Source of the DNA: Escherichia coli
GTDB lineage: Bacteria; Pseudomonadota; Gammaproteobacteria; Enterobacterales; Enterobacteriaceae
Strand: one strand, 5' to 3'
Length of the DNA: 64,000 nucleotides
Assembly: GCF_003334355.1 (NCBI RefSeq)
Contig: NZ_QOWP01000010.1
In this document: one piece after another, positions 1 through 64,000 of the stretch
How the letters are laid out: every line of letters begins with the position of its first letter
How positions within the stretch are numbered: the stretch's first letter is position 1
Notes under the pieces: generated by a model
What the model was told of the DNA's origin: nothing
What the model saw: the letters and a program-made list of their open reading frames with translations, nothing else
Databases searched by the model: none
Translations under genes and position numbers: made by a program

Positions 1-10336: not shown

Positions 10337-12391
10337 ATGGAACTGAAAGCGACAACGCTTGGAAAACGTCTGGCACAGCACCCTTACGATCGGGCGGTGA
10401 TCCTCAATGCCGGGATTAAAGTCTCCGGCGATCGCCACGAATACCTTATTCCTTTCAATCAATTACTGGCGATTCACTGTAAGCGCGGTCTGGTATGGGG
10501 CGAGCTGGAATTTGTACTGCCGGACGAAAAAGTGGTGCGTCTGCACGGCACCGAATGGGGCGAGACGCAGCGTTTTTACCATCATCTTGATGCTCACTGG
10601 CGGCGGTGGAGTGGCGAGATGAGCGAAATTGCGTCTGGTGTTTTACGCCAGCAACTGGATTTGATTGCCACGCGCACTGGAGAAAATAAATGGCTGACGC
10701 GTGAGCAAACCTCTGGCGTTCAGCAACAAATCCGCCAGGCTTTGTCGGCGTTGCCGTTGCCGGTTAACCGACTGGAAGAATTCGATAACTGCCGTGAGGC
10801 GTGGCGTAAATGTCAGGCCTGGTTGAAAGATATTGAAAGCGCTCGGTTGCAGCATAACCAGGCGTATACCGAAGCCATGCTTACCGAGTATGCGGATTTT
10901 TTCCGCCAGGTCGAGTCTTCACCGCTGAATCCGGCGCAGGCCCGGGCAGTCGTTAATGGCGAGCATTCTCTGTTAGTGCTGGCAGGTGCAGGAAGCGGAA
11001 AAACGTCGGTGCTGGTGGCCCGTGCAGGCTGGTTGCTGGCGCGTGGTGAAGCGTCCCCTGAGCAAATTTTATTGCTGGCGTTTGGTCGCAAAGCCGCTGA
11101 AGAGATGGACGAGCGGATTCGCGAACGGCTACATACCGAAGACATTACCGCACGCACGTTTCATGCGCTGGCGCTGCATATTATTCAGCAGGGCAGCAAA
11201 AAAGTTCCGATAGTCAGCAAACTGGAAAATGATACCGCTGCCCGTCATGAACTCTTTATTGCTGAGTGGCGCAAGCAATGCAGCGAAAAGAAAGCGCAGG
11301 CGAAGGGCTGGCGGCAATGGCTGACGGAAGAAATGCAGTGGTCAGTGCCAGAAGGTAACTTCTGGGATGATGAAAAATTACAGCGTCGCCTTGCCTCTCG
11401 CCTCGATCGCTGGGTAAGTCTGATGCGGATGCACGGTGGTGCACAGGCAGAAATGATTGCCAGTGCACCCGAAGAGATTCGCGATCTGTTCAGTAAACGT
11501 ATCAAGTTGATGGCCCCGTTATTAAAAGCCTGGAAAGGTGCGCTGAAGGCAGAAAACGCTGTCGATTTTTCGGGCCTTATTCATCAGGCGATTGTGATTC
11601 TGGAGAAAGGTCGCTTTATCAGCCCGTGGAAGCATATTCTGGTTGATGAATTTCAGGATATCTCGCCGCAGCGGGCAGCGTTGTTAGCGGCATTACGCAA
11701 GCAAAACAGTCAGACGACGTTGTTCGCTGTTGGTGATGACTGGCAGGCGATTTACCGATTCAGCGGTGCGCAAATGTCGCTCACCACCGCTTTCCATGAA
11801 AACTTTGGTGAAGGCGAACGCTGTGATTTAGACACGACTTACCGTTTTAACAGTCGTATCGGTGAGGTGGCAAACCGGTTTATTCAGCAGAACCCAGGCC
11901 AGCTGAAAAAGCCGCTAAACAGCTTAACCAATGGAGACAAAAAAGCCGTCACGTTATTGGATGAGAGTCAACTTGACGCTTTGCTGGATAAGCTCTCTGG
12001 TTATGCCAAACCGGAAGAGCGCATTCTGATCCTGGCGCGTTACCATCACATGAGGCCTGCCAGCCTGGAAAAAGCGGCAACACGCTGGCCGAAGTTGCAA
12101 ATCGACTTTATGACCATTCATGCCAGCAAAGGGCAACAGGCGGATTACGTCATCATCGTTGGCTTGCAGGAGGGAAGTGATGGTTTTCCGGCTGCGGCGC
12201 GGGAGTCGATTATGGAAGAGGCGCTACTGCCACCGGTTGAGGATTTCCCGAACGCTGAAGAACGGCGGTTAATGTACGTGGCGCTGACCCGGGCACGCCA
12301 TCGGGTATGGGCACTGTTTAACAAAGAGAATCCCTCTCCCTTTGTGGAAATACTGAAAAATCTGGATGTGCCGGTGGCGAGAAAACCGTAA
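10337..12391 (+). CDS. helD: DNA helicase IV HelD (684 aa)
   Basis: Internal ATG at 10337 (MELKATTLGKRLAQ...) of track ORF 10244..12391; Walker A GAGSGKT and UvrD-like helicase motifs. Confidence 0.93.
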   Translation: MELKATTLGKRLAQHPYDRAVILNAGIKVSGDRHEYLIPFNQLLAIHCKRGLVWGELEFVLPDEKVVRLHGTEWGETQRFYHHLDAHWRRWSGEMSEIASGVLRQQLDLIATRTGENKWLTREQTSGVQQQIRQALSALPLPVNRLEEFDNCREAWRKCQAWLKDIESARLQHNQAYTEAMLTEYADFFRQVESSPLNPAQARAVVNGEHSLLVLAGAGSGKTSVLVARAGWLLARGEASPEQILLLAFGRKAAEEMDERIRERLHTEDITARTFHALALHIIQQGSKKVPIVSKLENDTAARHELFIAEWRKQCSEKKAQAKGWRQWLTEEMQWSVPEGNFWDDEKLQRRLASRLDRWVSLMRMHGGAQAEMIASAPEEIRDLFSKRIKLMAPLLKAWKGALKAENAVDFSGLIHQAIVILEKGRFISPWKHILVDEFQDISPQRAALLAALRKQNSQTTLFAVGDDWQAIYRFSGAQMSLTTAFHENFGEGERCDLDTTYRFNSRIGEVANRFIQQNPGQLKKPLNSLTNGDKKAVTLLDESQLDALLDKLSGYAKPEERILILARYHHMRPASLEKAATRWPKLQIDFMTIHASKGQQADYVIIVGLQEGSDGFPAAARESIMEEALLPPVEDFPNAEERRLMYVALTRARHRVWALFNKENPSPFVEILKNLDVPVARKP

Positions 12392-12394
12392 GAA

Positions 12395-12416
12395 ACAGGT
12401 GGCGTTTGCCACCTGT
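12395..12416. terminator. Bidirectional terminator hairpin between convergent helD and mgsA
   Basis: Inverted repeat acaggtggcgtttgccacctgt. Confidence 0.6.
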
Positions 12417-12422
12417 GCAATA

Positions 12423-12881
12423 TTACTTCAGACGGTCCGCGAGATAACGCTGATAATCGGGGATCAGAATATCGACCGCGTCGTTGAAATGCGGCGACTG
12501 GATTATGAAGTCTGCCGTTGCCACGTTGGTGGCGACCGGAATGTTCCATACCGTCGCCAGACGCAGCAAGGCTTTCACGTCAGGATCGTGCGGCACGGCA
12601 TTTAGTGGATCCCAGAAGAAAATCAATACATCAATTTTCCCTTCTGAGATCAATGCGCCAACCTGCTGGTCACCCCCCATTGGGCCACTCAACATCGCGT
12701 TGACGTTCATGCCGGTCGCGCGGGAAATTAAGTTACCGGTAGTGCCTGTTGCATACAGTACGTGTTGTTCCAGTAACGGTTGATGCCGTTCCACCCAGCT
12801 CATCAGCATTTGTTTGCAGTGATCGTGTGCCACCAGCGCAATATGTTTCCGCGCAGGTAAAGTGCGAGTCGTCAGTTCCAT
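12423..12881 (-). CDS. mgsA: Methylglyoxal synthase (152 aa)
   Basis: Internal Met [23 protein letters not shown] of track ORF 12423..12890; start codon is the complement of cat at 12879-12881. Confidence 0.93.
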
Positions 12882-12976
12882 AATGTACATCCGTAGTTAA
12901 CTTTCCTACAGATTACTGTAAGCACTTATCGCTGCAAGATAAAGACCGAAAAAGCCTGCGCACAGGCACAAAAATC

Positions 12977-13639
12977 TCAGGAAGATGGTTGTTTTTCCGC
13001 CCACTGCAGGAAAGTATTTCGCGTTTGTGGGTCAGCCAGTTTAAACCAATACTTCAGCCGTTGTTCTGTGAGCACCTGAGACTGCGGTGGAATAGCATCC
13101 AGCTCGGAAACACCCGAAAGCAGCGTACTGTCATCTGCCATCATCGTGGCAAATTGCGGTAGTGAAGCGCGTTTCGCGGATTTGTTATAGCGTTCAACCT
13201 CGACCTCATAATCAATCGTTTTTGCCGTTGAGGTAATGGCGAGAATATCCAGCTTTACCGGAATCGGCGTCGCATCGCCATCCAACAATTCAAGGCGCGG
13301 CGCGGCATCAAAATGGTTAGCTTCCCGCTCATTCTCCAGGCGAGGCAGGCGAAAATTGACCTGGTTGATGAGCTGGGTATTAAAACTGACCACCAGCGGT
13401 GGGGAGATATACAGCCGTTCTTCACTATTGGAAAGATGAATCGTCTTCTCAACGCGAAACACTAACTGATGCGGTCCATTATCCAGTTCAATGCTGTCCG
13501 CACCGCGCAGCAGAGAGCTGGAAACCTTCTTGCCGTCGAGTACCAGAAGATCGACATCGGTTGAAAGCCGCAGCGTGGTGGCAAAAACGGATACCGGCAA
13601 ACATAATGCAATCAAGGTGGTCACGATGCCGGTTTTCAT
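12977..13639 (-). CDS. yccT: Secreted protein YccT (DUF2057 family, 220 aa)
   Basis: Full-length ORF with N-terminal signal peptide [20 protein letters not shown]. Confidence 0.88.
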
Positions 13640-13811
13640 AGGTAGCTCCTGTCAAAAGACCGCCCGAATAATAATGTGTCAAAATTTTTCTTTAATCATA
13701 CTTACTAACATATAGACATATTTCCCGCTTTTGCTCTCATTCATTCGTATTAGCTGCATGGTTGGCATGTCGGCTTTGTCGTACACTTTGTTAAACAGTC
13801 TGGAGGAAATA

Positions 13812-14225
13812 ATGAAAGAAACCGATATTGCAGGCATTTTAACGTCCACTCACACCATTGCGCTGGTGGGGGCAAGCGACAAACCCGATCGTCCCAGCTA
13901 TCGCGTGATGAAATATCTACTCGACCAGGGGTATCACGTCATTCCGGTTTCGCCAAAAGTTGCCGGCAAAACGCTGCTGGGCCAGAAGGGGTATGGCACG
14001 CTGGCAGACGTTCCGGAAAAAGTCGATATGGTCGATGTTTTCCGTAATTCAGAAGCGGCGTGGGGCGTGGCACAGGAAGCTATTGCCATTGGCGCGAAAA
14101 CCCTCTGGATGCAACTGGGGGTGATTAATGAGCAAGCGGCAGTACTGGCACGGGATGCCGGGTTAAATGTGGTGATGGATCGCTGCCCGGCTATTGAGAT
14201 CCCTCGCCTGGGCCTGGCCAAATAA
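13812..14225 (+). CDS. yccU: CoA-binding protein YccU (137 aa)
   Basis: ATG at 13812 ([30 protein letters not shown]...) preceded by a GGAGG ribosome-binding site; track ORF starts 27 codons earlier. Confidence 0.88.
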
Positions 14226-14226
14226 A

Positions 14227-14260
14227 AAATCCCCGGAAGGCAAAAACCTTCCGGGGATTT
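14227..14260. terminator. Bidirectional intrinsic terminator between convergent yccU and hspQ
   Basis: Inverted repeat aaatccccggaagg / ccttccggggattt with flanking A/T runs. Confidence 0.8.
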
Positions 14261-14269
14261 GTTCAGGGA

Positions 14270-14644
<375 letters not shown>

Positions 14645-15835
14645 TTACATGACGCGACAGGCAAACCCTTTCAGATATAGCCCTTCCGGATAGGTAGCGA
14701 TCACCGGATGATCGGCTGCCTGACGGAACTGCTCTATAAATTGTACATCACGACCGGCATCAATTGCGGCATCCGCGATGATTTTCTGAAATAAATCGCT
14801 GGTCATCAGACCGGAACAGGAGAAAGTCAGGAGAATACCGCCTTCATTCAGCAGCTGAATCGCCAGCATGTTGATGTCTTTATAACCACGACACGCGCCC
14901 ATCAACTGGCTTTTATTCTCAACAAACTTCGGCGGGTCCATCACGATAACGTCAAATTTTTCACCGCGATCGCGATAAGTACGCAGCAATTTAAAGACAT
15001 CATCACGGACAAACTCAGCCTTGCTCAGATCCAGTTTGTTCAGCTCAACGTTCTGCCGTGCAATATCCAGCGCTTCCTGGGAGGTATCAACGCTGACAAC
15101 CTGGCTGCAACCGCCCATCAGTGCCGATACGGCGAAACCACCGGTATAGGAGAAACAGTTCAGCACACGTTTATTTTCAACGTAGCGGCGGGTAGCCAGG
15201 CGGCTATCACGCTGGTCCAGGTAGTAGCCCGTTTTGTGTCCGTGCTGAATATCCACCAGCAGTTTCATTCCGTGTTCTTCAATCGGCAGCAGGGCAGGTG
15301 GCAACTCGCCGGTGACGGGGCCCTGGGTCAGCTCCATTCCTTCTTTTTTACGTACCGCGACGTCGCTGCGATCGTAAATCGAACATTCCGGGTACAGCGT
15401 TTGCAGGGCACTAATTAATGCCGCGCGCTGATATTCTGCCCCAGCACTCAGCAGTTGCAGCACCAGAAAATTACCGAAACGATCGATAGTAATACCCGGC
15501 AGGCCATCAGATTCTCCGGCGATTAAACGATAGCTGTCGAGGCCATCTTTTTGCGCCAGCCAGTCACGCCATTTTTGTGCTTGTTGCAAACGGCGGGAAA
15601 AAAAAGCAATGTCGATAGACTCAGACGGGTCAAACGTCCAGACGCGCGCCCGGATTTGCGAAGCTGGCGAATAAGCGCCGCGTGCTAACCATTTTCCCTG
15701 ATGATCAACAATATCGATGGTTTCACCGAGGCTGGCTTTACCTTCCATGCGGGCAACGGCCCCGGAAAAGACCCACGGATGGCGACGAAGTAATGATTTT
15801 TCGCGCCCTTTGGCTAACACTAAACGTACACTCAT
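14645..15835 (-). CDS. rlmI: 23S rRNA m5C1962 methyltransferase RlmI (396 aa)
   Basis: Full-length 396-aa ORF with PUA-like N-terminus and SAM-dependent methyltransferase fold. Confidence 0.92.
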
Positions 15836-15929
15836 AATTTACTTTTCTGTCGATGCAAAGAAATGGGCGTCATTGTCCGGAGTTTTCCATGGATTTGCAA
15901 CGCGTCCATTAAGGATAAGGAGAGCAGCA

Positions 15930-16208
15930 ATGTCGAAAGTCTGCATAATTGCCTGGGTTTACGGGCGAGTTCAGGGCGTAGGATTTCGCTACACCACACA
16001 GTACGAAGCGAAAAGACTGGGTTTAACCGGGTACGCCAAAAATCTTGACGATGGCAGCGTGGAAGTGGTTGCTTGCGGTGAAGAAGGGCAGGTGGAAAAA
16101 TTAATGCAGTGGTTAAAGAGTGGCGGCCCGCGTTCTGCGCGTGTAGAACGGGTGCTCAGCGAGCCGCATCATCCCTCGGGGGAATTAACCGATTTTCGTA
16201 TCCGTTAA
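15930..16208 (+). CDS. yccX: Acylphosphatase YccX (92 aa)
   Basis: ATG at 15930 preceded by aaggataaggagag; protein [38 protein letters not shown] (acylphosphatase signature). Confidence 0.9.
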
Positions 16209-16534
16209 ATACATTTTACCGGTTTTGGCAGGCCAGCAATTTTGGTGGCTTGCTTAGCCGGACCTTTCGGAAACAGTCGGTATAAATAGCGGCTGTTACC
16301 TTTTTCTTCGCCAAATTTATTCGCCATCGCTTTTACCAGCATACGAATCGCCGGAGAAGTATTGAATTCCAGATAGAAATCACGCACAAAACGCACCACT
16401 TCCCAGTGTTCCGGTGACAGCGAAATCCCTTCGTTCTCTGCAATCACCACAGCCAGCGGCTCACTCCACTGGCTGCTTTCTTTGAGATAGCCTTCGGTAT
16501 CCGTTTCTATCTCTTTACCTTCGAAGATCAGCAT
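16205..16534 (-). CDS. tusE: Sulfur-relay protein TusE (109 aa)
   Basis: Internal Met [17 protein letters not shown] of track ORF 16205..16591; conserved C-terminal Cys; 3' end overlaps convergent yccX by 4 bp. Confidence 0.9.
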
Positions 16535-16624
16535 AATTATTACTACCTTAATCAGACTGGCGGCAGTGTAACAAAAAACAAAGCCCCGCATAAAGCGAGG
16601 CTATGAAAGTGTTAGCGGGTGAGA

Positions 16625-17284
16625 TTAATCGCGGCTAGCGAAGCCCAGAATGCTCAGCAGGCTGACGAAGATGTTGTACAGCGAAACATACAGGCTAACC
16701 GTGGCACGAATATAGTTCGTCTCACCGCCATGAATGATGTTGCTGGTTTCAAACAAGATAGCGCCAGAGGAGATCAGAATGAAGACCGCGCTGATCGCCA
16801 GATGCAGAGCAGGCAGCTGCAGGAAGATATTCGCAACCATACCAATCAGCACCACCACAATACCCGCCATCAGCATACCGCCGAGGAACGACATATCTTT
16901 GCGGGTGGTCAGCACATATGCAGAGCAGCAGAAGAACACTAACGCCGTTCCGCCCAGTGCCATAGCGATTACGTCACCCATTCCGGCAGACAGATAGGTG
17001 TTCAGAATAGGTCCGAGGATATAACCCAGAAAACCGGTAAAGGCGAATGCGGAGATAATCCCGGTCGGCTTATTCGCCGTTTTATAGGTCAGGAACATCA
17101 AACCATACATACCCACCAGCGTCAGAATCAGACCCGGAGATGGCAGCATCAGCACCGTACTGGCAGTTGCGGTAATCGCCGAAAAGGCCAGCGTCAGGCT
17201 CAGCAGAAAATAGGTATTACGCAGCACCTTATGGGTGCTAAGCAGTGATGTACGGTCATGTGAAGAACTAACAATACGATCCAT
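16625..17284 (-). CDS. yccA: Inner-membrane protein YccA (BAX-inhibitor-1 family FtsH modulator, 219 aa)
   Basis: Full-length 219-aa ORF with seven hydrophobic segments. Confidence 0.92.
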
Positions 17285-17444
17285 TGAGTCACTCTCTATG
17301 ACAGATGTAATTAATTAAGCAGCATAATGATAATGCGTAAGGGCACCCAGAAGTTTTACCCATCTTTACGCATTTGATCTGGAACAGGTTTAACAGCGGA
17401 TTATCAGGTCATTAAGCAAATATAACGCCCTGAGAATTTCGACA

Positions 17445-17480
17445 GGCAAAAGAAAAAGGGGTTAGCATTTAGCTAACCCC
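17445..17480 (-). terminator. Intrinsic terminator downstream of serT
   Basis: Stem ggggttagcatttagctaacccc (17458..17480); read on the minus strand it is followed by a T-run. Confidence 0.75.
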
Positions 17481-17490
17481 TTATCTTATT

Positions 17491-17578
17491 TGGCGGAAGC
17501 GCAGAGATTCGAACTCTGGAACCCTTTCGGGTCGCCGGTTTTCAAGACCGGTGCCTTCAACCGCTCGGCCACACTTCC
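17491..17578 (-). tRNA. serT: tRNA-Ser (anticodon UGA)
   Basis: Reverse complement reads GGAAGTGTGGCCGAGCGGTTGAAGGCACCGGTCTTGAAAACCGGC...CTTCCGCCA: 88 nt with long variable arm, encoded CCA and UGA anticodon. Confidence 0.93.
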
Positions 17579-18004
17579 GGAATGACGCGCACTATAAACA
17601 TCCCGATGCGGCGTGTAAACCCCTAATTTGTTTGTTTGCCTGAAAAACAGCCAAAAGTGCATTGATAGCGTGAAATAACAGCAGATTGATCATTTCATCA
17701 CCATGAATTCCTTCTCTTTTACTCGTTTAGCAACCGGCTAAACATCCCCACCGCCCGGCCAAAAGAAAAATAGGTCCATTTTTATCGCTAAAAGATAAAT
17801 CCACACAGTTTGTATTGTTTTGTGCAAAAGTTTCACTACGCTTTATTAACAATACTTTCTGGCGACGTGTGCCAGTGCAGAAGGATGAGCTTTCGTTTTC
17901 AGCATCTCACGTGAAGCGATGGTTTGCCTTGCTACAGGGACGTCGCTTGCCGACCATAAGCGCCCGGTGTCCTGCCGGTGTTGCTAGGAGAAGAGACGTG
18001 CGAT

Positions 18005-19123
18005 ATGAATAACGAGGAAACATTTTACCAGGCCATGCGGCGTCAGGGCGTTACCCGGCGCAGCTTTCTCAAATATTGTAGTCTGGCTGCCACGTCGCTG
18101 GGATTAGGCGCGGGAATGGCACCAAAGATTGCCTGGGCGCTGGAGAACAAACCGCGCATTCCGGTGGTATGGATCCACGGTCTGGAATGCACCTGCTGTA
18201 CCGAATCTTTTATCCGCTCCGCTCACCCACTGGCGAAGGACGTCATCCTTTCCCTTATTTCTCTCGATTACGACGATACTTTGATGGCTGCCGCCGGAAA
18301 CCAGGCGGAAGAAGTCTTTGAAGACATCATCACGCAATACAATGGCAAATATATCCTCGCAGTAGAAGGCAATCCGCCGCTGGGCGAGCAGGGGATGTTC
18401 TGTATCAGCAGCGGTCGACCGTTTATTGAGAAACTCAAACGTGCCGCTGCCGGAGCCAGCGCGATTATCGCCTGGGGAACCTGCGCGTCCTGGGGCTGCG
18501 TGCAGGCCGCGCGGCCCAATCCGACGCAGGCAACGCCTATCGACAAAGTCATCACCGACAAACCCATTATCAAAGTACCTGGCTGCCCGCCGATCCCGGA
18601 TGTGATGAGCGCCATCATTACTTACATGGTGACCTTTGATCGCTTGCCAGATGTCGACAGAATGGGCCGTCCACTGATGTTTTATGGTCAGCGTATCCAT
18701 GATAAATGCTATCGCCGCGCTCACTTCGACGCCGGAGAGTTCGTCCAGAGTTGGGATGATGACGCTGCCCGCAAAGGTTACTGCCTGTACAAAATGGGCT
18801 GCAAAGGGCCTACCACCTATAACGCCTGTTCCTCCACACGCTGGAATGATGGCGTTTCTTTTCCAATCCAGTCTGGTCACGGCTGCCTGGGCTGTGCGGA
18901 AAATGGTTTCTGGGATCGCGGTTCGTTCTACAGCCGCGTGGTCGATATTCCGCAAATGGGTACTCATTCCACCGCCGATACCGTCGGTTTAACCGCGCTT
19001 GGCGTGGTGGCAGCGGCTGTTGGTGTGCACGCAGTCGCCAGCGCCGTTGACCAGCGCAGACGTCATAACCAGCAACCTACAGAAACCGAACATCAGCCAG
19101 GCAATGAGGATAAACAGGCATGA
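18005..19123 (+). CDS. hyaA: Hydrogenase 1 small subunit HyaA (372 aa), Tat signal peptide
   Basis: ATG at 18005 ([29 protein letters not shown]...) with twin-arginine motif; FeS-cluster Cys ligands; track ORF starts 9 codons earlier. Confidence 0.94.
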
Positions 19124-20913
19124 GCACTCAGTACGAAACTCAGGGATACACCATCAATAATGCCGGACGCCGCCTGGTGGTCGACCCGATTACGCGCATC
19201 GAAGGCCACATGCGCTGCGAAGTGAATATTAACGATCAGAATGTGATCACCAATGCCGTCTCCTGCGGCACCATGTTTCGCGGGCTGGAGATCATCCTAC
19301 AAGGGCGCGACCCGCGCGATGCGTGGGCGTTCGTTGAACGTATCTGCGGCGTCTGTACTGGCGTACACGCCCTGGCTTCGGTTTACGCCATCGAAGATGC
19401 TATCGGTATTAAAGTGCCGGACAACGCCAATATCATCCGCAACATTATGCTGGCAACGCTCTGGTGCCACGATCATCTGGTGCACTTCTATCAGCTTGCC
19501 GGGATGGACTGGATCGATGTGTTAGATGCGCTGAAAGCCGACCCGCGGAAAACCTCCGAACTGGCGCAAAGTCTCTCCTCTTGGCCGAAATCATCCCCTG
19601 GCTATTTCTTCGACGTACAAAACCGCCTGAAAAAATTTGTTGAAGGCGGGCAGTTGGGGATCTTCCGCAATGGCTACTGGGGGCACCCGCAGTACAAACT
19701 GCCGCCAGAAGCTAACCTGATGGGCTTTGCCCACTATCTCGAAGCTCTCGATTTCCAGCGTGAAATTGTCAAAATCCACGCGGTCTTTGGCGGTAAAAAC
19801 CCGCATCCAAACTGGATTGTCGGCGGGATGCCTTGCGCCATCAACATTGACGAAAGCGGCGCGGTCGGGGCAGTCAATATGGAACGCCTGAACCTGGTGC
19901 AGTCAATTATCACCCGCACGGCGGACTTCATTAACAACGTGATGATCCCCGACGCCTTAGCCATCGGTCAGTTCAACAAACCGTGGAGCGAAATCGGCAC
20001 TGGTCTTTCTGATAAATGCGTTCTCAGCTACGGCGCATTCCCGGATATTGCCAACGACTTTGGCGAGAAAAGTCTGCTGATGCCTGGCGGCGCGGTGATT
20101 AACGGCGACTTCAACAATGTGCTGCCAGTGGATTTGGTTGATCCGCAGCAGGTGCAGGAGTTTGTCGACCACGCCTGGTATCGATATCCCAACGATCAGG
20201 TCGGGCGTCATCCGTTCGATGGCATCACCGACCCGTGGTACAACCCCGGCGATGTCAAAGGCAGCGATACCAACATTCAGCAGCTGAATGAACAGGAACG
20301 CTACTCGTGGATCAAAGCGCCACGCTGGCGCGGTAACGCGATGGAAGTGGGGCCGCTGGCGCGCACGTTAATCGCTTATCACAAAGGCGATGCTGCGACC
20401 GTTGAGTCGGTCGATCGCATGATGTCGGCGTTGAACCTGCCGCTTTCCGGTATCCAGTCAACGTTAGGCCGCATTTTGTGCCGCGCGCACGAAGCGCAGT
20501 GGGCCGCAGGTAAGTTGCAGTATTTCTTCGACAAGCTGATGACCAACCTGAAAAACGGCAATCTCGCCACTGCTTCCACGGAAAAATGGGAACCTGCAAC
20601 CTGGCCGACAGAGTGCCGTGGCGTCGGCTTTACCGAAGCGCCGCGCGGGGCGTTAGGCCACTGGGCCGCCATTCGCGATGGCAAGATTGATCTCTACCAG
20701 TGCGTGGTACCGACCACCTGGAACGCCAGCCCGCGCGATCCCAAAGGGCAGATTGGCGCTTATGAAGCGGCGCTGATGAACACCAAAATGGCGATCCCCG
20801 AGCAACCGCTGGAGATCCTGCGTACTCTGCACAGCTTTGATCCGTGCCTCGCCTGTTCAACACACGTGCTGGGCGACAACGGTAGCGAGCTGATCTCCGT
20901 GCAGGTGCGTTAA
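19120..20913 (+). CDS. hyaB: Hydrogenase 1 [NiFe] large subunit HyaB (597 aa)
   Basis: Full-length ORF with N-terminal RxCGxC and C-terminal DPCxxC Ni-binding motifs; ATGA overlap with hyaA. Confidence 0.95.
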
Positions 20914-20931
20914 CAGCGAAGGAGAATCATC

Positions 20932-21639
20932 ATGCAACAGAAAAGCGACAACGTTGTCAGCCACTATGTCTTTGAAGCGCCAGTCCGTATCTGGCACTGG
21001 CTGACGGTGTTATGCATGGCGGTGTTGATGGTCACCGGTTACTTTATCGGCAAGCCGCTACCTTCCGTCAGCGGCGAGGCGACGTATCTGTTCTATATGG
21101 GCTACATCAGGTTGATTCACTTCAGCGCCGGGATGGTTTTTACCGTGGTCTTGCTGATGCGGATCTACTGGGCTTTTGTTGGCAATCGATACTCCCGCGA
21201 GCTGTTTATCGTGCCGGTATGGCGTAAAAGCTGGTGGCAGGGCGTGTGGTATGAAATTCGCTGGTATCTGTTTCTGGCAAAACGTCCGAGTGCCGATATA
21301 GGCCATAACCCCATCGCCCAGGCGGCGATGTTCGGCTATTTCCTGATGTCGGTCTTTATGATCATCACCGGCTTTGCGCTGTACAGCGAACACAGCCAGT
21401 ACGCTATTTTTGCGCCGTTCCGTTATGTGGTGGAATTTTTCTACTGGACGGGTGGCAACTCAATGGACATTCACAGCTGGCATCGGCTGGGGATGTGGCT
21501 GATTGGCGCGTTTGTGATCGGTCATGTCTACATGGCGCTGCGTGAAGACATCATGTCCGACGACACGGTGATCTCCACCATGGTCAACGGCTACCGTAGC
21601 CACAAATTTGGCAAAATAAGTAACAAGGAGCGTTCATGA
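20932..21639 (+). CDS. hyaC: Hydrogenase 1 cytochrome b subunit HyaC (235 aa)
   Basis: Full-length 235-aa membrane ORF with conserved His ligands. Confidence 0.93.
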
Positions 21640-22223
21640 GCGAGCAACGCGTGGTGGTCATGGGGCTGGGCAACCTGCTGTGGGCCGATGAAGGCTTCGG
21701 CGTGCGGGTGGCGGAACGGCTGTATGCCCATTACCACTGGCCCGAGTATGTGGAGATTGTCGATGGCGGTACTCAGGGACTGAACTTGCTGGGGTATGTC
21801 GAAAGCGCCAGCCATCTGTTGATTCTCGATGCCATTGACTACGGGCTGGAACCTGGAACGCTGCGAACCTATGCCGGAGAACGCATTCCGGCTTATCTCA
21901 GCGCGAAGAAAATGAGCCTGCATCAGAACAGTTTCTCCGAAGTGTTGGCGCTGGCGGATATCCGCGGACATCTGCCAGCACATATTGCCCTCGTCGGTCT
22001 GCAACCCGCAATGCTCGACGACTACGGCGGTAGCCTGAGCGAACTGGCACGGGAGCAACTGCCCGCTGCGGAACAGGCGGCGCTGGCGCAGCTTGCTGCG
22101 TGGGGAATTGTGCCGCAACCGGCTAATGAATCGCGCTGTCTCAATTATGACTGTCTGTCGATGGAAAATTACGAAGGCGTTCGCTTGCGCCAGTACCGGA
22201 TGACACAGGAGGAGCAGGGATGA
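21636..22223 (+). CDS. hyaD: Hydrogenase 1 maturation endopeptidase HyaD (195 aa)
   Basis: Full-length ORF; ATGA overlap with hyaC. Confidence 0.92.
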
Positions 22224-22618
22224 GCAACGACACGCCATTTGATGCGTTGTGGCAACGAATGCTGGCGCGCGGCTGGACGCCAGTCAGTGAATCCCGTCTT
22301 GACGACTGGCTTACGCAAGCGCCAGACGGCGTGGTGTTATTAAGCAGTGACCCGAAACGCACGCCAGAGGTCAGCGATAATCCGGTAATGATTGGCGAAT
22401 TACTGCGCGAGTTTCCCGACTATACATGGCAGGTGGCGATTGCTGACCTTGAGCAGAGCGAAGCCATCGGCGATCGCTTTGGCGTCTTTCGCTTTCCTGC
22501 CACTTTAGTATTTACCGGCGGAAACTATCGCGGCGTGCTGAATGGTATTCACCCGTGGGCGGAACTGATAAACCTGATGCGCGGGCTTGTCGAACCGCAG
22601 CAGGAGCGTGCCTCATGA
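22220..22618 (+). CDS. hyaE: Hydrogenase 1 chaperone HyaE (132 aa)
   Basis: Full-length ORF; ATGA overlap with hyaD. Confidence 0.9.
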
Positions 22619-23472
22619 GCGAAACTTTTTTCCATCTGCTGGGGCCAGGAACGCAACCGAACGATGACAGTTTCAGCATGAATCCACTGCCGATCACCTG
22701 TCAGGTGAATGATGAACCGAGTATGGCGGCCCTGGAGCAATGTGCTCACAGCCCGCAGGTGATTGCGCTGTTAAACGAGTTACAACATCAACTAAGCGAA
22801 CGCCAACCGCCGTTGGGCGAGGTGCTGGCAGTCGATCTGTTAAATCTCAACGCCGACGATCGTCACTTTATCAATACGCTTCTCGGGGAAGGGGAAGTGT
22901 CAGTGCGCATTCAGCAGGCTGACGACAGTGAAAGTGAAATACAGGAGGCGATCTTCTGCGGATTATGGCGGGTGCGCAGACGTCGCGGCGAAAAGTTGCT
23001 GGAGGACAAACTGGAGGCTGGCTGCGCGCCGCTGGCGTTGTGGCAGGCGGCAACGCAAAATCTCTTGCCGACAGATTCGCTGTTACCGCCGCCCATTGAT
23101 GGCCTGATGAATGGCCTACCGTTGGCGCATGAGTTACTGGCACATGTACGTAACCCCGACGCGCAGCCGCACAGCATTAATCTGACGCAATTACCCATCA
23201 GCGAGGCTGATCGGCTTTTTCTCTCACGTCTCTGTGGGCCGGGAAATATTCAGATTCGTACCATTGGCTATGGCGAGAGCTATATCAACGCCACGGGGTT
23301 ACGCCATGTCTGGCATTTACGCTGTACGGACACCTTAAAAGGCCCGTTACTGGAAAGTTATGAAATCTGCCCAATACCGGAAGTGGTGCTGGCAGCGCCA
23401 GAAGATTTGGTCGACTCTGCGCAGCGGCTTAGCGAGGTATGTCAGTGGCTGGCGGAAGCTGCACCGACGTAA
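22615..23472 (+). CDS. hyaF: Hydrogenase 1 maturation protein HyaF (285 aa)
   Basis: ATG at 22615 ([18 protein letters not shown]...) overlapping the hyaE stop; track ORF is 5'-extended. Confidence 0.9.
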
Positions 23473-23605
23473 AAAGACGGTAAGTATCGCTTTCAGTCTT
23501 ATGAATATCGCAATCGGCGAATACCTCTGGTCGTAGAGTTTCAGGATAAAGAGGGAGATCTACCATTATCGGGTTATTTTTCTCTCTTCGCCTACAGGAG
23601 TGCGC

Positions 23606-25150
23606 ATGTGGGATGTCATTGATTTATCGCGCTGGCAGTTTGCTCTGACCGCGCTGTATCACTTTTTATTTGTACCCCTTACCCTGGGGCTGATTTTTTT
23701 GCTGGCTATCATGGAAACCATTTACGTGGTCACCGGCAAAACAATCTACCGCGATATGACGCGCTTCTGGGGTAAGCTCTTCGGTATCAATTTTGCTCTT
23801 GGCGTGGCTACCGGCCTGACCATGGAGTTTCAGTTTGGTACTAACTGGTCATTCTATTCCAACTATGTGGGCGATATTTTTGGCGCACCACTGGCGATGG
23901 AAGCATTAATGGCCTTCTTCCTCGAATCCACCTTTGTCGGGCTGTTCTTCTTCGGCTGGCAACGGCTGAATAAATACCAGCACCTGCTGGTGACGTGGCT
24001 GGTGGCGTTCGGTTCAAATCTCTCTGCGTTGTGGATATTGAATGCCAACGGTTGGATGCAATACCCGACCGGTGCGCATTTTGATATCGACACCCTGCGT
24101 ATGGAGATGACCAGCTTCAGCGAGCTGGTCTTTAATCCGGTCAGCCAGGTGAAATTTGTGCACACCGTAATGGCGGGCTACGTGACCGGGGCCATGTTTA
24201 TTATGGCGATCAGCGCCTGGTATTTACTGCGCGGACGGGAGCGCGATGTCGCATTACGCTCGTTTGCCATCGGTTCCGTCTTCGGTACTCTGGCGATTAT
24301 CGGTACCCTGCAACTCGGAGACAGTTCTGCGTATGAAGTCGCGCAAGTACAACCGGTAAAACTGGCGGCGATGGAAGGGGAGTGGCAAACGGAGCCTGCA
24401 CCTGCACCGTTCCATGTGGTTGCCTGGCCGGAACAGGATCAAGAGCGTAACGCCTTTGCCCTCAAAATTCCCGCGCTGCTAGGGATCCTCGCCACTCACT
24501 CATTAGATAAACCCGTGCCGGGTCTGAAGAATTTGATGGCTGAAACCTACCCACGCTTGCAACGCGGACGTATGGCCTGGCTGTTAATGCAGGAAATATC
24601 GCAAGGCAATCGTGAGCCGCATGTGTTGCAGGCATTCCGGGAACTGGAAGGTGACCTGGGCTACGGCATGTTGCTCTCCCGCTATGCGCCGGATATGAAT
24701 CATGTCACAGCCGCACAGTACCAGGCGGCGATGCGTGGCGCGATACCTCAGGTTGCGCCGGTATTCTGGAGTTTCCGCATCATGGTGGGCTGTGGTTCCC
24801 TGCTGCTACTGGTGATGCTGATTGCGCTTGTCCAGACGCTGCGTGGCAAAATCGACCAGCATCGCTGGGTGCTGAAAATGGCGCTCTGGAGTTTGCCCTT
24901 GCCGTGGATTGCGATTGAAGCCGGGTGGTTTATGACCGAGTTTGGTCGTCAGCCGTGGGCGATACAGGACATCTTACCGACATACTCCGCGCACTCCGCT
25001 TTAACCACAGGACAACTGGCTTTCTCACTGATCATGATCGTAGGGCTTTACACCCTGTTCTTAATCGCCGAAGTCTACCTGATGCAGAAATATGCCCGTC
25101 TGGGGCCGAGCGCGATGCAGAGTGAACAACCGACGCAGCAACAGGGGTAA
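23606..25150 (+). CDS. appC: Cytochrome bd-II oxidase subunit I AppC (514 aa)
   Basis: ATG at 23606 ([28 protein letters not shown]...); CydA-like membrane protein. Confidence 0.94.
23998..24005 (+). other. Chi site (GCTGGTGG)
   Basis: Exact octamer inside appC; a second copy lies at 25272-25279 inside appB. Confidence 0.6.
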
Positions 25151-25161
25151 AGGAGAAAATC

Positions 25162-26298
25162 ATGTTTGATTATGAAACATTGCGCTTCATCTGGTGGCTG
25201 CTGATTGGCGTGATCCTGGTGGTCTTTATGATCTCCGACGGATTTGACATGGGGATCGGCTGTCTGCTGCCGCTGGTGGCGCGTAATGATGATGAACGCC
25301 GGATAGTGATAAACAGCGTTGGTGCACACTGGGAAGGCAACCAGGTCTGGTTGATCCTCGCTGGTGGGGCATTATTTGCCGCCTGGCCCAGAGTGTATGC
25401 AGCGGCGTTTTCCGGCTTTTATGTGGCGATGATCCTGGTGCTGTGCTCACTGTTCTTCCGCCCGCTGGCCTTTGATTATCGCGGAAAAATCGCCGATGCA
25501 CGCTGGCGTAAAATGTGGGACGCCGGTCTGGTCATCGGCAGTCTGGTGCCGCCGGTAGTCTTCGGTATCGCCTTCGGCAACTTGTTGCTCGGCGTGCCGT
25601 TTGCCTTCACACCGCAATTACGCGTGGAGTATCTCGGCAGCTTCTGGCAACTGCTGACGCCATTCCCTTTATTGTGCGGATTGCTCAGCCTTGGGATGGT
25701 GATTTTGCAAGGTGGCGTCTGGTTACAACTGAAAACTGTTGGTGTGATTCATCTGCGTTCACAGCTGGCCACCAAACGCGCTGCACTGTTGGTGATGCTG
25801 TGCTTTTTGCTGGCGGGTTACTGGCTGTGGGTCGGTATTGATGGCTTTGTACTGCTCGCCCAGGATGCTAACGGTCCTTCCAATCCGTTAATGAAACTGG
25901 TGGCAGTGCTACCTGGTGCCTGGATGAATAATTTCGTCGAATCGCCCGTTTTGTGGATCTTCCCGCTGCTGGGGTTCTTCTGCCCATTGCTGACGGTGAT
26001 GGCGATTTATCGTGGTCGCCCGGGTTGGGGATTTTTAATGGCGTCATTGATGCAATTTGGCGTGATTTTCACGGCAGGCATCACGCTGTTCCCCTTTGTC
26101 ATGCCGTCAAGTGTGAGTCCAATCTCCAGCCTGACGTTGTGGGACAGTACTTCCAGTCAGCTGACGCTGAGCATTATGTTGGTAATCGTGCTGATATTTT
26201 TGCCCATTGTGTTGCTCTACACTCTCTGGAGCTACTACAAAATGTGGGGACGCATGACAACAGAAACTCTCCGCCGTAACGAAAACGAGTTGTACTAA
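25162..26298 (+). CDS. appB: Cytochrome bd-II oxidase subunit II AppB (378 aa)
   Basis: Full-length CydB-like membrane ORF 12 bp after appC. Confidence 0.94.
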
Positions 26299-26310
26299 GG
26301 AGCAGGAACA

Positions 26311-26403
26311 ATGTGGTATTTACTTTGGTTCGTCGGCATTTTGTTGATGTGTTCGCTCTCCACCCTTGTGTTGGTATGGCTGGACCCGCGTCTGAAAAGT
26401 TAA
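26311..26403 (+). CDS. appX: Cytochrome bd-II small subunit AppX (30 aa)
   Basis: ATG at 26311 after AGGAGCAGG; translation MWYLLWFVGILLMCSLSTLVLVWLDPRLKS (single transmembrane helix); absent from the ORF track because it is under 60 codons. Confidence 0.8.
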   Translation: MWYLLWFVGILLMCSLSTLVLVWLDPRLKS

Positions 26404-26408
26404 CGAAC

Positions 26409-26447
26409 GTAGGCCTGATGCGGCGCATTAGCATCGCATCAGGCAAT
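26409..26447. repeat. REP (repetitive extragenic palindromic) element
   Basis: gtaggcctgatgcggcgcattagcatcgcatcaggca: imperfect palindrome of the GCCTGATGCG REP family between appX and appA. Confidence 0.7.
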
Positions 26448-26482
26448 CAATAATGTCAGATATGAAAAGCGGAAACATATCG

Positions 26483-27781
26483 ATGAAAGCGATCTTAATC
26501 CCATTTTTATCTCTTCTGATTCCGTTAACCCCGCAATCTGCATTCGCTCAGAGTGAGCCGGAGCTGAAGCTGGAAAGTGTGGTGATTGTCAGTCGTCATG
26601 GTGTGCGTGCTCCAACCAAGGCCACGCAACTGATGCAGGATGTCACCCCAGACGCATGGCCAACCTGGCCAGTAAAACTGGGTTGGCTGACACCGCGCGG
26701 TGGTGAGCTAATCGCCTATCTCGGACATTACCAACGCCAGCGTCTGGTAGCCGACGGATTGCTGGCGAAAAAGGGCTGCCCGCAGTCTGGTCAGGTCGCG
26801 ATTATTGCTGATGTCGACGAGCGTACCCGTAAAACAGGCGAAGCCTTCGCCGCCGGGCTGGCACCTGACTGTGCAATAACCGTACATACCCAGGCAGATA
26901 CGTCCAGTCCCGATCCGTTATTTAATCCTCTAAAAACTGGCGTTTGCCAACTGGATAACGCGAACGTGACTGACGCGATCCTCAGCAGGGCAGGAGGGTC
27001 AATTGCTGACTTTACCGGGCATCGGCAAACGGCGTTTCGCGAACTGGAACGGGTGCTTAATTTTCCGCAATCAAACTTGTGCCTTAAACGTGAGAAACAG
27101 GACGAAAGCTGTTCATTAACGCAGGCATTACCATCGGAACTCAAGGTGAGCGCCGACAATGTCTCATTAACCGGTGCGGTAAGCCTCGCATCAATGCTGA
27201 CGGAGATATTTCTCCTGCAACAAGCACAGGGAATGCCGGAGCCGGGGTGGGGAAGGATCACCGATTCACACCAGTGGAACACCTTGCTAAGTTTGCATAA
27301 CGCGCAATTTTATTTGCTACAACGCACGCCAGAGGTTGCCCGCAGCCGCGCCACCCCGTTATTAGATTTGATCAAGACAGCGTTGACGCCCCATCCACCG
27401 CAAAAACAGGCGTATGGTGTGACATTACCCACTTCAGTGCTGTTTATCGCCGGACACGATACTAATCTGGCAAATCTCGGCGGCGCACTGGAGCTCAACT
27501 GGACGCTTCCCGGTCAGCCGGATAACACGCCGCCAGGTGGTGAACTGGTGTTTGAACGCTGGCGTCGGCTAAGCGATAACAGCCAGTGGATTCAGGTTTC
27601 GCTGGTCTTCCAGACTTTACAGCAGATGCGTGATAAAACGCCGCTGTCATTAAATACGCCGCCCGGAGAGGTGAAACTGACCCTGGCAGGATGTGAAGAG
27701 CGAAATGCGCAGGGCATGTGTTCGTTGGCAGGTTTTACGCAAATCGTGAATGAAGCACGCATACCGGCGTGCAGTTTGTAA
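26483..27781 (+). CDS. appA: Periplasmic acid phosphatase/phytase AppA (432 aa)
   Basis: ATG at 26483 (MKAILIPFLSLLIPLTPQSAFA signal peptide) and histidine acid phosphatase RHGVRAP motif. Confidence 0.94.
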   Translation: MKAILIPFLSLLIPLTPQSAFAQSEPELKLESVVIVSRHGVRAPTKATQLMQDVTPDAWPTWPVKLGWLTPRGGELIAYLGHYQRQRLVADGLLAKKGCPQSGQVAIIADVDERTRKTGEAFAAGLAPDCAITVHTQADTSSPDPLFNPLKTGVCQLDNANVTDAILSRAGGSIADFTGHRQTAFRELERVLNFPQSNLCLKREKQDESCSLTQALPSELKVSADNVSLTGAVSLASMLTEIFLLQQAQGMPEPGWGRITDSHQWNTLLSLHNAQFYLLQRTPEVARSRATPLLDLIKTALTPHPPQKQAYGVTLPTSVLFIAGHDTNLANLGGALELNWTLPGQPDNTPPGGELVFERWRRLSDNSQWIQVSLVFQTLQQMRDKTPLSLNTPPGEVKLTLAGCEERNAQGMCSLAGFTQIVNEARIPACSL

Positions 27782-27792
27782 TGCATAAAAAA

Positions 27793-27818
27793 GAGCATTC
27801 AGTTACCTGAATGCTCTG
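27793..27818. terminator. Terminator hairpin between convergent appA and etk (intrinsic for the minus-strand gfc-etp-etk transcript)
   Basis: Inverted repeat agagcattcag/ctgaatgctct; the U-tract is on the minus strand only (aaaaaa at 27787-27792). Confidence 0.65.
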
Positions 27819-27850
27819 AGGCTGATGACAAACGAAGAACTGTCTAATGC

Positions 27851-27887
27851 GTAGACCGGAAAAGGCGTTCACGCCGCATCCGGCCAC
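27851..27887. repeat. REP element
   Basis: gtagaccggaaaaggcgttcacgccgcatccggccac, REP-family palindrome. Confidence 0.7.
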
Positions 27888-27895
27888 TTTCAGTT

Positions 27896-30076
27896 TTACT
27901 CTTTCTCGGAGTAACTATAACCGTAATAGTTATAGCCGTAACTGTAAGCGGTGCTGGCGCGTTTAATCACACCATTGAGGATAGCGCCTTTAATATTGAC
28001 GCCTGCCTGTTCCAGACGCTGCATTGACAAACTCACCTCTTTGGCGGTGTTCAAGCCAAAACGCGCAACCAGCAGGCTGGTGCCAACAGAACGCCCCACG
28101 ACCGCGGCATCACTCACCGCCAGCATCGGCGGCGTATCGACAATCACCAGATCGTAATGGTCGTTCGCCCATTCCAGTAATTGACGCATCCGATCGCGCA
28201 TCAGCAGTTCAGACGGGTTAGGTGGCACCTGACCGCGAGTAATCACATCAAAGCCTCCTTTGCCAAAATGCTGGATCACTTTGTTGAGCTCATCTTTACC
28301 TGCCAGATATTCCGACAAGCCATGTTCATTACTCACGGTAAACAGGTTATGCGAATAACCACGGCGTAAGTCGGCATCAATAAATAACACTTTTTGATCG
28401 GACTGGGCGATCACCGCTGCCAGAGTTGAACTGACAAACGTTTTACCACCGTCTGGCGTCGCACCGGTGATCATCAGAATGTTATTCTCCGTCTCCATCA
28501 TAGCGAAATGCAGACTGGTTCGTAGCGCACGTACGGCTTCCACAGCAGAATCCGCCGGGTTATCCGCCGCCAGGAAGGGGATATTTTTAGTACGATGGCG
28601 CTGCTGATTAGAAAATAAATTTTTCTTACGCAGACGGGTGCGTTTATCCAGCCACTCGGACATTGGGATAGTGGCATAAACGCTGATGCCGTGCTCTTCC
28701 AGTTGTTCCGGGGCTTCTACACCACGACGCAACATCGCACGCGCCAGCACGGCACCCACAGAAATAAACAGGCCAAGAATAAAACCAAGCACCACGTTCA
28801 ACGCTTTTTTCGGTTTCACTGGCTGCGGCTGAGTGACTGCCGGGTCGATAATCCGCACGTTACCAATGGCACTGGATTTCGAAATACTCAACTCCTGCTG
28901 GCGGTTAAGTAATTGCAGATATACCGCACGGCCCGCTTCTACGTCACGACTTAAACGCAACACTTCCTGTTGGGTGGAAGGCATTGCCGATACCCGCTTA
29001 TTCAGGCGTTTGCGTTCTTGCTCCAGCGTCTGGCGTTTTTCCAGCAGCGCACGATAAGTTGGGTGATCTTTCTTATACAGCTGGGAGATCTCTGCCTCGC
29101 GGAAGGTCAGCTCATTGAGTTGATTATCAACGTTCACAATCTGCTCAAGAACGGCTTTGGCTTCCAGGTTAAGGTCAACCGAATCGCGCTGCTGGCGATA
29201 AACGTTGAGTTTTTCTTCCGCTTGGTCCAGCTCGCTGCGCACTTCAGGTAACTGGCGCTGTAAGAATTCAAGGCTTTGTGAATCCTGCGCCGCCTGGCGA
29301 GCGATATTCTGTTGCAAATAGTTGTTAGCGATGCTGTTCAGAATACGAGTAATCAACTGGGGATCATCACCAGTCATGGTAAGTTCCAGCATCCCGCTTT
29401 CTTTACTGCGTTCGCTAACGGTAAAGGTTTCCTGCAATGCGTTAATCGCTTCCAGTTCGGTACGCTGGCTCAGGACAAACTGTGTTCCTGGTTTGGCCTT
29501 AATGTCCGCGATAGTCAGCGCAACGCCATCTTTTTCCAGACGCTGGCCGACCATACCATTGACGGTGAACTCTTCACCTTCCAGTGTATAGTGGCCGTTT
29601 TCCCCAACCGTGAGTGTCAGTTGCTGATCCTGACCATTCAGTTGTGGAATATGCATCCAGCTGATCGCCAGCTCACCTGGTTTTTCTTTGGTTAATCTCG
29701 CCCAGCCGCGACCCACAATCGGAAAATACTTCTGCTCAACTATGTCGCGCAGATTCAGTTCAGCAATGGTTTTACCGAGAATCATGCGCGATTGCAGCAG
29801 TTGGATCTCCGGTGCAGACTCGGGCGATGAGTTAGGGATCATATCGCTCAGGCCGCTGAGAATGGCGTTGCCCTGTTTTTGCTCAACCTGGACCAGAGTA
29901 TCTGCCTGATAAATTGGTGTGCTTAACAGCGAGTAAGCGACAGCGATCAGCGTGAATAACGCGGTCACGCTGATAATAAACTTACGGTGATCCCATAACT
30001 CGCCGACCAGACGAAGCAGATCGATCTCATTTTCCTGAGTGCTGCCTGGTGGCGTATTCATATTTTTAGTTGTCAT
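27896..30076 (-). CDS. etk: BY-kinase tyrosine autokinase Etk (726 aa), group 4 capsule/polysaccharide co-polymerase
   Basis: Full-length ORF; two transmembrane segments, Walker A/B ATPase domain and C-terminal tyrosine cluster YSYGYNYYGYSYSEKE. Confidence 0.94.
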   Translation of the reverse strand: MTTKNMNTPPGSTQENEIDLLRLVGELWDHRKFIISVTALFTLIAVAYSLLSTPIYQADTLVQVEQKQGNAILSGLSDMIPNSSPESAPEIQLLQSRMILGKTIAELNLRDIVEQKYFPIVGRGWARLTKEKPGELAISWMHIPQLNGQDQQLTLTVGENGHYTLEGEEFTVNGMVGQRLEKDGVALTIADIKAKPGTQFVLSQRTELEAINALQETFTVSERSKESGMLELTMTGDDPQLITRILNSIANNYLQQNIARQAAQDSQSLEFLQRQLPEVRSELDQAEEKLNVYRQQRDSVDLNLEAKAVLEQIVNVDNQLNELTFREAEISQLYKKDHPTYRALLEKRQTLEQERKRLNKRVSAMPSTQQEVLRLSRDVEAGRAVYLQLLNRQQELSISKSSAIGNVRIIDPAVTQPQPVKPKKALNVVLGFILGLFISVGAVLARAMLRRGVEAPEQLEEHGISVYATIPMSEWLDKRTRLRKKNLFSNQQRHRTKNIPFLAADNPADSAVEAVRALRTSLHFAMMETENNILMITGATPDGGKTFVSSTLAAVIAQSDQKVLFIDADLRRGYSHNLFTVSNEHGLSEYLAGKDELNKVIQHFGKGGFDVITRGQVPPNPSELLMRDRMRQLLEWANDHYDLVIVDTPPMLAVSDAAVVGRSVGTSLLVARFGLNTAKEVSLSMQRLEQAGVNIKGAILNGVIKRASTAYSYGYNYYGYSYSEKE

Positions 30077-30095
30077 CGTATTTTATAAACTCAAA

Positions 30096-30542
30096 TTACC
30101 GGCTGAGGCGCTTCGCCCATTCCTGACTGGCGCGCTCCAACATACCGTAGACATGTTCAAATGCGTCCTGACTTTTACGATAGGGATCCGGGATCTCTTT
30201 CTGTTCCAGCCATTGCCCAAACAGCATTGTCTTCCCGCGGACCTCGGGAGCAATTGCGGTAACCTGAGCAATATGTTCCGACTCCATTGCCAGAATCAGA
30301 TCGTAATTTCGTGCCATCTCAGCAGTGAGCTTACGTCCGGCATGTCCTTCAAGAGATACGCCATGATTAGCGGCAACATCTGCCGCTGTCGCATCTGCAG
30401 GGTGTTTTACCAGACCATGAACACCTGCCGATTTGACTTTTACGCCCGGCAGACGTTTACGCAGCAAGCGCTCGCCAATGGGCGAACGGCAAATGTTGCC
30501 GGTACAAACCACCAGGATTGAGTTAAATTTTAGTTGGGCCAT
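30096..30542 (-). CDS. etp: Low-molecular-weight protein-tyrosine phosphatase Etp (148 aa)
   Basis: Internal Met [27 protein letters not shown] (CX5R P-loop) of track ORF 30096..30554. Confidence 0.92.
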
Positions 30543-31669
30543 GTTTGAATCCACCGTGAAGTCTCTGTCAGGTCATGCACCCCGGAAATCGTCGGTACCA
30601 GCAGAGAAATCACACGGTTCCAACGAGCCAGCGGCGCGGTAGTGACATAAACAATGTCGTAAGGTTCAAGCTGGAATTCCGTTCCGAGTATCATTGCCGA
30701 TGCGTCCTTCGCATTCAGCTGATAAATATTGGCGATTTTGCCATTCTGCTTGTTTTGCGTTGCACGAATAACAAAAATCCCCGTCGCATCAGCGACATCC
30801 TGATTCATACCCTCAGCGTTACCCAGCGCTTCCGCCAGGGTCATACCGCTGCGGTCCATTTTCAGCGTGCTCTGTTTACCCACTTCACCCATCACGAAGA
30901 CTTTCAGATCATCGTTGCGCGGAATAAATAAAATATCGCCCGGGTGCAGCAGTTTGTTCTGGCGCAAGTCGCCACGCTGCATCAGCGCATAGAGGTTCAC
31001 TTTGGTCTTTACGCCATTCTGGGTGAGCACCACGTTGCGCCAGTCTGCATCTGCGGTCAGACCGCCCGCGGCGTTAATCGCATCCATGATGGTCAGAGGA
31101 ATATTGGTAATCGGCTGCTGACCCGATTTGCTGACTTCGCCGGTGACGTACGCTTTTTGCGATCGGAACGCCGCGACGCTGACATCGACTTGCGGGCTTT
31201 CAATGACTGAATCGAGACGCGCTGTAATCTCGTTGCGTACCTGGGTAAGTGTTTTCCCGGCCACTTTCAGGCGACCAATATAGGGGTAGAAAATCGCACC
31301 ATCGGCGTTAACCCAGTTGCCGGTATCACTGGCGCTACGGTATTGCCCTGCGGGGGTGGTTAGTTCCGGGTGATCCCAGACCGTAACCATCAACACATCA
31401 CCAATCCCGATACGATATTCATAGTTTGCGATTTGCTGCTCCAGCTCCGGGTTAGCCTGCGACATAATCGGTTTGGCGCGCAACTGATCAATCAATCCTG
31501 GCGTGACGGGATAGATATTGACCATTTTGTCCAGGTCATACTGATTGTCAGGTAGTTCAATGACATCCTTGTTACTGGTCGATAAATTCTGACCAGGAAC
31601 AAGGGTACATGCTGTCAAAGACAGAACAGCCAATGTCAGTACCGAAAACTTAAAAATGTTCTTTTTCAT
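30530..31669 (-). CDS. gfcE: Outer-membrane polysaccharide export lipoprotein GfcE (Wza paralogue, 379 aa)
   Basis: Internal Met [21 protein letters not shown] (lipobox) of track ORF 30530..31690; 3' end overlaps etp start by 13 bp. Confidence 0.92.
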
Positions 31670-31714
31670 TGGTTTATATTTATCAGTCAATGTAATGTTA
31701 TGAATTACGTCAGG

Positions 31715-33811
31715 TTATTGTCCAACCGGTACTTCTCGCTCTGCCGTCATTGGATAGAGCTGGTATTTGCGTGACAGCATTTGTCCACCATCACGCGTCA
31801 ATGGTGTCCACGAAACCACCGCGCGGTTGCGGTTAGGTCCAATGGTCATCAAGTCGAATGGAATCGAGATATAAAAACCTTTACTAAAGCCGCCTTCGCC
31901 GTAGTCATCTTTAGATACGTTACTGATTGCCGCCCATATCCCTACCGCCACGCCGCTGTCAAAGCGTTTGGCGACGTCGATCGTTGCGCCTTTATCTTTT
32001 GCCAGATATTGCCCAACGCTAAGTTTCATCAGTACGCCATTGAGCGTCGGCGGGTTCCAGTAAGCCGTCACGAAACCTGTTGGCGTGGAATAATCGGTGA
32101 AACGCATCATGTTGTCCCAGTCACGTTGCTTCACGTAGTTAACGTCCACACCCAGCGCCCAGCAGGCATCTAGCGGGCGATAAAGCAGCTCGGAACCGAC
32201 ACCGGCGTACATCGTTTCCAGATAACCGCCATACACCTGGCCATAGAAACCATTGCCTAAGTCAGCAAAATAGTTCGCCTGCAAGTTGTTGAGATAAACG
32301 TCATTGCGAACGTAGTCACGGATATGCGTGCGCACGCGGGGCAGGGTAGAGTCCGCGGGCAACAGCGAAGACTTAAACTTGTCGTAGTTGTTGTAAATAT
32401 TGGTGAAAATACCGCCATCAAGCAGCAGGTGGTCGGTAAACCAGTAGCGGGCACTGGACATCAGCCCCAGCTGGAACATATAGAAATCTTCCGGGCCGCC
32501 CAGCGACTGTGAAAGTGTTGGGTTGAAAGAGTAGCTAAAGCGATCTTCACGAATACGGTAGCCCCGACCAAAGGCAGAAAGATCTTCTGCTTCAACACGT
32601 TGTTGTTGAAGTTGCTCTGATTGACCAGGCGCTGTACCAGCCAGCTGTTTGCGCAGGCTGGCTACGTCGGTTTCGGTAGTCACCATCGCCATATGCTCGC
32701 GCTTTTGCGTCACGCTAATCTTCTCAACGCCTTGCGGCAGGTTATTCACCAGAATCCGGTTGGCACGATCGACCGCTTCGCGAGAATCACGGTATTTGTA
32801 TTGTTGACCAGACATATACAGCGTCTTATCGCGCAGCTGAATTTCCGGTGCTTCAAAACCTGCGTTGTACTTCAGCGCGGTAAGTTGGTTCGCTACTGTG
32901 GTGTACTGCAATCCTTCAGATTCAGGCGCAGGTTGATATGCCGGTTTTGGCGTATCGCGCAGGGCAGGGCGCAGATCGTTGAAATTGGTCCGTAACGTGA
33001 AGCCAAACATCAACGCGTTACCGCGTTCATAACTCAGGTTGAGATCTGCCCAGCTGGCAGCGCGATAAACTGCGCCGACGTTGAAATGGCTTGCCTGAGG
33101 CAGTTTGCCAGCGAAATCATTCTGGTAATTGTTGCCATCGTATTCGAGTTTCAGACGCAGGGGATTCCACGGCGTTTGATACTCAATGCCGCCAAAGATG
33201 GAAGCCGGGCCACGAAAGATATCGCTAAAGCTGATATCGCCCGCATCGTGAGACTCTGCGCGATGACAATATTTATCGCTCACCCGGCAAAACGGGTTGG
33301 TAATATTGCCCGCATTACCGGCGTAGCCCCATGCCATCCCGAGGGTGAAATCAAATGGCCCCGCTTGCTTGCTGGCCACCAGATACTCACCTTCAAACAG
33401 ACCCGTACCAGCAATATCACGTTTACCAAACGCCACTTGCGGTAGCCAGTAACCTTCTTCCCACAGGCGAAGTTTAAAATCGAATGATTTGTCTTTGTAT
33501 GACTGATCGCCGCTGAAATCTTCCCACTGGCTATATTTGCGTGTGCGCACATCCGTATAACGAATGGTGCCTTCCAGCCATGGGAACAGCGCCACGGAGG
33601 TGGAGTAGAACCGGTATTGATCGTTATCCCGGTAGTTGACGCTGAATTCACCTTCCGGTGCGATGCGCGCATTTGGCATCTGCAACAATCCTGTGCCGCC
33701 AAAGTCTGATTGCGACGAACCCAGCGGATCCGGGTAGGTTAATACTTCAGCATGACAGGCACTGGAGACGGCAATGGCCAGGCAGCTTAAAAGATAAGAA
33801 TTCTTCTTCAT
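31715..33811 (-). CDS. gfcD: Outer-membrane beta-barrel protein GfcD (698 aa)
   Basis: Full-length ORF with signal peptide and aromatic-rich C-terminus. Confidence 0.9.
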
Positions 33812-34557
33812 CAGTCAGGAACACGTTGCGTTAAAACAGACACAATCTGGTCATTTAAATCAGCATATTTTTCGGGCAGTACATGCGCAGAAAAGCCCAA
33901 CCAAAGCTGGCTGCCAGGCGGTGGTTCCACATGTCTTTTATTCCACAGGGCAACAGGGGCGACGACAGTCTCACCCTCAGGCGTAATCACCATAACGTTA
34001 TTCTTGTCCGCGCCTGCAAGGCGGGGGTGATCTTGCAGATAATCGGTAACGCTACGGCCTGCCTGCCAGGGCAATTGCCCGGCCCCAGAAACCGCACCCA
34101 GCAGAGTAATAGTCACCGGACGCTGTACGGTATAGAGCGTATAGTCCCCGACCAACGGGGGATTGCTGTTCTCATCCACTCGTACAAAATCAGGGTCCAG
34201 TTTGACCGGTAAGCGACCAGTGATATTGAGATTGAGTAACTGCTGGCGCACGGATTTAATCGTTGCCGCCACATCGTCGTCAGCTTCTGCTTCCCAGGAA
34301 GCAAGCTGTGCCATGACATGTTGGTAGTCTTTAAGCGCTTTAGCTTTCGCCGCAGAGTCGGTCAGCAAGGCACCAGGCCACCAGAGGCGATCGCGCAGTT
34401 GCGGTTGTGTCACCAACTGGACAACATTTTCCATGGGGCCAACGGAAAGTGTCTGTTGTTCGCCAGGCAGATAAATAGTCACCGTTCCTTGCGCAAAGGC
34501 ATGGGGTGTCATTACGTAAAGTACGCTGGCAATGAAATACGACTGTAATTTATTCAT
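33811..34557 (-). CDS. gfcC: Periplasmic protein GfcC (248 aa)
   Basis: Full-length ORF with signal peptide; 1-bp overlap with gfcD. Confidence 0.9.
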
Positions 34558-35198
34558 GGTGCGGGTTTAAGAAACGTCATTTCTACGGGAATAACCCCTG
34601 CGCCTAACATTTGCCGACTTTGACGAACCTGGCCAGTAGCCGAATCGACCCAGAATGTGTTTTGCCACTGTTTTTCTGGCCGCGTGGAAGTCACCTCTTC
34701 CTGCCAGACATTACACAGCACATTACGACCCGCAATATTCAGCGTCTCTAATCCAGCAAAGGAAAAAGTAGAACTCAGGGTCGCAGAGCGAAAATGGTTG
34801 TCTTCACTCCAGAGAATATCGCGCGTCCAGCGGCTGCCATCTTTTATTGCCAGCGCGTTACGCAGAGGGTCCTGCCCGGAATTTGTCACTTCCAGCAGAT
34901 TATTATTAAGTTTGACGGTTTTTAAAAGACGTCCATTGTGGGTAACCAGCATGGCGTTATCCTGGGATAACCATTTGCTTTGTTCTTGTTCTATATATCC
35001 CAGTACCACAAAGATTCGTTGCCCTTCATTAAGGCGTAAATACATAGTGGAATAAGGCAACGCCTGGATCTGCTGATCCGCTACGGTGATATCCTGATTA
35101 TCGAAAAGGCTGGCGCGAAATGTATCGACCATACTTTGCTGGCTGTGCGTACATCCCGCAAGAAATAGTGCGAAAATCGATAAAATAAGAGGGCGCAC
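34554..35198 (-). CDS. gfcB: Lipoprotein GfcB (214 aa)
   Basis: Full-length ORF with lipobox LAGC; ATGA overlap with gfcC. Confidence 0.9.
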   Translation of the reverse strand: MRPLILSIFALFLAGCTHSQQSMVDTFRASLFDNQDITVADQQIQALPYSTMYLRLNEGQRIFVVLGYIEQEQSKWLSQDNAMLVTHNGRLLKTVKLNNNLLEVTNSGQDPLRNALAIKDGSRWTRDILWSEDNHFRSATLSSTFSFAGLETLNIAGRNVLCNVWQEEVTSTRPEKQWQNTFWVDSATGQVRQSRQMLGAGVIPVEMTFLKPAP

Positions 35199-35304
35199 CT
35201 TTAATCCTTGAAAGGTTAATTAAAAAAATGCAAATCTCTAAAGCCCGGTACGAATATCGCAACCGGGTATCATTTAACTTTAATTTCGACGCGTTAAAGC
35301 AGTA

Positions 35305-35613
35305 TTAGCGTGTAGTGGACGTGGTGGTTGAGGTGTTATGAGAACCGCCATCGCCACTGTCATTTGCTGCAACAACTGCCAACGTCGCCACACCAACAGC
35401 CGTTGCCACACCGACAACTGTCGCCGTGCCGACAGCGCCAGCAGCCACGCCACCAGTGGTAGTAGCAGCAGTCGTGGTTGCGCCGGTAGTGGTCGTTGTG
35501 GTGCCAGTAGTACCCGTCGTTGCATCGGTCCCGTTTGTTGCTTCAGGGGCAGCAAACGCAGCTGGCGTCGTCAACATGAAGGCCATAAGGATTGCAGAAA
35601 GCTTGTGTTTCAT
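35305..35613 (-). CDS. gfcA: Thr/Ala/Gly-rich small secreted protein GfcA (101 aa)
   Basis: Internal Met MKHKLSAILMAFMLTTPAAFA of track ORF 35305..35631; low-complexity TTGTTGTTTTTTGATTTAATTTGG core. Confidence 0.88.
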   Translation of the reverse strand: MKHKLSAILMAFMLTTPAAFAAPEATNGTDATTGTTGTTTTTTGATTTAATTTGGVAAGAVGTATVVGVATAVGVATLAVVAANDSGDGGSHNTSTTTSTTR

Positions 35614-36054
35614 AACTTTTCCTTTATTCATCGCATGGACAATACGTACGCTTGAGATCAGGATTGTCTACTTTGAGTATAACATCCTTGTGAAATCTCC
35701 CTTTCCTCATACCGCTTGCACTATATACTGCGGGTAGGAAAGGCGCGCAGAGGGAAATATAAGATTGTTAACTATCCCCCTCTGGAAATACGACTTGTGA
35801 GCATAAGATAAATCTTAGCAAAATACGAATTAAAGATAAGGAAATTGTTACGAAAGCTATTAATTATTGTTGGTAATATAGTTTTAAGTGGTACTATAAC
35901 TGGCTGTTAAATGGCATTTATAACTATTAGGTGCAGAGATATTCGCTTAAATGGATTAGTTTCTTTGTGGAAAAGTAACTGATGTTATAATGTATGATGT
36001 TGACTATTGCACTATTCCAATAAAACCAGTCAGCTTTAAACAAGCAGCGTCATA

Positions 36055-36267
36055 TTAAGAGAGATAAACATTTGCCGCTGTTGGTCCTCGCAGGCCATTT
36101 ACGCGGCAAAATTCCACACGTAATCCTGGTATAAGCACTTCTGCGTCGCGGGGAGTGAATGCGGAAATATGGACCTGAACTTCTTTACGACCGTCGGAGG
36201 GGATAATGAATCCTTTGCCGCTTTTGCGATCAAAGGTTTTGACAATTCCTGTCATTTTACGGGACAA
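36055..36267 (-). CDS. cspH: CspA-family cold-shock-like protein CspH (70 aa)
   Basis: Full-length cold-shock domain [40 protein letters not shown]. Confidence 0.92.
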
Positions 36268-36552
36268 ACAAATTCCTTACTGAAAATACTGCGCTGCACT
36301 ATACGGGGTTAATAAAATAAAGCCAGCGATATTTAAGACCGCCGGACGGCTAAAATAAAATTTGCTTAATCTCAATTATCATGCGTTAATAGCTGCGTCG
36401 GTTTGAAAGACAGACAGCATACAAAGTAGTTTACTAAAGCAGTTCTCATTATCAGGCATTATCCCCTTCTTTTGAGTCTCTCTCCTGAACACTAAGTAGT
36501 TTCTGTATTAAAGCCCTGTTTGCCGAAAGGCCCAAAATGAAGGAAGTAAAAT

Positions 36553-36765
36553 ATGTCTAATAAAATGACTGGTTTAGTAAAATGGTTTAACGCAGATAAA
36601 GGTTTTGGCTTTATCACTCCTGATGATGGCAGCAAAGACGTTTTCGTCCATTTCACCGCCATCCAGAGCAATGAATTCCGCACGCTGAACGAAAATCAGA
36701 AAGTTGAATTTTCTATTGAGCAGGGGCAACGTGGCCCCGCGGCAGCGAACGTTGTTACGCTCTAA
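36553..36765 (+). CDS. cspG: Cold-shock protein CspG (70 aa)
   Basis: Full-length cold-shock domain [41 protein letters not shown] with RNP motifs. Confidence 0.95.
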
Positions 36766-36964
36766 GGTTGCCATTATTACTCAACATCTCCATTTCCGCT
36801 GTCCATGTTGTCATGGTTCACAGTACCGCACATCGGCATTCGATGTGACGGAGCGAAACCCTTTGGGCGCTAAGTGTATTTTTTGTAAATCGACGATGAT
36901 CACCTTTGATAACGTCGCGCTGCAAATACGCACTGACCATGCGCCGCTGGATTTCACAAAATAA
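36704..36964 (+). CDS. ymcF: Small Cys-rich ORF overlapping the cspG 3' end (ymcF-like); true start uncertain (no in-frame ATG; TTG at 36704/36752, GTG at 36731)
   Basis: Open frame 36704..36964 encoding ...[32 protein letters not shown]... (paired Cys motifs); position matches the small gene annotated between cspG and ymcE in E. coli. Confidence 0.45.
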
Positions 36965-37169
36965 TATCAGGCTCCCTCGTGGAGCCTTTTTTATATCTGC
37001 CTTATTTTTCTTCAACGCTGTATGTATAGTAAGCGATAACCTGTTGATTATTGAATCTTTCGGGGAGATGGCTTATAACATTTCTTACCTGACCAGGGTA
37101 CCGGGAACCAACACCTTACTGGCGTGTTGCTGTCTTTTAAGACCAGAAGAGGTTAACAGTGAATATTGA
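36939..37169 (+). CDS. ymcE: Small membrane protein YmcE/Sfa (76 aa)
   Basis: ATG at 36939 ([33 protein letters not shown]...); track ORF begins at an upstream TTG. Confidence 0.8.
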   Translation: MRRWISQNNIRLPRGAFFISALFFFNAVCIVSDNLLIIESFGEMAYNISYLTRVPGTNTLLACCCLLRPEEVNSEY

Positions 37170-37332
37170 AGAGTTAAAAAAACAAGCCGAAACGGAAATC
37201 GCCGACTTTATCGCGCAAAAAATCGCCGAGCTGAACAAGAATACAGGGAAAGAAGTCTCTGAAATTCGCTTCACCGCACGAGAAAAAATGACCGGGCTTG
37301 AAAGTTATGATGTCAAAATCAAAATAATGTGA
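37159..37332 (+). CDS. gnsA: GnsA (57 aa)
   Basis: GTG start at 37159 overlapping the ymcE 3' end; translation MNIEELKKQAETEIADFIAQKIAELNKNTGKEVSEIRFTAREKMTGLESYDVKIKIM; not in the ORF track (under 60 codons). Confidence 0.8.
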   Translation: MNIEELKKQAETEIADFIAQKIAELNKNTGKEVSEIRFTAREKMTGLESYDVKIKIM

Positions 37333-37338
37333 TTTTGT

Positions 37339-37366
37339 GAACATCACCCCGTGCGAGGTGATGTTC
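37339..37366. terminator. Hairpin between convergent gnsA and yccM (probable terminator)
   Basis: Inverted repeat gaacatcacc/ggtgatgttc; weak U-tract. Confidence 0.45.
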
Positions 37367-37380
37367 CGCTTGTTGCTAAT

Positions 37381-38454
37381 TTAGTGACCAATCATTGGCG
37401 CTTGTGGAATTAAGCGTCGGTACAATTCCTCCGGCACCGGGCTTTGCCATACTCCCGCATACATTGCGTAACCAATCACCGCGAACATAATCCCCAGAAC
37501 CAGTAGCGTCATTAACCAGCCAGACAACGCAAAAGCTTTTTTATTTGCCGCAGGTTTTTGCAGTGAAAAGGTCAATGTTGAAGCTACCGGACATGACTCT
37601 ACGCAAGTCATACAGCCGGTACATTCCACTGTTCGTACCTGAATTAATTTATCTACCGGGATCCGTGATGGGCAATTTTTTGCGCATTTGCCACAGCCGA
37701 TACAACTTTCGGCATTGCGACGAATCTTAAACGGCGATAATAGCGAAACCACGCCCATCAGCGCGCCATATGGGCAAAGATAACGACACCAGGCATGGCG
37801 AATAAACAGGCTGGCAATCAGCAAAACGGTCACGCTGATTAATGTCGCGGTCCCCATATAACGAAAGAAATCGAGCATTTTAACGTCCATCACCACGCTG
37901 TAGGGCGACAACATAAAATAGTGAATCGCCTGAGCGGGCATCAATAACGCGATATAGAGAAAAAAACTCAACAGCAAATACTTTACACCGCGCAGAGGAA
38001 TATCCAGCCAGCGGGGAAGGACACATTGCCGACCAAACAGTTTGTTACCGAGATCGCCGATTAATTCAGAAAGCGTACCAACCGGGCATAACCATGAGCA
38101 AAAGGCCTTTTTGAGTAATAGACTGATGACGATAAAAGCGACCAATAACAGCATCGCGGCGGCGTGGACGGACGGTAACTGACCTGTTGTAAGGCTATAT
38201 TTCAGATTCATCAGACCGGCAATCGGTAGCCAGCCTTCGATACCTCCCGGTCTGGCGACAAATGTCGTGCTACTTGCCGTTTCGTAATAGCGCACCCAAT
38301 ACCAGAACGTGATGGCAATATAAATATTCATTGCCAACAGTAATAATTGCGTCGCTTTACGCCAGGTCGTGGCATTGCGCCAGTCATTCCACGGTAATTT
38401 GCCGCCCGTCGTGCCTGGCCGCCGCTGCCAGCGGGTTCTTTTTTTCTCTGCCAT
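37381..38454 (-). CDS. yccM: Membrane-bound 4Fe-4S ferredoxin-type protein YccM (357 aa)
   Basis: Full-length ORF with transmembrane helices and CxxCxxC motifs (CIGCGKCAKNCP, CTGCMTCVESCP). Confidence 0.9.
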   Translation of the reverse strand: MAEKKRTRWQRRPGTTGGKLPWNDWRNATTWRKATQLLLLAMNIYIAITFWYWVRYYETASSTTFVARPGGIEGWLPIAGLMNLKYSLTTGQLPSVHAAAMLLLVAFIVISLLLKKAFCSWLCPVGTLSELIGDLGNKLFGRQCVLPRWLDIPLRGVKYLLLSFFLYIALLMPAQAIHYFMLSPYSVVMDVKMLDFFRYMGTATLISVTVLLIASLFIRHAWCRYLCPYGALMGVVSLLSPFKIRRNAESCIGCGKCAKNCPSRIPVDKLIQVRTVECTGCMTCVESCPVASTLTFSLQKPAANKKAFALSGWLMTLLVLGIMFAVIGYAMYAGVWQSPVPEELYRRLIPQAPMIGH

Positions 38455-38525
38455 GATTTTGCCAGTCCGTTAAGTTGCATACCAAATGCCACTATTCTAG
38501 TTGTTCTTAACTGGCTGATATTGAT

Positions 38526-41270
38526 TCAAATCGCGTTCAGGTCTTTCTTATTCAACCATGCTTCCAGATCGGCAACACTGCGTGTAATTTCTTCGTGTGG
38601 AAGGGGGGCAGATAATGGCTGCTGCTCCAGTTGTGCGCATAGCTGGCTGGCGATACGCATTCCCAAACTCGAGCAACTGCTTTTTAGCTGATGCGCGGCA
38701 CGCTTTATTTTCTCGCTATCCTGACTGGCGCGGGCAATGTCGATTTCATCGAGAAGCGGCAGGGCATGTTGTGTAAATAATACCAGCCATTCGTGGATCT
38801 TCTCCGTCCCCATTAACTGAGCATCTTCATTGAGTTGCGATACATCCAGCGATTGATCGTTATTGACTTGCAGTTGGAGATAGTGCGCCAGTAACTGACC
38901 GAGCACTTCACGCGGCACCGGTTTAGGGATAATCCCGCGGAATAATGAACTGGTACGCTGGCGCAGCGTTTCGTCAATGACATGGGCGCTAAAGCCAATC
39001 AAAACCAGCGACGGATATTGCTGTGCCAGTTGTCGGGCAAGCGTAATGCCGTCGACATCCGGCAGATCAAAATCCACCAGTGCGGCAGCAAACGGTTCGC
39101 TATTTTGCAGTGTCTCTAAAGCCTGCGCGGCATTGCCAACAGCAACAACCTGCGCACCACTGGTGTTCAGCATCTCAACGGTAATTCGCTGGGTTAGCGG
39201 GTTATCTTCAATTAACAGCAAACGTAAACCGTCAAGACGCACCGCCTGATTGACTGTTTTTGGCACGGGTGCCGTGGCAACACGTAACGGCAAGCGTAAA
39301 CAAAAACAGCTTCCAACCTCCGGCGTGCTGGTGGCGCTCAGTTCGCCGCCCATCGCCTGGGCCAGACGGCTACTGATAGTCAGCCCCAGCCCGGTGCCGC
39401 CGCGTTTGCCGCTTACCTGCACAAATGGCTGGAAGATTTCTGCCAGTTTCGCGGGATCAATACCGCAGCCGCTGTCTTCCACTTCGACCAGCCATTGCTC
39501 GCCATCAGTGCGACTACGCAGGATAATGTACCCTTCGTCAGTAAAACGCAGGGCGTTGCTCAACAGGTTGGTTATAACCTGACGAATACGTCGTGGATCG
39601 CCCATTAACGCGCACGGCATATCATCGGCAATTGCCGTTGCCAGGCGAATCGGGCGACCTTTCACCCGTCCGCTCATTAATTGCAGGGTACTTTCCAGCA
39701 GCGGGCGCGGTTCAAAGGGCTCATCGCTGACCGAAACATTCTTGCCACCTGCTTCGATAGCGGAATAATCGAGAATATCGTTGAGGATGGTCAGCAACGA
39801 TTCACCAGAGTCAGTAATTGCCCGCAAATCATCACGCTGGGCGTTAAGTGCGGGGTTATCTGCCAGCAGTTGAGCAGTGCCGAGAATACCGTACAGCGGT
39901 GTGCGGATCTCATGGCTCATCGCCGCCAGAAACGCCGATTTTGCCTGGCTGGCTTTTTCTGCTTCCGCCCGTGCCTGTCGGTGTTCTATCACCAGTTCCT
40001 GCAATTCAGCTGTACGCGCTTTGACCTGCGCCGCCAGCTGTTCGCGGTGGCGATTCAGTGCATGAACATTGCTGCGAAACGCATCCATCAGCCGCCCGAT
40101 GGTATCCAGCTCCCGTACGCCAGCGGTTTCCGGGAAAGGGGAGTCAATATCACCGTCCAGCAGCCGTTGCAGCGCCTGCGTTTGTTCGGCAAGTGGACGC
40201 GTGACTGAGCGATAAACCACGCGCCAGAGGATCAGAATCAGTGCGCAAAGTGAAACCATCCCCAGCAATAACAGGCTGTATTGCCCGCGTGCACTCGCTT
40301 TTTCCAGATGCGCCAGTCCGTGCTGATTACGCAGCTCAATGGTGTCGACCAGCTGACTGACTTCGCTACTAAACTGCGCGAACTGGGCGATGTTATTTTG
40401 TGCGAGAGTTTGTAGGTGATTGCTGATTTCACTGTCCTGCTGATACAGCGCCAGCAAATCGCTATATTGGCTAACGGTAGTTAACGTTGTTGCGACCTGC
40501 GCACGAACACCCGGATCTTCAATGCGTATTTGCCGACGTTGCAGAATTTTCACCGCATTATTGAGCTGCTTTTCCAGCGTTGGTGCATTTTTCTGGATCT
40601 GCTCCAGCCCCAGATTCATCACCATTTGCTGCACCCGCAGAGCGCTAAGGCGCAGTTCATTCATCTGGTTAACATACTCAAGATCGATATCAATCAGCCG
40701 ATCGAGTGCACTTTCAGCAGCCTGACGCTGATCTTGTTCGATCAAATCGTAAATCCCGGCCTGGGTCGCTCCAGCGGAAGTTGTCGCATTATTCGCCTGA
40801 CCTTGCGCCAGGCGTGCGATCTCATCGGCGGCAGCGACTATCTGCTGACTGAGTTGCTGTTGTTGCTGGCACAGTTGCAAACGCTGCCCCACCAGTTCCC
40901 CTTGCTGACGTAACGAACGGGAGATCTCCTGCTCCTGTTGTTCAATAGCGGTGGTATCAAAACCTTGTTCCCGTAACGCTTGCAGCAACGCATTAATCTT
41001 CAGGCTTTGTGCGGTGAGCATTCGCCCCTGCGCCTGCCACATCTTTTCGTTATCGGCACTGGTCAGGTTCTGCGCGGCGAAAAGTTCCCAGGCGCTGGCT
41101 TCGCTCAACTGGCGCGCCATATTCATGGTAGGAATCAATGCCTGAGTGTTGTCTTTTTCCACCTGGCTGATAAAGCGCAGGTTGTACCATCCCACCAGGG
41201 TACTGGTCAGGGTTAACAGCGCCATCAGGGCAAAGCCCATCCAGAGTCTTCGGGTCAGGGTTAAATTCAC
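38526..41270 (-). CDS. torS: TMAO-responsive hybrid sensor kinase TorS (914 aa)
   Basis: Full-length ORF with HisKA (MSHEIRTPL), ATPase, receiver and HPt domains. Confidence 0.95.
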
Positions 41271-41352
41271 GGTCGGTGCACTTTAGGTGAAAAAGGTTGA
41301 GTCGCAAAGCGGAATGCATCTAGCATAAAGCCTTATTATTGATGAGGCTATC

Positions 41353-42381
41353 ATGCGCGTACTGCTATTTTTACTTCTTTCCCTTTTCATGTTGCCGGCA
41401 TTTTCGGCTGATAACCTGTTGCGCTGGCATGATGCGCAGCATTTCACGGTGCAAGCCTCTACGCCGCTTAAAGCCAAACGCGCATGGAAACTGTGCGCGC
41501 TTTATCCCAGCCTGAAAGATTCATATTGGTTATCGTTGAACTATGGTATGCAGGAGGCTGCTCGCCGCTACGGTGTGGATTTAAAAGTGCTGGAGGCAGG
41601 CGGCTACAGCCAGTTGGCTACCCAGCAAGCACAAATCGACCAGTGTAAACAGTGGGGCGCAGAGGCCATTTTGCTCGGTAGTAGCACGACCTCATTTCCC
41701 GACCTGCAAAAGCAGGTAGCAAGTCTGCCGGTGATCGAACTGGTAAATGCTATTGATGCTCCCCAGGTGAAAAGCCGCGTTGGTGTGCCCTGGTTTCAGA
41801 TGGGCTATCAACCGGGGCGATATCTGGTGCAATGGGCGCACGGTAAACCACTGAATGTGCTGTTGATGCCCGGACCCGATAACGCCGGGGGCAGTAAGGA
41901 GATGGTCGAGGGTTTTCGCGCAGCCATTGCCGGAAGCCCGGTGCGTATTGTTGATATTGCGCTTGGTGATAACGATATTGAAATCCAGCGTAACCTGTTG
42001 CAGGAGATGCTGGAACGCCATCCAGAAATCGACGTCGTTGCCGGAACGGCCATTGCGGCAGAGGCGGCAATGGGGGAAGGGCGTAACCTGAAAACGCCGC
42101 TTACCGTGGTGTCGTTTTATCTTTCACATCAGGTGTATCGCGGGCTGAAGCGGGGAAGAGTGATTATGGCTGCCAGCGATCAAATGGTCTGGCAGGGGGA
42201 ACTGGCAGTTGAGCAGGCCATCAGGCAATTACAGGGGCAATCGGTGTCTGATAATGTCAGCCCACCGATTTTAGTTCTGACGCCGAAAAATGCCGACCGA
42301 GAACATATCCGCCGCTCGCTGTCACCGGGGGGATTTCGTCCGGTCTATTTTTATCAGCACACATCAGCGGCTAAGAAATAA
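41353..42381 (+). CDS. torT: Periplasmic TMAO-binding protein TorT (342 aa)
   Basis: Full-length ORF with signal peptide; periplasmic-binding-protein fold. Confidence 0.93.
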   Translation: MRVLLFLLLSLFMLPAFSADNLLRWHDAQHFTVQASTPLKAKRAWKLCALYPSLKDSYWLSLNYGMQEAARRYGVDLKVLEAGGYSQLATQQAQIDQCKQWGAEAILLGSSTTSFPDLQKQVASLPVIELVNAIDAPQVKSRVGVPWFQMGYQPGRYLVQWAHGKPLNVLLMPGPDNAGGSKEMVEGFRAAIAGSPVRIVDIALGDNDIEIQRNLLQEMLERHPEIDVVAGTAIAAEAAMGEGRNLKTPLTVVSFYLSHQVYRGLKRGRVIMAASDQMVWQGELAVEQAIRQLQGQSVSDNVSPPILVLTPKNADREHIRRSLSPGGFRPVYFYQHTSAAKK

Positions 42382-43046
42382 CCTTCACCATGTTGCGTCA
42401 CCAGTAAATCCGCGCTGAGTTTATGACGTAAACGACGAATTAACACATCGACGGTGCGCAGGTCAGGGTTTTCCACCCGACGCGCAGAAAGCATACGTAG
42501 CAGACGTTCACGGCTGAGAATTTCGCCCGGATTCGTCACAAATGCCACCAACATTTCATACTCTGCGCGGGTCAGTTTAATCGGCTCGCCATCCCGCTCC
42601 AGCGTATGGCGCGACACATTCAGGCAATAACCGGCAAAGCGATAGCAGTTGTCCTGAGTGTGCGGTTGAGCTTGTCGCGCGAGGTCGATTCGCCAGAGCA
42701 GATTTTTCACCCGTACTACCAGTTCGCGCAGTTCCAGCGGTTTGGTGACGTAATCGTCTGCGCCCATTTCCAGCCCAACAATACGGTCAATCCGATCGCT
42801 GCGTCCGGTAACCAGAATAATCCCCACCGTTGAGCGTTCTCGCAGGGCGCGGGTTAACATCAGGCCATTTTCATCGGGTAAGTTGATATCCAGCAGAATT
42901 AAATCTACCGGCTGATTCTGCATAATTTCCCGCAGCCCGGCACCGCTCGCTGTAACGGAAACGGTATACCCCTCCTGAGTGAAGTAAGATTGTAATCGCG
43001 CCTGGGTAACCGGCTCATCTTCAACAATAACAATGTGATGTGGCAT
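42354..43046 (-). CDS. torR: OmpR-family response regulator TorR (230 aa)
   Basis: Full-length ORF MPHHIVIVEDEPVTQARLQSYF...; 3' end overlaps convergent torT by 28 bp. Confidence 0.95.
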   Translation of the reverse strand: MPHHIVIVEDEPVTQARLQSYFTQEGYTVSVTASGAGLREIMQNQPVDLILLDINLPDENGLMLTRALRERSTVGIILVTGRSDRIDRIVGLEMGADDYVTKPLELRELVVRVKNLLWRIDLARQAQPHTQDNCYRFAGYCLNVSRHTLERDGEPIKLTRAEYEMLVAFVTNPGEILSRERLLRMLSARRVENPDLRTVDVLIRRLRHKLSADLLVTQHGEGYFLAADVC

Positions 43047-43064
43047 CAGAGGGTTTTACTCATT

Positions 43065-43127
43065 CTGTTCATATCTGTTCATATTCTGCCGTAAGCCGTT
43101 CATCCTGACCAGTGCCGCTGTTCATAT
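43065..43127. promoter_or_regulatory. tor boxes: four direct decameric TorR-binding repeats in the torR-torC divergent promoter region
   Basis: ctgttcatat at 43065-43074 and 43075-43084, ccgttcatcc at 43096-43105, ctgttcatat at 43118-43127. Confidence 0.85.
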
Positions 43128-43175
43128 TTGCTCATTAAGATCGCTTCACTAAACCATAATTTTACAGGGGCTATT

Positions 43176-44348
43176 ATGCGGAAACTCTGGAACGCGCTAC
43201 GCCGACCCAGTGCTCGTTGGTCGGTACTGGCGCTGGTCGCAATTGGGATTGTGATTGGCATTGCGCTGATTGTATTGCCACACGTTGGGATCAAAGTCAC
43301 CAGCACAACCGAATTTTGTGTCAGTTGCCACAGTATGCAACCGGTGTATGAAGAATATAAACAGTCGGTGCATTTCCAGAACGCCTCCGGCGTGCGAGCT
43401 GAATGCCATGACTGTCATATCCCGCCGGATATTCCAGGCATGGTGAAGCGCAAACTGGAAGCGAGCAATGATATCTACCAGACCTTTATTGCTCACTCCA
43501 TTGATACACCTGAAAAATTCGAAGCCAAACGCGCGGAACTTGCCGAGCGTGAATGGGCGCGAATGAAAGAAAACAACTCGGCAACCTGCCGCTCCTGCCA
43601 TAACTACGATGCGATGGATCATGCGAAGCAGCATCCTGAAGCGGCACGTCAGATGAAGGTGGCAGCGAAAGATAATCAATCCTGCATCGACTGTCATAAA
43701 GGTATTGCCCACCAGTTACCGGATATGAGTAGCGGCTTCCGTAAGCAGTTCGATGAGCTTCGCGCCAGTGCTAATGACAGTGGTGACACGCTGTACTCTA
43801 TTGATATTAAGCCAATTTATGCGGCGAAAGGCGATAAAGAAGCCTCTGGTTCTCTGCTGCCTGCTTCGGAAGTGAAAGTCCTTAAACGTGACGGCGACTG
43901 GCTGCAAATTGAAATTACCGGCTGGACGGAAAGCGCCGGACGTCAGCGTGTACTCACCCAATTCCCAGGTAAACGCATCTTTGTTGCCTCGATTCGTGGT
44001 GATGTGCAGCAGCAGGTGAAAACGCTGGAGAAAACCACCGTTGCCGACACCAATACCGAGTGGAGCAAGTTGCAGGCCACCGCATGGATGAAGAAAGGCG
44101 ACATGGTGAACGATATCAAACCGATCTGGGCCTATGCGGATTCGTTGTACAACGGCACCTGTAACCAGTGCCACGGCGCACCGGAAATCGCCCACTTTGA
44201 CGCTAACGGTTGGATCGGCACGCTCAACGGCATGATTGGCTTTACCAGTCTCGATAAACGTGAAGAACGCACTTTGTTGAAATATCTGCAAATGAATGCG
44301 TCTGACACCGCAGGTAAGGCTCACGGCGATAAGAAGGAAGAAAAATAA
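43176..44348 (+). CDS. torC: Pentahaem c-type cytochrome TorC (390 aa)
   Basis: ATG at 43176 (MRKLWNALRRPSARWSVLALVAIG...); five CxxCH haem motifs; track ORF begins 16 codons earlier. Confidence 0.94.
   Translation: MRKLWNALRRPSARWSVLALVAIGIVIGIALIVLPHVGIKVTSTTEFCVSCHSMQPVYEEYKQSVHFQNASGVRAECHDCHIPPDIPGMVKRKLEASNDIYQTFIAHSIDTPEKFEAKRAELAEREWARMKENNSATCRSCHNYDAMDHAKQHPEAARQMKVAAKDNQSCIDCHKGIAHQLPDMSSGFRKQFDELRASANDSGDTLYSIDIKPIYAAKGDKEASGSLLPASEVKVLKRDGDWLQIEITGWTESAGRQRVLTQFPGKRIFVASIRGDVQQQVKTLEKTTVADTNTEWSKLQATAWMKKGDMVNDIKPIWAYADSLYNGTCNQCHGAPEIAHFDANGWIGTLNGMIGFTSLDKREERTLLKYLQMNASDTAGKAHGDKKEEK

Positions 44349-64000: not shown

Follow-up and report, generated by a model that had tools for sequence, protein, structure and literature searches.

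Among the textbook respiratory enzymes of E. coli are hydrogenase 1 and cytochrome bd-II, and the operons encoding them are already known as neighbours on its chromosome. In strain K-12 MG1655 these are hyaABCDEF (b0972-b0977) and appCBXA (b0978, b0979, b4592, b0980). The window analysed here, a stretch of 64,000 nucleotides from another E. coli strain (contig NZ_QOWP01000010.1), carries the same genes in the same order and with the same lengths, hyaABCDEF occupying positions 18005-23472 and appC-appB-appX-appA positions 23606-27781. The hya and app proteins of the two strains are 99.6-100% identical, four ATGA overlaps between hya genes and a 133-bp spacer between hyaF and appC are likewise present in K-12, the spacer being identical base for base, and no substantive difference was found inside the hya-app block. 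Within the window, the differences between this strain and K-12 all lie outside the block, and consist of an IS3 element beside gfcB and of gfcE and yccE as pseudogenes. What has been learned in K-12 about the regulators AppY, YdeO, ArcA and RpoS applies directly. A search of 5426 complete E. coli genomes found the block in 5413, and strain PSS-12 of E. coli is 100% identical to this chromosomal region over 10.5 kb. A reading of the locus as two adjacent, co-regulated operons with separate promoters and a leaky boundary between them is the one that we favour, with moderate confidence.

The hya and app genes

In a profile search, nine of the ten hya and app genes passed the curated NCBIfam cut-offs (Table 1). 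The exception was HyaF, which was matched by no NCBIfam model; as no such model exists or matched, its assignment rests on identity rather than on a profile. All the elements of an E. coli-type hya operon were found, with a Tat-dependent small subunit (twin-arginine signal domain at residues 16-45 of HyaA, 26.8 bits against a cut-off of 16.7), a Hyd-1 large subunit, cytochrome b, protease and HyaE in order, and HyaF in sixth place. HyaB is of the Hyd-1 and not the Hyd-2 type, scoring only 551 bits with the Hyd-2 model NF007778 (cut-off 969). Similarly, AppC belongs to bd-II rather than bd-I, for which model NF011677 gave 794.8 bits (cut-off 968), and subunits I, II and the small subunit X each match a bd-II equivalog. 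Annotation, profiles and the K-12 comparison thus agree with the identities, hya followed by app, given in a prior sequence-only reading of this DNA, whose label of known biology was also apt, the neighbouring operons and their common regulators having been documented already. The limits which it drew require revision. Its starting point, 17579, is the base after tRNA-Ser, so that a promoter and 5' UTR stretch of 426 bp was included ahead of the true hyaA start at 18005, whilst its end point, 26298, is the appB stop codon and leaves outside both appX and appA, which it had named as part of appCBXA. The full block, bounded by the start of hyaA and the stop of appA, measures 9.8 kb and not the 8.7 kb claimed.

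Table 1. Features of the hya-app region, in window coordinates, with profile scores and curated cut-offs where a model matched
Feature	Position	Strand	Evidence or remark
tRNA-Ser	17491-17578	minus	borders hyaA upstream region
hyaA upstream region: promoter and ~155-nt 5' UTR	17579..18004	+	between tRNA-Ser and hyaA ATG
hyaA, hydrogenase 1 small subunit, 372 aa, Tat signal	18005..19123	+	TIGR00391, 673.9 bits (cut-off 179.5)
hyaB, [NiFe] large subunit, 597 aa	19120..20913	+	NF007550 equivalog, 1440.9 bits (cut-off 1101)
hyaC, b-type cytochrome subunit	20932..21639	+	NF007551, 537.3 bits (cut-off 442)
hyaD, maturation endopeptidase	21636..22223	+	NF007616, 441.8 bits (cut-off 261)
hyaE	22220..22618	+	NF008563, 285.6 bits (cut-off 210)
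hyaF, last (sixth) hya gene, 285 aa	22615..23472	+	100% identical to K-12 HyaF, WP_000004899.1
hyaF-appC intergenic region, 133 bp: appC promoter and 5' UTR, without terminator	23473..23605	+	
upstream block conserved across Escherichia species	23485..23525	+	alignment, motif positions
-10-like core promoter block GATCTACCATTAT (TACCAT or CATTAT preceded by C)	23557..23569	+	under AppY summit 23561
5' UTR segment TCGCCTACAGGAGT with appC Shine-Dalgarno (AGGAG, 23596-23600)	23588..23601	+	
appC (cbdA), cytochrome bd-II subunit I	23606..25150	+	NF011609 equivalog, 1200.4 bits (cut-off 1025)
appB (cbdB), cytochrome bd-II subunit II	25162..26298	+	NF011602, 832.8 bits (cut-off 681)
appX (cbdX), 30-aa accessory subunit	26311..26403	+	NF011333, 80.8 bits (cut-off 57)
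REP-type palindrome GCCTGATGCG...CGCATCAGGC	26412..26445		within 79-nt appX-appA spacer
appA, periplasmic acid phosphatase/phytase, last app gene	26483..27781	+	NF007552, 844.3 bits (cut-off 585)
11-bp hairpin between convergent appA and etk	27792..27817		terminator scan

The ATGA overlaps link hyaA to hyaB (19120-19123), hyaC to hyaD (21636-21639), hyaD to hyaE (22220-22223) and hyaE to hyaF (22615-22618). Four such overlaps had indeed been reported, but as consecutive, whereas only three stand in a row: hyaC starts 18 nt past hyaB and has a GGAG Shine-Dalgarno sequence of its own. The window annotation contains 27 tightly spaced same-strand gene pairs, seven of which overlap by 4 nt, with four of the seven located within hya. 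Since four of the five hya pairs overlap in this manner, against 3 of 22 elsewhere in the window, hya is unusually tightly packed; packing of this kind is common among operons for multi-subunit complexes. With these overlaps, and with a Shine-Dalgarno sequence within the upstream gene ahead of every start codon, hya is translated as a tightly coupled unit, from a transcript that begins at a promoter ~155 nt 5' of hyaA. Within the hyaA upstream region an ArcA site, TTGTTAATAAAGCGTAGT, has been placed at -18 to +3 relative to the transcription start (PMC3798270 supplement) and is seen in the window sequence at about 17832-17852, and an AppY ChIP-seq summit at MG1655 position 1031990 (PMC10057817) corresponds to window position 17856.

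In the app genes, appB starts 11 nt past appC. The REP-type palindrome gave a weak match to the REP-derived Rfam family naRNA4 (E 0.57), well under the gathering score. The sole strong hairpin 3' of the app genes is that between appA and etk, and it is assigned to etk as its terminator because the T-run is on the minus strand; a Term-seq 3' end on that strand, at MG1655 1041921 (PMC7815308 supplement), corresponds to window position 27787.

The hyaF-appC junction

The distance from the hyaF stop at 23472 to the appC start at 23606 is exactly the 133 bp reported previously. What had been overlooked is that this gap is the appC promoter and not an empty spacer. Of the 5426 complete E. coli genomes, 5420 retain it undivided. 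Binding of activators within the spacer has been observed directly: an AppY ChIP-seq summit at MG1655 1037695, with 43.9-fold enrichment (PMC10057817), falls at window position 23561, over a block, GATCTACCATTA, whose conservation extends from Escherichia to Edwardsiella, and YdeO gives a ChIP-chip signal at the appC promoter region (PMC4222967). A PappC-gfp fusion is induced by AppY (PMC10057817), and an appC-lacZ fusion is induced by YdeO, the isolated region being sufficient for inducibility (PMC4222967). An independent appC promoter in the spacer is therefore established by occupancy and reporter fusions from the literature, to which the conservation of its core, computed here, can be added.

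Three parts of the spacer are conserved. The first, at its upstream end, contains a TATCGC direct repeat with copies 21 bp apart (23485 and 23506) and a TTTCA...TGAA dyad, from which we infer a putative activator-binding site; the YdeO-box consensus is ATTTCA (PMC4222967). The second, the core block, is conserved as GATCTAC(C/T)ATTA in all Escherichia and in all four Edwardsiella loci, and would supply the -10 element, with transcription predicted to start near 23573-23577. The third, TCGCCTACAGGAGT, is identical in Escherichia and Edwardsiella (E 2e-4). The 133 bp would thus be wholly taken up by the appC promoter, comprising the upstream block, the -10-like block and a 5' UTR of ~30 nt with a conserved Shine-Dalgarno sequence. 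Two further candidates were set aside. An inverted repeat, AGAGGGAGA...UCUCUCU (23548-23588), spans the -10 block and was rejected as a terminator or regulatory hairpin; its four Escherichia versions fold no better than shuffled sequences (z -0.5 to -1.6). For the published 8-bp AppY motif ATGSCWGM, the sole match, at 23559-23566 of the minus strand, has one mismatch and was not counted as evidence.

The absence of an obvious terminator, also noted in the sequence-only reading, was borne out by three independent checks, namely a consensus scan, a permissive hairpin scan and a comparison of folding with shuffled sequences. The consensus scan detected no intrinsic-terminator-like site on the plus strand between 23212 and 23766. 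The permissive scan for a hairpin with a U-tail returned gap hairpins of only 0 to -1 kcal/mol, so that no G+C-rich hairpin with an immediate U-tract follows hyaF (best gap hairpin -1 kcal/mol), and positions 23455-23610 fold no better than shuffles (z -0.28). No RNA family was found in the spacer by Rfam at a permissive threshold. As for Rho, no loading stretch, that is a C-rich, G-poor and untranslated segment of ~80 nt, was present in any 78-nt window starting in the gap (C/G 0.62-1.0), this being a test of base composition and not of Rho dependence in vivo. With neither a terminator feature nor a Rho-loading stretch at the junction, read-through is the reasonable default expectation. In the two Term-seq lists of Adams 2021 (PMC7815308 supplement), the interval from serT to the etk terminator contains no called 3' end, but their silence is uninformative because the cultures were aerobic and both operons are then barely expressed. 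The supplements of SMRT-Cappable-seq and TERMITe have no hya or app entry, a full-text literature search on a hyaF-appC terminator, co-transcription or read-through returned no statement on the junction, and neither a junction-spanning transcript nor a mapped 3' end at hyaF-appC was found in the published material searched.

The boundary could nonetheless be insulated, with hya transcripts ending in or just past the spacer by a mechanism invisible to such scans and with functional read-through negligible. Candidate mechanisms are Rho acting on the untranslated 133-nt stretch of RNA, AppY or RNA polymerase acting as a roadblock at the appC promoter, and RNase cleavage. The heavy activator occupancy of the spacer is in keeping with such a roadblock, and hyaABCDEF and appCBA count as two transcription units in papers quoting RegulonDB (PMC4222967). 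However, the spacer has no hairpin with a U-tract, it is G-rich rather than C-rich and so poor for Rho loading, the good Shine-Dalgarno sequence ahead of appC should quickly reload ribosomes, and no 3' end has been called here in the Term-seq lists, albeit at low expression. We consider insulation unlikely, although to be taken seriously.

RNA levels across the two operons

Per-gene raw counts from the S1 table of PMC10057817, converted here to reads per kb, allow the two operons to be compared. They describe steady-state RNA in an aerobically grown rpoS deletion strain overproducing AppY, and not the physiological anaerobic condition. Under AppY induction the density was 3417 for hyaA, 846 for hyaB, 570 for hyaF, 2097 for appC, 4548 for appB and 2627 for appA; it thus drops ~6-fold from hyaA to hyaF and then climbs 3- to 12-fold at appC and appB. 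Over three replicates the appC/hyaF ratio was 3.0-4.6 and the appB/hyaF ratio 4.8-12.1. It follows from the former that at most 22-33% of the appC RNA could derive from hya in these cells, and from the step up past hyaF that most app RNA under AppY induction comes from the appC promoter. The description of the locus as one block, made by the sequence-only reading, consequently holds in so far as the genes are adjacent and co-regulated, but the AppY summit in the spacer, the reporter fusions and the 3- to 12-fold RNA step divide it into two operons with separate promoters.

On the favoured reading of a leaky boundary, RNA polymerases at the end of hyaF would be expected to run on into appC, but few would reach that point, whilst the appC promoter would be much stronger under the same signals (AppY, YdeO, RpoS and anaerobiosis). 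Read-through would then add a little to app expression without driving it. As to both occurrence and size, we infer that leakage from hya into app probably takes place, and that it is ordinary and probably minor. Uninduced cells offer some support for insulation instead: there, appC/hyaF density was 0.12-0.39 and appB/hyaF 0.63-0.85, on low counts of 12-55 reads per gene. Taken at face value, the lower density of appC implies that most RNA covering hyaF stops short of the end of appC, through some termination or decay.

Under anaerobic conditions the balance shifts, the hya signal (log2 14) being higher than that of app (log2 12.5) (PMC3798270 supplement), so that in this case the upper bound places no tight limit on the share of read-through. 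Under anaerobic or acid conditions, with the hyaA promoter strongly active, much of the app mRNA might be the tail of a ~10-kb transcript running from hyaA to appA, with the appC promoter as an internal booster. Such a conditional super-operon would be consistent with the lack of a terminator at the junction, with the maintenance of the hyaF-appC-appB order beyond Escherichia and with the behaviour of an arcA mutant, in which hya and app are both down about 4-fold, although the ArcA ChIP peak is at hyaA only, with no peak listed for appC (PMC3798270 supplement). The arcA effect on app has, however, been attributed by the authors of that study to ArcA control of appY. The fall in density along hya and its rise at appC and appB under AppY induction, the ability of the appC promoter region alone to render reporters inducible, and hairpins between hya and app in relatives also count against this arrangement, which we regard as improbable.

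Were read-through sizeable, some regulatory effects credited to the appC promoter would be due in part to polarity from the hyaA promoter; an example is the dependence of app on ArcA, roughly 4-fold, with no ArcA site listed there. An insertion or deletion in hya with a polar effect could then also reduce cytochrome bd-II, which matters when hya mutants are interpreted. The stakes are very small, amounting to a specialist caveat and not a discovery.

Comparison with related loci

The hyaF-appC-appB order is common to Escherichia, Edwardsiella and one Citrobacter. Edwardsiella (piscicida, anguillarum, hoshinae and ictaluri) retains hyaE-hyaF-appC-appB, with HyaF 76-77% and AppC 90-91% identical to the E. 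coli proteins, and shares both the promoter core GATCTACTATTA and the 5' UTR segment. Its hyaF-appC spacer is 398-533 bp long, in contrast to 133 bp in E. coli, and contains an additional gene for a 65-aa rubredoxin-like protein, the ATG of which overlaps the hyaF stop; no remnant of this gene was found in the E. coli spacer or in the whole window (best E about 1). A strong hairpin of -23 to -32 kcal/mol, without a U-tract, follows the rubredoxin-like gene, and three of the four species have about 140 additional nt separating the promoter core from appC. In Citrobacter sp. On2M the gene order is again the same (HyaF 73% and AppC 87% identical), whilst hyaF and appC are 88 bp apart, no GATCTACYATTA block can be recognised, and in the spacer a hairpin of -20.7 kcal/mol precedes a U-rich tail (UGACGUUUUCUU), resembling an intrinsic terminator.

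The hairpins of these relatives (-20.7 to -32 kcal/mol, z -4.3 to -5.2) are strong but were not flagged by a strict terminator scan; their role as terminators is putative, and only that of Citrobacter has a U-rich tail. Their equivalent position suggests, from sequence comparison, that insulation may have been selected elsewhere, and separation of hya and app thus appears to be favoured in the relatives, which lends some weight to an insulated boundary in E. coli also. A different possibility is that Escherichia lost the insulating hairpin of its relatives, and perhaps the rubredoxin gene too, so that read-through became a selected coupling and a substantial share of anaerobic or acid bd-II mRNA is the tail of a ~10-kb transcript from the hyaA promoter. 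This would tie the amount of oxidase to that of hydrogenase, and would account for ArcA-dependent app expression without a listed ArcA ChIP peak at appC, yet we judge it to be improbable. A leaky boundary between separately promoted operons remains our preferred reading of the E. coli locus.

Looking further afield, the membrane-bound uptake [NiFe]-hydrogenase operons of the hup/hox type also comprise, in this order, genes for a small subunit, a large subunit, cytochrome b, a protease and accessory proteins, closely packed with stop/start overlaps. Some of them include a rubredoxin gene of the HupI/HoxR type, as does the Edwardsiella locus. To our knowledge, no operon of this type has a cytochrome bd oxidase operon behind it, and the linkage of the two, as seen in E. 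coli and its relatives, is an enterobacterial feature.

Gene order and packing

The hya and app genes are probably best regarded as two operons, co-regulated but each with its own promoter, that meet at a boundary without a terminator, with a low level of read-through likely across it and app expressed mainly from its own promoter. The 17400-27900 stretch (10.5 kb) is 100% identical to that of E. coli PSS-12 and is found at a coverage of at least 80% in 5413 of 5426 complete E. coli genomes. Genes were assigned from the RefSeq annotation of PSS-12 and K-12 MG1655, with reading frames verified on the window. Nine of the ten hya/app proteins score above the curated NCBIfam cut-offs for exactly their families, using models which tell Hyd-1 from Hyd-2 and bd-II from bd-I; HyaF, for which there is no NCBIfam model, is identical to K-12 HyaF. 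Elsewhere in PSS-12, at approximate window positions converted from its record, a small ORF immediately upstream of gfcB is interrupted by an IS3-family element (~35530-36700), and gfcE (~30530-31670, internal stop) and yccE (~50385-51630, frameshift and stop) are annotated as pseudogenes.

Genes of the hya-app locus, with RNA-seq read densities (reads per kb) where available
Feature	Position	Strand	Basis	AppY overproduced	Vector control
tRNA-Ser	17491-17578	-	RefSeq annotation		
hyaA	18005-19123	+	RefSeq annotation, frame verified	3417	6
hyaB	19120-20913	+	RefSeq annotation, frame verified	846	35
hyaC	20932-21639	+	RefSeq annotation, frame verified	544	
hyaD	21636-22223	+	RefSeq annotation, frame verified	659	
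hyaE	22220-22618	+	RefSeq annotation, frame verified	734	
hyaF	22615-23472	+	RefSeq annotation, frame verified	570	55
appC	23606-25150	+	RefSeq annotation, frame verified	2097	14.5
appB	25162-26298	+	RefSeq annotation, frame verified	4548	39
appX/cbdX	26311-26403	+	RefSeq annotation, frame verified	6269	
appA	26483-27781	+	RefSeq annotation, frame verified	2627	42
etk (convergent)	from 27896	-	RefSeq annotation		

The sequence-only reading rightly described this arrangement as known biology, which it already is, and its 133-bp hyaF-appC gap is exact. Its span for the block, 17579-26298, is not: the first coordinate is merely the base after tRNA-Ser and the last is the end of appB, so that appX and appA, both named in that reading, fall outside. 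The four ATGA overlaps it reported do exist (hyaA/B, C/D, D/E and E/F) but are not consecutive, since 18 nt separate hyaB and hyaC. A Shine-Dalgarno sequence lies within the preceding gene for every downstream start codon, a placement which fits translational coupling. Among the window's annotated genes, 27 neighbouring pairs are closely spaced on the same strand; 7 of these overlap by 4 nt, four of them in hya. The packing of hya is thus tighter than that of its neighbours, yet in a style common to operons encoding complexes.

The hyaF-appC gap as a promoter

The 133-bp gap is the promoter of appC. The AppY ChIP-seq summit (43.9-fold enrichment) at MG1655 position 1037695 (PMC10057817) corresponds to 23561 in the window, the offset of 1014134 being confirmed at both hyaA and hyaF, and AppY induces a PappC-gfp fusion (PMC10057817). 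YdeO gives a ChIP-chip signal at the appC promoter region and induces an appC-lacZ fusion, albeit with no in vitro binding to the appC promoter fragment (PMC4222967). Earlier work cited there describes the promoter as RpoS-dependent and AppY-induced.

Under the AppY summit lies GATCTACCATTA (23557-23568), which recurs as GATCTAC(C/T)ATTA in every Escherichia species and all four Edwardsiella species compared. This block is a candidate -10 element (TACCAT, or CATTAT preceded by C), predicting a transcription start near 23573-23577. Collinear with it, and identical in Escherichia and Edwardsiella, is TCGCCTACAGGAGT, the 5' UTR segment with the appC Shine-Dalgarno sequence. A second block, conserved in Escherichia, directly follows the hyaF stop codon (23485-23525); its two TATCGC copies, at a spacing of 21 bp, and its TTTCA/TGAA dyad make it a plausible activator site. 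Together the promoter elements would fill the whole 133 bp and leave no space for a terminator. Of 5426 complete E. coli genomes, 5420 have the junction as a single unbroken piece; the search gave 5423 matches, five on plasmid-typed records, with six complete genomes lacking a match.

An inverted repeat, AGAGGG...CCCTCT (23548-23588), straddles the -10-like block in all Escherichia versions. Both arms would occur together only in a read-through transcript, and CUCUU of the pyrimidine arm could pair with the appC Shine-Dalgarno sequence. The repeat may nevertheless be nothing, as it folds no better than shuffled sequences (z -0.5 to -1.6).

The earlier observation that no obvious terminator follows hyaF stands. 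A consensus scan of the plus strand found no hairpin with T-run at 23212-23766, and a permissive scan of the gap (stem at least 4, loop at most 10, weak U-tail) yielded hairpins of 0 to -1 kcal/mol at best. The RNA of 23455-23610 folds no more stably than shuffles (z -0.28), and an Rfam search of the gap at E up to 1 gave no match. Nor is the gap C-rich: C/G is 0.62-1.0 across all 78-nt windows starting within it, making it a poor Rho-loading site by composition. At the downstream end of app, an 11-bp hairpin (27792-27817) corresponds to the mapped etk 3' end on the opposite strand. Two REP-type palindromes, one between appX and appA (26412-26445) and one downstream of appA after the etk-terminator hairpin (27851-27886), match the REP-derived naRNA4 family of Rfam weakly, well below the gathering score. 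Across the first of them, between appX and appA, read density drops 2.4-fold.

Transcription across the boundary

Some data sets of long reads and of 3' ends have no entry for hya or app. The Adams 2021 Term-seq lists, from aerobic cultures in which the operons are nearly silent, contain no 3' end on either strand from serT to the etk terminator. The most informative figures are raw per-gene RNA-seq counts (S1 table of PMC10057817), converted here to reads per kb. With AppY overproduced, appC exceeds hyaF 3.0- to 4.6-fold and appB exceeds it 4.8- to 12-fold across three replicates. Even if all hyaF transcripts continued, read-through would account for at most 22-33% of appC RNA, so the remainder must originate within the gap. 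In the vector control, appC is only 0.12-0.39 of hyaF, which hints that some RNA over hyaF does not continue into appC; counts there are small, however, and appB is again at 0.63-0.85 of hyaF. A boundary insulated via Rho, a roadblock or RNA processing would accommodate this, but is considered unlikely.

Within hya, density under AppY induction declines 4- to 6-fold from hyaA to hyaB and hyaC-hyaF despite the ATGA coupling, whilst the hyaA/hyaB pattern is reversed in uninduced cells. Within hyaA there is a weak terminator-like site (18838-18855), but sites of this kind are about as frequent as chance predicts.

In anaerobic cultures the hya signal (log2 14) exceeds that of app (log2 12.5; PMC3798270 supplement), so the read-through ceiling is not restrictive under anaerobiosis. 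Mutation of arcA lowers both operons about 4-fold, with an ArcA ChIP peak listed only at hyaA (PMC3798270 supplement). For app, the authors explain the fall by ArcA control of appY (PMC3798270); it could alternatively be a consequence of read-through from hya. A condition-dependent hya-app super-operon is, even so, the least probable of the readings, and two co-regulated operons remain the preferred one.

The boundary in related species

A HyaF scan of one genome per species yielded 12 loci. The order hyaE-hyaF-appC-appB is shared by five Escherichia lineages, four Edwardsiella species and Citrobacter sp. On2M, so the linkage of hya and app predates Escherichia. Escherichia sp. MOD1-EC7003 (L004:4815-5330) has naturally kept hya while the app operon is deleted. 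Only a short remnant of appC (residues 143-202, 78% identity) separates its hyaF from etk, etp and gfcE.

Escherichia spacers measure 133-138 bp, whilst those of Edwardsiella, at 398-533 bp, include a 65-aa rubredoxin-like gene absent from Escherichia; the window holds no detectable remnant of it. This gene lies at 4851-5048 of Edwardsiella locus L008 and at equivalent positions in L009, L010 and L011, with its ATG overlapping the hyaF stop codon (ATGTTTGA), and its product matches the rubredoxin model at E 1.2e-13, below the equivalog cut-off. Relatives tend to carry a strong hairpin between the hya and app units, in contrast to Escherichia, whose spacers have none. In Edwardsiella the rubredoxin-like gene is succeeded by a hairpin of -23 to -32 kcal/mol that lacks a U-tract, and in Citrobacter sp. 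On2M the 88-bp spacer holds a hairpin of -20.7 kcal/mol with a U-rich tail.

Follow-up and report, generated by a model that had tools for sequence, protein, structure and literature searches.

Identification of a 30-Codon Open Reading Frame between appB and appA of Escherichia coli as appX, the Gene for the Small Subunit of Cytochrome bd-II Oxidase

Introduction

The segment of the Escherichia coli chromosome with the gene order pqiB ... hyaABCDEF-appCB-X-appA-etk ... putA raises the question of whether the short interval between appB and appA carries a gene of its own and, if so, what that gene encodes. The window analyzed here is the whole stretch of 64,000 nucleotides that contains this segment. 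An initial annotation had placed an ATG-started gene of 30 codons, appX, in the interval and had described its product as the small accessory subunit of cytochrome bd-II oxidase. The same annotation had noted that the gene is missing from the ORF track of the window. The analysis presented here leaves very little doubt that the frame at 26311-26403 (+) is appX, also named cbdX and previously yccB, which stands third in the appCBXA operon of E. coli and encodes a subunit of cytochrome bd-II.

Reading Frame and Translation Start of appX

The reading frame of appX and its putative translation signal are located as follows.

26311..26403, + strand: appX (= cbdX, formerly yccB), identified from NF011333, PF08173, PDB 7OSE_C/7OY2_X, and RefSeq WP_000270305.1
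26297..26302, + strand: Shine-Dalgarno (SD) sequence AAGGAG of appX, read from the sequence, with GAGGAG at the equivalent position in the metagenomic contig L008

In the ORF listing the frame consists of an ATG start codon, 30 sense codons, and a TAA stop codon, and its translation is MWYLLWFVGILLMCSLSTLVLVWLDPRLKS. The initial annotation was exact in both the coordinates and the peptide. The gene lies directly downstream of appB, on the same strand and within the appCB operon. The TAA stop codon of appB is found at 26296-26298, and the ATG of appX follows after a gap of 12 nt. The ribosome-binding site that had been proposed for the gene is present as AAGGAG, which shares bases with the appB stop codon and is separated from the ATG by a spacer of 8 nt. 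Previously, the SD sequence of appX was given as UAAGGAG with an aligned spacing of 15 (PMC9841429). The peptide of 30 residues carries an N-terminal MWY motif and a single hydrophobic helix. A strongly hydrophobic stretch spans residues 1-24 (GRAVY value of 2.08), and the peptide ends in the charged tail DPRLKS.

A frame as short as this one might have arisen by chance in the appB-appA spacer and remain untranslated. Short ORFs are abundant in this region, where the 7 kb around appX are overlapped by 106 ORFs of at least 20 amino acids, and the 30-codon length of appX alone is therefore not above chance. The significance of appX derives from the match to a family model (E = 4e-23), the identity to a solved protein chain, and the conservation in a divergent operon, each of which is presented below.

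Identity of the appX Product

Comparison with the cydX/appX small-protein families had been suggested as a check on the assignment. All 30 residues of AppX align with the complete profile (positions 1-30 of 30) of the NCBIfam equivalog NF011333 (CbdX) with a score of 80.8 bits (E = 4.2e-23), which is above the curated equivalog cut-off of 57 bits. A full-length match of this kind to a curated equivalog argues against a chance ORF. Residues 1-25 also match positions 1-25 of the 27 in the Pfam model PF08173 (YbgT_YccB), with 45.3 bits and E = 8.7e-12. CydX was considered as the identity of the appX product and was rejected because AppX scores 18.9 bits with the CydX model TIGR02106, below the cut-off of 31.6, and the upstream genes are of the bd-II type. 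AppX is instead a paralogue of CydX, and the distant relation to CydX of bd-I (PDB 6RKO_X) is detected with E = 0.009.

Chain C of PDB entry 7OSE is 100% identical to AppX; the chain is named AppX, with the description “cytochrome bd-II ubiquinol oxidase subunit AppX”. Chain X of 7OY2 carries the same name, and its first 30 residues are likewise 100% identical to AppX. A single transmembrane (TM) helix is observed for the peptide in both structures, in agreement with the hydrophobic single-helix peptide described at the outset. Cytochrome bd-II was previously purified from the expression of appCBX, and AppX was found at approximately 4 kDa and confirmed by mass spectrometry (PMC8585947, Nat Commun 2021). 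The detection of the protein that the initial annotation had called for is thus already available in the literature, by mass spectrometry and cryo-EM and for an identical sequence (PMC8585947). The published finding of AppX in purified bd-II already refutes the proposal of an untranslated chance ORF (PMC8585947), against which the identity to a chain resolved by cryo-EM in two structures also speaks.

RefSeq assigns exactly positions 26311-26403 to cbdX, “cytochrome bd-II oxidase subunit CbdX”, with the protein accession WP_000270305.1. This accession is common to all five of the E. coli genomes inspected, four of which were picked to span the identity range. The 801-bp stretch around appX is present in 5,421 of 5,426 complete E. 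coli genomes, and at least 80% of the stretch is present in 5,398 of the 5,426. A cbdX feature is annotated in all 11 of the full-length matches to this stretch that were listed among the complete E. coli genomes. The description of the product as a small accessory subunit of cytochrome bd-II is therefore supported by the RefSeq entry, by NF011333, by the identity to the 7OSE and 7OY2 chains, and by the published purification (PMC8585947). Translation of appX in this strain would be expected from its sequence identity to the gene of K-12/BW25113.

The appCBXA Operon and Neighboring Genes

The protein-coding genes that flank appX in the operon are the following.

23606..25150, + strand: appC, cytochrome bd-II subunit I, 514 aa, the binding partner of AppX (NF011609, 1200 bits against a cut-off of 1025; same coordinates in RefSeq)
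25162..26298, + strand: appB, cytochrome bd-II subunit II, 378 aa (NF011602, 832.8 bits against a cut-off of 681; RefSeq)
26483..27781, + strand: appA, periplasmic acid phosphatase/phytase (NF007552, 846 bits against a cut-off of 585; RefSeq start at 26483)

The AppC and AppB proteins pass the bd-II models NF011609 and NF011602, respectively, but not the bd-I models NF011677 and NF011579. The last gene of the operon is appA, and its function is unrelated to the oxidase. The longest ORF of appA begins at the ATG at 26453 (442 aa), a further in-frame ATG occurs at 26462, and the RefSeq start is at 26483 (432 aa). With the RefSeq start, the signal peptide would be MKAILIPFLSLLIPLTPQSAFA. In the long form of appA, the match to the NCBIfam model starts only at residue 9, which is consistent with the downstream start.

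The 801 bp around appX are 100% identical to the corresponding sequence of strain 08-00022 and 98.6-98.8% identical to that of K-12 derivatives. Over the whole window the identity to strain 08-00022 in the BLAST comparison is 99.1%, with small indels. The hyaB gene is intact in the window (19120-20913, 597 codons) and is annotated as a frameshifted pseudogene in strain 08-00022, the closest complete genome found. The window therefore derives from a strain that is closely related to 08-00022 but distinct from it.

Conservation of appX

Variation within the species was analyzed with four E. coli strains that are 1.1-3.0% different from the window (11-30 of 1,001 surrounding bases). The appX gene differs at 0-2 bases in these strains, and both changes are synonymous (CGT>CGA at Arg27 and CTG>TTG at Leu28). 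The 12-nt gap between appB and appX is unchanged in three of the four divergent strains and has a single change in the fourth. The appX-appA spacer differs by up to 6.3% among the four strains and is the most variable stretch compared. The AppX peptide is identical in five diverse E. coli genomes. The restriction of the changes in appX to synonymous positions, against up to 6.3% in the spacer, indicates at the level of the sequence that appX is under purifying selection within E. coli.

A protein search for AppX among 1.84 billion representatives at 50% clustering returned 12 matches, and representatives at this level of clustering are a poor guide to the spread of a protein as short as AppX. 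Most of the 12 are variants close to the E. coli protein with a frameshift or a truncation, and are probably assembly errors. The sole apparent AppX orthologues from other taxa among these matches are P0003 (73% identical) and P0007 (74% identical, 29 aa), which pass NF011333 with 62.0 and 64.6 bits, respectively.

Orthologue P0003 is encoded on the metagenomic contigs L008 and L009, immediately after the genes for a 514-aa subunit I and a 378-aa subunit II. The nucleotide identities of L008/L009 to the window are 80% for appC and 73% for appB. The 12-nt gap and the ATG are retained in L008, together with GAGGAG at the SD position of appX. There are 12 synonymous and 8 nonsynonymous codon differences between the appX genes of L008 and the window, and the 27 base differences are distributed as 17 in third positions and 10 in first or second positions. 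The initial annotation had set conservation in other app operons as the test that could overturn its reading, and appX withstands it: the gene is kept in L008 with the same gap, an SD sequence, and a synonymous bias, and both P0003 and P0007 pass NF011333. Synonymous-biased changes and a fixed SD sequence and spacing in an operon of 73-80% DNA identity are not what a chance ORF would be expected to exhibit, and the probability that appX is such an ORF is vanishingly small.

In the L008 operon, kch is found upstream and appA is absent downstream. The occurrence of appCBX without appA links the small gene to the appCB oxidase genes and not to appA. The divergent enterobacterial appCBX operon of L008 occupies positions 1-5506 (ena:ERZ27280411:k141_537106), where it adjoins kch and has neither hya genes nor appA beside it. 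The L008 AppX is 43 aa in total, with a hydrophilic C-terminal extension of 13 residues.

Overlapping Reading Frames

Two other ORFs overlap appX in the window, and one of these might be the functional frame in place of appX. The first is a 46-codon ORF in the +3 frame at 26313-26453, which begins with the GUG contained in the AUGUG start of appX, and the second is a 90-codon antisense ORF at 26174-26446. The start of appX, AUGUG, belongs to a class that sometimes permits initiation in two frames, and dual initiation has been demonstrated in some AUGUG genes (PMC9841429). In the same work appX is listed with the SD sequence UAAGGAG and no ambiguity is predicted for it; dual-frame initiation is predicted for appC (PMC9841429). 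An AUGUG start is present in both appC (23606-23610) and appX (26311-26315).

Two stop codons interrupt the +3 frame in L008 within the 90 nt common to both operons. In the same contig, the antisense ORF is reduced to 44 codons with different ends, and its start in the window lies inside a REP element that L008 does not have. It is thus highly improbable that either of these ORFs is the functional frame. Ribosomes that initiate at GUG 26313 in addition to the ATG of appX would produce a 46-residue out-of-frame peptide that continues across the REP element as far as 26453, so that the spacer would yield two overlapping products; the odds of such a second product are slim in the extreme. The frame of appX at 26311-26403 is retained as the coding frame.

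REP Elements

The spacer between appX and appA contains a palindromic element outside the gene.

26413..26444, + strand: hairpin of the REP type, GCCTGATGCGGCGC...GCATCGCATCAGGC, located between appX and appA (folding energy -24 kcal/mol, z = -4.9 versus shuffles)

Other copies of the REP motif in the window are found at 27871-27884 (after appA), at 47522-47563 (47522 and 47550), and at 53520-53533. No RNA gene was found at the REP elements in the Rfam search, which gave only weak, sub-threshold matches to the REP-derived naRNA4. No terminator was detected between appX and appA in the terminator scan, so that the REP hairpin does not qualify as a canonical intrinsic terminator, and no T run follows it. 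Because the T run is absent, the hairpin is more likely a stabilizing element or decay barrier than a terminator, and it probably acts as an mRNA 3'-stabilizing structure or as a barrier to decay.

Approximately 140 bp with REP-like palindromes, at 53411-53552 between ymdF and rutG, are not collinear with strain 08-00022. This difference looks like copy-number variation of a REP cluster between strains.

Small Genes and the ORF Track

The default minimum of the ORF listing is 60 aa, which would hide appX, and a length-threshold effect is a plausible explanation for the absence of appX from the ORF track. The initial annotation had named gnsA as another gene below 60 codons, and it is indeed one, at 57 aa. 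The coordinates of rmf, gnsA, and ymdF were placed by an exact sequence search of the window.

1581-1748: rmf, 55 aa
37159-37332, + strand: gnsA, 57 aa, with a GTG start in RefSeq
53163-53336: ymdF, 57 aa

Just upstream of gnsA, ymcE and ymcF (62 aa, with an annotated non-ATG start) overlap each other. The window contains no sequence that exactly matches the ymcE protein of strain 08-00022.

A minimum of 60 codons conceals real functional genes, of which at least four are annotated in the 64-kb window (rmf, appX, gnsA, and ymdF). The omission of appX is a gap in the 60-codon-minimum track alone and not in the public annotation. The gene and its product are already known from RefSeq, from curated family models, and from two cryo-EM structures, and biologically nothing about them is new. 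Absence from an ORF track is not equivalent to novelty, and short ORFs need to be checked beforehand against RefSeq, NCBIfam, and the PDB.

Role of AppX in the Cytochrome bd-II Complex

In the cryo-EM structure of bd-II, AppX is a single 30-residue TM helix that touches TM helices 1, 5, and 6 of AppC and adjoins the four-helix bundle that binds hemes b595 and d (PMC8585947). AppX is also the main contact between two heterotrimers in one cryo-EM preparation, and the existence of the dimer in the membrane was left open (PMC8585947). The placement of AppX agrees in both independent structures and is superimposable with that of CydX (PMC8951039). AppX was described as a paralogue of CydX in a study that made use of a ΔappX strain, and no hidden phenotypes of cydX point mutants emerged on deletion of appX (PMC6005532). 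The role documented for AppX in the literature retrieved is a structural one.

From these data a pathway for AppX may be proposed. The appX gene would be translated from its own AAGGAG SD sequence within the appCBXA transcript. Since this SD sequence overlaps the appB stop codon on the same transcript, the gene arrangement suggests the co-expression of AppX with AppC and AppB. The AppX helix would then insert in the membrane and pack on TM helices 1, 5, and 6 of AppC, in the position taken from the published structures. In the assembled quinol:O2 oxidoreductase bd-II, AppX may stabilize the bundle of hemes b595 and d, as the authors of the structural work inferred by analogy with CydX. On the basis of the same paralogue, AppX may be needed for the stability or activity of bd-II. 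AppX may also be able to substitute for CydX.

Comparison with Known Small Subunits

The closest known system is AppX/CbdX (YccB) of the E. coli bd-II oxidase. All 30 of the 30 residues are the same, and the gene has the same position 12 nt after appB in the same hyaABCDEF-appCBXA operon. There is no difference at the protein level, and the window is from a non-K-12 strain.

CydX (YbgT) of the bd-I oxidase, represented by chain X of 6RKO and by TIGR02106, shares with AppX the PF08173 family, the N-terminal MWY motif, and the single TM helix. The gene for CydX also directly follows the gene for subunit II, and the two proteins occupy superimposable positions on subunit I. CydX differs from AppX in its length of 37 aa and in its longer acidic tail. 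Leu residues 4, 5, 16, and 19 of AppX form the bd-II dimer contact, whereas other residues are found at these sites in CydX (PMC8585947). A fourth subunit, CydH/CydY, is present in bd-I and absent from bd-II (PMC8585947, PMC8951039). CydS of the cytochrome bd from Geobacillus thermodenitrificans is similar to AppX as a single-helix accessory subunit of approximately 4 kDa alongside subunit I (PMC8951039). In contrast to AppX, CydS leans toward TM6 of CydA, and its displacement reaches a maximum of 4-5 Å on the periplasmic side.

Follow-up and report, generated by a model that had tools for sequence, protein, structure and literature searches.

The gfcA locus and the architecture of its product

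The current study concerns a small gene within a 64,000-nt stretch of Escherichia coli DNA (hereafter, the window). According to the open reading frame (ORF) list and its translation, positions 35305..35613 of the minus strand encode 102 residues plus a stop codon (MKHKLSAILMAFMLTTPAAFAAPEATNGTDATTGTTGTTTTTTGATTTAATTTGGVAAGAVGTATVVGVATAVGVATLAVVAANDSGDGGSHNTSTTTSTTR, running MKHKLS...TSTTR). The original prediction had named this gene gfcA, a name borne out by the ORF itself, by synteny and by protein identity. Over the 16 kb surrounding the gene, the window shares 99.92% identity with E. coli strain MLI023K1, in which the RefSeq order is etk, etp, gfcE, gfcD, gfcC, gfcB, gfcA, cspH, cspG, and the ORFs of the window match it. 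Based upon this synteny and the RefSeq gene order, the gene can be assigned on sequence grounds as gfcA (ymcD), which stands first in the group 4 capsule operon gfcABCDE-etp-etk. The minus-strand ORFs run gfcA, gfcB, gfcC, with ORFs of 214 aa and 248 aa downstream on the same strand; gfcB, the next operon gene, occupies 34554..35198 (minus strand; ORF list and the RefSeq annotation of the syntenic MLI023K1 region), while the ORF list places a 70-aa cold-shock-type ORF upstream, the neighbors of gfcA being gfcB, gfcC, and cspH. K-12 has an IS1 between gfcA and cspH, whereas the window has none there. In protein alignments, the encoded GfcA is 99% identical to WP_001295358.1 (K-12 type) and 97% identical to WP_001299283.1 (EDL933 type), and this near-identity extends along the full length. 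The usual gfcA allele has 101 aa (306 nt), compared to 102 aa (309 nt) for that of the window. The RefSeq product name is “threonine-rich inner membrane protein GfcA.”

A longer minus-strand ORF (35305..35631) contains the annotated gfcA start at 35613. A Shine-Dalgarno sequence read from the DNA, AAGGA (35620..35624, minus strand), precedes the ATG at 35613 by 6 nt and favors the RefSeq start over the upstream ATG at 35631. Within the gfcA-gfcB intergenic region (35199-35304), the folding energy of a CCCGGT...ACCGGG hairpin following the gfcA stop codon was not better than that of shuffled sequences (z = -0.88). We found no consensus promoter or terminator. It is also evident that the GfcA family is barely detectable by sequence. 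Pfam and NCBIfam scans of GfcA yielded no significant family, as the sole Pfam match was a non-significant one to DUF4781, and the profile of the YjbE family (which we take to be PF11106) was not matched. When the GfcA proteins of the window, K-12, and EDL933 were looked up by exact sequence with either start, a collection of 15 billion proteins returned 0 matches. Most of what a homologous-protein search recovered was frameshifted or truncated, accompanied by a few alleles from E. albertii, with the main E. coli cluster being absent, and an exhaustive HMMER search recovered 14 GfcA-family representatives among 1.84 billion proteins.

Four parts can be distinguished along the protein. Residues 1-21 (35551..35613, minus strand; MKHKLSAILMAFMLTTPAAFA followed by AP) constitute a predicted Sec signal peptide with the typical n-h-c pattern and an AxA motif, and this pattern is kept in all of the orthologs aligned as well as in YjbE. 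GfcA is thus inferred to be a small exported protein whose signal peptide would be cleaved. Judging from composition and run lengths, residues 22-55 (35449..35550, minus strand) form a hydrophilic linker rich in Thr, Gly, and Ala. Residues 56-83 (35365..35448, minus strand) form a hydrophobic Gly/Ala/Val/Thr/Leu segment, which is predicted to be a membrane-spanning helix; its Kyte-Doolittle 19-residue mean peaks at 2.16 over residues 65-83, and an AlphaFold2 model of GfcA places a helix at residues 60-84, with pLDDT below 50 in a model of low overall confidence (mean pLDDT 44.7). A conserved C-terminal tail, NDSGDGGSHNTSTTTSTTR (35308..35364, minus strand), was recognized from an alignment of the orthologs and YjbE. 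The tail reads NDSGDGG...TTTSTTR; the D of its GDG core and a portion of the terminal Thr run do not vary among the aligned orthologs and YjbE, while the rest is similar, but non-identical.

The original prediction described a tract of roughly 50 residues consisting solely of Thr, Gly, and Ala. This is considerably longer than what is present, as the strict T/G/A-only run spans 25 residues (31-55; 35449-35523), after which the hydrophobic segment begins. The run extends to 47 residues if Val is allowed and to 53 if both Val and Leu are allowed; the peptide TTGTTGTTTTTTGATTTAATTTGG corresponds exactly to residues 32-55. The “tract” therefore consists of two low-complexity modules side by side, the first a hydrophilic Thr/Gly/Ala linker and the second a Gly/Ala/Val hydrophobic segment. 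GfcA contains 30 Thr among its 102 residues, and the T/G/A run comes after the predicted signal peptide. Thr, Gly, and Ala make up about a fifth of an average protein, yet here they fill 25 consecutive positions, a composition that by this back-of-the-envelope estimate is far beyond chance.

At the DNA level, the GC-rich acc/ggt/gcc-type codons that had been described are readily apparent, with a GC content of 0.58-0.65 over 35340-35579 versus 0.36-0.50 in the flanks. The quasi-repeat attributed to them exists as well, albeit in a weak form. Tandem Repeats Finder reported an imperfect 21-nt tandem repeat present in two copies with 80% matches (35471..35511, minus strand; score 54), and a repeat search found three 18-nt units that are 72–83% identical (35383..35436, minus strand) and encode AVGTAT, VVGVAT, and AVGVAT. 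The longest exact codon repeats in the tract are pairs, and Tandem Repeats Finder detected no perfect short-unit array. This weak DNA repetition is due to the mixing of synonymous codons.

Length of the tract among strains

To place the window allele among other strains, the gfcA region was compared in complete genomes and metagenomes. A 651-nt query from the window matched 3,674 of 5,426 complete E. coli genomes. In a first evenly spaced sample, all 57 full-length rows had the standard span, which is 3 bases shorter than that of the window; these spans were counted after allowing for IS1 in the K-12 rows and for an upstream 34-bp duplication in strain ET82. A second evenly spaced sample, for which the K-12 allele served as the query, gave the standard span in 58 of 58 full-length rows. 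Consequently, none of the ~115 systematically sampled complete genomes had a length differing from 101 aa. Metagenomes were scanned using a pattern of exact anchors separated by a variable gap (-15 to +15 nt), and 52 of 55 contigs had the standard gfcA span. Among the others, a contig at 33x coverage lacks 15 nt between two ACCAC repeats, a clean deletion that removes GATTT and is the single credible -15 nt allele among the 55; a contig at 1.6x coverage has a junk-like +6; and a contig at 3x coverage has a -1 frameshift, the sole -1 variant.

To detect rarer alleles, we employed 131 junction probes, built on three common haplotypes, for 3- to 21-nt deletions and duplications that were either single-codon events or flanked by microhomology. 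The probes were designed so that standard alleles cannot seed megablast, and a pilot with a natural control haplotype indicated that short probes inside the tract work. Matches were obtained in 37 genomes, of which eight are true length variants, relative to ~3,590 genomes with a near-full-length gfcA. From the fetched sequences, a -15 nt allele is present in CAVP773 and OY754834. A +21 nt allele in RMDEC465 has TTGTTTT duplicated between ACTACTGG repeats; its haplotype contains an 8-nt direct repeat at 21-nt spacing and the duplication falls within the 35471-35511 repeat region. A -18 nt allele in ABW_A19 has lost one hexapeptide unit, leaving 2, and a +18 nt allele in strain 1409 and three others has a fourth. 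In residues, these natural changes amount to -5, +7, -6, and +6, and all of the length variants found in complete genomes are in frame (8/8). Carriers of the tested events thus represent ~0.2% of gfcA-bearing genomes, which is a lower bound, as the probes covered predefined indels on three haplotypes. The remaining matches were to alleles of standard length: L068, L073, and L082 were seeded by unanticipated SNP haplotypes, while strain 214-4 exhibits a same-length unit conversion. In 214-4, a copy of the first hexapeptide unit stands in place of the second (GTATVV twice), accompanied by the substitutions T47K and A49V, a pattern that could reflect either gene conversion between units or an assembly artifact.

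Several structural features of the region were encountered as well. About 1,750 of the 5,426 complete genomes yielded no gfcA match by megablast with 35150-35800; nearly all complete genomes do match elsewhere within 28000-44000. Strain A65EC matches over 73% of the query with the record in two places, which suggests an insertion or rearrangement inside gfcA. In ET82, the 34-bp duplication is a tandem one located upstream of gfcA at about window position 35690-35724, and the coding sequence is standard.

The expectation that tract length may differ between strains was correct, given the extra codon of the window and the alleles of -5, +7, -6, and +6 aa. The proposed comparison of alleles across E. 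coli accordingly did reveal tract-length polymorphism, but of a rare kind, with the systematic samples being constant. The original prediction had also considered the tract to be a likely hotspot for slippage, and a stronger version of this idea would make gfcA a contingency locus, at which frequent length change tunes or switches the capsule. Consistent with such a possibility, length alleles do exist (+3 in the window, -15, +21, -18, and +18 nt), microhomology or entire repeat units mark their junctions, and the window allele is private to its source strain. Conversely, there is no perfect short-unit repeat, 0 of the ~115 sampled genomes vary in length, and 131 probed events yielded only eight carriers among ~3,590 genomes. 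Since the variants in complete genomes are all in frame, none of them turns the gene off, and the +18 allele, which is common to four strains of different sources, appears to have been inherited and not to have arisen repeatedly. On/off variation of the operon goes with upstream IS insertions instead. We consider the contingency scenario highly improbable and the hotspot to be largely refuted as a high-frequency mechanism, although indels could still arise in the gfcA tract several times more often than in an average gene.

The upstream insertions occur in unrelated strains (IS1D in K-12, IS1A in RM9513, IS1D in ABW_A19, IS1 in H9Ecoli, and IS5 in CAVP773) within a region roughly equivalent to window positions 35614-35800. 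Two of the length alleles, -18 in ABW_A19 and -15 in CAVP773, are located behind such insertions and may therefore reside in silenced operons. If so, they would be poor guides to what a functional GfcA can tolerate.

The window allele itself is distinguished by two changes in gfcA, both recognized from alignments: a 3-nt insertion (35464..35466, minus strand) that duplicates a GCT codon for Ala within a CTGCT context and converts TTTATTT to TTTAATTT, where the EDL933-type protein has TTTAATT, and a GAG to GAT SNP (35524..35524, minus strand) resulting in E30D. Neither the +GCT junction probe nor a 41-nt probe for E30D had a match among the 5,426 complete genomes, the window-length span of 209 nt was absent from the 55 metagenome contigs, and no complete genome exceeded 99.4% identity to the 651-nt query. 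Over 16 kb, the window differs from the nearest complete genome at 11 sites, four of which (+GCT, E30D, and SNPs at 35827 and 35885) are clustered within 420 bp (35464-35885). The 35885T is common to the window and H9Ecoli, one of ~30 genomes differing from the window at a single position in the gfcA region, whereas 35827G together with 35885T is found in no complete genome. There are 3 private changes within 364 bp versus 7–8 differences from the nearest genome in the other 15.6 kb.

This clustering could be explained by selection acting locally, by recombination over a small patch, or by an assembly error. The last scenario, in which the extra codon and the private changes near it stem from misassembly or sequencing errors within low-complexity DNA, would account for their absence from 5,426 complete genomes and 55 metagenome contigs as well as for the clustering, and the low-coverage metagenome contigs L017 and L049 do show junk in the gfcA tract. 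Despite this, the insertion cleanly duplicates a single codon, in frame, at a CTGCT microrepeat and the SNP is a conservative E-to-D change, whereas errors would break the frame more often; the remainder of the 16 kb also resembles normal strain divergence. An error is thus rather unlikely. The window allele (+Ala, E30D) is new with respect to the 5,426 complete genomes, but it is a trivial variant of a known gene.

Overlapping reading frames and selection on the protein

The spurious opposite-strand ORFs ascribed to the tract are both present on the plus strand, encoding 105 aa (35338..35655) and 103 aa (35426..35737), and the ORF list additionally contains a same-strand ORF of 91 aa in an alternative frame (35280..35555, minus strand). 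Four of the six frames are free of stop codons across gfcA nt 64-246, as is predicted for a sequence composed of ACN, GGN, GCN, and GTN codons, which makes the opposite-strand ORFs by-products of codon composition. The database proteins P0008-P0012 and P0028 end in the sequence of the 35280..35555 frame and are frameshifted GfcA entries. With up to four reading frames open across gfcA, annotators should be wary of this region.

Selection was examined using 12 diverse gfcA alleles from complete genomes, each 306 nt in length. Their products fall mainly into two proteins, the K-12 type and the EDL933 type, distinguished by T26A and T50A. The Thr tract contains 12 synonymous and 2 non-synonymous segregating sites among these alleles, while the hydrophobic segment contains 6 and 1, respectively. 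Both modules are under purifying selection on the protein, and the combined ratio of 18 synonymous to 3 non-synonymous polymorphisms in the gfcA frame argues against the tract being neutral filler. Four of the other five frames have just 0–2 synonymous polymorphisms, and one antisense frame over gfcA has a ratio of 15:6. A synonymous bias confined mainly to the gfcA frame argues against a coding function for the others.

Based upon these observations, the explanation that we favor, at a probability of about 80%, is that GfcA is a two-module protein held by selection, for which length change is both rare and in frame. Selection keeps the amino acids of the tract while its codons drift at synonymous third positions. 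Such drift restricts exact DNA repeats to a few bases, and length change is accordingly rare. When it does arise, it does so through slipped-strand mispairing or unequal recombination at direct repeats of 5–8 nt or between the 18-nt units, a mechanism supported by the junction sequences. The GCT duplication of the window (+1 Ala) is one such rare event. Counting against this explanation is the low confidence of the AlphaFold2 model (mean pLDDT 44.7). As for the linker, the best reading is that its composition and length are held by selection within E. coli, but are free to change over longer times.

Some of this was already available, as the gene, its Thr richness, and the glycan-carrier idea discussed below are all present in the literature or in RefSeq names. 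What is added here are the two distinct modules, the clear purifying selection, and the near-invariant length over thousands of genomes, together with natural in-frame alleles that alter the linker by -5, +1, or +7 residues or provide 2, 3, or 4 hexapeptide units. The practical consequence of the tract finding is little, whereas the natural length alleles provide existing reagents with which to probe the function of GfcA.

Possible roles of GfcA and comparison with known systems

Small proteins whose parts follow this order are encoded upstream of gfcB homologs in Escherichia sp. MOD1-EC7003, E. albertii, Cedecea colo, and a Citrobacter species, and the same order is found in the paralog YjbE, which is encoded upstream of yjbF in E. 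coli. A scan of genome contigs with GfcB identified five loci. The common order consists of a signal peptide ending AxA-AP, a low-complexity linker of small residues, a hydrophobic Gly/Ala/Val stretch, a GDG-type motif, and a terminal Thr run. Linker length varies from 33–34 residues in E. coli to 27–28 in E. albertii and 16 in Cedecea, and the linkers of YjbE and Citrobacter are Ser/Ala-rich. We infer that the likeliest role of the tract would be that of a flexible periplasmic spacer, for which composition would count for more than exact sequence across species. The hydrophobic segment is most likely a membrane anchor, as predicted from its sequence, although a tolerance of 22, 28, or 34 residues would be odd for a strict transmembrane helix.

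In enteropathogenic E. coli (EPEC) E2348/69, an in-frame gfcA deletion results in loss of the group 4 capsule, for which GfcA is required, and an altered O-antigen chain-length distribution, both of which are restored by gfcA alone in trans (PMC3853201). Larson et al. describe GfcA as 30% Thr and speculate about its modification with O-antigen and direction to GfcD (PMC8592465), while Fruet et al. refer to GfcA as entirely uncharacterized (PMC11494523). In a preprint, gfcA and etk are reported to be targets of mutation as E. coli evolves in IL10-knockout mice with an inflamed gut (bioRxiv 10.64898/2026.05.27.728231).

One could envision from these reports that GfcA is a glycan carrier, with its Thr tract O-linked to the O-antigen polymer and the protein exported through GfcD to serve as the capsule anchor. 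This scenario would make use of a hydrophilic exported tract in a protein of ~30% Thr and would supply an anchor for the capsule. It would also fit the shift in O-antigen chain-length distribution upon gfcA loss (PMC3853201), the speculation raised by Larson et al. (PMC8592465), and the C-terminal Thr run that is kept in the orthologs and YjbE. Several observations are difficult to reconcile with it: 1) the literature examined contains no experimental support, GfcA being “entirely uncharacterized” per Fruet et al., 2) the operon as annotated encodes no protein glycosyltransferase or oligosaccharyltransferase, and 3) the N-terminal tract is 16 residues with few Thr in Cedecea and Ser/Ala-rich in YjbE. 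A Thr tract of this specific kind is therefore not maintained in the family as a whole. The O-glycosylation-like mucin character suggested in the original prediction exists as a published speculation (PMC8592465) and found no support in the present analysis. Overall, a glycan carrier appears improbable. A further extension would have the GfcA linker serve as the covalent O-antigen site in a small proteoglycan-like anchor passed to GfcD, such that the length alleles and the private changes of the window (+Ala, E30D, 35827) would reflect selection on capsule anchoring. This would echo the gfcA and etk mutations reported in the inflamed-gut preprint, but we regard it as a distinct long shot. A selection-held spacer remains our preferred view of the tract.

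When compared to known systems, gfcA resembles simple-sequence contingency loci in having a repetitive coding composition and rare length change at direct repeats. The similarities end there, as contingency loci contain a perfect array of short units (1–7 nt), whereas gfcA has only a 21-nt unit in two copies at 80%. Furthermore, closely related strains often differ in length at contingency loci, with frame-shifting changes among the differences, whereas those of gfcA are in frame and occur in ~0.2% of genomes. Contingency loci switch genes on and off, and no such switching is seen for gfcA among the complete-genome variants. Likewise, GfcA shares with mucin-like O-glycosylated linkers a high Thr content in an exported, Ser/Thr-rich, and probably extended segment. 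Unlike these linkers, the GfcA run lacks Pro and its Thr part lacks a tandem peptide repeat. Nor is a dedicated transferase annotated in the gfc operon.

The parallels to YjbE (WP_000757333.1, “exopolysaccharide production protein YjbE”) are of a different nature. A BLASTP comparison of GfcA and YjbE yielded no alignment, and the 80-aa YjbE has a Ser/Ala-rich linker, in contrast to the Thr-rich linker of GfcA, and a far shorter hydrophobic segment. The resemblance is thus one of architecture and operon position only. In these respects, YjbE is the first gene product of yjbEFGH, much as gfcA is positioned in its own operon, and genes of the YjbF/GfcB, GfcC, and YjbH/GfcD families follow yjbE just as they follow gfcA.

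Follow-up and report, generated by a model that had tools for sequence, protein, structure and literature searches.

An uninterrupted, IS1-free interval between gfcA and cspH upstream of the group 4 capsule operon in a non-K-12 Escherichia coli genome

The gfc-etp-etk locus and the unoccupied IS1 target

The window, by which we mean the whole 64-kb stretch of DNA that was analysed, is collinear with positions 1,014,135-1,078,916 of E. coli K-12 MG1655, from pqiB to putA. It contains the gfc-etp-etk capsule operon, the upstream neighbour cspH and the interval that separates the two, together with four RNA elements that were found as Rfam matches at the positions expected from K-12:

27896..35613, minus strand: gfcA, gfcB, gfcC, gfcD, gfcE, etp and etk, seven full-length open reading frames without internal stops
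35305..35613, minus strand: gfcA, encoding a Thr/Ala-rich product of 102 amino acids, with its ATG at 35613
35614..36054, minus strand: gfcA-cspH intergenic interval, 441 bp, 35% G+C, IS-free
36055..36267, minus strand: cspH, upstream neighbour, co-directional with gfc
36397..36819, plus strand: cspA-type thermoregulator leader of cspG (Rfam)
47502..47580, minus strand: naRNA4 (CssrE; Rfam)
53457..53499, minus strand: ES036 (CssrF; Rfam)
17494..17578, minus strand: tRNA-Ser (serT; Rfam)

The names gfcA-E, etp, etk and cspH agree with the RefSeq annotation of near-identical genomes; an alternative naming of the operon is ymcDCBA-yccZ-etp-etk. The seven genes are co-oriented between appA and cspH, collinear with MG1655 b0981-b0987 and with enteropathogenic E. 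coli (EPEC) E2348/69, and their products are 95-100% identical to the K-12 and E2348/69 counterparts. The block thus lies where the earlier note on this DNA had placed it, with all seven reading frames intact. The genes from gfcA to etk form one transcript and capsule production requires every one of them (PMC8592465, PMC4368438). In S. flexneri the operon is inactivated by deletion of a 14-bp segment of etk (PMC4368438); this segment is present in the window, at nt 135 of etk. Because the gfc locus is structurally complete and uninterrupted, the source strain is, judged from its sequence, a candidate group 4 capsule producer, provided that a suitable O-antigen cluster is also present.

Within gfcA, an in-frame 3-bp insertion at 35464..35466 gives the Thr/Ala-rich segment one Ala codon more than in K-12, O157 and EPEC. 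The extra codon is shared with strain PSS-12.

The interval 35614..36054 comprises the 3' flank of cspH, the presumed gfc promoter and the 5' leader of gfcA. Its G+C content is 35.1%, compared with 51.6% for the whole window, and reaches a trough of 26-32% at 35814..36013. The largest open reading frames within it encode 31 and 38 amino acids, in keeping with the earlier description of about 440 bp of AT-rich, non-coding DNA that lacks a transposase reading frame.

In MG1655 the same interval is occupied by IS1D, a 768-bp element with insA/insB (insA4/insB4) that is oriented with insA directed away from gfcA and is bordered by a duplicated target. The K-12 insertion had been described correctly in the earlier note, and its absence here is confirmed: a blastn search of all 64 kb with MG1655 IS1D returned chance matches only (≤28 bp), and a degenerate IS1 terminal-repeat pattern, allowing up to three mismatches, had no match in the 64 kb. 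When the window is aligned to MG1655, the matches to the left and to the right of IS1D share 9 bp of the window, 35638..35646, and this overlap defines the insertion point:

35638..35646, no strand assigned: unoccupied IS1 target GACAATACG, present as a single copy; in K-12 it is duplicated and flanks IS1D on both sides

The target precedes the gfcA ATG by 25-33 nt, with the Shine-Dalgarno region following closely. Since the window has one copy of GACAATACG where K-12 has a flanking duplication, 35638..35646 is cleanly unoccupied and bears no scar. With the target present once and the window free of IS1 DNA, the insertion allele of the K-12/B type is absent. The earlier note had held that an excised IS1 with a target-site scar would speak against its reading; what is found is a single target copy and no remnant. 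More generally, the upstream region is without mobile-element interruption and gives a gap-free, full-length match to IS-free genomes.

Candidate promoter, predicted leader and expression of the operon

The interval was compared in five sequences, namely the window, K-12 (IS1 removed), the O68:H12 strain 97.3, O157 ATCC 43894 and EPEC E2348/69. It is 441 bp long, with zero indels, in all of them. The alignment to MG1655 and to EPEC and O157, which the earlier note had proposed as a check on its claim of an intact interval, supports that claim at the sequence level: the window is identical to K-12 minus IS1 at 438 of the 441 positions (99.3%), and it is indel-free against O157 and EPEC, at 93.4-93.7% identity. 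Variation among the window, K-12, O157 and EPEC is unevenly distributed, with one variable column in the 98 bp proximal to gfcA compared with 41 in the other 343 bp. Three features of this region are relevant to transcription:

35614..35711, minus strand: conserved proximal block, containing the Shine-Dalgarno region (AAGGAAAAG), the IS1 target and the candidate -10
35684..35676, minus strand: candidate extended -10, TGtTATACT, from a relaxed scan and conservation; poor -35
35784-35748 and 35743-35700, minus strand: two adjacent stable hairpins, MFE -35.4 kcal/mol, z = -3.2

A standard sigma-70 consensus scan of 35500..36300 returned no promoters (1.9 expected by chance), a terminator scan of the same region returned none, and a mapped gfcA transcription start was not found in the papers available to us. 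The candidate -10 lies about 63 nt before the gfcA ATG, within the near-invariant 98-bp block. We put it forward as a best guess for the gfc promoter element, its position being suggested by the relaxed scan and by conservation.

The hairpins at 35700..35784 are directly upstream of the candidate -10. They consist of a 12-bp stem (35784-35748) and a composite stem (35743-35700), and none of 200 shuffled sequences was as stable. They could represent a terminator of cspH or a leader structure. One of the O157/EPEC substitutions converts a G-U pair to A-U; others disrupt pairing in the second hairpin. A cspH terminator immediately after the stop codon was rejected, the minus-strand fold of 35900..36060 being no more stable than shuffled sequences (z = +0.72). 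Also rejected was an RfaH ops/JUMPStart element in the leader: AGCGGTATGAGG (~35714..35703, minus strand) resembles GGCGGTAGnnTG by eye, with two mismatches to the consensus, and its C is replaced by T in O157 and by A in EPEC. A footprint search with exact 22-mers, covering one genome per species, gave no matches; the E. coli representative in this set may be one that lacks the operon.

Transcription would be expected to begin inside 35614..36054 on the minus strand and to run leftwards, by way of a short leader, into gfcA. If it starts near 35669, as predicted from the candidate -10, the leader would measure about 55 nt and the K-12 IS1 would fall at about +24 to +32. A promoter elsewhere in the interval would likewise be upstream of the insertion point. 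Either way, the element of K-12, E. coli B and some wild relatives lies between the promoter and the ribosome-binding site and so parts the operon from the promoter. Insertions of IS1 are polar, and we infer that the same holds at this locus. In the window, nothing intervenes between the presumed promoter and the operon, which stays under whatever native control operates on it; transcription and capsule formation would depend on regulators and on the O-antigen (Wzx/Wzy) cluster.

The suggestion in the earlier note that the operon may be expressed from its native promoter was overstated to the extent that it rested on the missing IS1, which is no predictor of expression. In one study, enterohaemorrhagic E. 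coli (EHEC), which is without this IS1, contained ~30-fold less gfcA mRNA than EPEC and showed no capsule by the stain used (PMC3853201). An O26 EHEC lacked a capsule, and EHEC is reported to require Ler, the LEE island regulator, for capsule expression (PMC10932389). Conversely, K-12 shows etk-dependent phenotypes despite its IS1 (PMC2516531). Each of two strains with demonstrated capsule production departs from the window at 28-29 positions of the interval; these two differ ~30-fold in gfcA mRNA (PMC3853201), so that sequence intactness says little about activity. Capsule formation also needs a Wzx/Wzy-dependent O-antigen cluster to supply the polymer, and the O-antigen locus is outside the 64-kb window. 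An uninterrupted upstream region is no proof of an active capsule operon.

These EHEC precedents give weight to the view that the interval is intact and the operon nonetheless silent, or nearly so, perhaps through repression by nucleoid proteins acting on the AT-rich upstream DNA or through a missing activator. The base composition of the interval, with its marked trough, and the lack of a consensus promoter point in the same direction. Set against this, in S. sonnei and EPEC the native upstream sequence does drive the operon (PMC4368438, PMC3853201). We give a silent operon only slightly less than even weight. It is compatible with our preferred explanation, an ordinary uninterrupted interval, and differs from it in outcome alone; the absence of IS1 would then be without phenotypic consequence.

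Frequency and origin of the IS-free form

The IS-free form was counted in 5,426 complete E. coli genomes with a 200-bp probe that has the insertion point at its centre. The uninterrupted junction was present in 3,180 of them, in all sampled lineages, including strains W and HS and O157. The K-12-type junction, counted with a 200-bp probe over the K-12 gfcA/IS1 junction (≥80% of its length matched), was present in 414 genomes, which include K-12/B laboratory strains and wild isolates from pigs, poultry and humans. An otherwise broken junction accounts for about 22 genomes (3,616 with any match, less the 3,180 and the 414). The IS-free form thus makes up ~88% of the gfc-bearing complete genomes (3,180 of ~3,600), and absence of IS1 is the default condition, not a distinguishing feature. 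Because the IS-free state is both the majority state and common to distant lineages, the empty site is most simply taken as ancestral. As the ordinary majority allele, an IS-free gfc upstream region matters little beyond annotation.

Several other states of the locus were encountered in these genomes. About 1,800 of the 5,426, for example Nissle 1917 (EcN), are without gfcABCDE-etp-etk and the whole interval; in such operon-less genomes the match to the window starts at the cspH stop codon (36054/36057) and appA is annotated adjacent. A K-12-type IS1 at 35638-35646 is carried by ETEC1730, MB20 and FDN-24, with 4, 9 and 0 substitutions, respectively, relative to IS1D. P276M has IS1 at a second site (35807-35815), 19SZHZ886Rt has IS903B at 35670-35678, spanning the candidate -10, and PSS-12, the complete genome closest to the window, has IS3 within gfcA (35458-35467). 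ISKpn26 is annotated in or near the gfcA-cspH region of 23CRST014.

With diverse insertion sequences in a region extending from gfcA to ~200 bp upstream, and the operon lost in about one-third of genomes, the window might be viewed as an uninterrupted example of a locus subject to recurrent inactivation in commensal-type E. coli. We consider this reading speculative and rather doubtful. Were it to reflect selection against group 4 capsule export in some niches and not the preference of insertion sequences for AT-rich DNA, an interruption here would serve as a marker of capsule state across E. coli.

The window differs from MG1655 by ~500 substitutions, identity being 99.76% on the left side of the IS1 site and 98.48% on its right side, as anticipated by the earlier assignment to a non-K-12 lineage. 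IS1D is the sole structural difference between the two, the remaining indels being of 1-3 bp. The closest complete genomes, PSS-12, MLI023K1 and MLI023K2, are 99.9% identical over 24 kb, none of them being an exact match, and have sizes of ~4.6-4.7 Mb. The source is neither a K-12 nor an E. coli B strain, the latter because the B strain C3029 carries the IS1. Elsewhere in the window, divergence from MG1655 has a local peak in the yccE region (48000..50100), with several indels of 1-3 bp and 112 substitutions in one 2-kb bin, compared with 1-30 in most others.

An ancestral empty site has to be weighed against a secondary one, in which a K-12-type IS1 was once present and the lineage of the window lost it, either through precise excision or through recombination with an IS-free allele. 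Close relatives of the same phylogroup (ETEC1730, MB20, FDN-24 and E. coli B C3029) carry IS1 at exactly this position and in the same orientation, the window is 99.3-99.8% identical to IS1-bearing relatives around the site, and a perfectly precise excision would leave the same sequence as a site that was never occupied. However, there is no scar, the 9-bp target is present in one copy and no IS1 remnant is found. The empty site is shared with O157, EPEC and the 3,180 genomes counted above. The haplotype around the site also departs from that of strains with the IS1, at four sites or indels (35464-66, 35524, 35827 and 35885), so the window does not fall within that group. IS1 is seldom excised precisely. 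Loss of a former IS1 is unparsimonious and improbable, and we conclude that the strain is very probably a non-K-12, non-B E. coli, closest to commensal-type strains with small genomes, in which the interval is ordinary, ancestral and uninterrupted.

That the interval instead harbours a gene for a small protein or small RNA missed by annotation is scarcely credible: a 38-residue reading frame (35927..36043, minus strand) and a 31-residue one (35716..35811, plus strand) are open in four lineages and the two hairpins at 35700..35784 are stable, but both frames start with TTG, the start codon of the shorter one is lost in EPEC, ~9 of the 38 residues of the longer one differ in O157 and EPEC, and no Rfam family matches within the interval, the nearest match being the cspG thermoregulator at 36397..36819. 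As the substitutions are mostly amino-acid-changing, both frames were rejected as genes.

Comparison with K-12, EPEC and EHEC O157:H7

The IS1 in the ymc/gfc promoter region of K-12 is described as missing from pathogenic strains (PMC2516531; PMC12428005); both the insertion and its absence in pathogens have been known since the operon was described. Set beside K-12 MG1655, the window lacks the 768-bp IS1D and the 9-bp duplication found there 25-33 nt before the gfcA ATG. With IS1 and the second target copy taken out of K-12, the two intervals share the same 9-bp target and differ at only 35827, 35885 and 36009. The gfcB, gfcE and etp products of K-12 match those of the window exactly and the other four differ at 1-5 positions; gfcA of the window has the one extra in-frame Ala codon.

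EPEC O127:H6 E2348/69 has the same gene order (appA / etk-etp-gfcEDCBA / cspH) and an interval of the same length, 441 bp, with no insertion sequence. There are 28 substitutions in the interval relative to the window (93.65% identity), mostly distal to gfcA. Among the proteins, etp and gfcE are identical, gfcA matches at 98 of 103 positions and etk at 723 of 727. Capsule has been demonstrated for EPEC (PMC8592465, PMC3853201), and E2348/69 serves as the reference producer.

The upstream region of EHEC O157:H7 is likewise IS-free and 441 bp long. It has 29 substitutions relative to the window (93.4% identity) and the same conserved proximal block. Expression of gfcA in EHEC O157:H7 is reported to be low (PMC3853201), and an IS-free upstream region is thus not equivalent to an active one.

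Follow-up and report, generated by a model that had tools for sequence, protein, structure and literature searches.

A cold-adaptation gene cluster of Escherichia with a thermometer-led cspG, probably derived from prophage cassettes by recombination between csp repeats

The AT-rich interval at positions 35632-37380 of the window (the whole 64-kb stretch of DNA that was analysed) is the cold-adaptation cluster cspH / cspG-ymcF / (ymcE) gnsA annotated in Escherichia, together with the upstream region of the gfc operon. The best explanation, which we consider probable, is that this cluster, with its thermometer-led cspG, was derived from phage through recombination between csp repeats. In its more specific form, put forward tentatively, cspG is a hybrid produced by recombination between prophage cspB and cspI, the cluster is the last domesticated fragment of that prophage and was fixed in the Escherichia ancestor, and, as a corollary, ymcE would be the promoter and leader of gnsA instead of a conserved gene or antitoxin. 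All genes here and the RNA thermometer were already annotated and partly well studied, RefSeq annotation of near-identical genomes names the cluster genes, and no new system is described.

Results

Layout and composition of the interval

The following features were found, in order of position:

35611..36054, no strand: gfcA-cspH spacer, 444 nt, GC 0.351, falling to 0.28 in 200-nt windows
36055..36267, minus strand: cspH, TTG start, divergent cold-shock-domain paralogue, annotated in RefSeq homologues
36268..36396, no strand: putative divergent promoter region, placed by motifs and homology
36397..36552, plus strand: cspG 5' leader, 156 nt, 5' portion of a cspA-type mRNA thermoregulator
36553..36765, plus strand: cspG, cold-inducible CspA-family RNA chaperone
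36776..36964, plus strand: ymcF, 62 aa with two CxxC pairs, annotated ATT start 10 nt past the cspG stop (RefSeq)
36939..37169, plus strand: ymcE ORF, 76 aa, spanning the terminator and overlapping ymcF and gnsA
36969..36992, plus strand: intrinsic terminator of cspG-ymcF from the terminator scan, 7-bp GC-rich stem and T run
37040..37158, plus strand: block upstream of gnsA, nearly invariant and non-coding-like in the alignment of six Escherichia sequences
37159..37332, plus strand: gnsA, 57 aa, GTG start

An earlier sequence-only reading had described an AT-rich islet with a composition contrasting with its flanks, divergent cspH and cspG, and small overlapping ORFs, and all three points were borne out. 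The GC content of the interval was 0.412 against 0.516 for the whole 64-kb window (z = -2.7), and composition was not uniform: a scan of the whole window gave GC that low in 2.2% of same-length windows, with just one other low-GC cluster, at 47.8-51.6 kb. GC was higher on the flanks (gfcA 0.575, yccM 0.488, torS region about 0.53-0.55). The minus-strand cspH and plus-strand cspG are separated by exactly 285 nt, and ymcF (36776-36964), ymcE (36939-37169) and gnsA (37159-37332) overlap in turn.

About 45% of the interval was non-coding. The GC3 of the cluster genes was 0.39-0.48, compared with a host norm of 0.577 +/- 0.07, 0.55 for core cspA and 0.24-0.42 for the phage copies, and every cluster gene lay 1.4-2.7 sd under the long ORFs of the window. 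The core cspA locus had a GC content of 42.1% overall (leader 41%, CDS 48%), while the stretch from cspH to gnsA had 42.8% and gene-poor stretches elsewhere in the window (no long ORF) had 37-47%. Low GC by itself is weak, non-diagnostic evidence of foreign origin, because the core cspA locus is also at 42%. The AT-richness would have three additive causes, namely the 45% of regulatory non-coding DNA, the general AT-richness of csp loci, and a partly ameliorated phage ancestry.

The gfcA-cspH spacer

The spacer, which lies 3' of cspH and 5' of gfcA, was the largest and most AT-rich non-coding block, and it is the upstream/promoter region of the gfc (group 4 capsule) operon, not a cspH leader. 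It co-varied with the gfc operon and not with the csp genes, and falls within the 8281-bp gfc-etp-etk segment (27773-36053), which was missing in about a third of E. coli genomes. K-12 carries IS1D at 35638-35646, 28-36 nt 5' of the gfcA ATG, and strain PI24 has IS5 inserted in the spacer. Comparison with E. albertii showed a conserved gfcA-proximal part (~290 nt) and a cspH-proximal part (~150 nt) that was not conserved. Two hairpins were present, at 35700-35743 and 35748-35784.

cspH and the divergent promoter region

CspH and CspG both scored above the cut-offs of their NCBIfam equivalog models (NF007378 and NF012008, the CspG and CspH models), with 176.1 bits (cut-off 141) for CspH and 179.2 bits (cut-off 144) for CspG. 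The identity of cspH with prophage cspF was 77% at the amino-acid and 76% at the nucleotide level. Long leaders had been proposed upstream of both genes; this stood for cspG (~156 nt) and failed for cspH, for which Rfam gave no cspA-type leader match on the cspH strand. A candidate -10 box (TATAGT, 36298-36303, minus strand), conserved with cspF, would give cspH a leader of ~25 nt. In the literature, cspH is not cold-inducible, is expressed at 37 C, and is induced 20-fold by AZT.

On the cspG side, the divergent region contained an UP-like AT-rich tract (36352-36362), a candidate -35 box TTGCTT (36362-36367) and, after a 17-nt spacer, an extended -10 element TGcGTTAAT (36382-36390). Blocks of the region were conserved with the phage cspF-cspB intergenic region, and identity across Escherichia species was 89-95%. 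The consensus promoter scan missed the cspG promoter, which was placed by homology with cspA, and any gnsA promoter; the assignments for cspH and cspG are thus putative and drawn from motifs and homology.

The cspG leader

The suspicion that ORF calling would miss a regulatory RNA in the 285-bp region proved correct. The cspA thermoregulator (Rfam RF01766) matched 36397-36819 on the plus strand with 159.3 bits (gathering 78) over model positions 1-428 of 428. The leader contained a cold box (36404-36414), the upstream-box hairpin GCCGAAAGGC (36522-36531) and a Shine-Dalgarno sequence (36539-36546). It was 99-100% identical over five other Escherichia species, with 87-98% for the cspG CDS, a pattern of conservation indicating that the leader is under strong purifying selection. 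The csp leaders formed two coherent classes, and the cspG leader is of the B-class, with 76-81% identity to the cspB class versus 49-58% to the cspI class.

Equilibrium (partition-function) folding at 37, 25 and 10 C never opened the Shine-Dalgarno/AUG region of cspG, and neither did it open that of the positive control, cspA, so this folding has no bearing on thermosensing by the leader. The folding energy of the cspG leader was unremarkable (z = -0.09). In the literature, cspG is placed among the cold-shock-inducible csp genes (Nakashima et al. 1996). Transcription of the gene would start from a promoter of the cspA type that includes an UP-like AT-rich tract, and its leader, as a member of the cspA mRNA-thermometer family, would confer stability and translatability at low temperature.

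ymcF and the cspG-ymcF terminator

PF23641 (YmcF-like) was found on all 120 listed homologues of YmcF, and the YmcF of this window gave no match to PHROG or NCBIfam HMMs. Its identity was 66% to Qin YnfQ and 76-77% to Citrobacter prophage and Salmonella chromosomal homologues. Adjacency of csp and ymcF was found in Salmonella, Kosakonia and prophages, and ymcF is probably co-transcribed with cspG. The cspG transcript would probably run through ymcF and stop at the hairpin at 36969-36992, the stem of which was invariant across Escherichia, with the loop alone varying.

A weak match to STnc220 was obtained in E. coli at 36922-37002 (34 bits vs a gathering threshold of 60), and the true STnc220 (105.8 bits) lies at the same place, 3' of the Salmonella ymcF homologue. 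One Salmonella match taken as a possible STnc220 locus proved to be cspA, and the correct locus was reached via the YmcF homologue. The ymcF 3' end with its terminator is the E. coli counterpart of Salmonella STnc220, and this sRNA candidate of Salmonella proved to form the 3' tail of the mRNA from csp-ymcF.

ymcE and gnsA

YmcE matched its NCBIfam equivalog with 187 bits. In none of the representatives of five other Escherichia species was its frame intact: the start codon had been lost, or frameshifts or stops had arisen. A homology of ymcE with a 76-aa phage ORF at the same place was considered and rejected (17% identity). Judged from these alignments, ymcE is probably not a conserved protein-coding gene.

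The block at 37040-37158 contained a candidate gnsA promoter (TTGAAT-17-TATAAC, 37051-37079) and a Shine-Dalgarno sequence (GAGG at 37149), and is a putative promoter and leader of gnsA. Its folding energy was ordinary (z = +0.84), and comparison with the DNA upstream of phage gnsB revealed no homology. GnsA corresponded to the PDB entries 4xo1/4xo2 'Protein GnsA' (E = 1e-31) and to the phage protein family PHROG 2301 (116 bits, full length), with PF08178 on homologues in prophage loci. It was 65% identical to Qin GnsB, 93-100% conserved across Escherichia, and intact where ymcE was broken. Over-expression of gnsA is described in the literature as giving more unsaturated fatty acids; with its own conserved upstream block, the gene would raise membrane unsaturated fatty acids.

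Distribution of the cluster and its phage relatives

The cluster adjoined yccM in each of the five Escherichia species representatives of the scan, in which E. fergusonii was not recovered, and in none of the 38 YccM loci from outside the genus. Citrobacter retained the cbpA-cbpM-yccM synteny with the cluster absent there. The comparative check suggested by the earlier reading therefore showed a cluster that is not conserved across Enterobacteriaceae at the yccM locus. Horizontal acquisition, as that reading had proposed, gained support from this distribution, from the low GC3, and from the correspondence of the two halves of the cluster to lambdoid phage cassettes. An islet that varies within E. 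coli was not what was found: the cluster is core, with 5419 of 5426 complete genomes carrying it, and it is the adjacent gfc operon that varies.

BLAST matched 36059-36667 to the cspF-cspB cassette only, and 36553-36996 plus 37140-37319 to the cspI-type cassette only. The cspF/cspB cassette occupies the Q-holin slot of lambdoid phages and the csp-ymcF-ORF-gnsB cassette the Rz-terminase slot, and both were seen among phages 2H10 and mEp460, K-12 Qin and Citrobacter prophages. The fused arrangement was found in none of 50,697 phage records. Phage homology was confined to 36059-36996 and 37140-37319, and the segment 36997-37139 had no phage counterpart. The cluster is bordered by appA or the gfc spacer directly next to cspH, and by yccM 48 nt from gnsA. 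Neither leftover phage genes nor scars of an attachment site were found on its flanks, so a prophage origin must assume at least two further clean deletions.

Pairs of csp and ymcF were also observed in Salmonella, Kosakonia and Klebsiella, at chromosomal sites devoid of phage genes, so that part of the cluster could be of chromosomal descent.

Mosaic structure of cspG

Sliding identity showed that cspG has a cspB-type 5' flank and cspI-type 3' two-thirds. In the four-point bootstrap, cspG grouped with cspB upstream (80%), and with cspI over CDS nt 73-210 (96%) and downstream (97%). Type-diagnostic sites stood at B:I = 4:1 before CDS nt 72 and 2:10 after nt 121. The crossover would fall here:

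36553..36673, plus strand: inferred crossover interval, cspG CDS nt 1-121, best estimate nt 72-121

The maximum chi-square breakpoint test within the CDS alone was weak (permutation p = 0.06-0.14), so the mosaic rests on the flanks and not on the coding sequence. Both halves diverged similarly from the phage copies (72-76% nucleotide identity), which is consistent with a single event. Within one phage, cspB and cspI form direct repeats at a distance of 2.9-3.5 kb, and they have exact runs of 17-26 nt in common, located in CDS nt 1-95. The B-like residues A14, D15 and D24 near the CspG N-terminus also occur in CspA and may be ancestral states, not the outcome of recombination. The literature search found no paper discussing a hybrid origin of cspG.

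Discussion

Origin of the cluster

The ancestor would have been the late region of a Qin-like lambdoid prophage, ordered Q-[cspF/cspB]-lysis genes-[cspI-ynfQ-ORF-gnsB]. The two csp genes, which are direct repeats, would have undergone homologous recombination within their first ~100 nt, and the resulting deletion of the ~3 kb lysis cassette would have created the hybrid cspG and joined cspH to ymcF and gnsA. The rest of the prophage would then have been lost, and the remnant fixed before the Escherichia species diverged.

The reverse direction, in which the fused chromosomal cluster is ancestral and lambdoid phages captured pieces of it twice, so that the cluster is donor and not relic, is in our judgement unlikely. 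One capture would have taken a cspH-like gene and the 5' part of cspG, completed by a cspA-like 3' end to give cspF/cspB; in the other, the coding part of cspG, together with ymcF and gnsA, would have acquired a new leader and so become the cspI cassette. Such a history agrees with the lack of any prophage structural or regulatory gene beside the cluster and with the chromosomal csp-ymcF pairs of several genera. The 3' half of cspB moreover groups with cspA (GI|BA topology), which would fit if part of cspB had been replaced from cspA, and one review counts the Qin csp genes as acquisitions of the prophage by horizontal transfer. However, it needs two captures with breakpoints within the same ~100 nt of one gene, as against one recombination. 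The I-class unit (leader, CDS, ymcF and terminator) is coherent in Salmonella and several prophages without a cspH-like neighbour, and the Q-holin and Rz-terminase slots are prophage-internal, not where aberrant excision takes host DNA. The GC3 of the cluster also lies between those of phage and host, as expected of movement from phage to host, and at the yccM locus the cluster is limited to one genus.

That there was no special acquisition, AT-richness being usual for csp loci and the cluster an old chromosomal duplication in the CspA family, is quite improbable. The near equality of GC at the cspA locus (42.1%) and from cspH to gnsA (42.8%) is what it would lead one to expect, as are the 45% non-coding share of the interval and the 37-47% GC of other gene-poor stretches. 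Yamanaka et al. (1998) likewise have the csp family arising by multiple gene duplication. It does not account for a GC3 that is 1.4-2.7 sd low in every cluster gene and also under the 0.55 of cspA, for the absence of the cluster beside yccM outside Escherichia, or for the fact that the closest relatives of cspH, of the leader and of gnsA are phage-borne.

A xenogeneic island silenced by H-NS, the form in which the sequence-only reading had cast the interval, is very unlikely as stated: the genes are active and under regulation (cspG is cold-induced, and cspH is expressed at 37 C and rises 20-fold with AZT), the cspG leader is under strong purifying selection, the cluster is core in E. coli, and the block with the highest AT content goes with the gfc operon, not with the csp genes. 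What speaks for silencing is the high AT content (interval GC 0.412 vs 0.516) combined with the restriction to Escherichia at this locus, the 28-36% GC of the 35700-36000 core, a range that H-NS prefers, and the insertions of IS1 (K-12) and IS5 (PI24) in the gfcA-cspH spacer. Repression of cspA transcription by H-NS at 37 C, as stated in PMC4877382, makes an effect on a related promoter plausible. When up to 2 mismatches were allowed, the high-affinity H-NS motif TCGATAAATT occurred 63 times in the window vs 57 expected, and two of these occurrences (2-mismatch) lay in the interval, so the scan was uninformative; in a genomic SELEX table, the entry for the gfcA spacer, which IS1 splits in K-12, has no H-NS flag. 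A full-text literature search for H-NS with cspH, cspG, gfcA or ymcE found no binding data.

If the mosaic origin from phage holds, the cluster shows how recombination between repeated cargo genes can strip a prophage down to the cargo that is useful, and how phages supplied part of the E. coli cold-shock response. The AT-rich signal would gain a concrete explanation in regulatory DNA and partly ameliorated phage ancestry.

Comparison with known systems

The chromosomal csp-ymcF of Salmonella, located by umuDC, was ~76% identical at the nucleotide level over the stretch that starts at cspG CDS nt 10 and takes in ymcF and the terminator, with the same 10-nt gap between csp and ymcF and a terminator hairpin after ymcF. 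Unlike cspG, the Salmonella csp is entirely I-type, including its N-terminus, and has an I-class leader; it lies at another locus, without a cspH-like or gnsA-like neighbour.

Like a type II toxin-antitoxin system, ymcE-gnsA consists of two small overlapping same-strand genes. The pair is listed in the literature among E. coli TA systems, and the RefSeq name for GnsA is 'GnsA/GnsB family addiction module toxin'. Unlike such a system, ymcE is not kept alongside gnsA in 5 of 5 other Escherichia species, and phage gnsB is preceded by an unrelated ORF. Since ymcE also spans the terminator, a conserved antitoxin role of YmcE appears doubtful from these comparisons, and the decay of its frame outside E. 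coli questions the toxin-antitoxin pair listed in reviews and models.

The Qin/lambdoid cassettes (cspF/cspB and cspI-ynfQ-ynfN-gnsB) have the same gene order and orientation as the cluster, with 72-76% nucleotide identity over cspH, the intergenic region, the 5' and 3' parts of cspG, ymcF and gnsA, and 65-79% amino-acid identity. In phages, holin, lysozyme and Rz separate the two cassettes, which are 2.9-3.5 kb from each other, whereas in the cluster the cassettes are fused via a single hybrid csp. [quoted passage not shown]

Compared with the cspA thermoregulator, the cspG leader is only about 59% identical to the cspA leader, and cspG is without a conserved terminator right after the CDS, the 3' hairpin of the model aligning poorly, inside ymcF. 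Like cspA, cspG has a leader of ~156 nt directly 5' of a CspA-family gene, a cold box at the 5' end identical at 15 of 19 nt, and an identical upstream-box hairpin, GCCGAAAGGC.

Gene content and base composition

The window is chromosomal E. coli DNA. The annotation was transferred as RefSeq features from near-identical genomes. A 2.3-kb query around the interval 35632-37380 matched 5419 of 5426 complete E. coli genomes and showed 99.7% identity to K-12; the csp cluster is core within E. coli and no island at that level.

Features of the interval and its borders (RefSeq transfer)
35305-35610, minus strand, gfcA
35611-36054, no strand, gfcA-cspH spacer (444 nt)
36055-36267, minus strand, cspH
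36268-36552, no strand, cspH-cspG intergenic region (285 nt)
36553-36765, plus strand, cspG
36776-36964, plus strand, ymcF (annotated ATT start)
36939-37169, plus strand, ymcE
37159-37332, plus strand, gnsA
37381-38454, minus strand, yccM

CspH, CspG and YmcE each scored above the curated cut-off of NCBIfam equivalog models, and GnsA matched the crystal structures solved for it, 4xo1 and 4xo2. The divergent cspH/cspG paralogues, the 285-bp gap and the overlapping small ORFs were all present as described in the sequence-only reading. Its AT-richness was also confirmed, and composition was not uniform: the GC content of 35632-37380 was 41.2% against 51.6% for the whole window (z = -2.7; 2.2% of equal-length windows were as low), and the window held only one other low-GC cluster, at 47.8-51.6 kb. 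Low GC alone is weak evidence of foreign origin, because the core cspA locus itself has 42.1% GC. GC3 was more telling, with 0.577 +/- 0.07 for 37 long ORFs of the window, 0.55 for core cspA, 0.39-0.48 for the genes of the csp cluster and 0.24-0.42 for the Qin prophage paralogues, a gradient that partly ameliorated phage-derived DNA would be expected to produce.

The lowest-GC part of the window was 48868-50666 (33-37% GC), which deviates in composition more than the csp cluster does. Between cbpA and agp, the ORF at 49127-50008 (GC3 0.27) and the one directly after it (50024-50374) look like a split yccE-type gene.

Distribution of the locus and its neighbours

The YccM scan, with one genome per species, returned 43 enterobacterial-type loci. 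The five Escherichia representatives, namely E. coli E69, E. whittamii, Escherichia sp. E1V33, E. albertii and E. coli SCPM-O-B-8794, all had the cluster adjoining yccM, and none of the 38 non-Escherichia loci did; in Citrobacter with intact cbpA-cbpM-yccM synteny, no csp gene was found within 10 kb. The cluster is thus not conserved at this site across enterobacteria. In Citrobacter (C. sedlakii, L039, and loci L012, L017 and L031) no tor genes separate yccM from the directly adjacent cbpM-cbpA, and yccA lies 5.6 kb from yccM on the opposite side, which makes the tor cluster and the contents of the E. coli yccA-yccM interval (hya, app, gfc, csp) lineage-specific fillings of this region.

About one third of the complete E. 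coli genomes gave a match starting exactly at the cspH stop codon, and in one examined genome of that third appA runs straight into cspH. The absent segment, 27773-36053 (8281 bp, 50% GC), comprises etk-etp-gfcEDCBA, including the group 4 capsule operon, and the 444-nt AT-rich spacer. Genomes without it have the appA C-terminus …IPACALHQDK in place of …IPACSL, and appA overlaps the cspH 3' end by 13 nt.

The gfcA-cspH spacer (35611-36054; 35% GC, locally 28%) is a repeated insertion-sequence target. IS1D occupies a site 28-36 nt upstream of the gfcA ATG in K-12 and its derivatives, with a 9-bp target duplication (35638-35646), and is absent from this strain; strain PI24 carries IS5 inside the spacer. 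The stretch 90-175 nt ahead of gfcA holds two neighbouring inverted repeats:

35700-35743, inverted repeat CCTTTCCT/AGGAAAGG
35748-35784, inverted repeat CAGAGGGAAATA/TATCCCCCTCTG

Both are preserved in E. albertii, where the second is a perfect 11-bp stem; candidate roles are a leader structure of gfc and a site for protein binding.

The interval had also been read as H-NS-silenced. The H-NS motif scan was uninformative, and the genomic SELEX table carried no H-NS flag for the gfcA spacer in K-12, where IS1 splits it. Silencing of the csp genes is unlikely, since these genes are expressed and regulated: cold acts on cspG, and cspH is active at 37 C and rises 20-fold with AZT. The spacer upstream of gfc, the most AT-rich part of the interval and a repeated insertion target, would be a more plausible candidate H-NS substrate.

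Phage relatives and a proposed composite origin of cspG

The two halves of the cluster were found as separate cargo cassettes in lambdoid phages (2H10, mEp460 and others), K-12 Qin and Citrobacter prophages. One, cspF (minus)|cspB (plus), sits between the Q antiterminator and the holin; the other, a cspI-type csp with ynfQ, a 76-aa ORF and gnsB, sits between Rz and terminase. The fused arrangement occurred in none of 50,697 phage records.

By BLAST and sliding identity, the segment 36059-36667, covering cspH together with the intergenic region, leader and initial ~115 nt of cspG, shared 76% identity with the cspF-cspB cassette and had no relation to DNA upstream of cspI. The segments 36553-36996 (cspG, ymcF and terminator) and 37140-37319 (gnsA) shared 72-76% identity with the cspI-type cassette and had no relation to DNA downstream of cspB. 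The leaders fell into two coherent classes, cspG/cspB-type (76-86% internal identity) and cspI-type (77-88%, including one chromosomal Salmonella gene), with only 42-58% identity between them. With cspA added as the fourth taxon, bootstrap analysis gave a topology that changed along the locus: the upstream 200 nt grouped cspG with cspB (80%), and coding nt 73-210 and the downstream 200 nt grouped it with cspI (96% and 97%, respectively).

The cspB- and cspI-type genes of a prophage are direct repeats separated by 2.9-3.5 kb, with identical stretches of as many as 26 nt in coding nt 1-95. The simplest history would be one homologous exchange between them, which would remove the lysis genes and leave cspG as a hybrid; the two halves show near-equal divergence from the phage copies, in line with such a single event. 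Within the coding part of cspG the breakpoint signal is no more than suggestive (permutation p = 0.06-0.14), and the B-like N-terminal residues of CspG could be ancestral because CspA has them too. No other phage remnants flank the cluster, 36997-37139 has no phage counterpart, and csp-ymcF pairs unaccompanied by phage genes also occur on the chromosomes of Salmonella, Kosakonia and Klebsiella. Phage ancestry of the cluster is fairly probable on this evidence, and the specific deletion-fusion creating a hybrid cspG is a tentative proposal that falls somewhat short of probable. The original suggestion of foreign origin was largely right, given the locus-restricted distribution, the GC3 gradient and the phage cassettes.

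Leaders and regulatory RNA

Long leaders had been proposed for both csp genes; this held for cspG (156 nt) and failed for cspH. The non-coding block at 35611-36054, the longest and the richest in AT, is no cspH leader: it lies beyond the 3' end of cspH and ahead of gfcA. The best candidate cspH -10 box (TATAGT, 36298-36303), kept in prophage cspF, would give a leader of ~25 nt, and Rfam gave no match to a cspA-like leader on the cspH strand, in agreement with literature reports that cspH is not cold-inducible.

The suspicion that ORF calling had overlooked an RNA element in the 285-bp region proved correct: the cspA thermoregulator, RF01766, aligned along its full length to 36397-36819 with 159.3 bits against a gathering score of 78, which places the cspG transcription start near 36397.

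Predicted cspA-like cspG promoter and sequence landmarks of the leader
36352-36362, plus strand, AT-rich tract of the promoter
36362-36367, plus strand, TTGCTT of the promoter, followed by a 17-nt spacer
36382-36390, plus strand, extended -10 TGcGTTAAT, after the 17-nt spacer
36404-36414, plus strand, cold box
36522-36531, plus strand, upstream-box hairpin GCCGAAAGGC
36539-36546, plus strand, Shine-Dalgarno

Leader identity in five other Escherichia species was 99-100% against 87-98% for the cspG coding sequence, which points to strong selection on the RNA itself. The upstream-box hairpin is GCCGAAAGGC in cspA, cspB and cspG and GCCCAAGGGC in all cspI-type leaders, a compensatory change that preserves the stem. 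Folding energies were unremarkable, and a folding series at 37, 25 and 10 C showed no thermometer for cspG, nor for the cspA control. The 3' terminator hairpin of RF01766 aligned poorly and fell inside ymcF, and a clean intrinsic terminator with a stem invariant across species lies 3' of ymcF (36969-36992); from these we infer one bicistronic cspG-ymcF cold-shock transcript.

ymcF, STnc220, ymcE and gnsA

The ymcF family, PF23641, is widespread in Enterobacteriaceae. Tandem ATT codons at 36773-36778, 8-11 nt past AAGG, include the annotated start; homologues in Qin, a Citrobacter prophage and Salmonella also start with ATT, and a conserved non-canonical start in a cold-shock transcript may be regulatory. 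In Klebsiella (L095/L096, 3350-4189) the ymcF homologue follows the called csp gene at a distance of 435 nt, the usual gap being 10 nt, so that a second csp gene, decayed or missed by gene calling, may lie between the two.

The ymcF 3' end and terminator (36922-37002) gave a weak Rfam match (34 bits) to STnc220, a Salmonella sRNA candidate. Genuine Salmonella STnc220 (105.8 bits; L091, 6147-6225) lies at the identical place, after ymcF in the csp-ymcF pair that adjoins umuDC there, and this position marks STnc220 as the 3' tail of a csp-ymcF mRNA.

The ymcE ORF spans the cspG-ymcF terminator. Each of the five other Escherichia species represented had a broken frame (lost start codon, frameshifts or stops), and indels were concentrated at 37096-37105; in the same five, 37040-37158 was nearly invariant as DNA and gnsA was intact. 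The phage ORF that occupies the corresponding position is unrelated to ymcE. This decay beside invariant DNA and an intact gnsA makes ymcE doubtful both as a protein and as a GnsA antitoxin and argues against the toxin-antitoxin pair listed in the literature; 37040-37158 may be read as the gnsA promoter and leader. GnsA belongs to the phage protein family PHROG 2301, and the increase in unsaturated fatty acids on gnsA over-expression fits a cold-adaptation module.

Comparison with known systems

The classical view is that the csp family expanded by gene duplication, and the literature search found no paper proposing a deletion-fusion origin of cspG. All features here are already annotated, as known cold-shock genes, an RNA thermometer family and phage paralogues; what is new is historical and corrective: cspG has a proposed mosaic origin, ymcE has decayed, and STnc220 has been identified.

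Follow-up and report, generated by a model that had tools for sequence, protein, structure and literature searches.

The DNA directly downstream of the cold-shock gene cspG in Escherichia coli holds three small open reading frames (ORFs) that overlap one another, and the question it raises is whether these form a tightly packed module of the toxin-antitoxin or regulatory kind. The original prediction, made from a stretch of 64,000 nucleotides (referred to here as the window), had described them as three overlapping genes with non-ATG starts: a ymcF-like gene, ymcE and gnsA. The names were correct. The window corresponds to E. coli K-12 (NC_000913.3, approximately 1,014,909-1,078,908), with which the cspG-ymcF-ymcE-gnsA segment shares 100% identity, RefSeq calls are present for all four genes, and the locus is an already annotated, known K-12 cassette to which no new genes are added here. 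Based on a comparative set of approximately 160 related loci, the locus is best read, with a probability of about 0.7, as a prophage-type cold-adaptation cassette consisting of two expression units, and a toxin-antitoxin module is disfavoured. The annotated features are as follows:

36397..36819, plus strand: cspG mRNA with a cspA-type thermoregulator, long 5' UTR plus coding sequence (Rfam RF01766)
36553..36765, plus strand: cspG coding sequence, 70 aa (RefSeq annotation)
36776..36964, plus strand: ymcF (b4723), 62 aa, ATT start, Cys4 zinc-ribbon-like small protein (annotation)
36939..37169, plus strand: annotated ymcE (b0991), 76 aa, ATG start (RefSeq)
37159..37332, plus strand: gnsA (b4517), 57 aa, GTG start (annotation)

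The mechanical ORFs on which the prediction was built are present as described, at 36704-36964 (TTG start, 86 aa, CPCC...CIFC), 36906-37169 (TTG, 87 aa) and 37159-37332 (GTG, 57 aa). The overlaps are also real, amounting to 26 nt between annotated ymcF and ymcE (36939-36964) and 11 nt between annotated ymcE and gnsA (37159-37169). Non-ATG starts had been assigned to all three genes, which holds for ymcF (ATT) and gnsA (GTG) and fails for ymcE, annotated from an ATG at 36939. As proposed, gnsA begins at the GTG at 37159 inside the 3' end of ymcE; it was indeed absent from the ORF track, probably because its 57 aa fall under the default cutoff of 60 aa.

In cspG, ymcF and gnsA, pN/pS did not exceed 0.14 (0-0.10, 0-0.14 and 0-0.11, respectively) and changes fell mainly at third codon positions. 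The cspG mRNA scored 159.3 bits against RF01766 (gathering score 78). YmcF, named 'cold shock small protein YmcF' by NCBI, matched Pfam PF23641 over its full length (E=1.7e-49, residues 1-62 on model positions 1-62), with homologs in 137 clusters across Enterobacteriaceae. GnsA matched Pfam PF08178 (E=8.4e-36), and its GTG lines up with the ATG start codons of 83 homologs. Two PDB entries, 4XO1 and 4XO2, are titled 'Protein GnsA' and contain GnsA alone, which we take to be a small helical-hairpin protein.

The overlaps do not amount to evidence for a packed operon, because a predicted intrinsic terminator sits between ymcF and gnsA, within the ymcE ORF. The features at the 3' ends of the two units are:

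36969..36993, plus strand: predicted intrinsic terminator of the cspG-ymcF unit, 7-bp stem AGGCTCC/GGAGCCT, 5-nt loop, T6 run
36922..37002, plus strand: weak match to STnc220 (Rfam RF02077, 34 bits), comprising the ymcF 3' end and the terminator
37339..37366, no strand assigned: inverted repeat (13 nt, 92% complementary) lying between gnsA and yccM, which converge

The segment 36969-36993 (folding energy -12 kcal/mol, z=-3.0) is a predicted rho-independent terminator with a conserved position, since 63 of 98 distinct contexts have a hairpin with a T-run, differing in stem sequence, at a distance of approximately 1-22 nt (mostly 4-10 nt) from the ymcF stop. The STnc220 match in K-12 lies under the gathering score of 60, against 102 bits at the equivalent site in two Salmonella loci (L016 and L023); this Salmonella 'sRNA' candidate there covers the terminator and roughly the final 40 nt of ymcF, a region to which the weakly matching K-12 segment is homologous. 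In strain TW10690, an IS4 element is inserted at the terminator, with gnsA and its upstream region intact. The inverted repeat at 37339-37366 is probably a 3'-end hairpin, without a T-run, and terminator prediction made no call there.

Two further blocks lie between the terminator and gnsA:

37044..37079, plus strand: promoter-like block TTGATTATTGAAT-N17-TATAAC (cross-locus alignment)
37080..37158, plus strand: gnsA leader with an AGAGG Shine-Dalgarno sequence (conservation in Escherichia)

The promoter-like block, with hexamers at 37051-37056 (-35) and 37074-37079 (-10), was found upstream of nearly all gns genes compared (gnsA, gnsB, Citrobacter and viral loci); it is absent from locus L008. 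It was visible only by cross-locus conservation; a consensus promoter scan upstream of gnsA made no call because the -10 hexamer of the putative promoter, TATAAC, ends in C and not in the canonical T. The leader that follows is nearly invariant in Escherichia, save for a variable patch at 37094-37105, and differs from that of E. albertii at 1 of 79 positions, against a pS of 0.34 in gnsA. No conserved RNA structure emerged: RNAalifold placed 0 pairs in 19 diverse leaders, the K-12 leader folded no better than shuffled sequences (z=+1.1), and it matched no Rfam family. The anti-Shine-Dalgarno duplex at the gnsA start was calculated at -6.5 kcal/mol. Altogether, gnsA would be expressed from its own promoter-like block, possibly also by read-through, and would be translated from the GUG behind the strong AGAGG sequence.

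The same arrangement occurs in prophages. The Qin cassette cspI-ynfQ-ynfR-ynfN-gnsB (K-12 NC_000913.3, 1,637,609-1,638,667) and its lambdoid relatives share gene order and strand with the cspG locus, and the likeness extends to a csp gene with a cspA-type leader, a 62-aa YmcF-family ynfQ whose ATT start follows the csp stop by 10 nt, a hairpin terminator immediately behind ynfQ, and a 57-aa gns behind the same promoter-like block and AGAGG sequence. The prophage version differs in carrying ynfN (51 aa) between terminator and gns and the 21-aa ynfR across the hairpin, whereas on the Escherichia chromosome ynfN is missing and the 76-aa ymcE ORF takes its place; gnsA starts with GTG and gnsB with ATG. 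The order csp-ymcF-(ynfR)-ynfN-gns was found in 73 of 80 viral loci, and Citrobacter also carries ynfN between ymcF and gnsA. YmcE occurred in a single contig among the 80 viral loci, a contig with 98% identity to K-12, and kinship between YmcE and YnfN was rejected, as BLASTP returned no alignment. The cspG locus is the chromosomal paralog of a lambdoid prophage cargo cassette, csp-ynfQ-(ynfR)-ynfN-gns, from which ynfN was lost in Escherichia.

The status of ymcE is central to the reading of the locus. The ORF matches Pfam PF15939 and NCBIfam NF007379, and its homologs are restricted to Escherichia/Shigella, where they are often fused with neighbours or variable in length. Its ATG is replaced by AGG in four of six other Escherichia lineages (L004, L006, L007 and L040), being absent both from an E. 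coli-labelled strain (L004) and from E. albertii; 1-nt deletions were present in L005 and L040, and deletions of 2 and 1 nt in L003. No Shine-Dalgarno sequence was found at its start. pN/pS ranged from 0.36 to 1.4 or was undefined, and differences were about equally frequent at each codon position. Instead of codon position, divergence tracks the regulatory blocks, as differences from E. albertii numbered 0 of 25 in the terminator, 12 of 50 in the spacer, 0 of 36 in the promoter-like block and, as given above, one in the leader. Judging from these patterns, ymcE probably encodes no conserved protein. It would be a chance open frame over the terminator, a spacer that evolves neutrally, and the promoter and leader of gnsA, and GnsA would have no conserved partner in it.

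Alternatively, ymcE could be a young, Escherichia-specific de novo gene, perhaps expressed mainly on cold read-through transcripts, whose small hydrophobic peptide has a lineage-specific effect unrelated to the neutralisation of GnsA. We consider this unlikely, although several observations speak for it. Virtually all of the 5,415 E. coli genomes carrying ymcE have the ORF annotated and undisrupted, an observation that is uninformative because 92% of the genomes are at least 99% identical in sequence. YnfR, encoded by the analogous 21-aa ORF across the cspI-ynfQ terminator, has been detected as an SPA-tagged, cold-induced protein; therefore, translation across such terminators can occur, which counts against a non-coding ymcE. 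Additionally, an ASKA ymcE clone was reported to give a small rise in butanol tolerance, and some datasets show strong regulation of ymcE RNA, but such RNA signals could equally originate in the gnsA leader or at the 3' end of ymcF. Against a de novo gene stand the loss of the ATG within and outside E. coli, the missing Shine-Dalgarno sequence and the block-wise conservation, together with polymorphisms within E. coli, which were 7 nonsynonymous to 1 synonymous in ymcE versus 3 to 16 in its neighbours (p=0.0009).

A chance open frame at ymcE also bears on the suggestion, made from the tight packing of the small genes, that these belong to a toxin-antitoxin or regulatory cassette, in which ymcE and gnsA would be a type II pair with YmcE as upstream antitoxin, GnsA as toxin and ymcF as a third overlapping member. 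That the pair has been proposed as such is accurate: it is listed as predicted in literature and databases, reviews and modelling papers include ymcE-gnsA among toxin-antitoxin pairs, the Pfam families are named YmcE_antitoxin and GnsAB_toxin, and PGAP labels gnsA 'addiction module toxin'. As in relBE and mqsRA, two small ORFs overlap (here by 11 nt) with the putative antitoxin upstream, which fits the architecture of such operons. Furthermore, a preprint reported more persisters on overexpression of gnsA or gnsB, with lowered ATP in the case of gnsA, and the higher persister counts resemble toxin behaviour.

Unlike relBE and mqsRA, the ymcE-gnsA pair is not co-conserved. YmcE adjoins gnsA in Escherichia only, being absent from 79 of 80 viral gns loci and from all Citrobacter loci, and outside Escherichia the unrelated ynfN precedes gns. 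The selection expected of an antitoxin protein was not found in ymcE, which also lacks a DNA-binding domain and, as described above, purifying selection, a stable start codon and frame, and a Shine-Dalgarno sequence; the terminator and the promoter-like block both lie inside it. GnsA, the supposed toxin, is reported in the literature as a growth-rescuing multicopy suppressor in several backgrounds when carried alone on plasmids, and is also reported to increase, at low temperature, the content of both unsaturated fatty acids and acidic phospholipids. It proved possible to delete gnsA, and the accessible literature terms the pair 'predicted'. No structure of YmcE or of a YmcE complex was found among solved structures. 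The toxin-antitoxin reading is not supported, because the 'antitoxin' ymcE looks like a terminator followed by the promoter and leader of gnsA, and we regard it as improbable.

A further explanation would give the terminator-spanning ORFs (ymcE and Qin ynfR) a function in the act of translation, with ribosomes blocking the hairpin and thereby allowing cold read-through into gns, the peptide itself being irrelevant. Both paralogous cassettes do have an ORF that runs from at or before the ymcF/ynfQ stop across the hairpin, the cold induction of YnfR-SPA is compatible with such a role, and so is the absence of protein-level selection on ymcE. Nevertheless, a spanning ORF was found in 41 of the 63 terminator contexts, with an ATG start in 23 of 63, and the common Citrobacter/prophage terminator type (AGGCTCCTTATGGAGCCT) has none, so that a conserved device of this kind was rejected as not general. 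In addition, the ymcE start has no Shine-Dalgarno sequence in front of it and has disappeared from several Escherichia lineages, and gns owns a conserved promoter-like block. This explanation is therefore very unlikely, and the reading of ymcE as a chance open frame between two expression units is retained.

The first of these units is cspG-ymcF. An in-frame ATG had been noted as missing from the Cys-rich frame, and up to the codon for residue 41 of the annotated protein there is none; its start, however, was wrongly placed inside cspG: the annotated ATT at 36776 comes 10 nt after the cspG stop (TAA, 36763-36765), and the ATG codons of homologs agree with it, lying exactly at the codon aligned to 36776 in 33 of 80 orthologous loci and within three codons of it in a few more. 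The stop is embedded in cTAAGG, which doubles as the ymcF Shine-Dalgarno sequence (anti-Shine-Dalgarno duplex, -3.9 kcal/mol). That the protein is instead the full 86-aa product of the longest mechanical ORF, from the TTG at 36704 within cspG, is almost certainly wrong: the frame is open for 29 codons upstream in many Escherichia and Citrobacter loci, but the upstream in-frame stop lies 3 to 81 codons away depending on species, the TTG has no Shine-Dalgarno sequence, orthologs without an adjoining csp have an ATG start at the codon matching 36776, and the Pfam model spans residues 1-62 end to end.

The identity of the ymcF start codon follows the presence of csp. Among 38 genome loci with an intact csp ending 9-10 nt upstream, 37 start with ATT or ATC and one with ATG, the latter being a csp-ymcF fusion in C. 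sedlakii, whereas loci without an adjacent csp have ATG in 37 cases and ATT in 3. The association (Fisher p=1.4e-17) ignores phylogeny and is inflated by common ancestry, with only ~4-5 distinct ATG contexts. Viral loci with an adjacent csp start with ATT or ATC in 70 of 70 cases, and in Klebsiella oxytoca and Raoultella a decayed csp 3' end is retained and the ymcF start is now ATG. In 99 loci the csp stop and the ymcF start are 10 nt apart, in 7 others 9 nt, and the csp stop is embedded in TAAGG or TGAGG, so the Shine-Dalgarno sequence overlaps the upstream stop.

From the switch from ATT/ATC to ATG upon csp loss, we infer that ymcF is translationally coupled to cspG. As with other AUU-start genes such as infC, ymcF keeps a near-cognate AUU or AUC across genera though it is one base from AUG. 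The AUU of infC is an autoregulatory IF3 sensor at an independent initiation site; the ymcF AUU, in contrast, follows the stop codon of a highly translated gene at a distance of 10 nt and becomes AUG when that gene is lost, which therefore points to termination-reinitiation coupling and not to IF3 sensing. Ribosomes ending cspG at the UAA, within a weak Shine-Dalgarno sequence (cUAAGG), would re-initiate at the AUU and produce the 62-aa Cys4 zinc-ribbon-like YmcF in low amounts, dependent on CspG translation from an mRNA bearing the cspA-type thermoregulated leader. After ymcF, transcription would halt at the hairpin and T-run.

The earlier guess of a zinc ribbon for the Cys-rich ORF was reasonable, as conservation extends to both CxxC pairs (C9, C12 and C37 invariant and C34 at least 90% conserved in 42 homologs) and the best fold matches, all non-significant, are to zinc ribbons. 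An AF2 model of moderate quality (mean pLDDT 69), searched against the PDB with Foldseek, gave top matches mostly of zinc-finger or zinc-ribbon type as judged from their names (the MqsA N-terminus, TFIIE, eukaryotic and archaeal large-subunit ribosomal proteins, and NrdR), all at E>1, and a profile search against PDB sequences returned spurious CxxC matches only. YmcF may bind zinc. A rubredoxin topology has been described for its paralog YnfQ (PMC13348028). Kinship with YnfU, a zinc-binding small protein near cspB, was rejected (hhalign probability 1.3%, CxxC knuckle only), as was the NCBIfam assignment ECs_2282, whose match lies far under its cutoff.

Altogether, the locus would comprise cspG-ymcF as one unit and gnsA as the other, possibly both with cold-specific roles, and not three co-translated overlapping genes. 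A more far-reaching version, which we put forward tentatively from the comparison of loci, holds that 'ymcE' is no gene and the GnsA/YmcE 'toxin-antitoxin family' of Pfam and PGAP an artefact of annotation. What is selected would be the terminator, the gns promoter and the near-invariant, unstructured 79-nt leader, which may be an unrecognised cold-response cis-element, and the AUU/AUC start may be a selected device that ties the zinc-ribbon YmcF/YnfQ strictly to csp termination.

These observations have consequences for how the family is treated. The toxin-antitoxin label on gnsA/ymcE has spread through Pfam, PGAP, toxin-antitoxin surveys, kinetic models and fold-switching predictions; the ORF on which it is founded lacks the behaviour of a protein-coding gene, and the use of ymcE-gnsA as a 'well-characterised' toxin-antitoxin system needs re-examination. 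In turn, ymcF offers a natural experiment, in which over 100 csp-coupled copies retain ATT or ATC and ATG takes over when coupling is lost, and would provide a testable case of near-cognate starts enforcing translational coupling in a cold-shock operon.

The window matches NC_000913.3 at ~1,014,909-1,078,908, and its region 36400-37400 shows 100% identity to E. coli K-12 MG1655; among 5,426 complete genomes of E. coli, 5,417 have this region. The locus is already known and annotated, and RefSeq places the following genes here:

cspH, minus strand
36553-36765, cspG
36776-36964, ymcF (b4723)
36939-37169, ymcE (b0991)
37159-37332, gnsA (b4517)
yccM, minus strand

The original prediction had named the three small genes downstream of cspG correctly, and the overlaps it described are present, with 26 nt common to ymcF and ymcE and 11 nt to ymcE and gnsA. 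The gnsA GTG at 37159 within the 3' end of ymcE was also reproduced; at 57 aa this ORF falls below the tool's default threshold of 60 aa, which probably accounts for gnsA being missing from the ORF track. The mechanical ORF list contains an 86-aa TTG ORF from 36704 carrying CPCC...CIFC, an 87-aa TTG ORF from 36906 and a 57-aa GTG ORF from 37159. The annotated ymcF start is an ATT at 36776, past the cspG stop, and that of ymcE an ATG at 36939, so that a Cys-rich frame beginning inside cspG and a non-ATG start for ymcE had to be given up. IS elements break up the cspG-gnsA locus in some E. coli strains: IS1 lies inside the equivalent 1-kb region in strains 1008S13 and EC4, and in TW10690 (L166) IS4 lies at the terminator, with gnsA intact and retaining 190 nt of upstream sequence. 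No cspG or ymcF is annotated 5' of gnsA in TW10690, and a second match occurs elsewhere in that record.

The start position of ymcF is fixed by homology. K-12 reads ATT ATT at 36773 and 36776; as all non-K-12 Escherichia sequences examined (four more strains of E. coli as well as five other Escherichia lineages) read GTT ATT, 36776 is the conserved start, and the extra ATT is a K-12-lineage polymorphism just 5' of the real one. The anti-Shine-Dalgarno (anti-SD) duplex at the K-12 ymcF start is -3.9 kcal/mol, and none was found at TTG 36704. Across 80 ymcF loci, sampled as one genome per species, the codon aligned to 36776 was ATT in 40, ATC in 3 and ATG in 33, with the remaining four having an ATG one to three codons from the aligned position. 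These loci, together with 80 gns loci on viral contigs, were tallied by the closest start that could be used and by whether a csp gene lay next to it.

Start codon of ymcF according to csp adjacency
Genome loci with an intact csp whose end lies 9-10 nt upstream of ymcF: ATT/ATC 37, ATG 1
Genome loci, csp not adjacent to ymcF: ATT/ATC 3, ATG 37
Viral loci, intact csp adjoining ymcF: ATT/ATC 70, ATG 0

For the genome loci the association gave a Fisher p=1.4e-17, a value not adjusted for phylogeny, and by our count the ATG contexts that differ from one another number only ~4-5. In every case the csp stop lies inside TAAGG or TGAGG, the source of the K-12 anti-SD duplex given above. Some ymcF copies, from Klebsiella oxytoca, Raoultella and part of the Citrobacter loci, have ~45 nt upstream the decayed 3' end of a csp gene, interrupted by a TAG in frame (loci L028, L029, L032, L036, L037, L039, L046, L048 and L080); these copies have switched to ATG and have a Shine-Dalgarno sequence of their own. 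Altogether, this pattern argues that a near-cognate ymcF start accompanies translational coupling to csp, and we infer re-initiation by ribosomes terminating at csp as the mechanism. The sole csp-adjacent ATG belongs to Citrobacter sedlakii NBRC 105722, where csp and ymcF are fused as a single 130-aa ORF (L012 1797-2189) with the ATG at the ymcF codon-1 position; this may be either a natural Csp-YmcF fusion, which would hint that the two are physically linked, or an artefact of the assembly or of a frameshift. The Pseudescherichia vulneris group (L045, L073 and L079) has the only ATT-start ymcF copies lacking an adjacent csp or other upstream ORF, and these may be poorly expressed or decaying.

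YmcF (62 aa) matched the Pfam YmcF-like family end to end (E=1.7e-49), and 137 clusters of homologs, most with a length of 62 aa, span the Enterobacteriaceae. In an alignment of 42 homologs C9, P10, C12, H13, G14 and C37 never vary, while C11 and C34 are conserved in at least 90%, resulting in two CxxC knuckles. The AlphaFold2 model, of moderate quality (mean pLDDT 69), shows the knuckles flanked by short beta elements, with a helix after them. A Foldseek search against the PDB returned nothing significant (all E>1); judged by name, the top matches were mostly zinc-finger or zinc-ribbon-type proteins, including the MqsA N-terminus, TFIIE, eukaryotic and archaeal large-subunit ribosomal proteins and NrdR. 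A 2026 review presents a model of the paralog YnfQ that has the topology of a rubredoxin and contains a metal site (PMC13348028). Given the knuckles, the model, the non-significant matches and the YnfQ precedent, the proposed zinc-ribbon-like character of the Cys-rich ORF is reasonable but not proven, and YmcF may bind metal.

The entire cspG mRNA matched the Rfam cspA thermoregulator at 159 bits. Four nt past the ymcF stop, 36969-36993 contains a GC-rich hairpin of 7 bp and, directly behind it, a T6 run (-12 kcal/mol, z=-3.0), and this predicted terminator falls within the annotated ymcE ORF. Of 98 distinct contexts, 63 have a hairpin and T-run ~1-22 nt (mostly 4-10) from the ymcF stop, with stems that vary between contexts (AGGCTCC, AGGCCCC, AGCTCC, AAGGCCAG and AAACAGGTCAG). 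The Rfam 'sRNA' STnc220 in Salmonella (102 bits; L016 2147-2226 and L023 2147-2225) consists of the last ~40 nt of ymcF plus the hairpin and is probably no independent gene but a fragment from the 3' end of the csp-ymcF mRNA; the K-12 segment at 36922-37002 matched at 34 bits, below threshold. Further Rfam matches above the gathering score in the window were:

47502-47580, minus strand, naRNA4 (CssrE)
53457-53499, minus strand, ES036 (CssrF)
17494-17578, minus strand, tRNA

A paralogous cassette in the Qin prophage of NC_000913.3 is annotated as cspI, ynfQ (62 aa), ynfR (21 aa), ynfN (51 aa) and gnsB. Like ymcF, ynfQ starts at an ATT, 10 nt past a cspI TGA that lies inside TGAGG. The annotated ynfR gene (L083, the Qin locus, 2689-2754, minus strand) is the cspI-ynfQ terminator hairpin and T-run read as an ORF (MKAPSGAFLLG...), and YnfR-SPA is cold-induced (PMC6001520). 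The order csp-ymcF-(ynfR)-ynfN-gns recurs in 73 of the 80 viral gns loci, where ymcE occurs only in a contig 98% identical to K-12; Citrobacter chromosomal loci have ynfN between ymcF and gnsA, and Trabulsiella, Raoultella and Yokenella have ynfN without gns. K-12 and Qin DNA align over csp-ymcF (74%) and gns (73%), with the region between unalignable, and a comparison of YmcE with YnfN found them unrelated. Where the prophage cassette carries ynfN before gns, the Escherichia chromosomal locus carries ymcE. Based on gene order and the DNA alignment, the latter appears to have been fixed as a copy of a lambdoid-prophage cargo cassette and to have lost ynfN. Near cspB, Qin also encodes YnfU (56 aa; L083 5306-5476), another small 'putative zinc-binding protein' of the CxxC...CxxC type; as a possible relative of YmcF it was rejected, with no detectable homology (hhalign probability 1.3%).

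Several independent tests indicate that ymcE fails to behave as a protein-coding gene. Matches to YmcE form just 28 clusters among 5.8 billion proteins, many odd in length or fused to YmcF or GnsA domains, and all from Escherichia/Shigella bar one partial sequence labelled Salmonella that is 100% identical to K-12 YmcE. Among the 80 species loci detection was limited to Escherichia; two Citrobacter loci match the C-terminal 40 residues only, directly 5' of gnsA. In an alignment of Escherichia loci, the ATG is AGG in L004, L006, L007 (E. albertii) and L040, a 1-nt deletion occurs in L005 (E. whittamii) and L040, L003 has -2 and -1 indels, and L004 has a 6-nt deletion. Relative to K-12, pN/pS is 0-0.10 for cspG, 0-0.14 for ymcF and 0-0.11 for gnsA, with mostly third-position differences; for ymcE it is 0.36-1.37 or undefined (0 synonymous, 6-10 nonsynonymous), with differences even across codon positions. 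Four E. coli strains show 7 nonsynonymous versus 1 synonymous site in ymcE, compared to 3 versus 16 in cspG, ymcF and gnsA pooled (p=0.0009), and their RefSeq accessions are identical for CspG and GnsA but number three for YmcE, none of them that of K-12. No Shine-Dalgarno sequence was found at ATG 36939 (+0.7 kcal/mol) or TTG 36906 (+0.3 kcal/mol), compared to -6.0 for cspG and -6.5 for gnsA. Against E. albertii the terminator has 0/25 differences and the spacer at 36994-37043 has 12/50, a 24% divergence near the synonymous divergence of neighbouring genes (0.24-0.42). The ORF is intact in 5,415 E. coli genomes, which carries little weight because most are ≥99% identical. That ymcE encodes a young translated peptide is unlikely, though it keeps some credibility, in part through the example of YnfR, an ORF across a terminator that can be translated.

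The reading of the overlapping module as a toxin-antitoxin (TA) cassette also needs correction. A modelling paper counts the ymcE-gnsA pair as one of the type II TA systems of E. coli and cites the GnsA structure paper for the label 'inhibitor of phospholipid synthesis' (PMC8484670), a TA survey places the GnsAB toxin partner 'strictly upstream' (PMC10790755), SLING grades the pair 'predicted' (PMC6265476), and a fold-switching study takes YmcE as antitoxin while acknowledging few homologs and noisy couplings (PMC12219334). The functional reports found deal with gnsA alone, and with a ymcE that does not resemble a coding gene a true TA pair seems highly improbable. Translation across the terminator as a read-through device is less credible still, since the spanning ORF is not general across terminator contexts.

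GnsA matched Pfam GnsAB (E=8e-36) and the solved GnsA structures 4XO1 and 4XO2. Its GTG start is kept in Escherichia and three Citrobacter loci and aligns with ATG in 83 other homologs. Nearly all gns genes compared (chromosomal gnsA, Citrobacter, Qin gnsB and viral contigs, with L008 lacking it) are preceded by a conserved block, TTGATTATTGAA-N17-TATAAN or TATCTT, and an AGAGG Shine-Dalgarno sequence lies between this block and gnsA. Cross-locus conservation delimits in K-12:

37051-37056, putative -35 hexamer TTGAAT
37074-37079, putative -10 hexamer TATAAC

A consensus promoter scanner did not call the block, which we read as a putative gns promoter; 37044-37079 has 0/36 differences from E. 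albertii. The leader at 37080-37158 is almost invariant across Escherichia species (1/79 versus E. albertii), unlike flanking sequence and gnsA synonymous sites, which diverge by 24-34%. A search for conserved secondary structure in the leader found none, and no RNA structure or Rfam family accounts for its near-invariance.

Taken as a whole, the cspG-ymcF transcript would carry a cspA-type thermoregulated leader and be translated efficiently into CspG, with terminating ribosomes re-initiating at AUU to make YmcF in a small, fixed fraction, and transcription would stop at 36993. The gnsA gene would be transcribed from its own promoter, possibly aided by cold read-through, and translated from GUG, and its product may alter membrane lipid composition at low temperature. 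In published work, ynfQ, ynfN and cspI are induced by cold and regulated together (PMC11228462), and ymcF and ynfQ change in step with cspG and cspI (PMC11728337). With gnsA or gnsB on a plasmid, unsaturated fatty acids increase and growth of relA fadR mutants in the cold is rescued (bioRxiv 2024.03.27.586906); in multicopy, gnsA suppresses lapC190, secG and fabA6 (PMC10607373), and its overexpression yields more persisters, its deletion being viable (bioRxiv 310961). The gene positions, the homology of the starts, the conserved terminator, the patterns of selection and the paralogy are observed, and the coupling, the promoter activity, the metal binding and a cold-specific function of the locus are proposed. 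Two modest, testable by-products of this analysis are that ymcE is doubtful as a gene and that ymcF switches between ATT and ATG.
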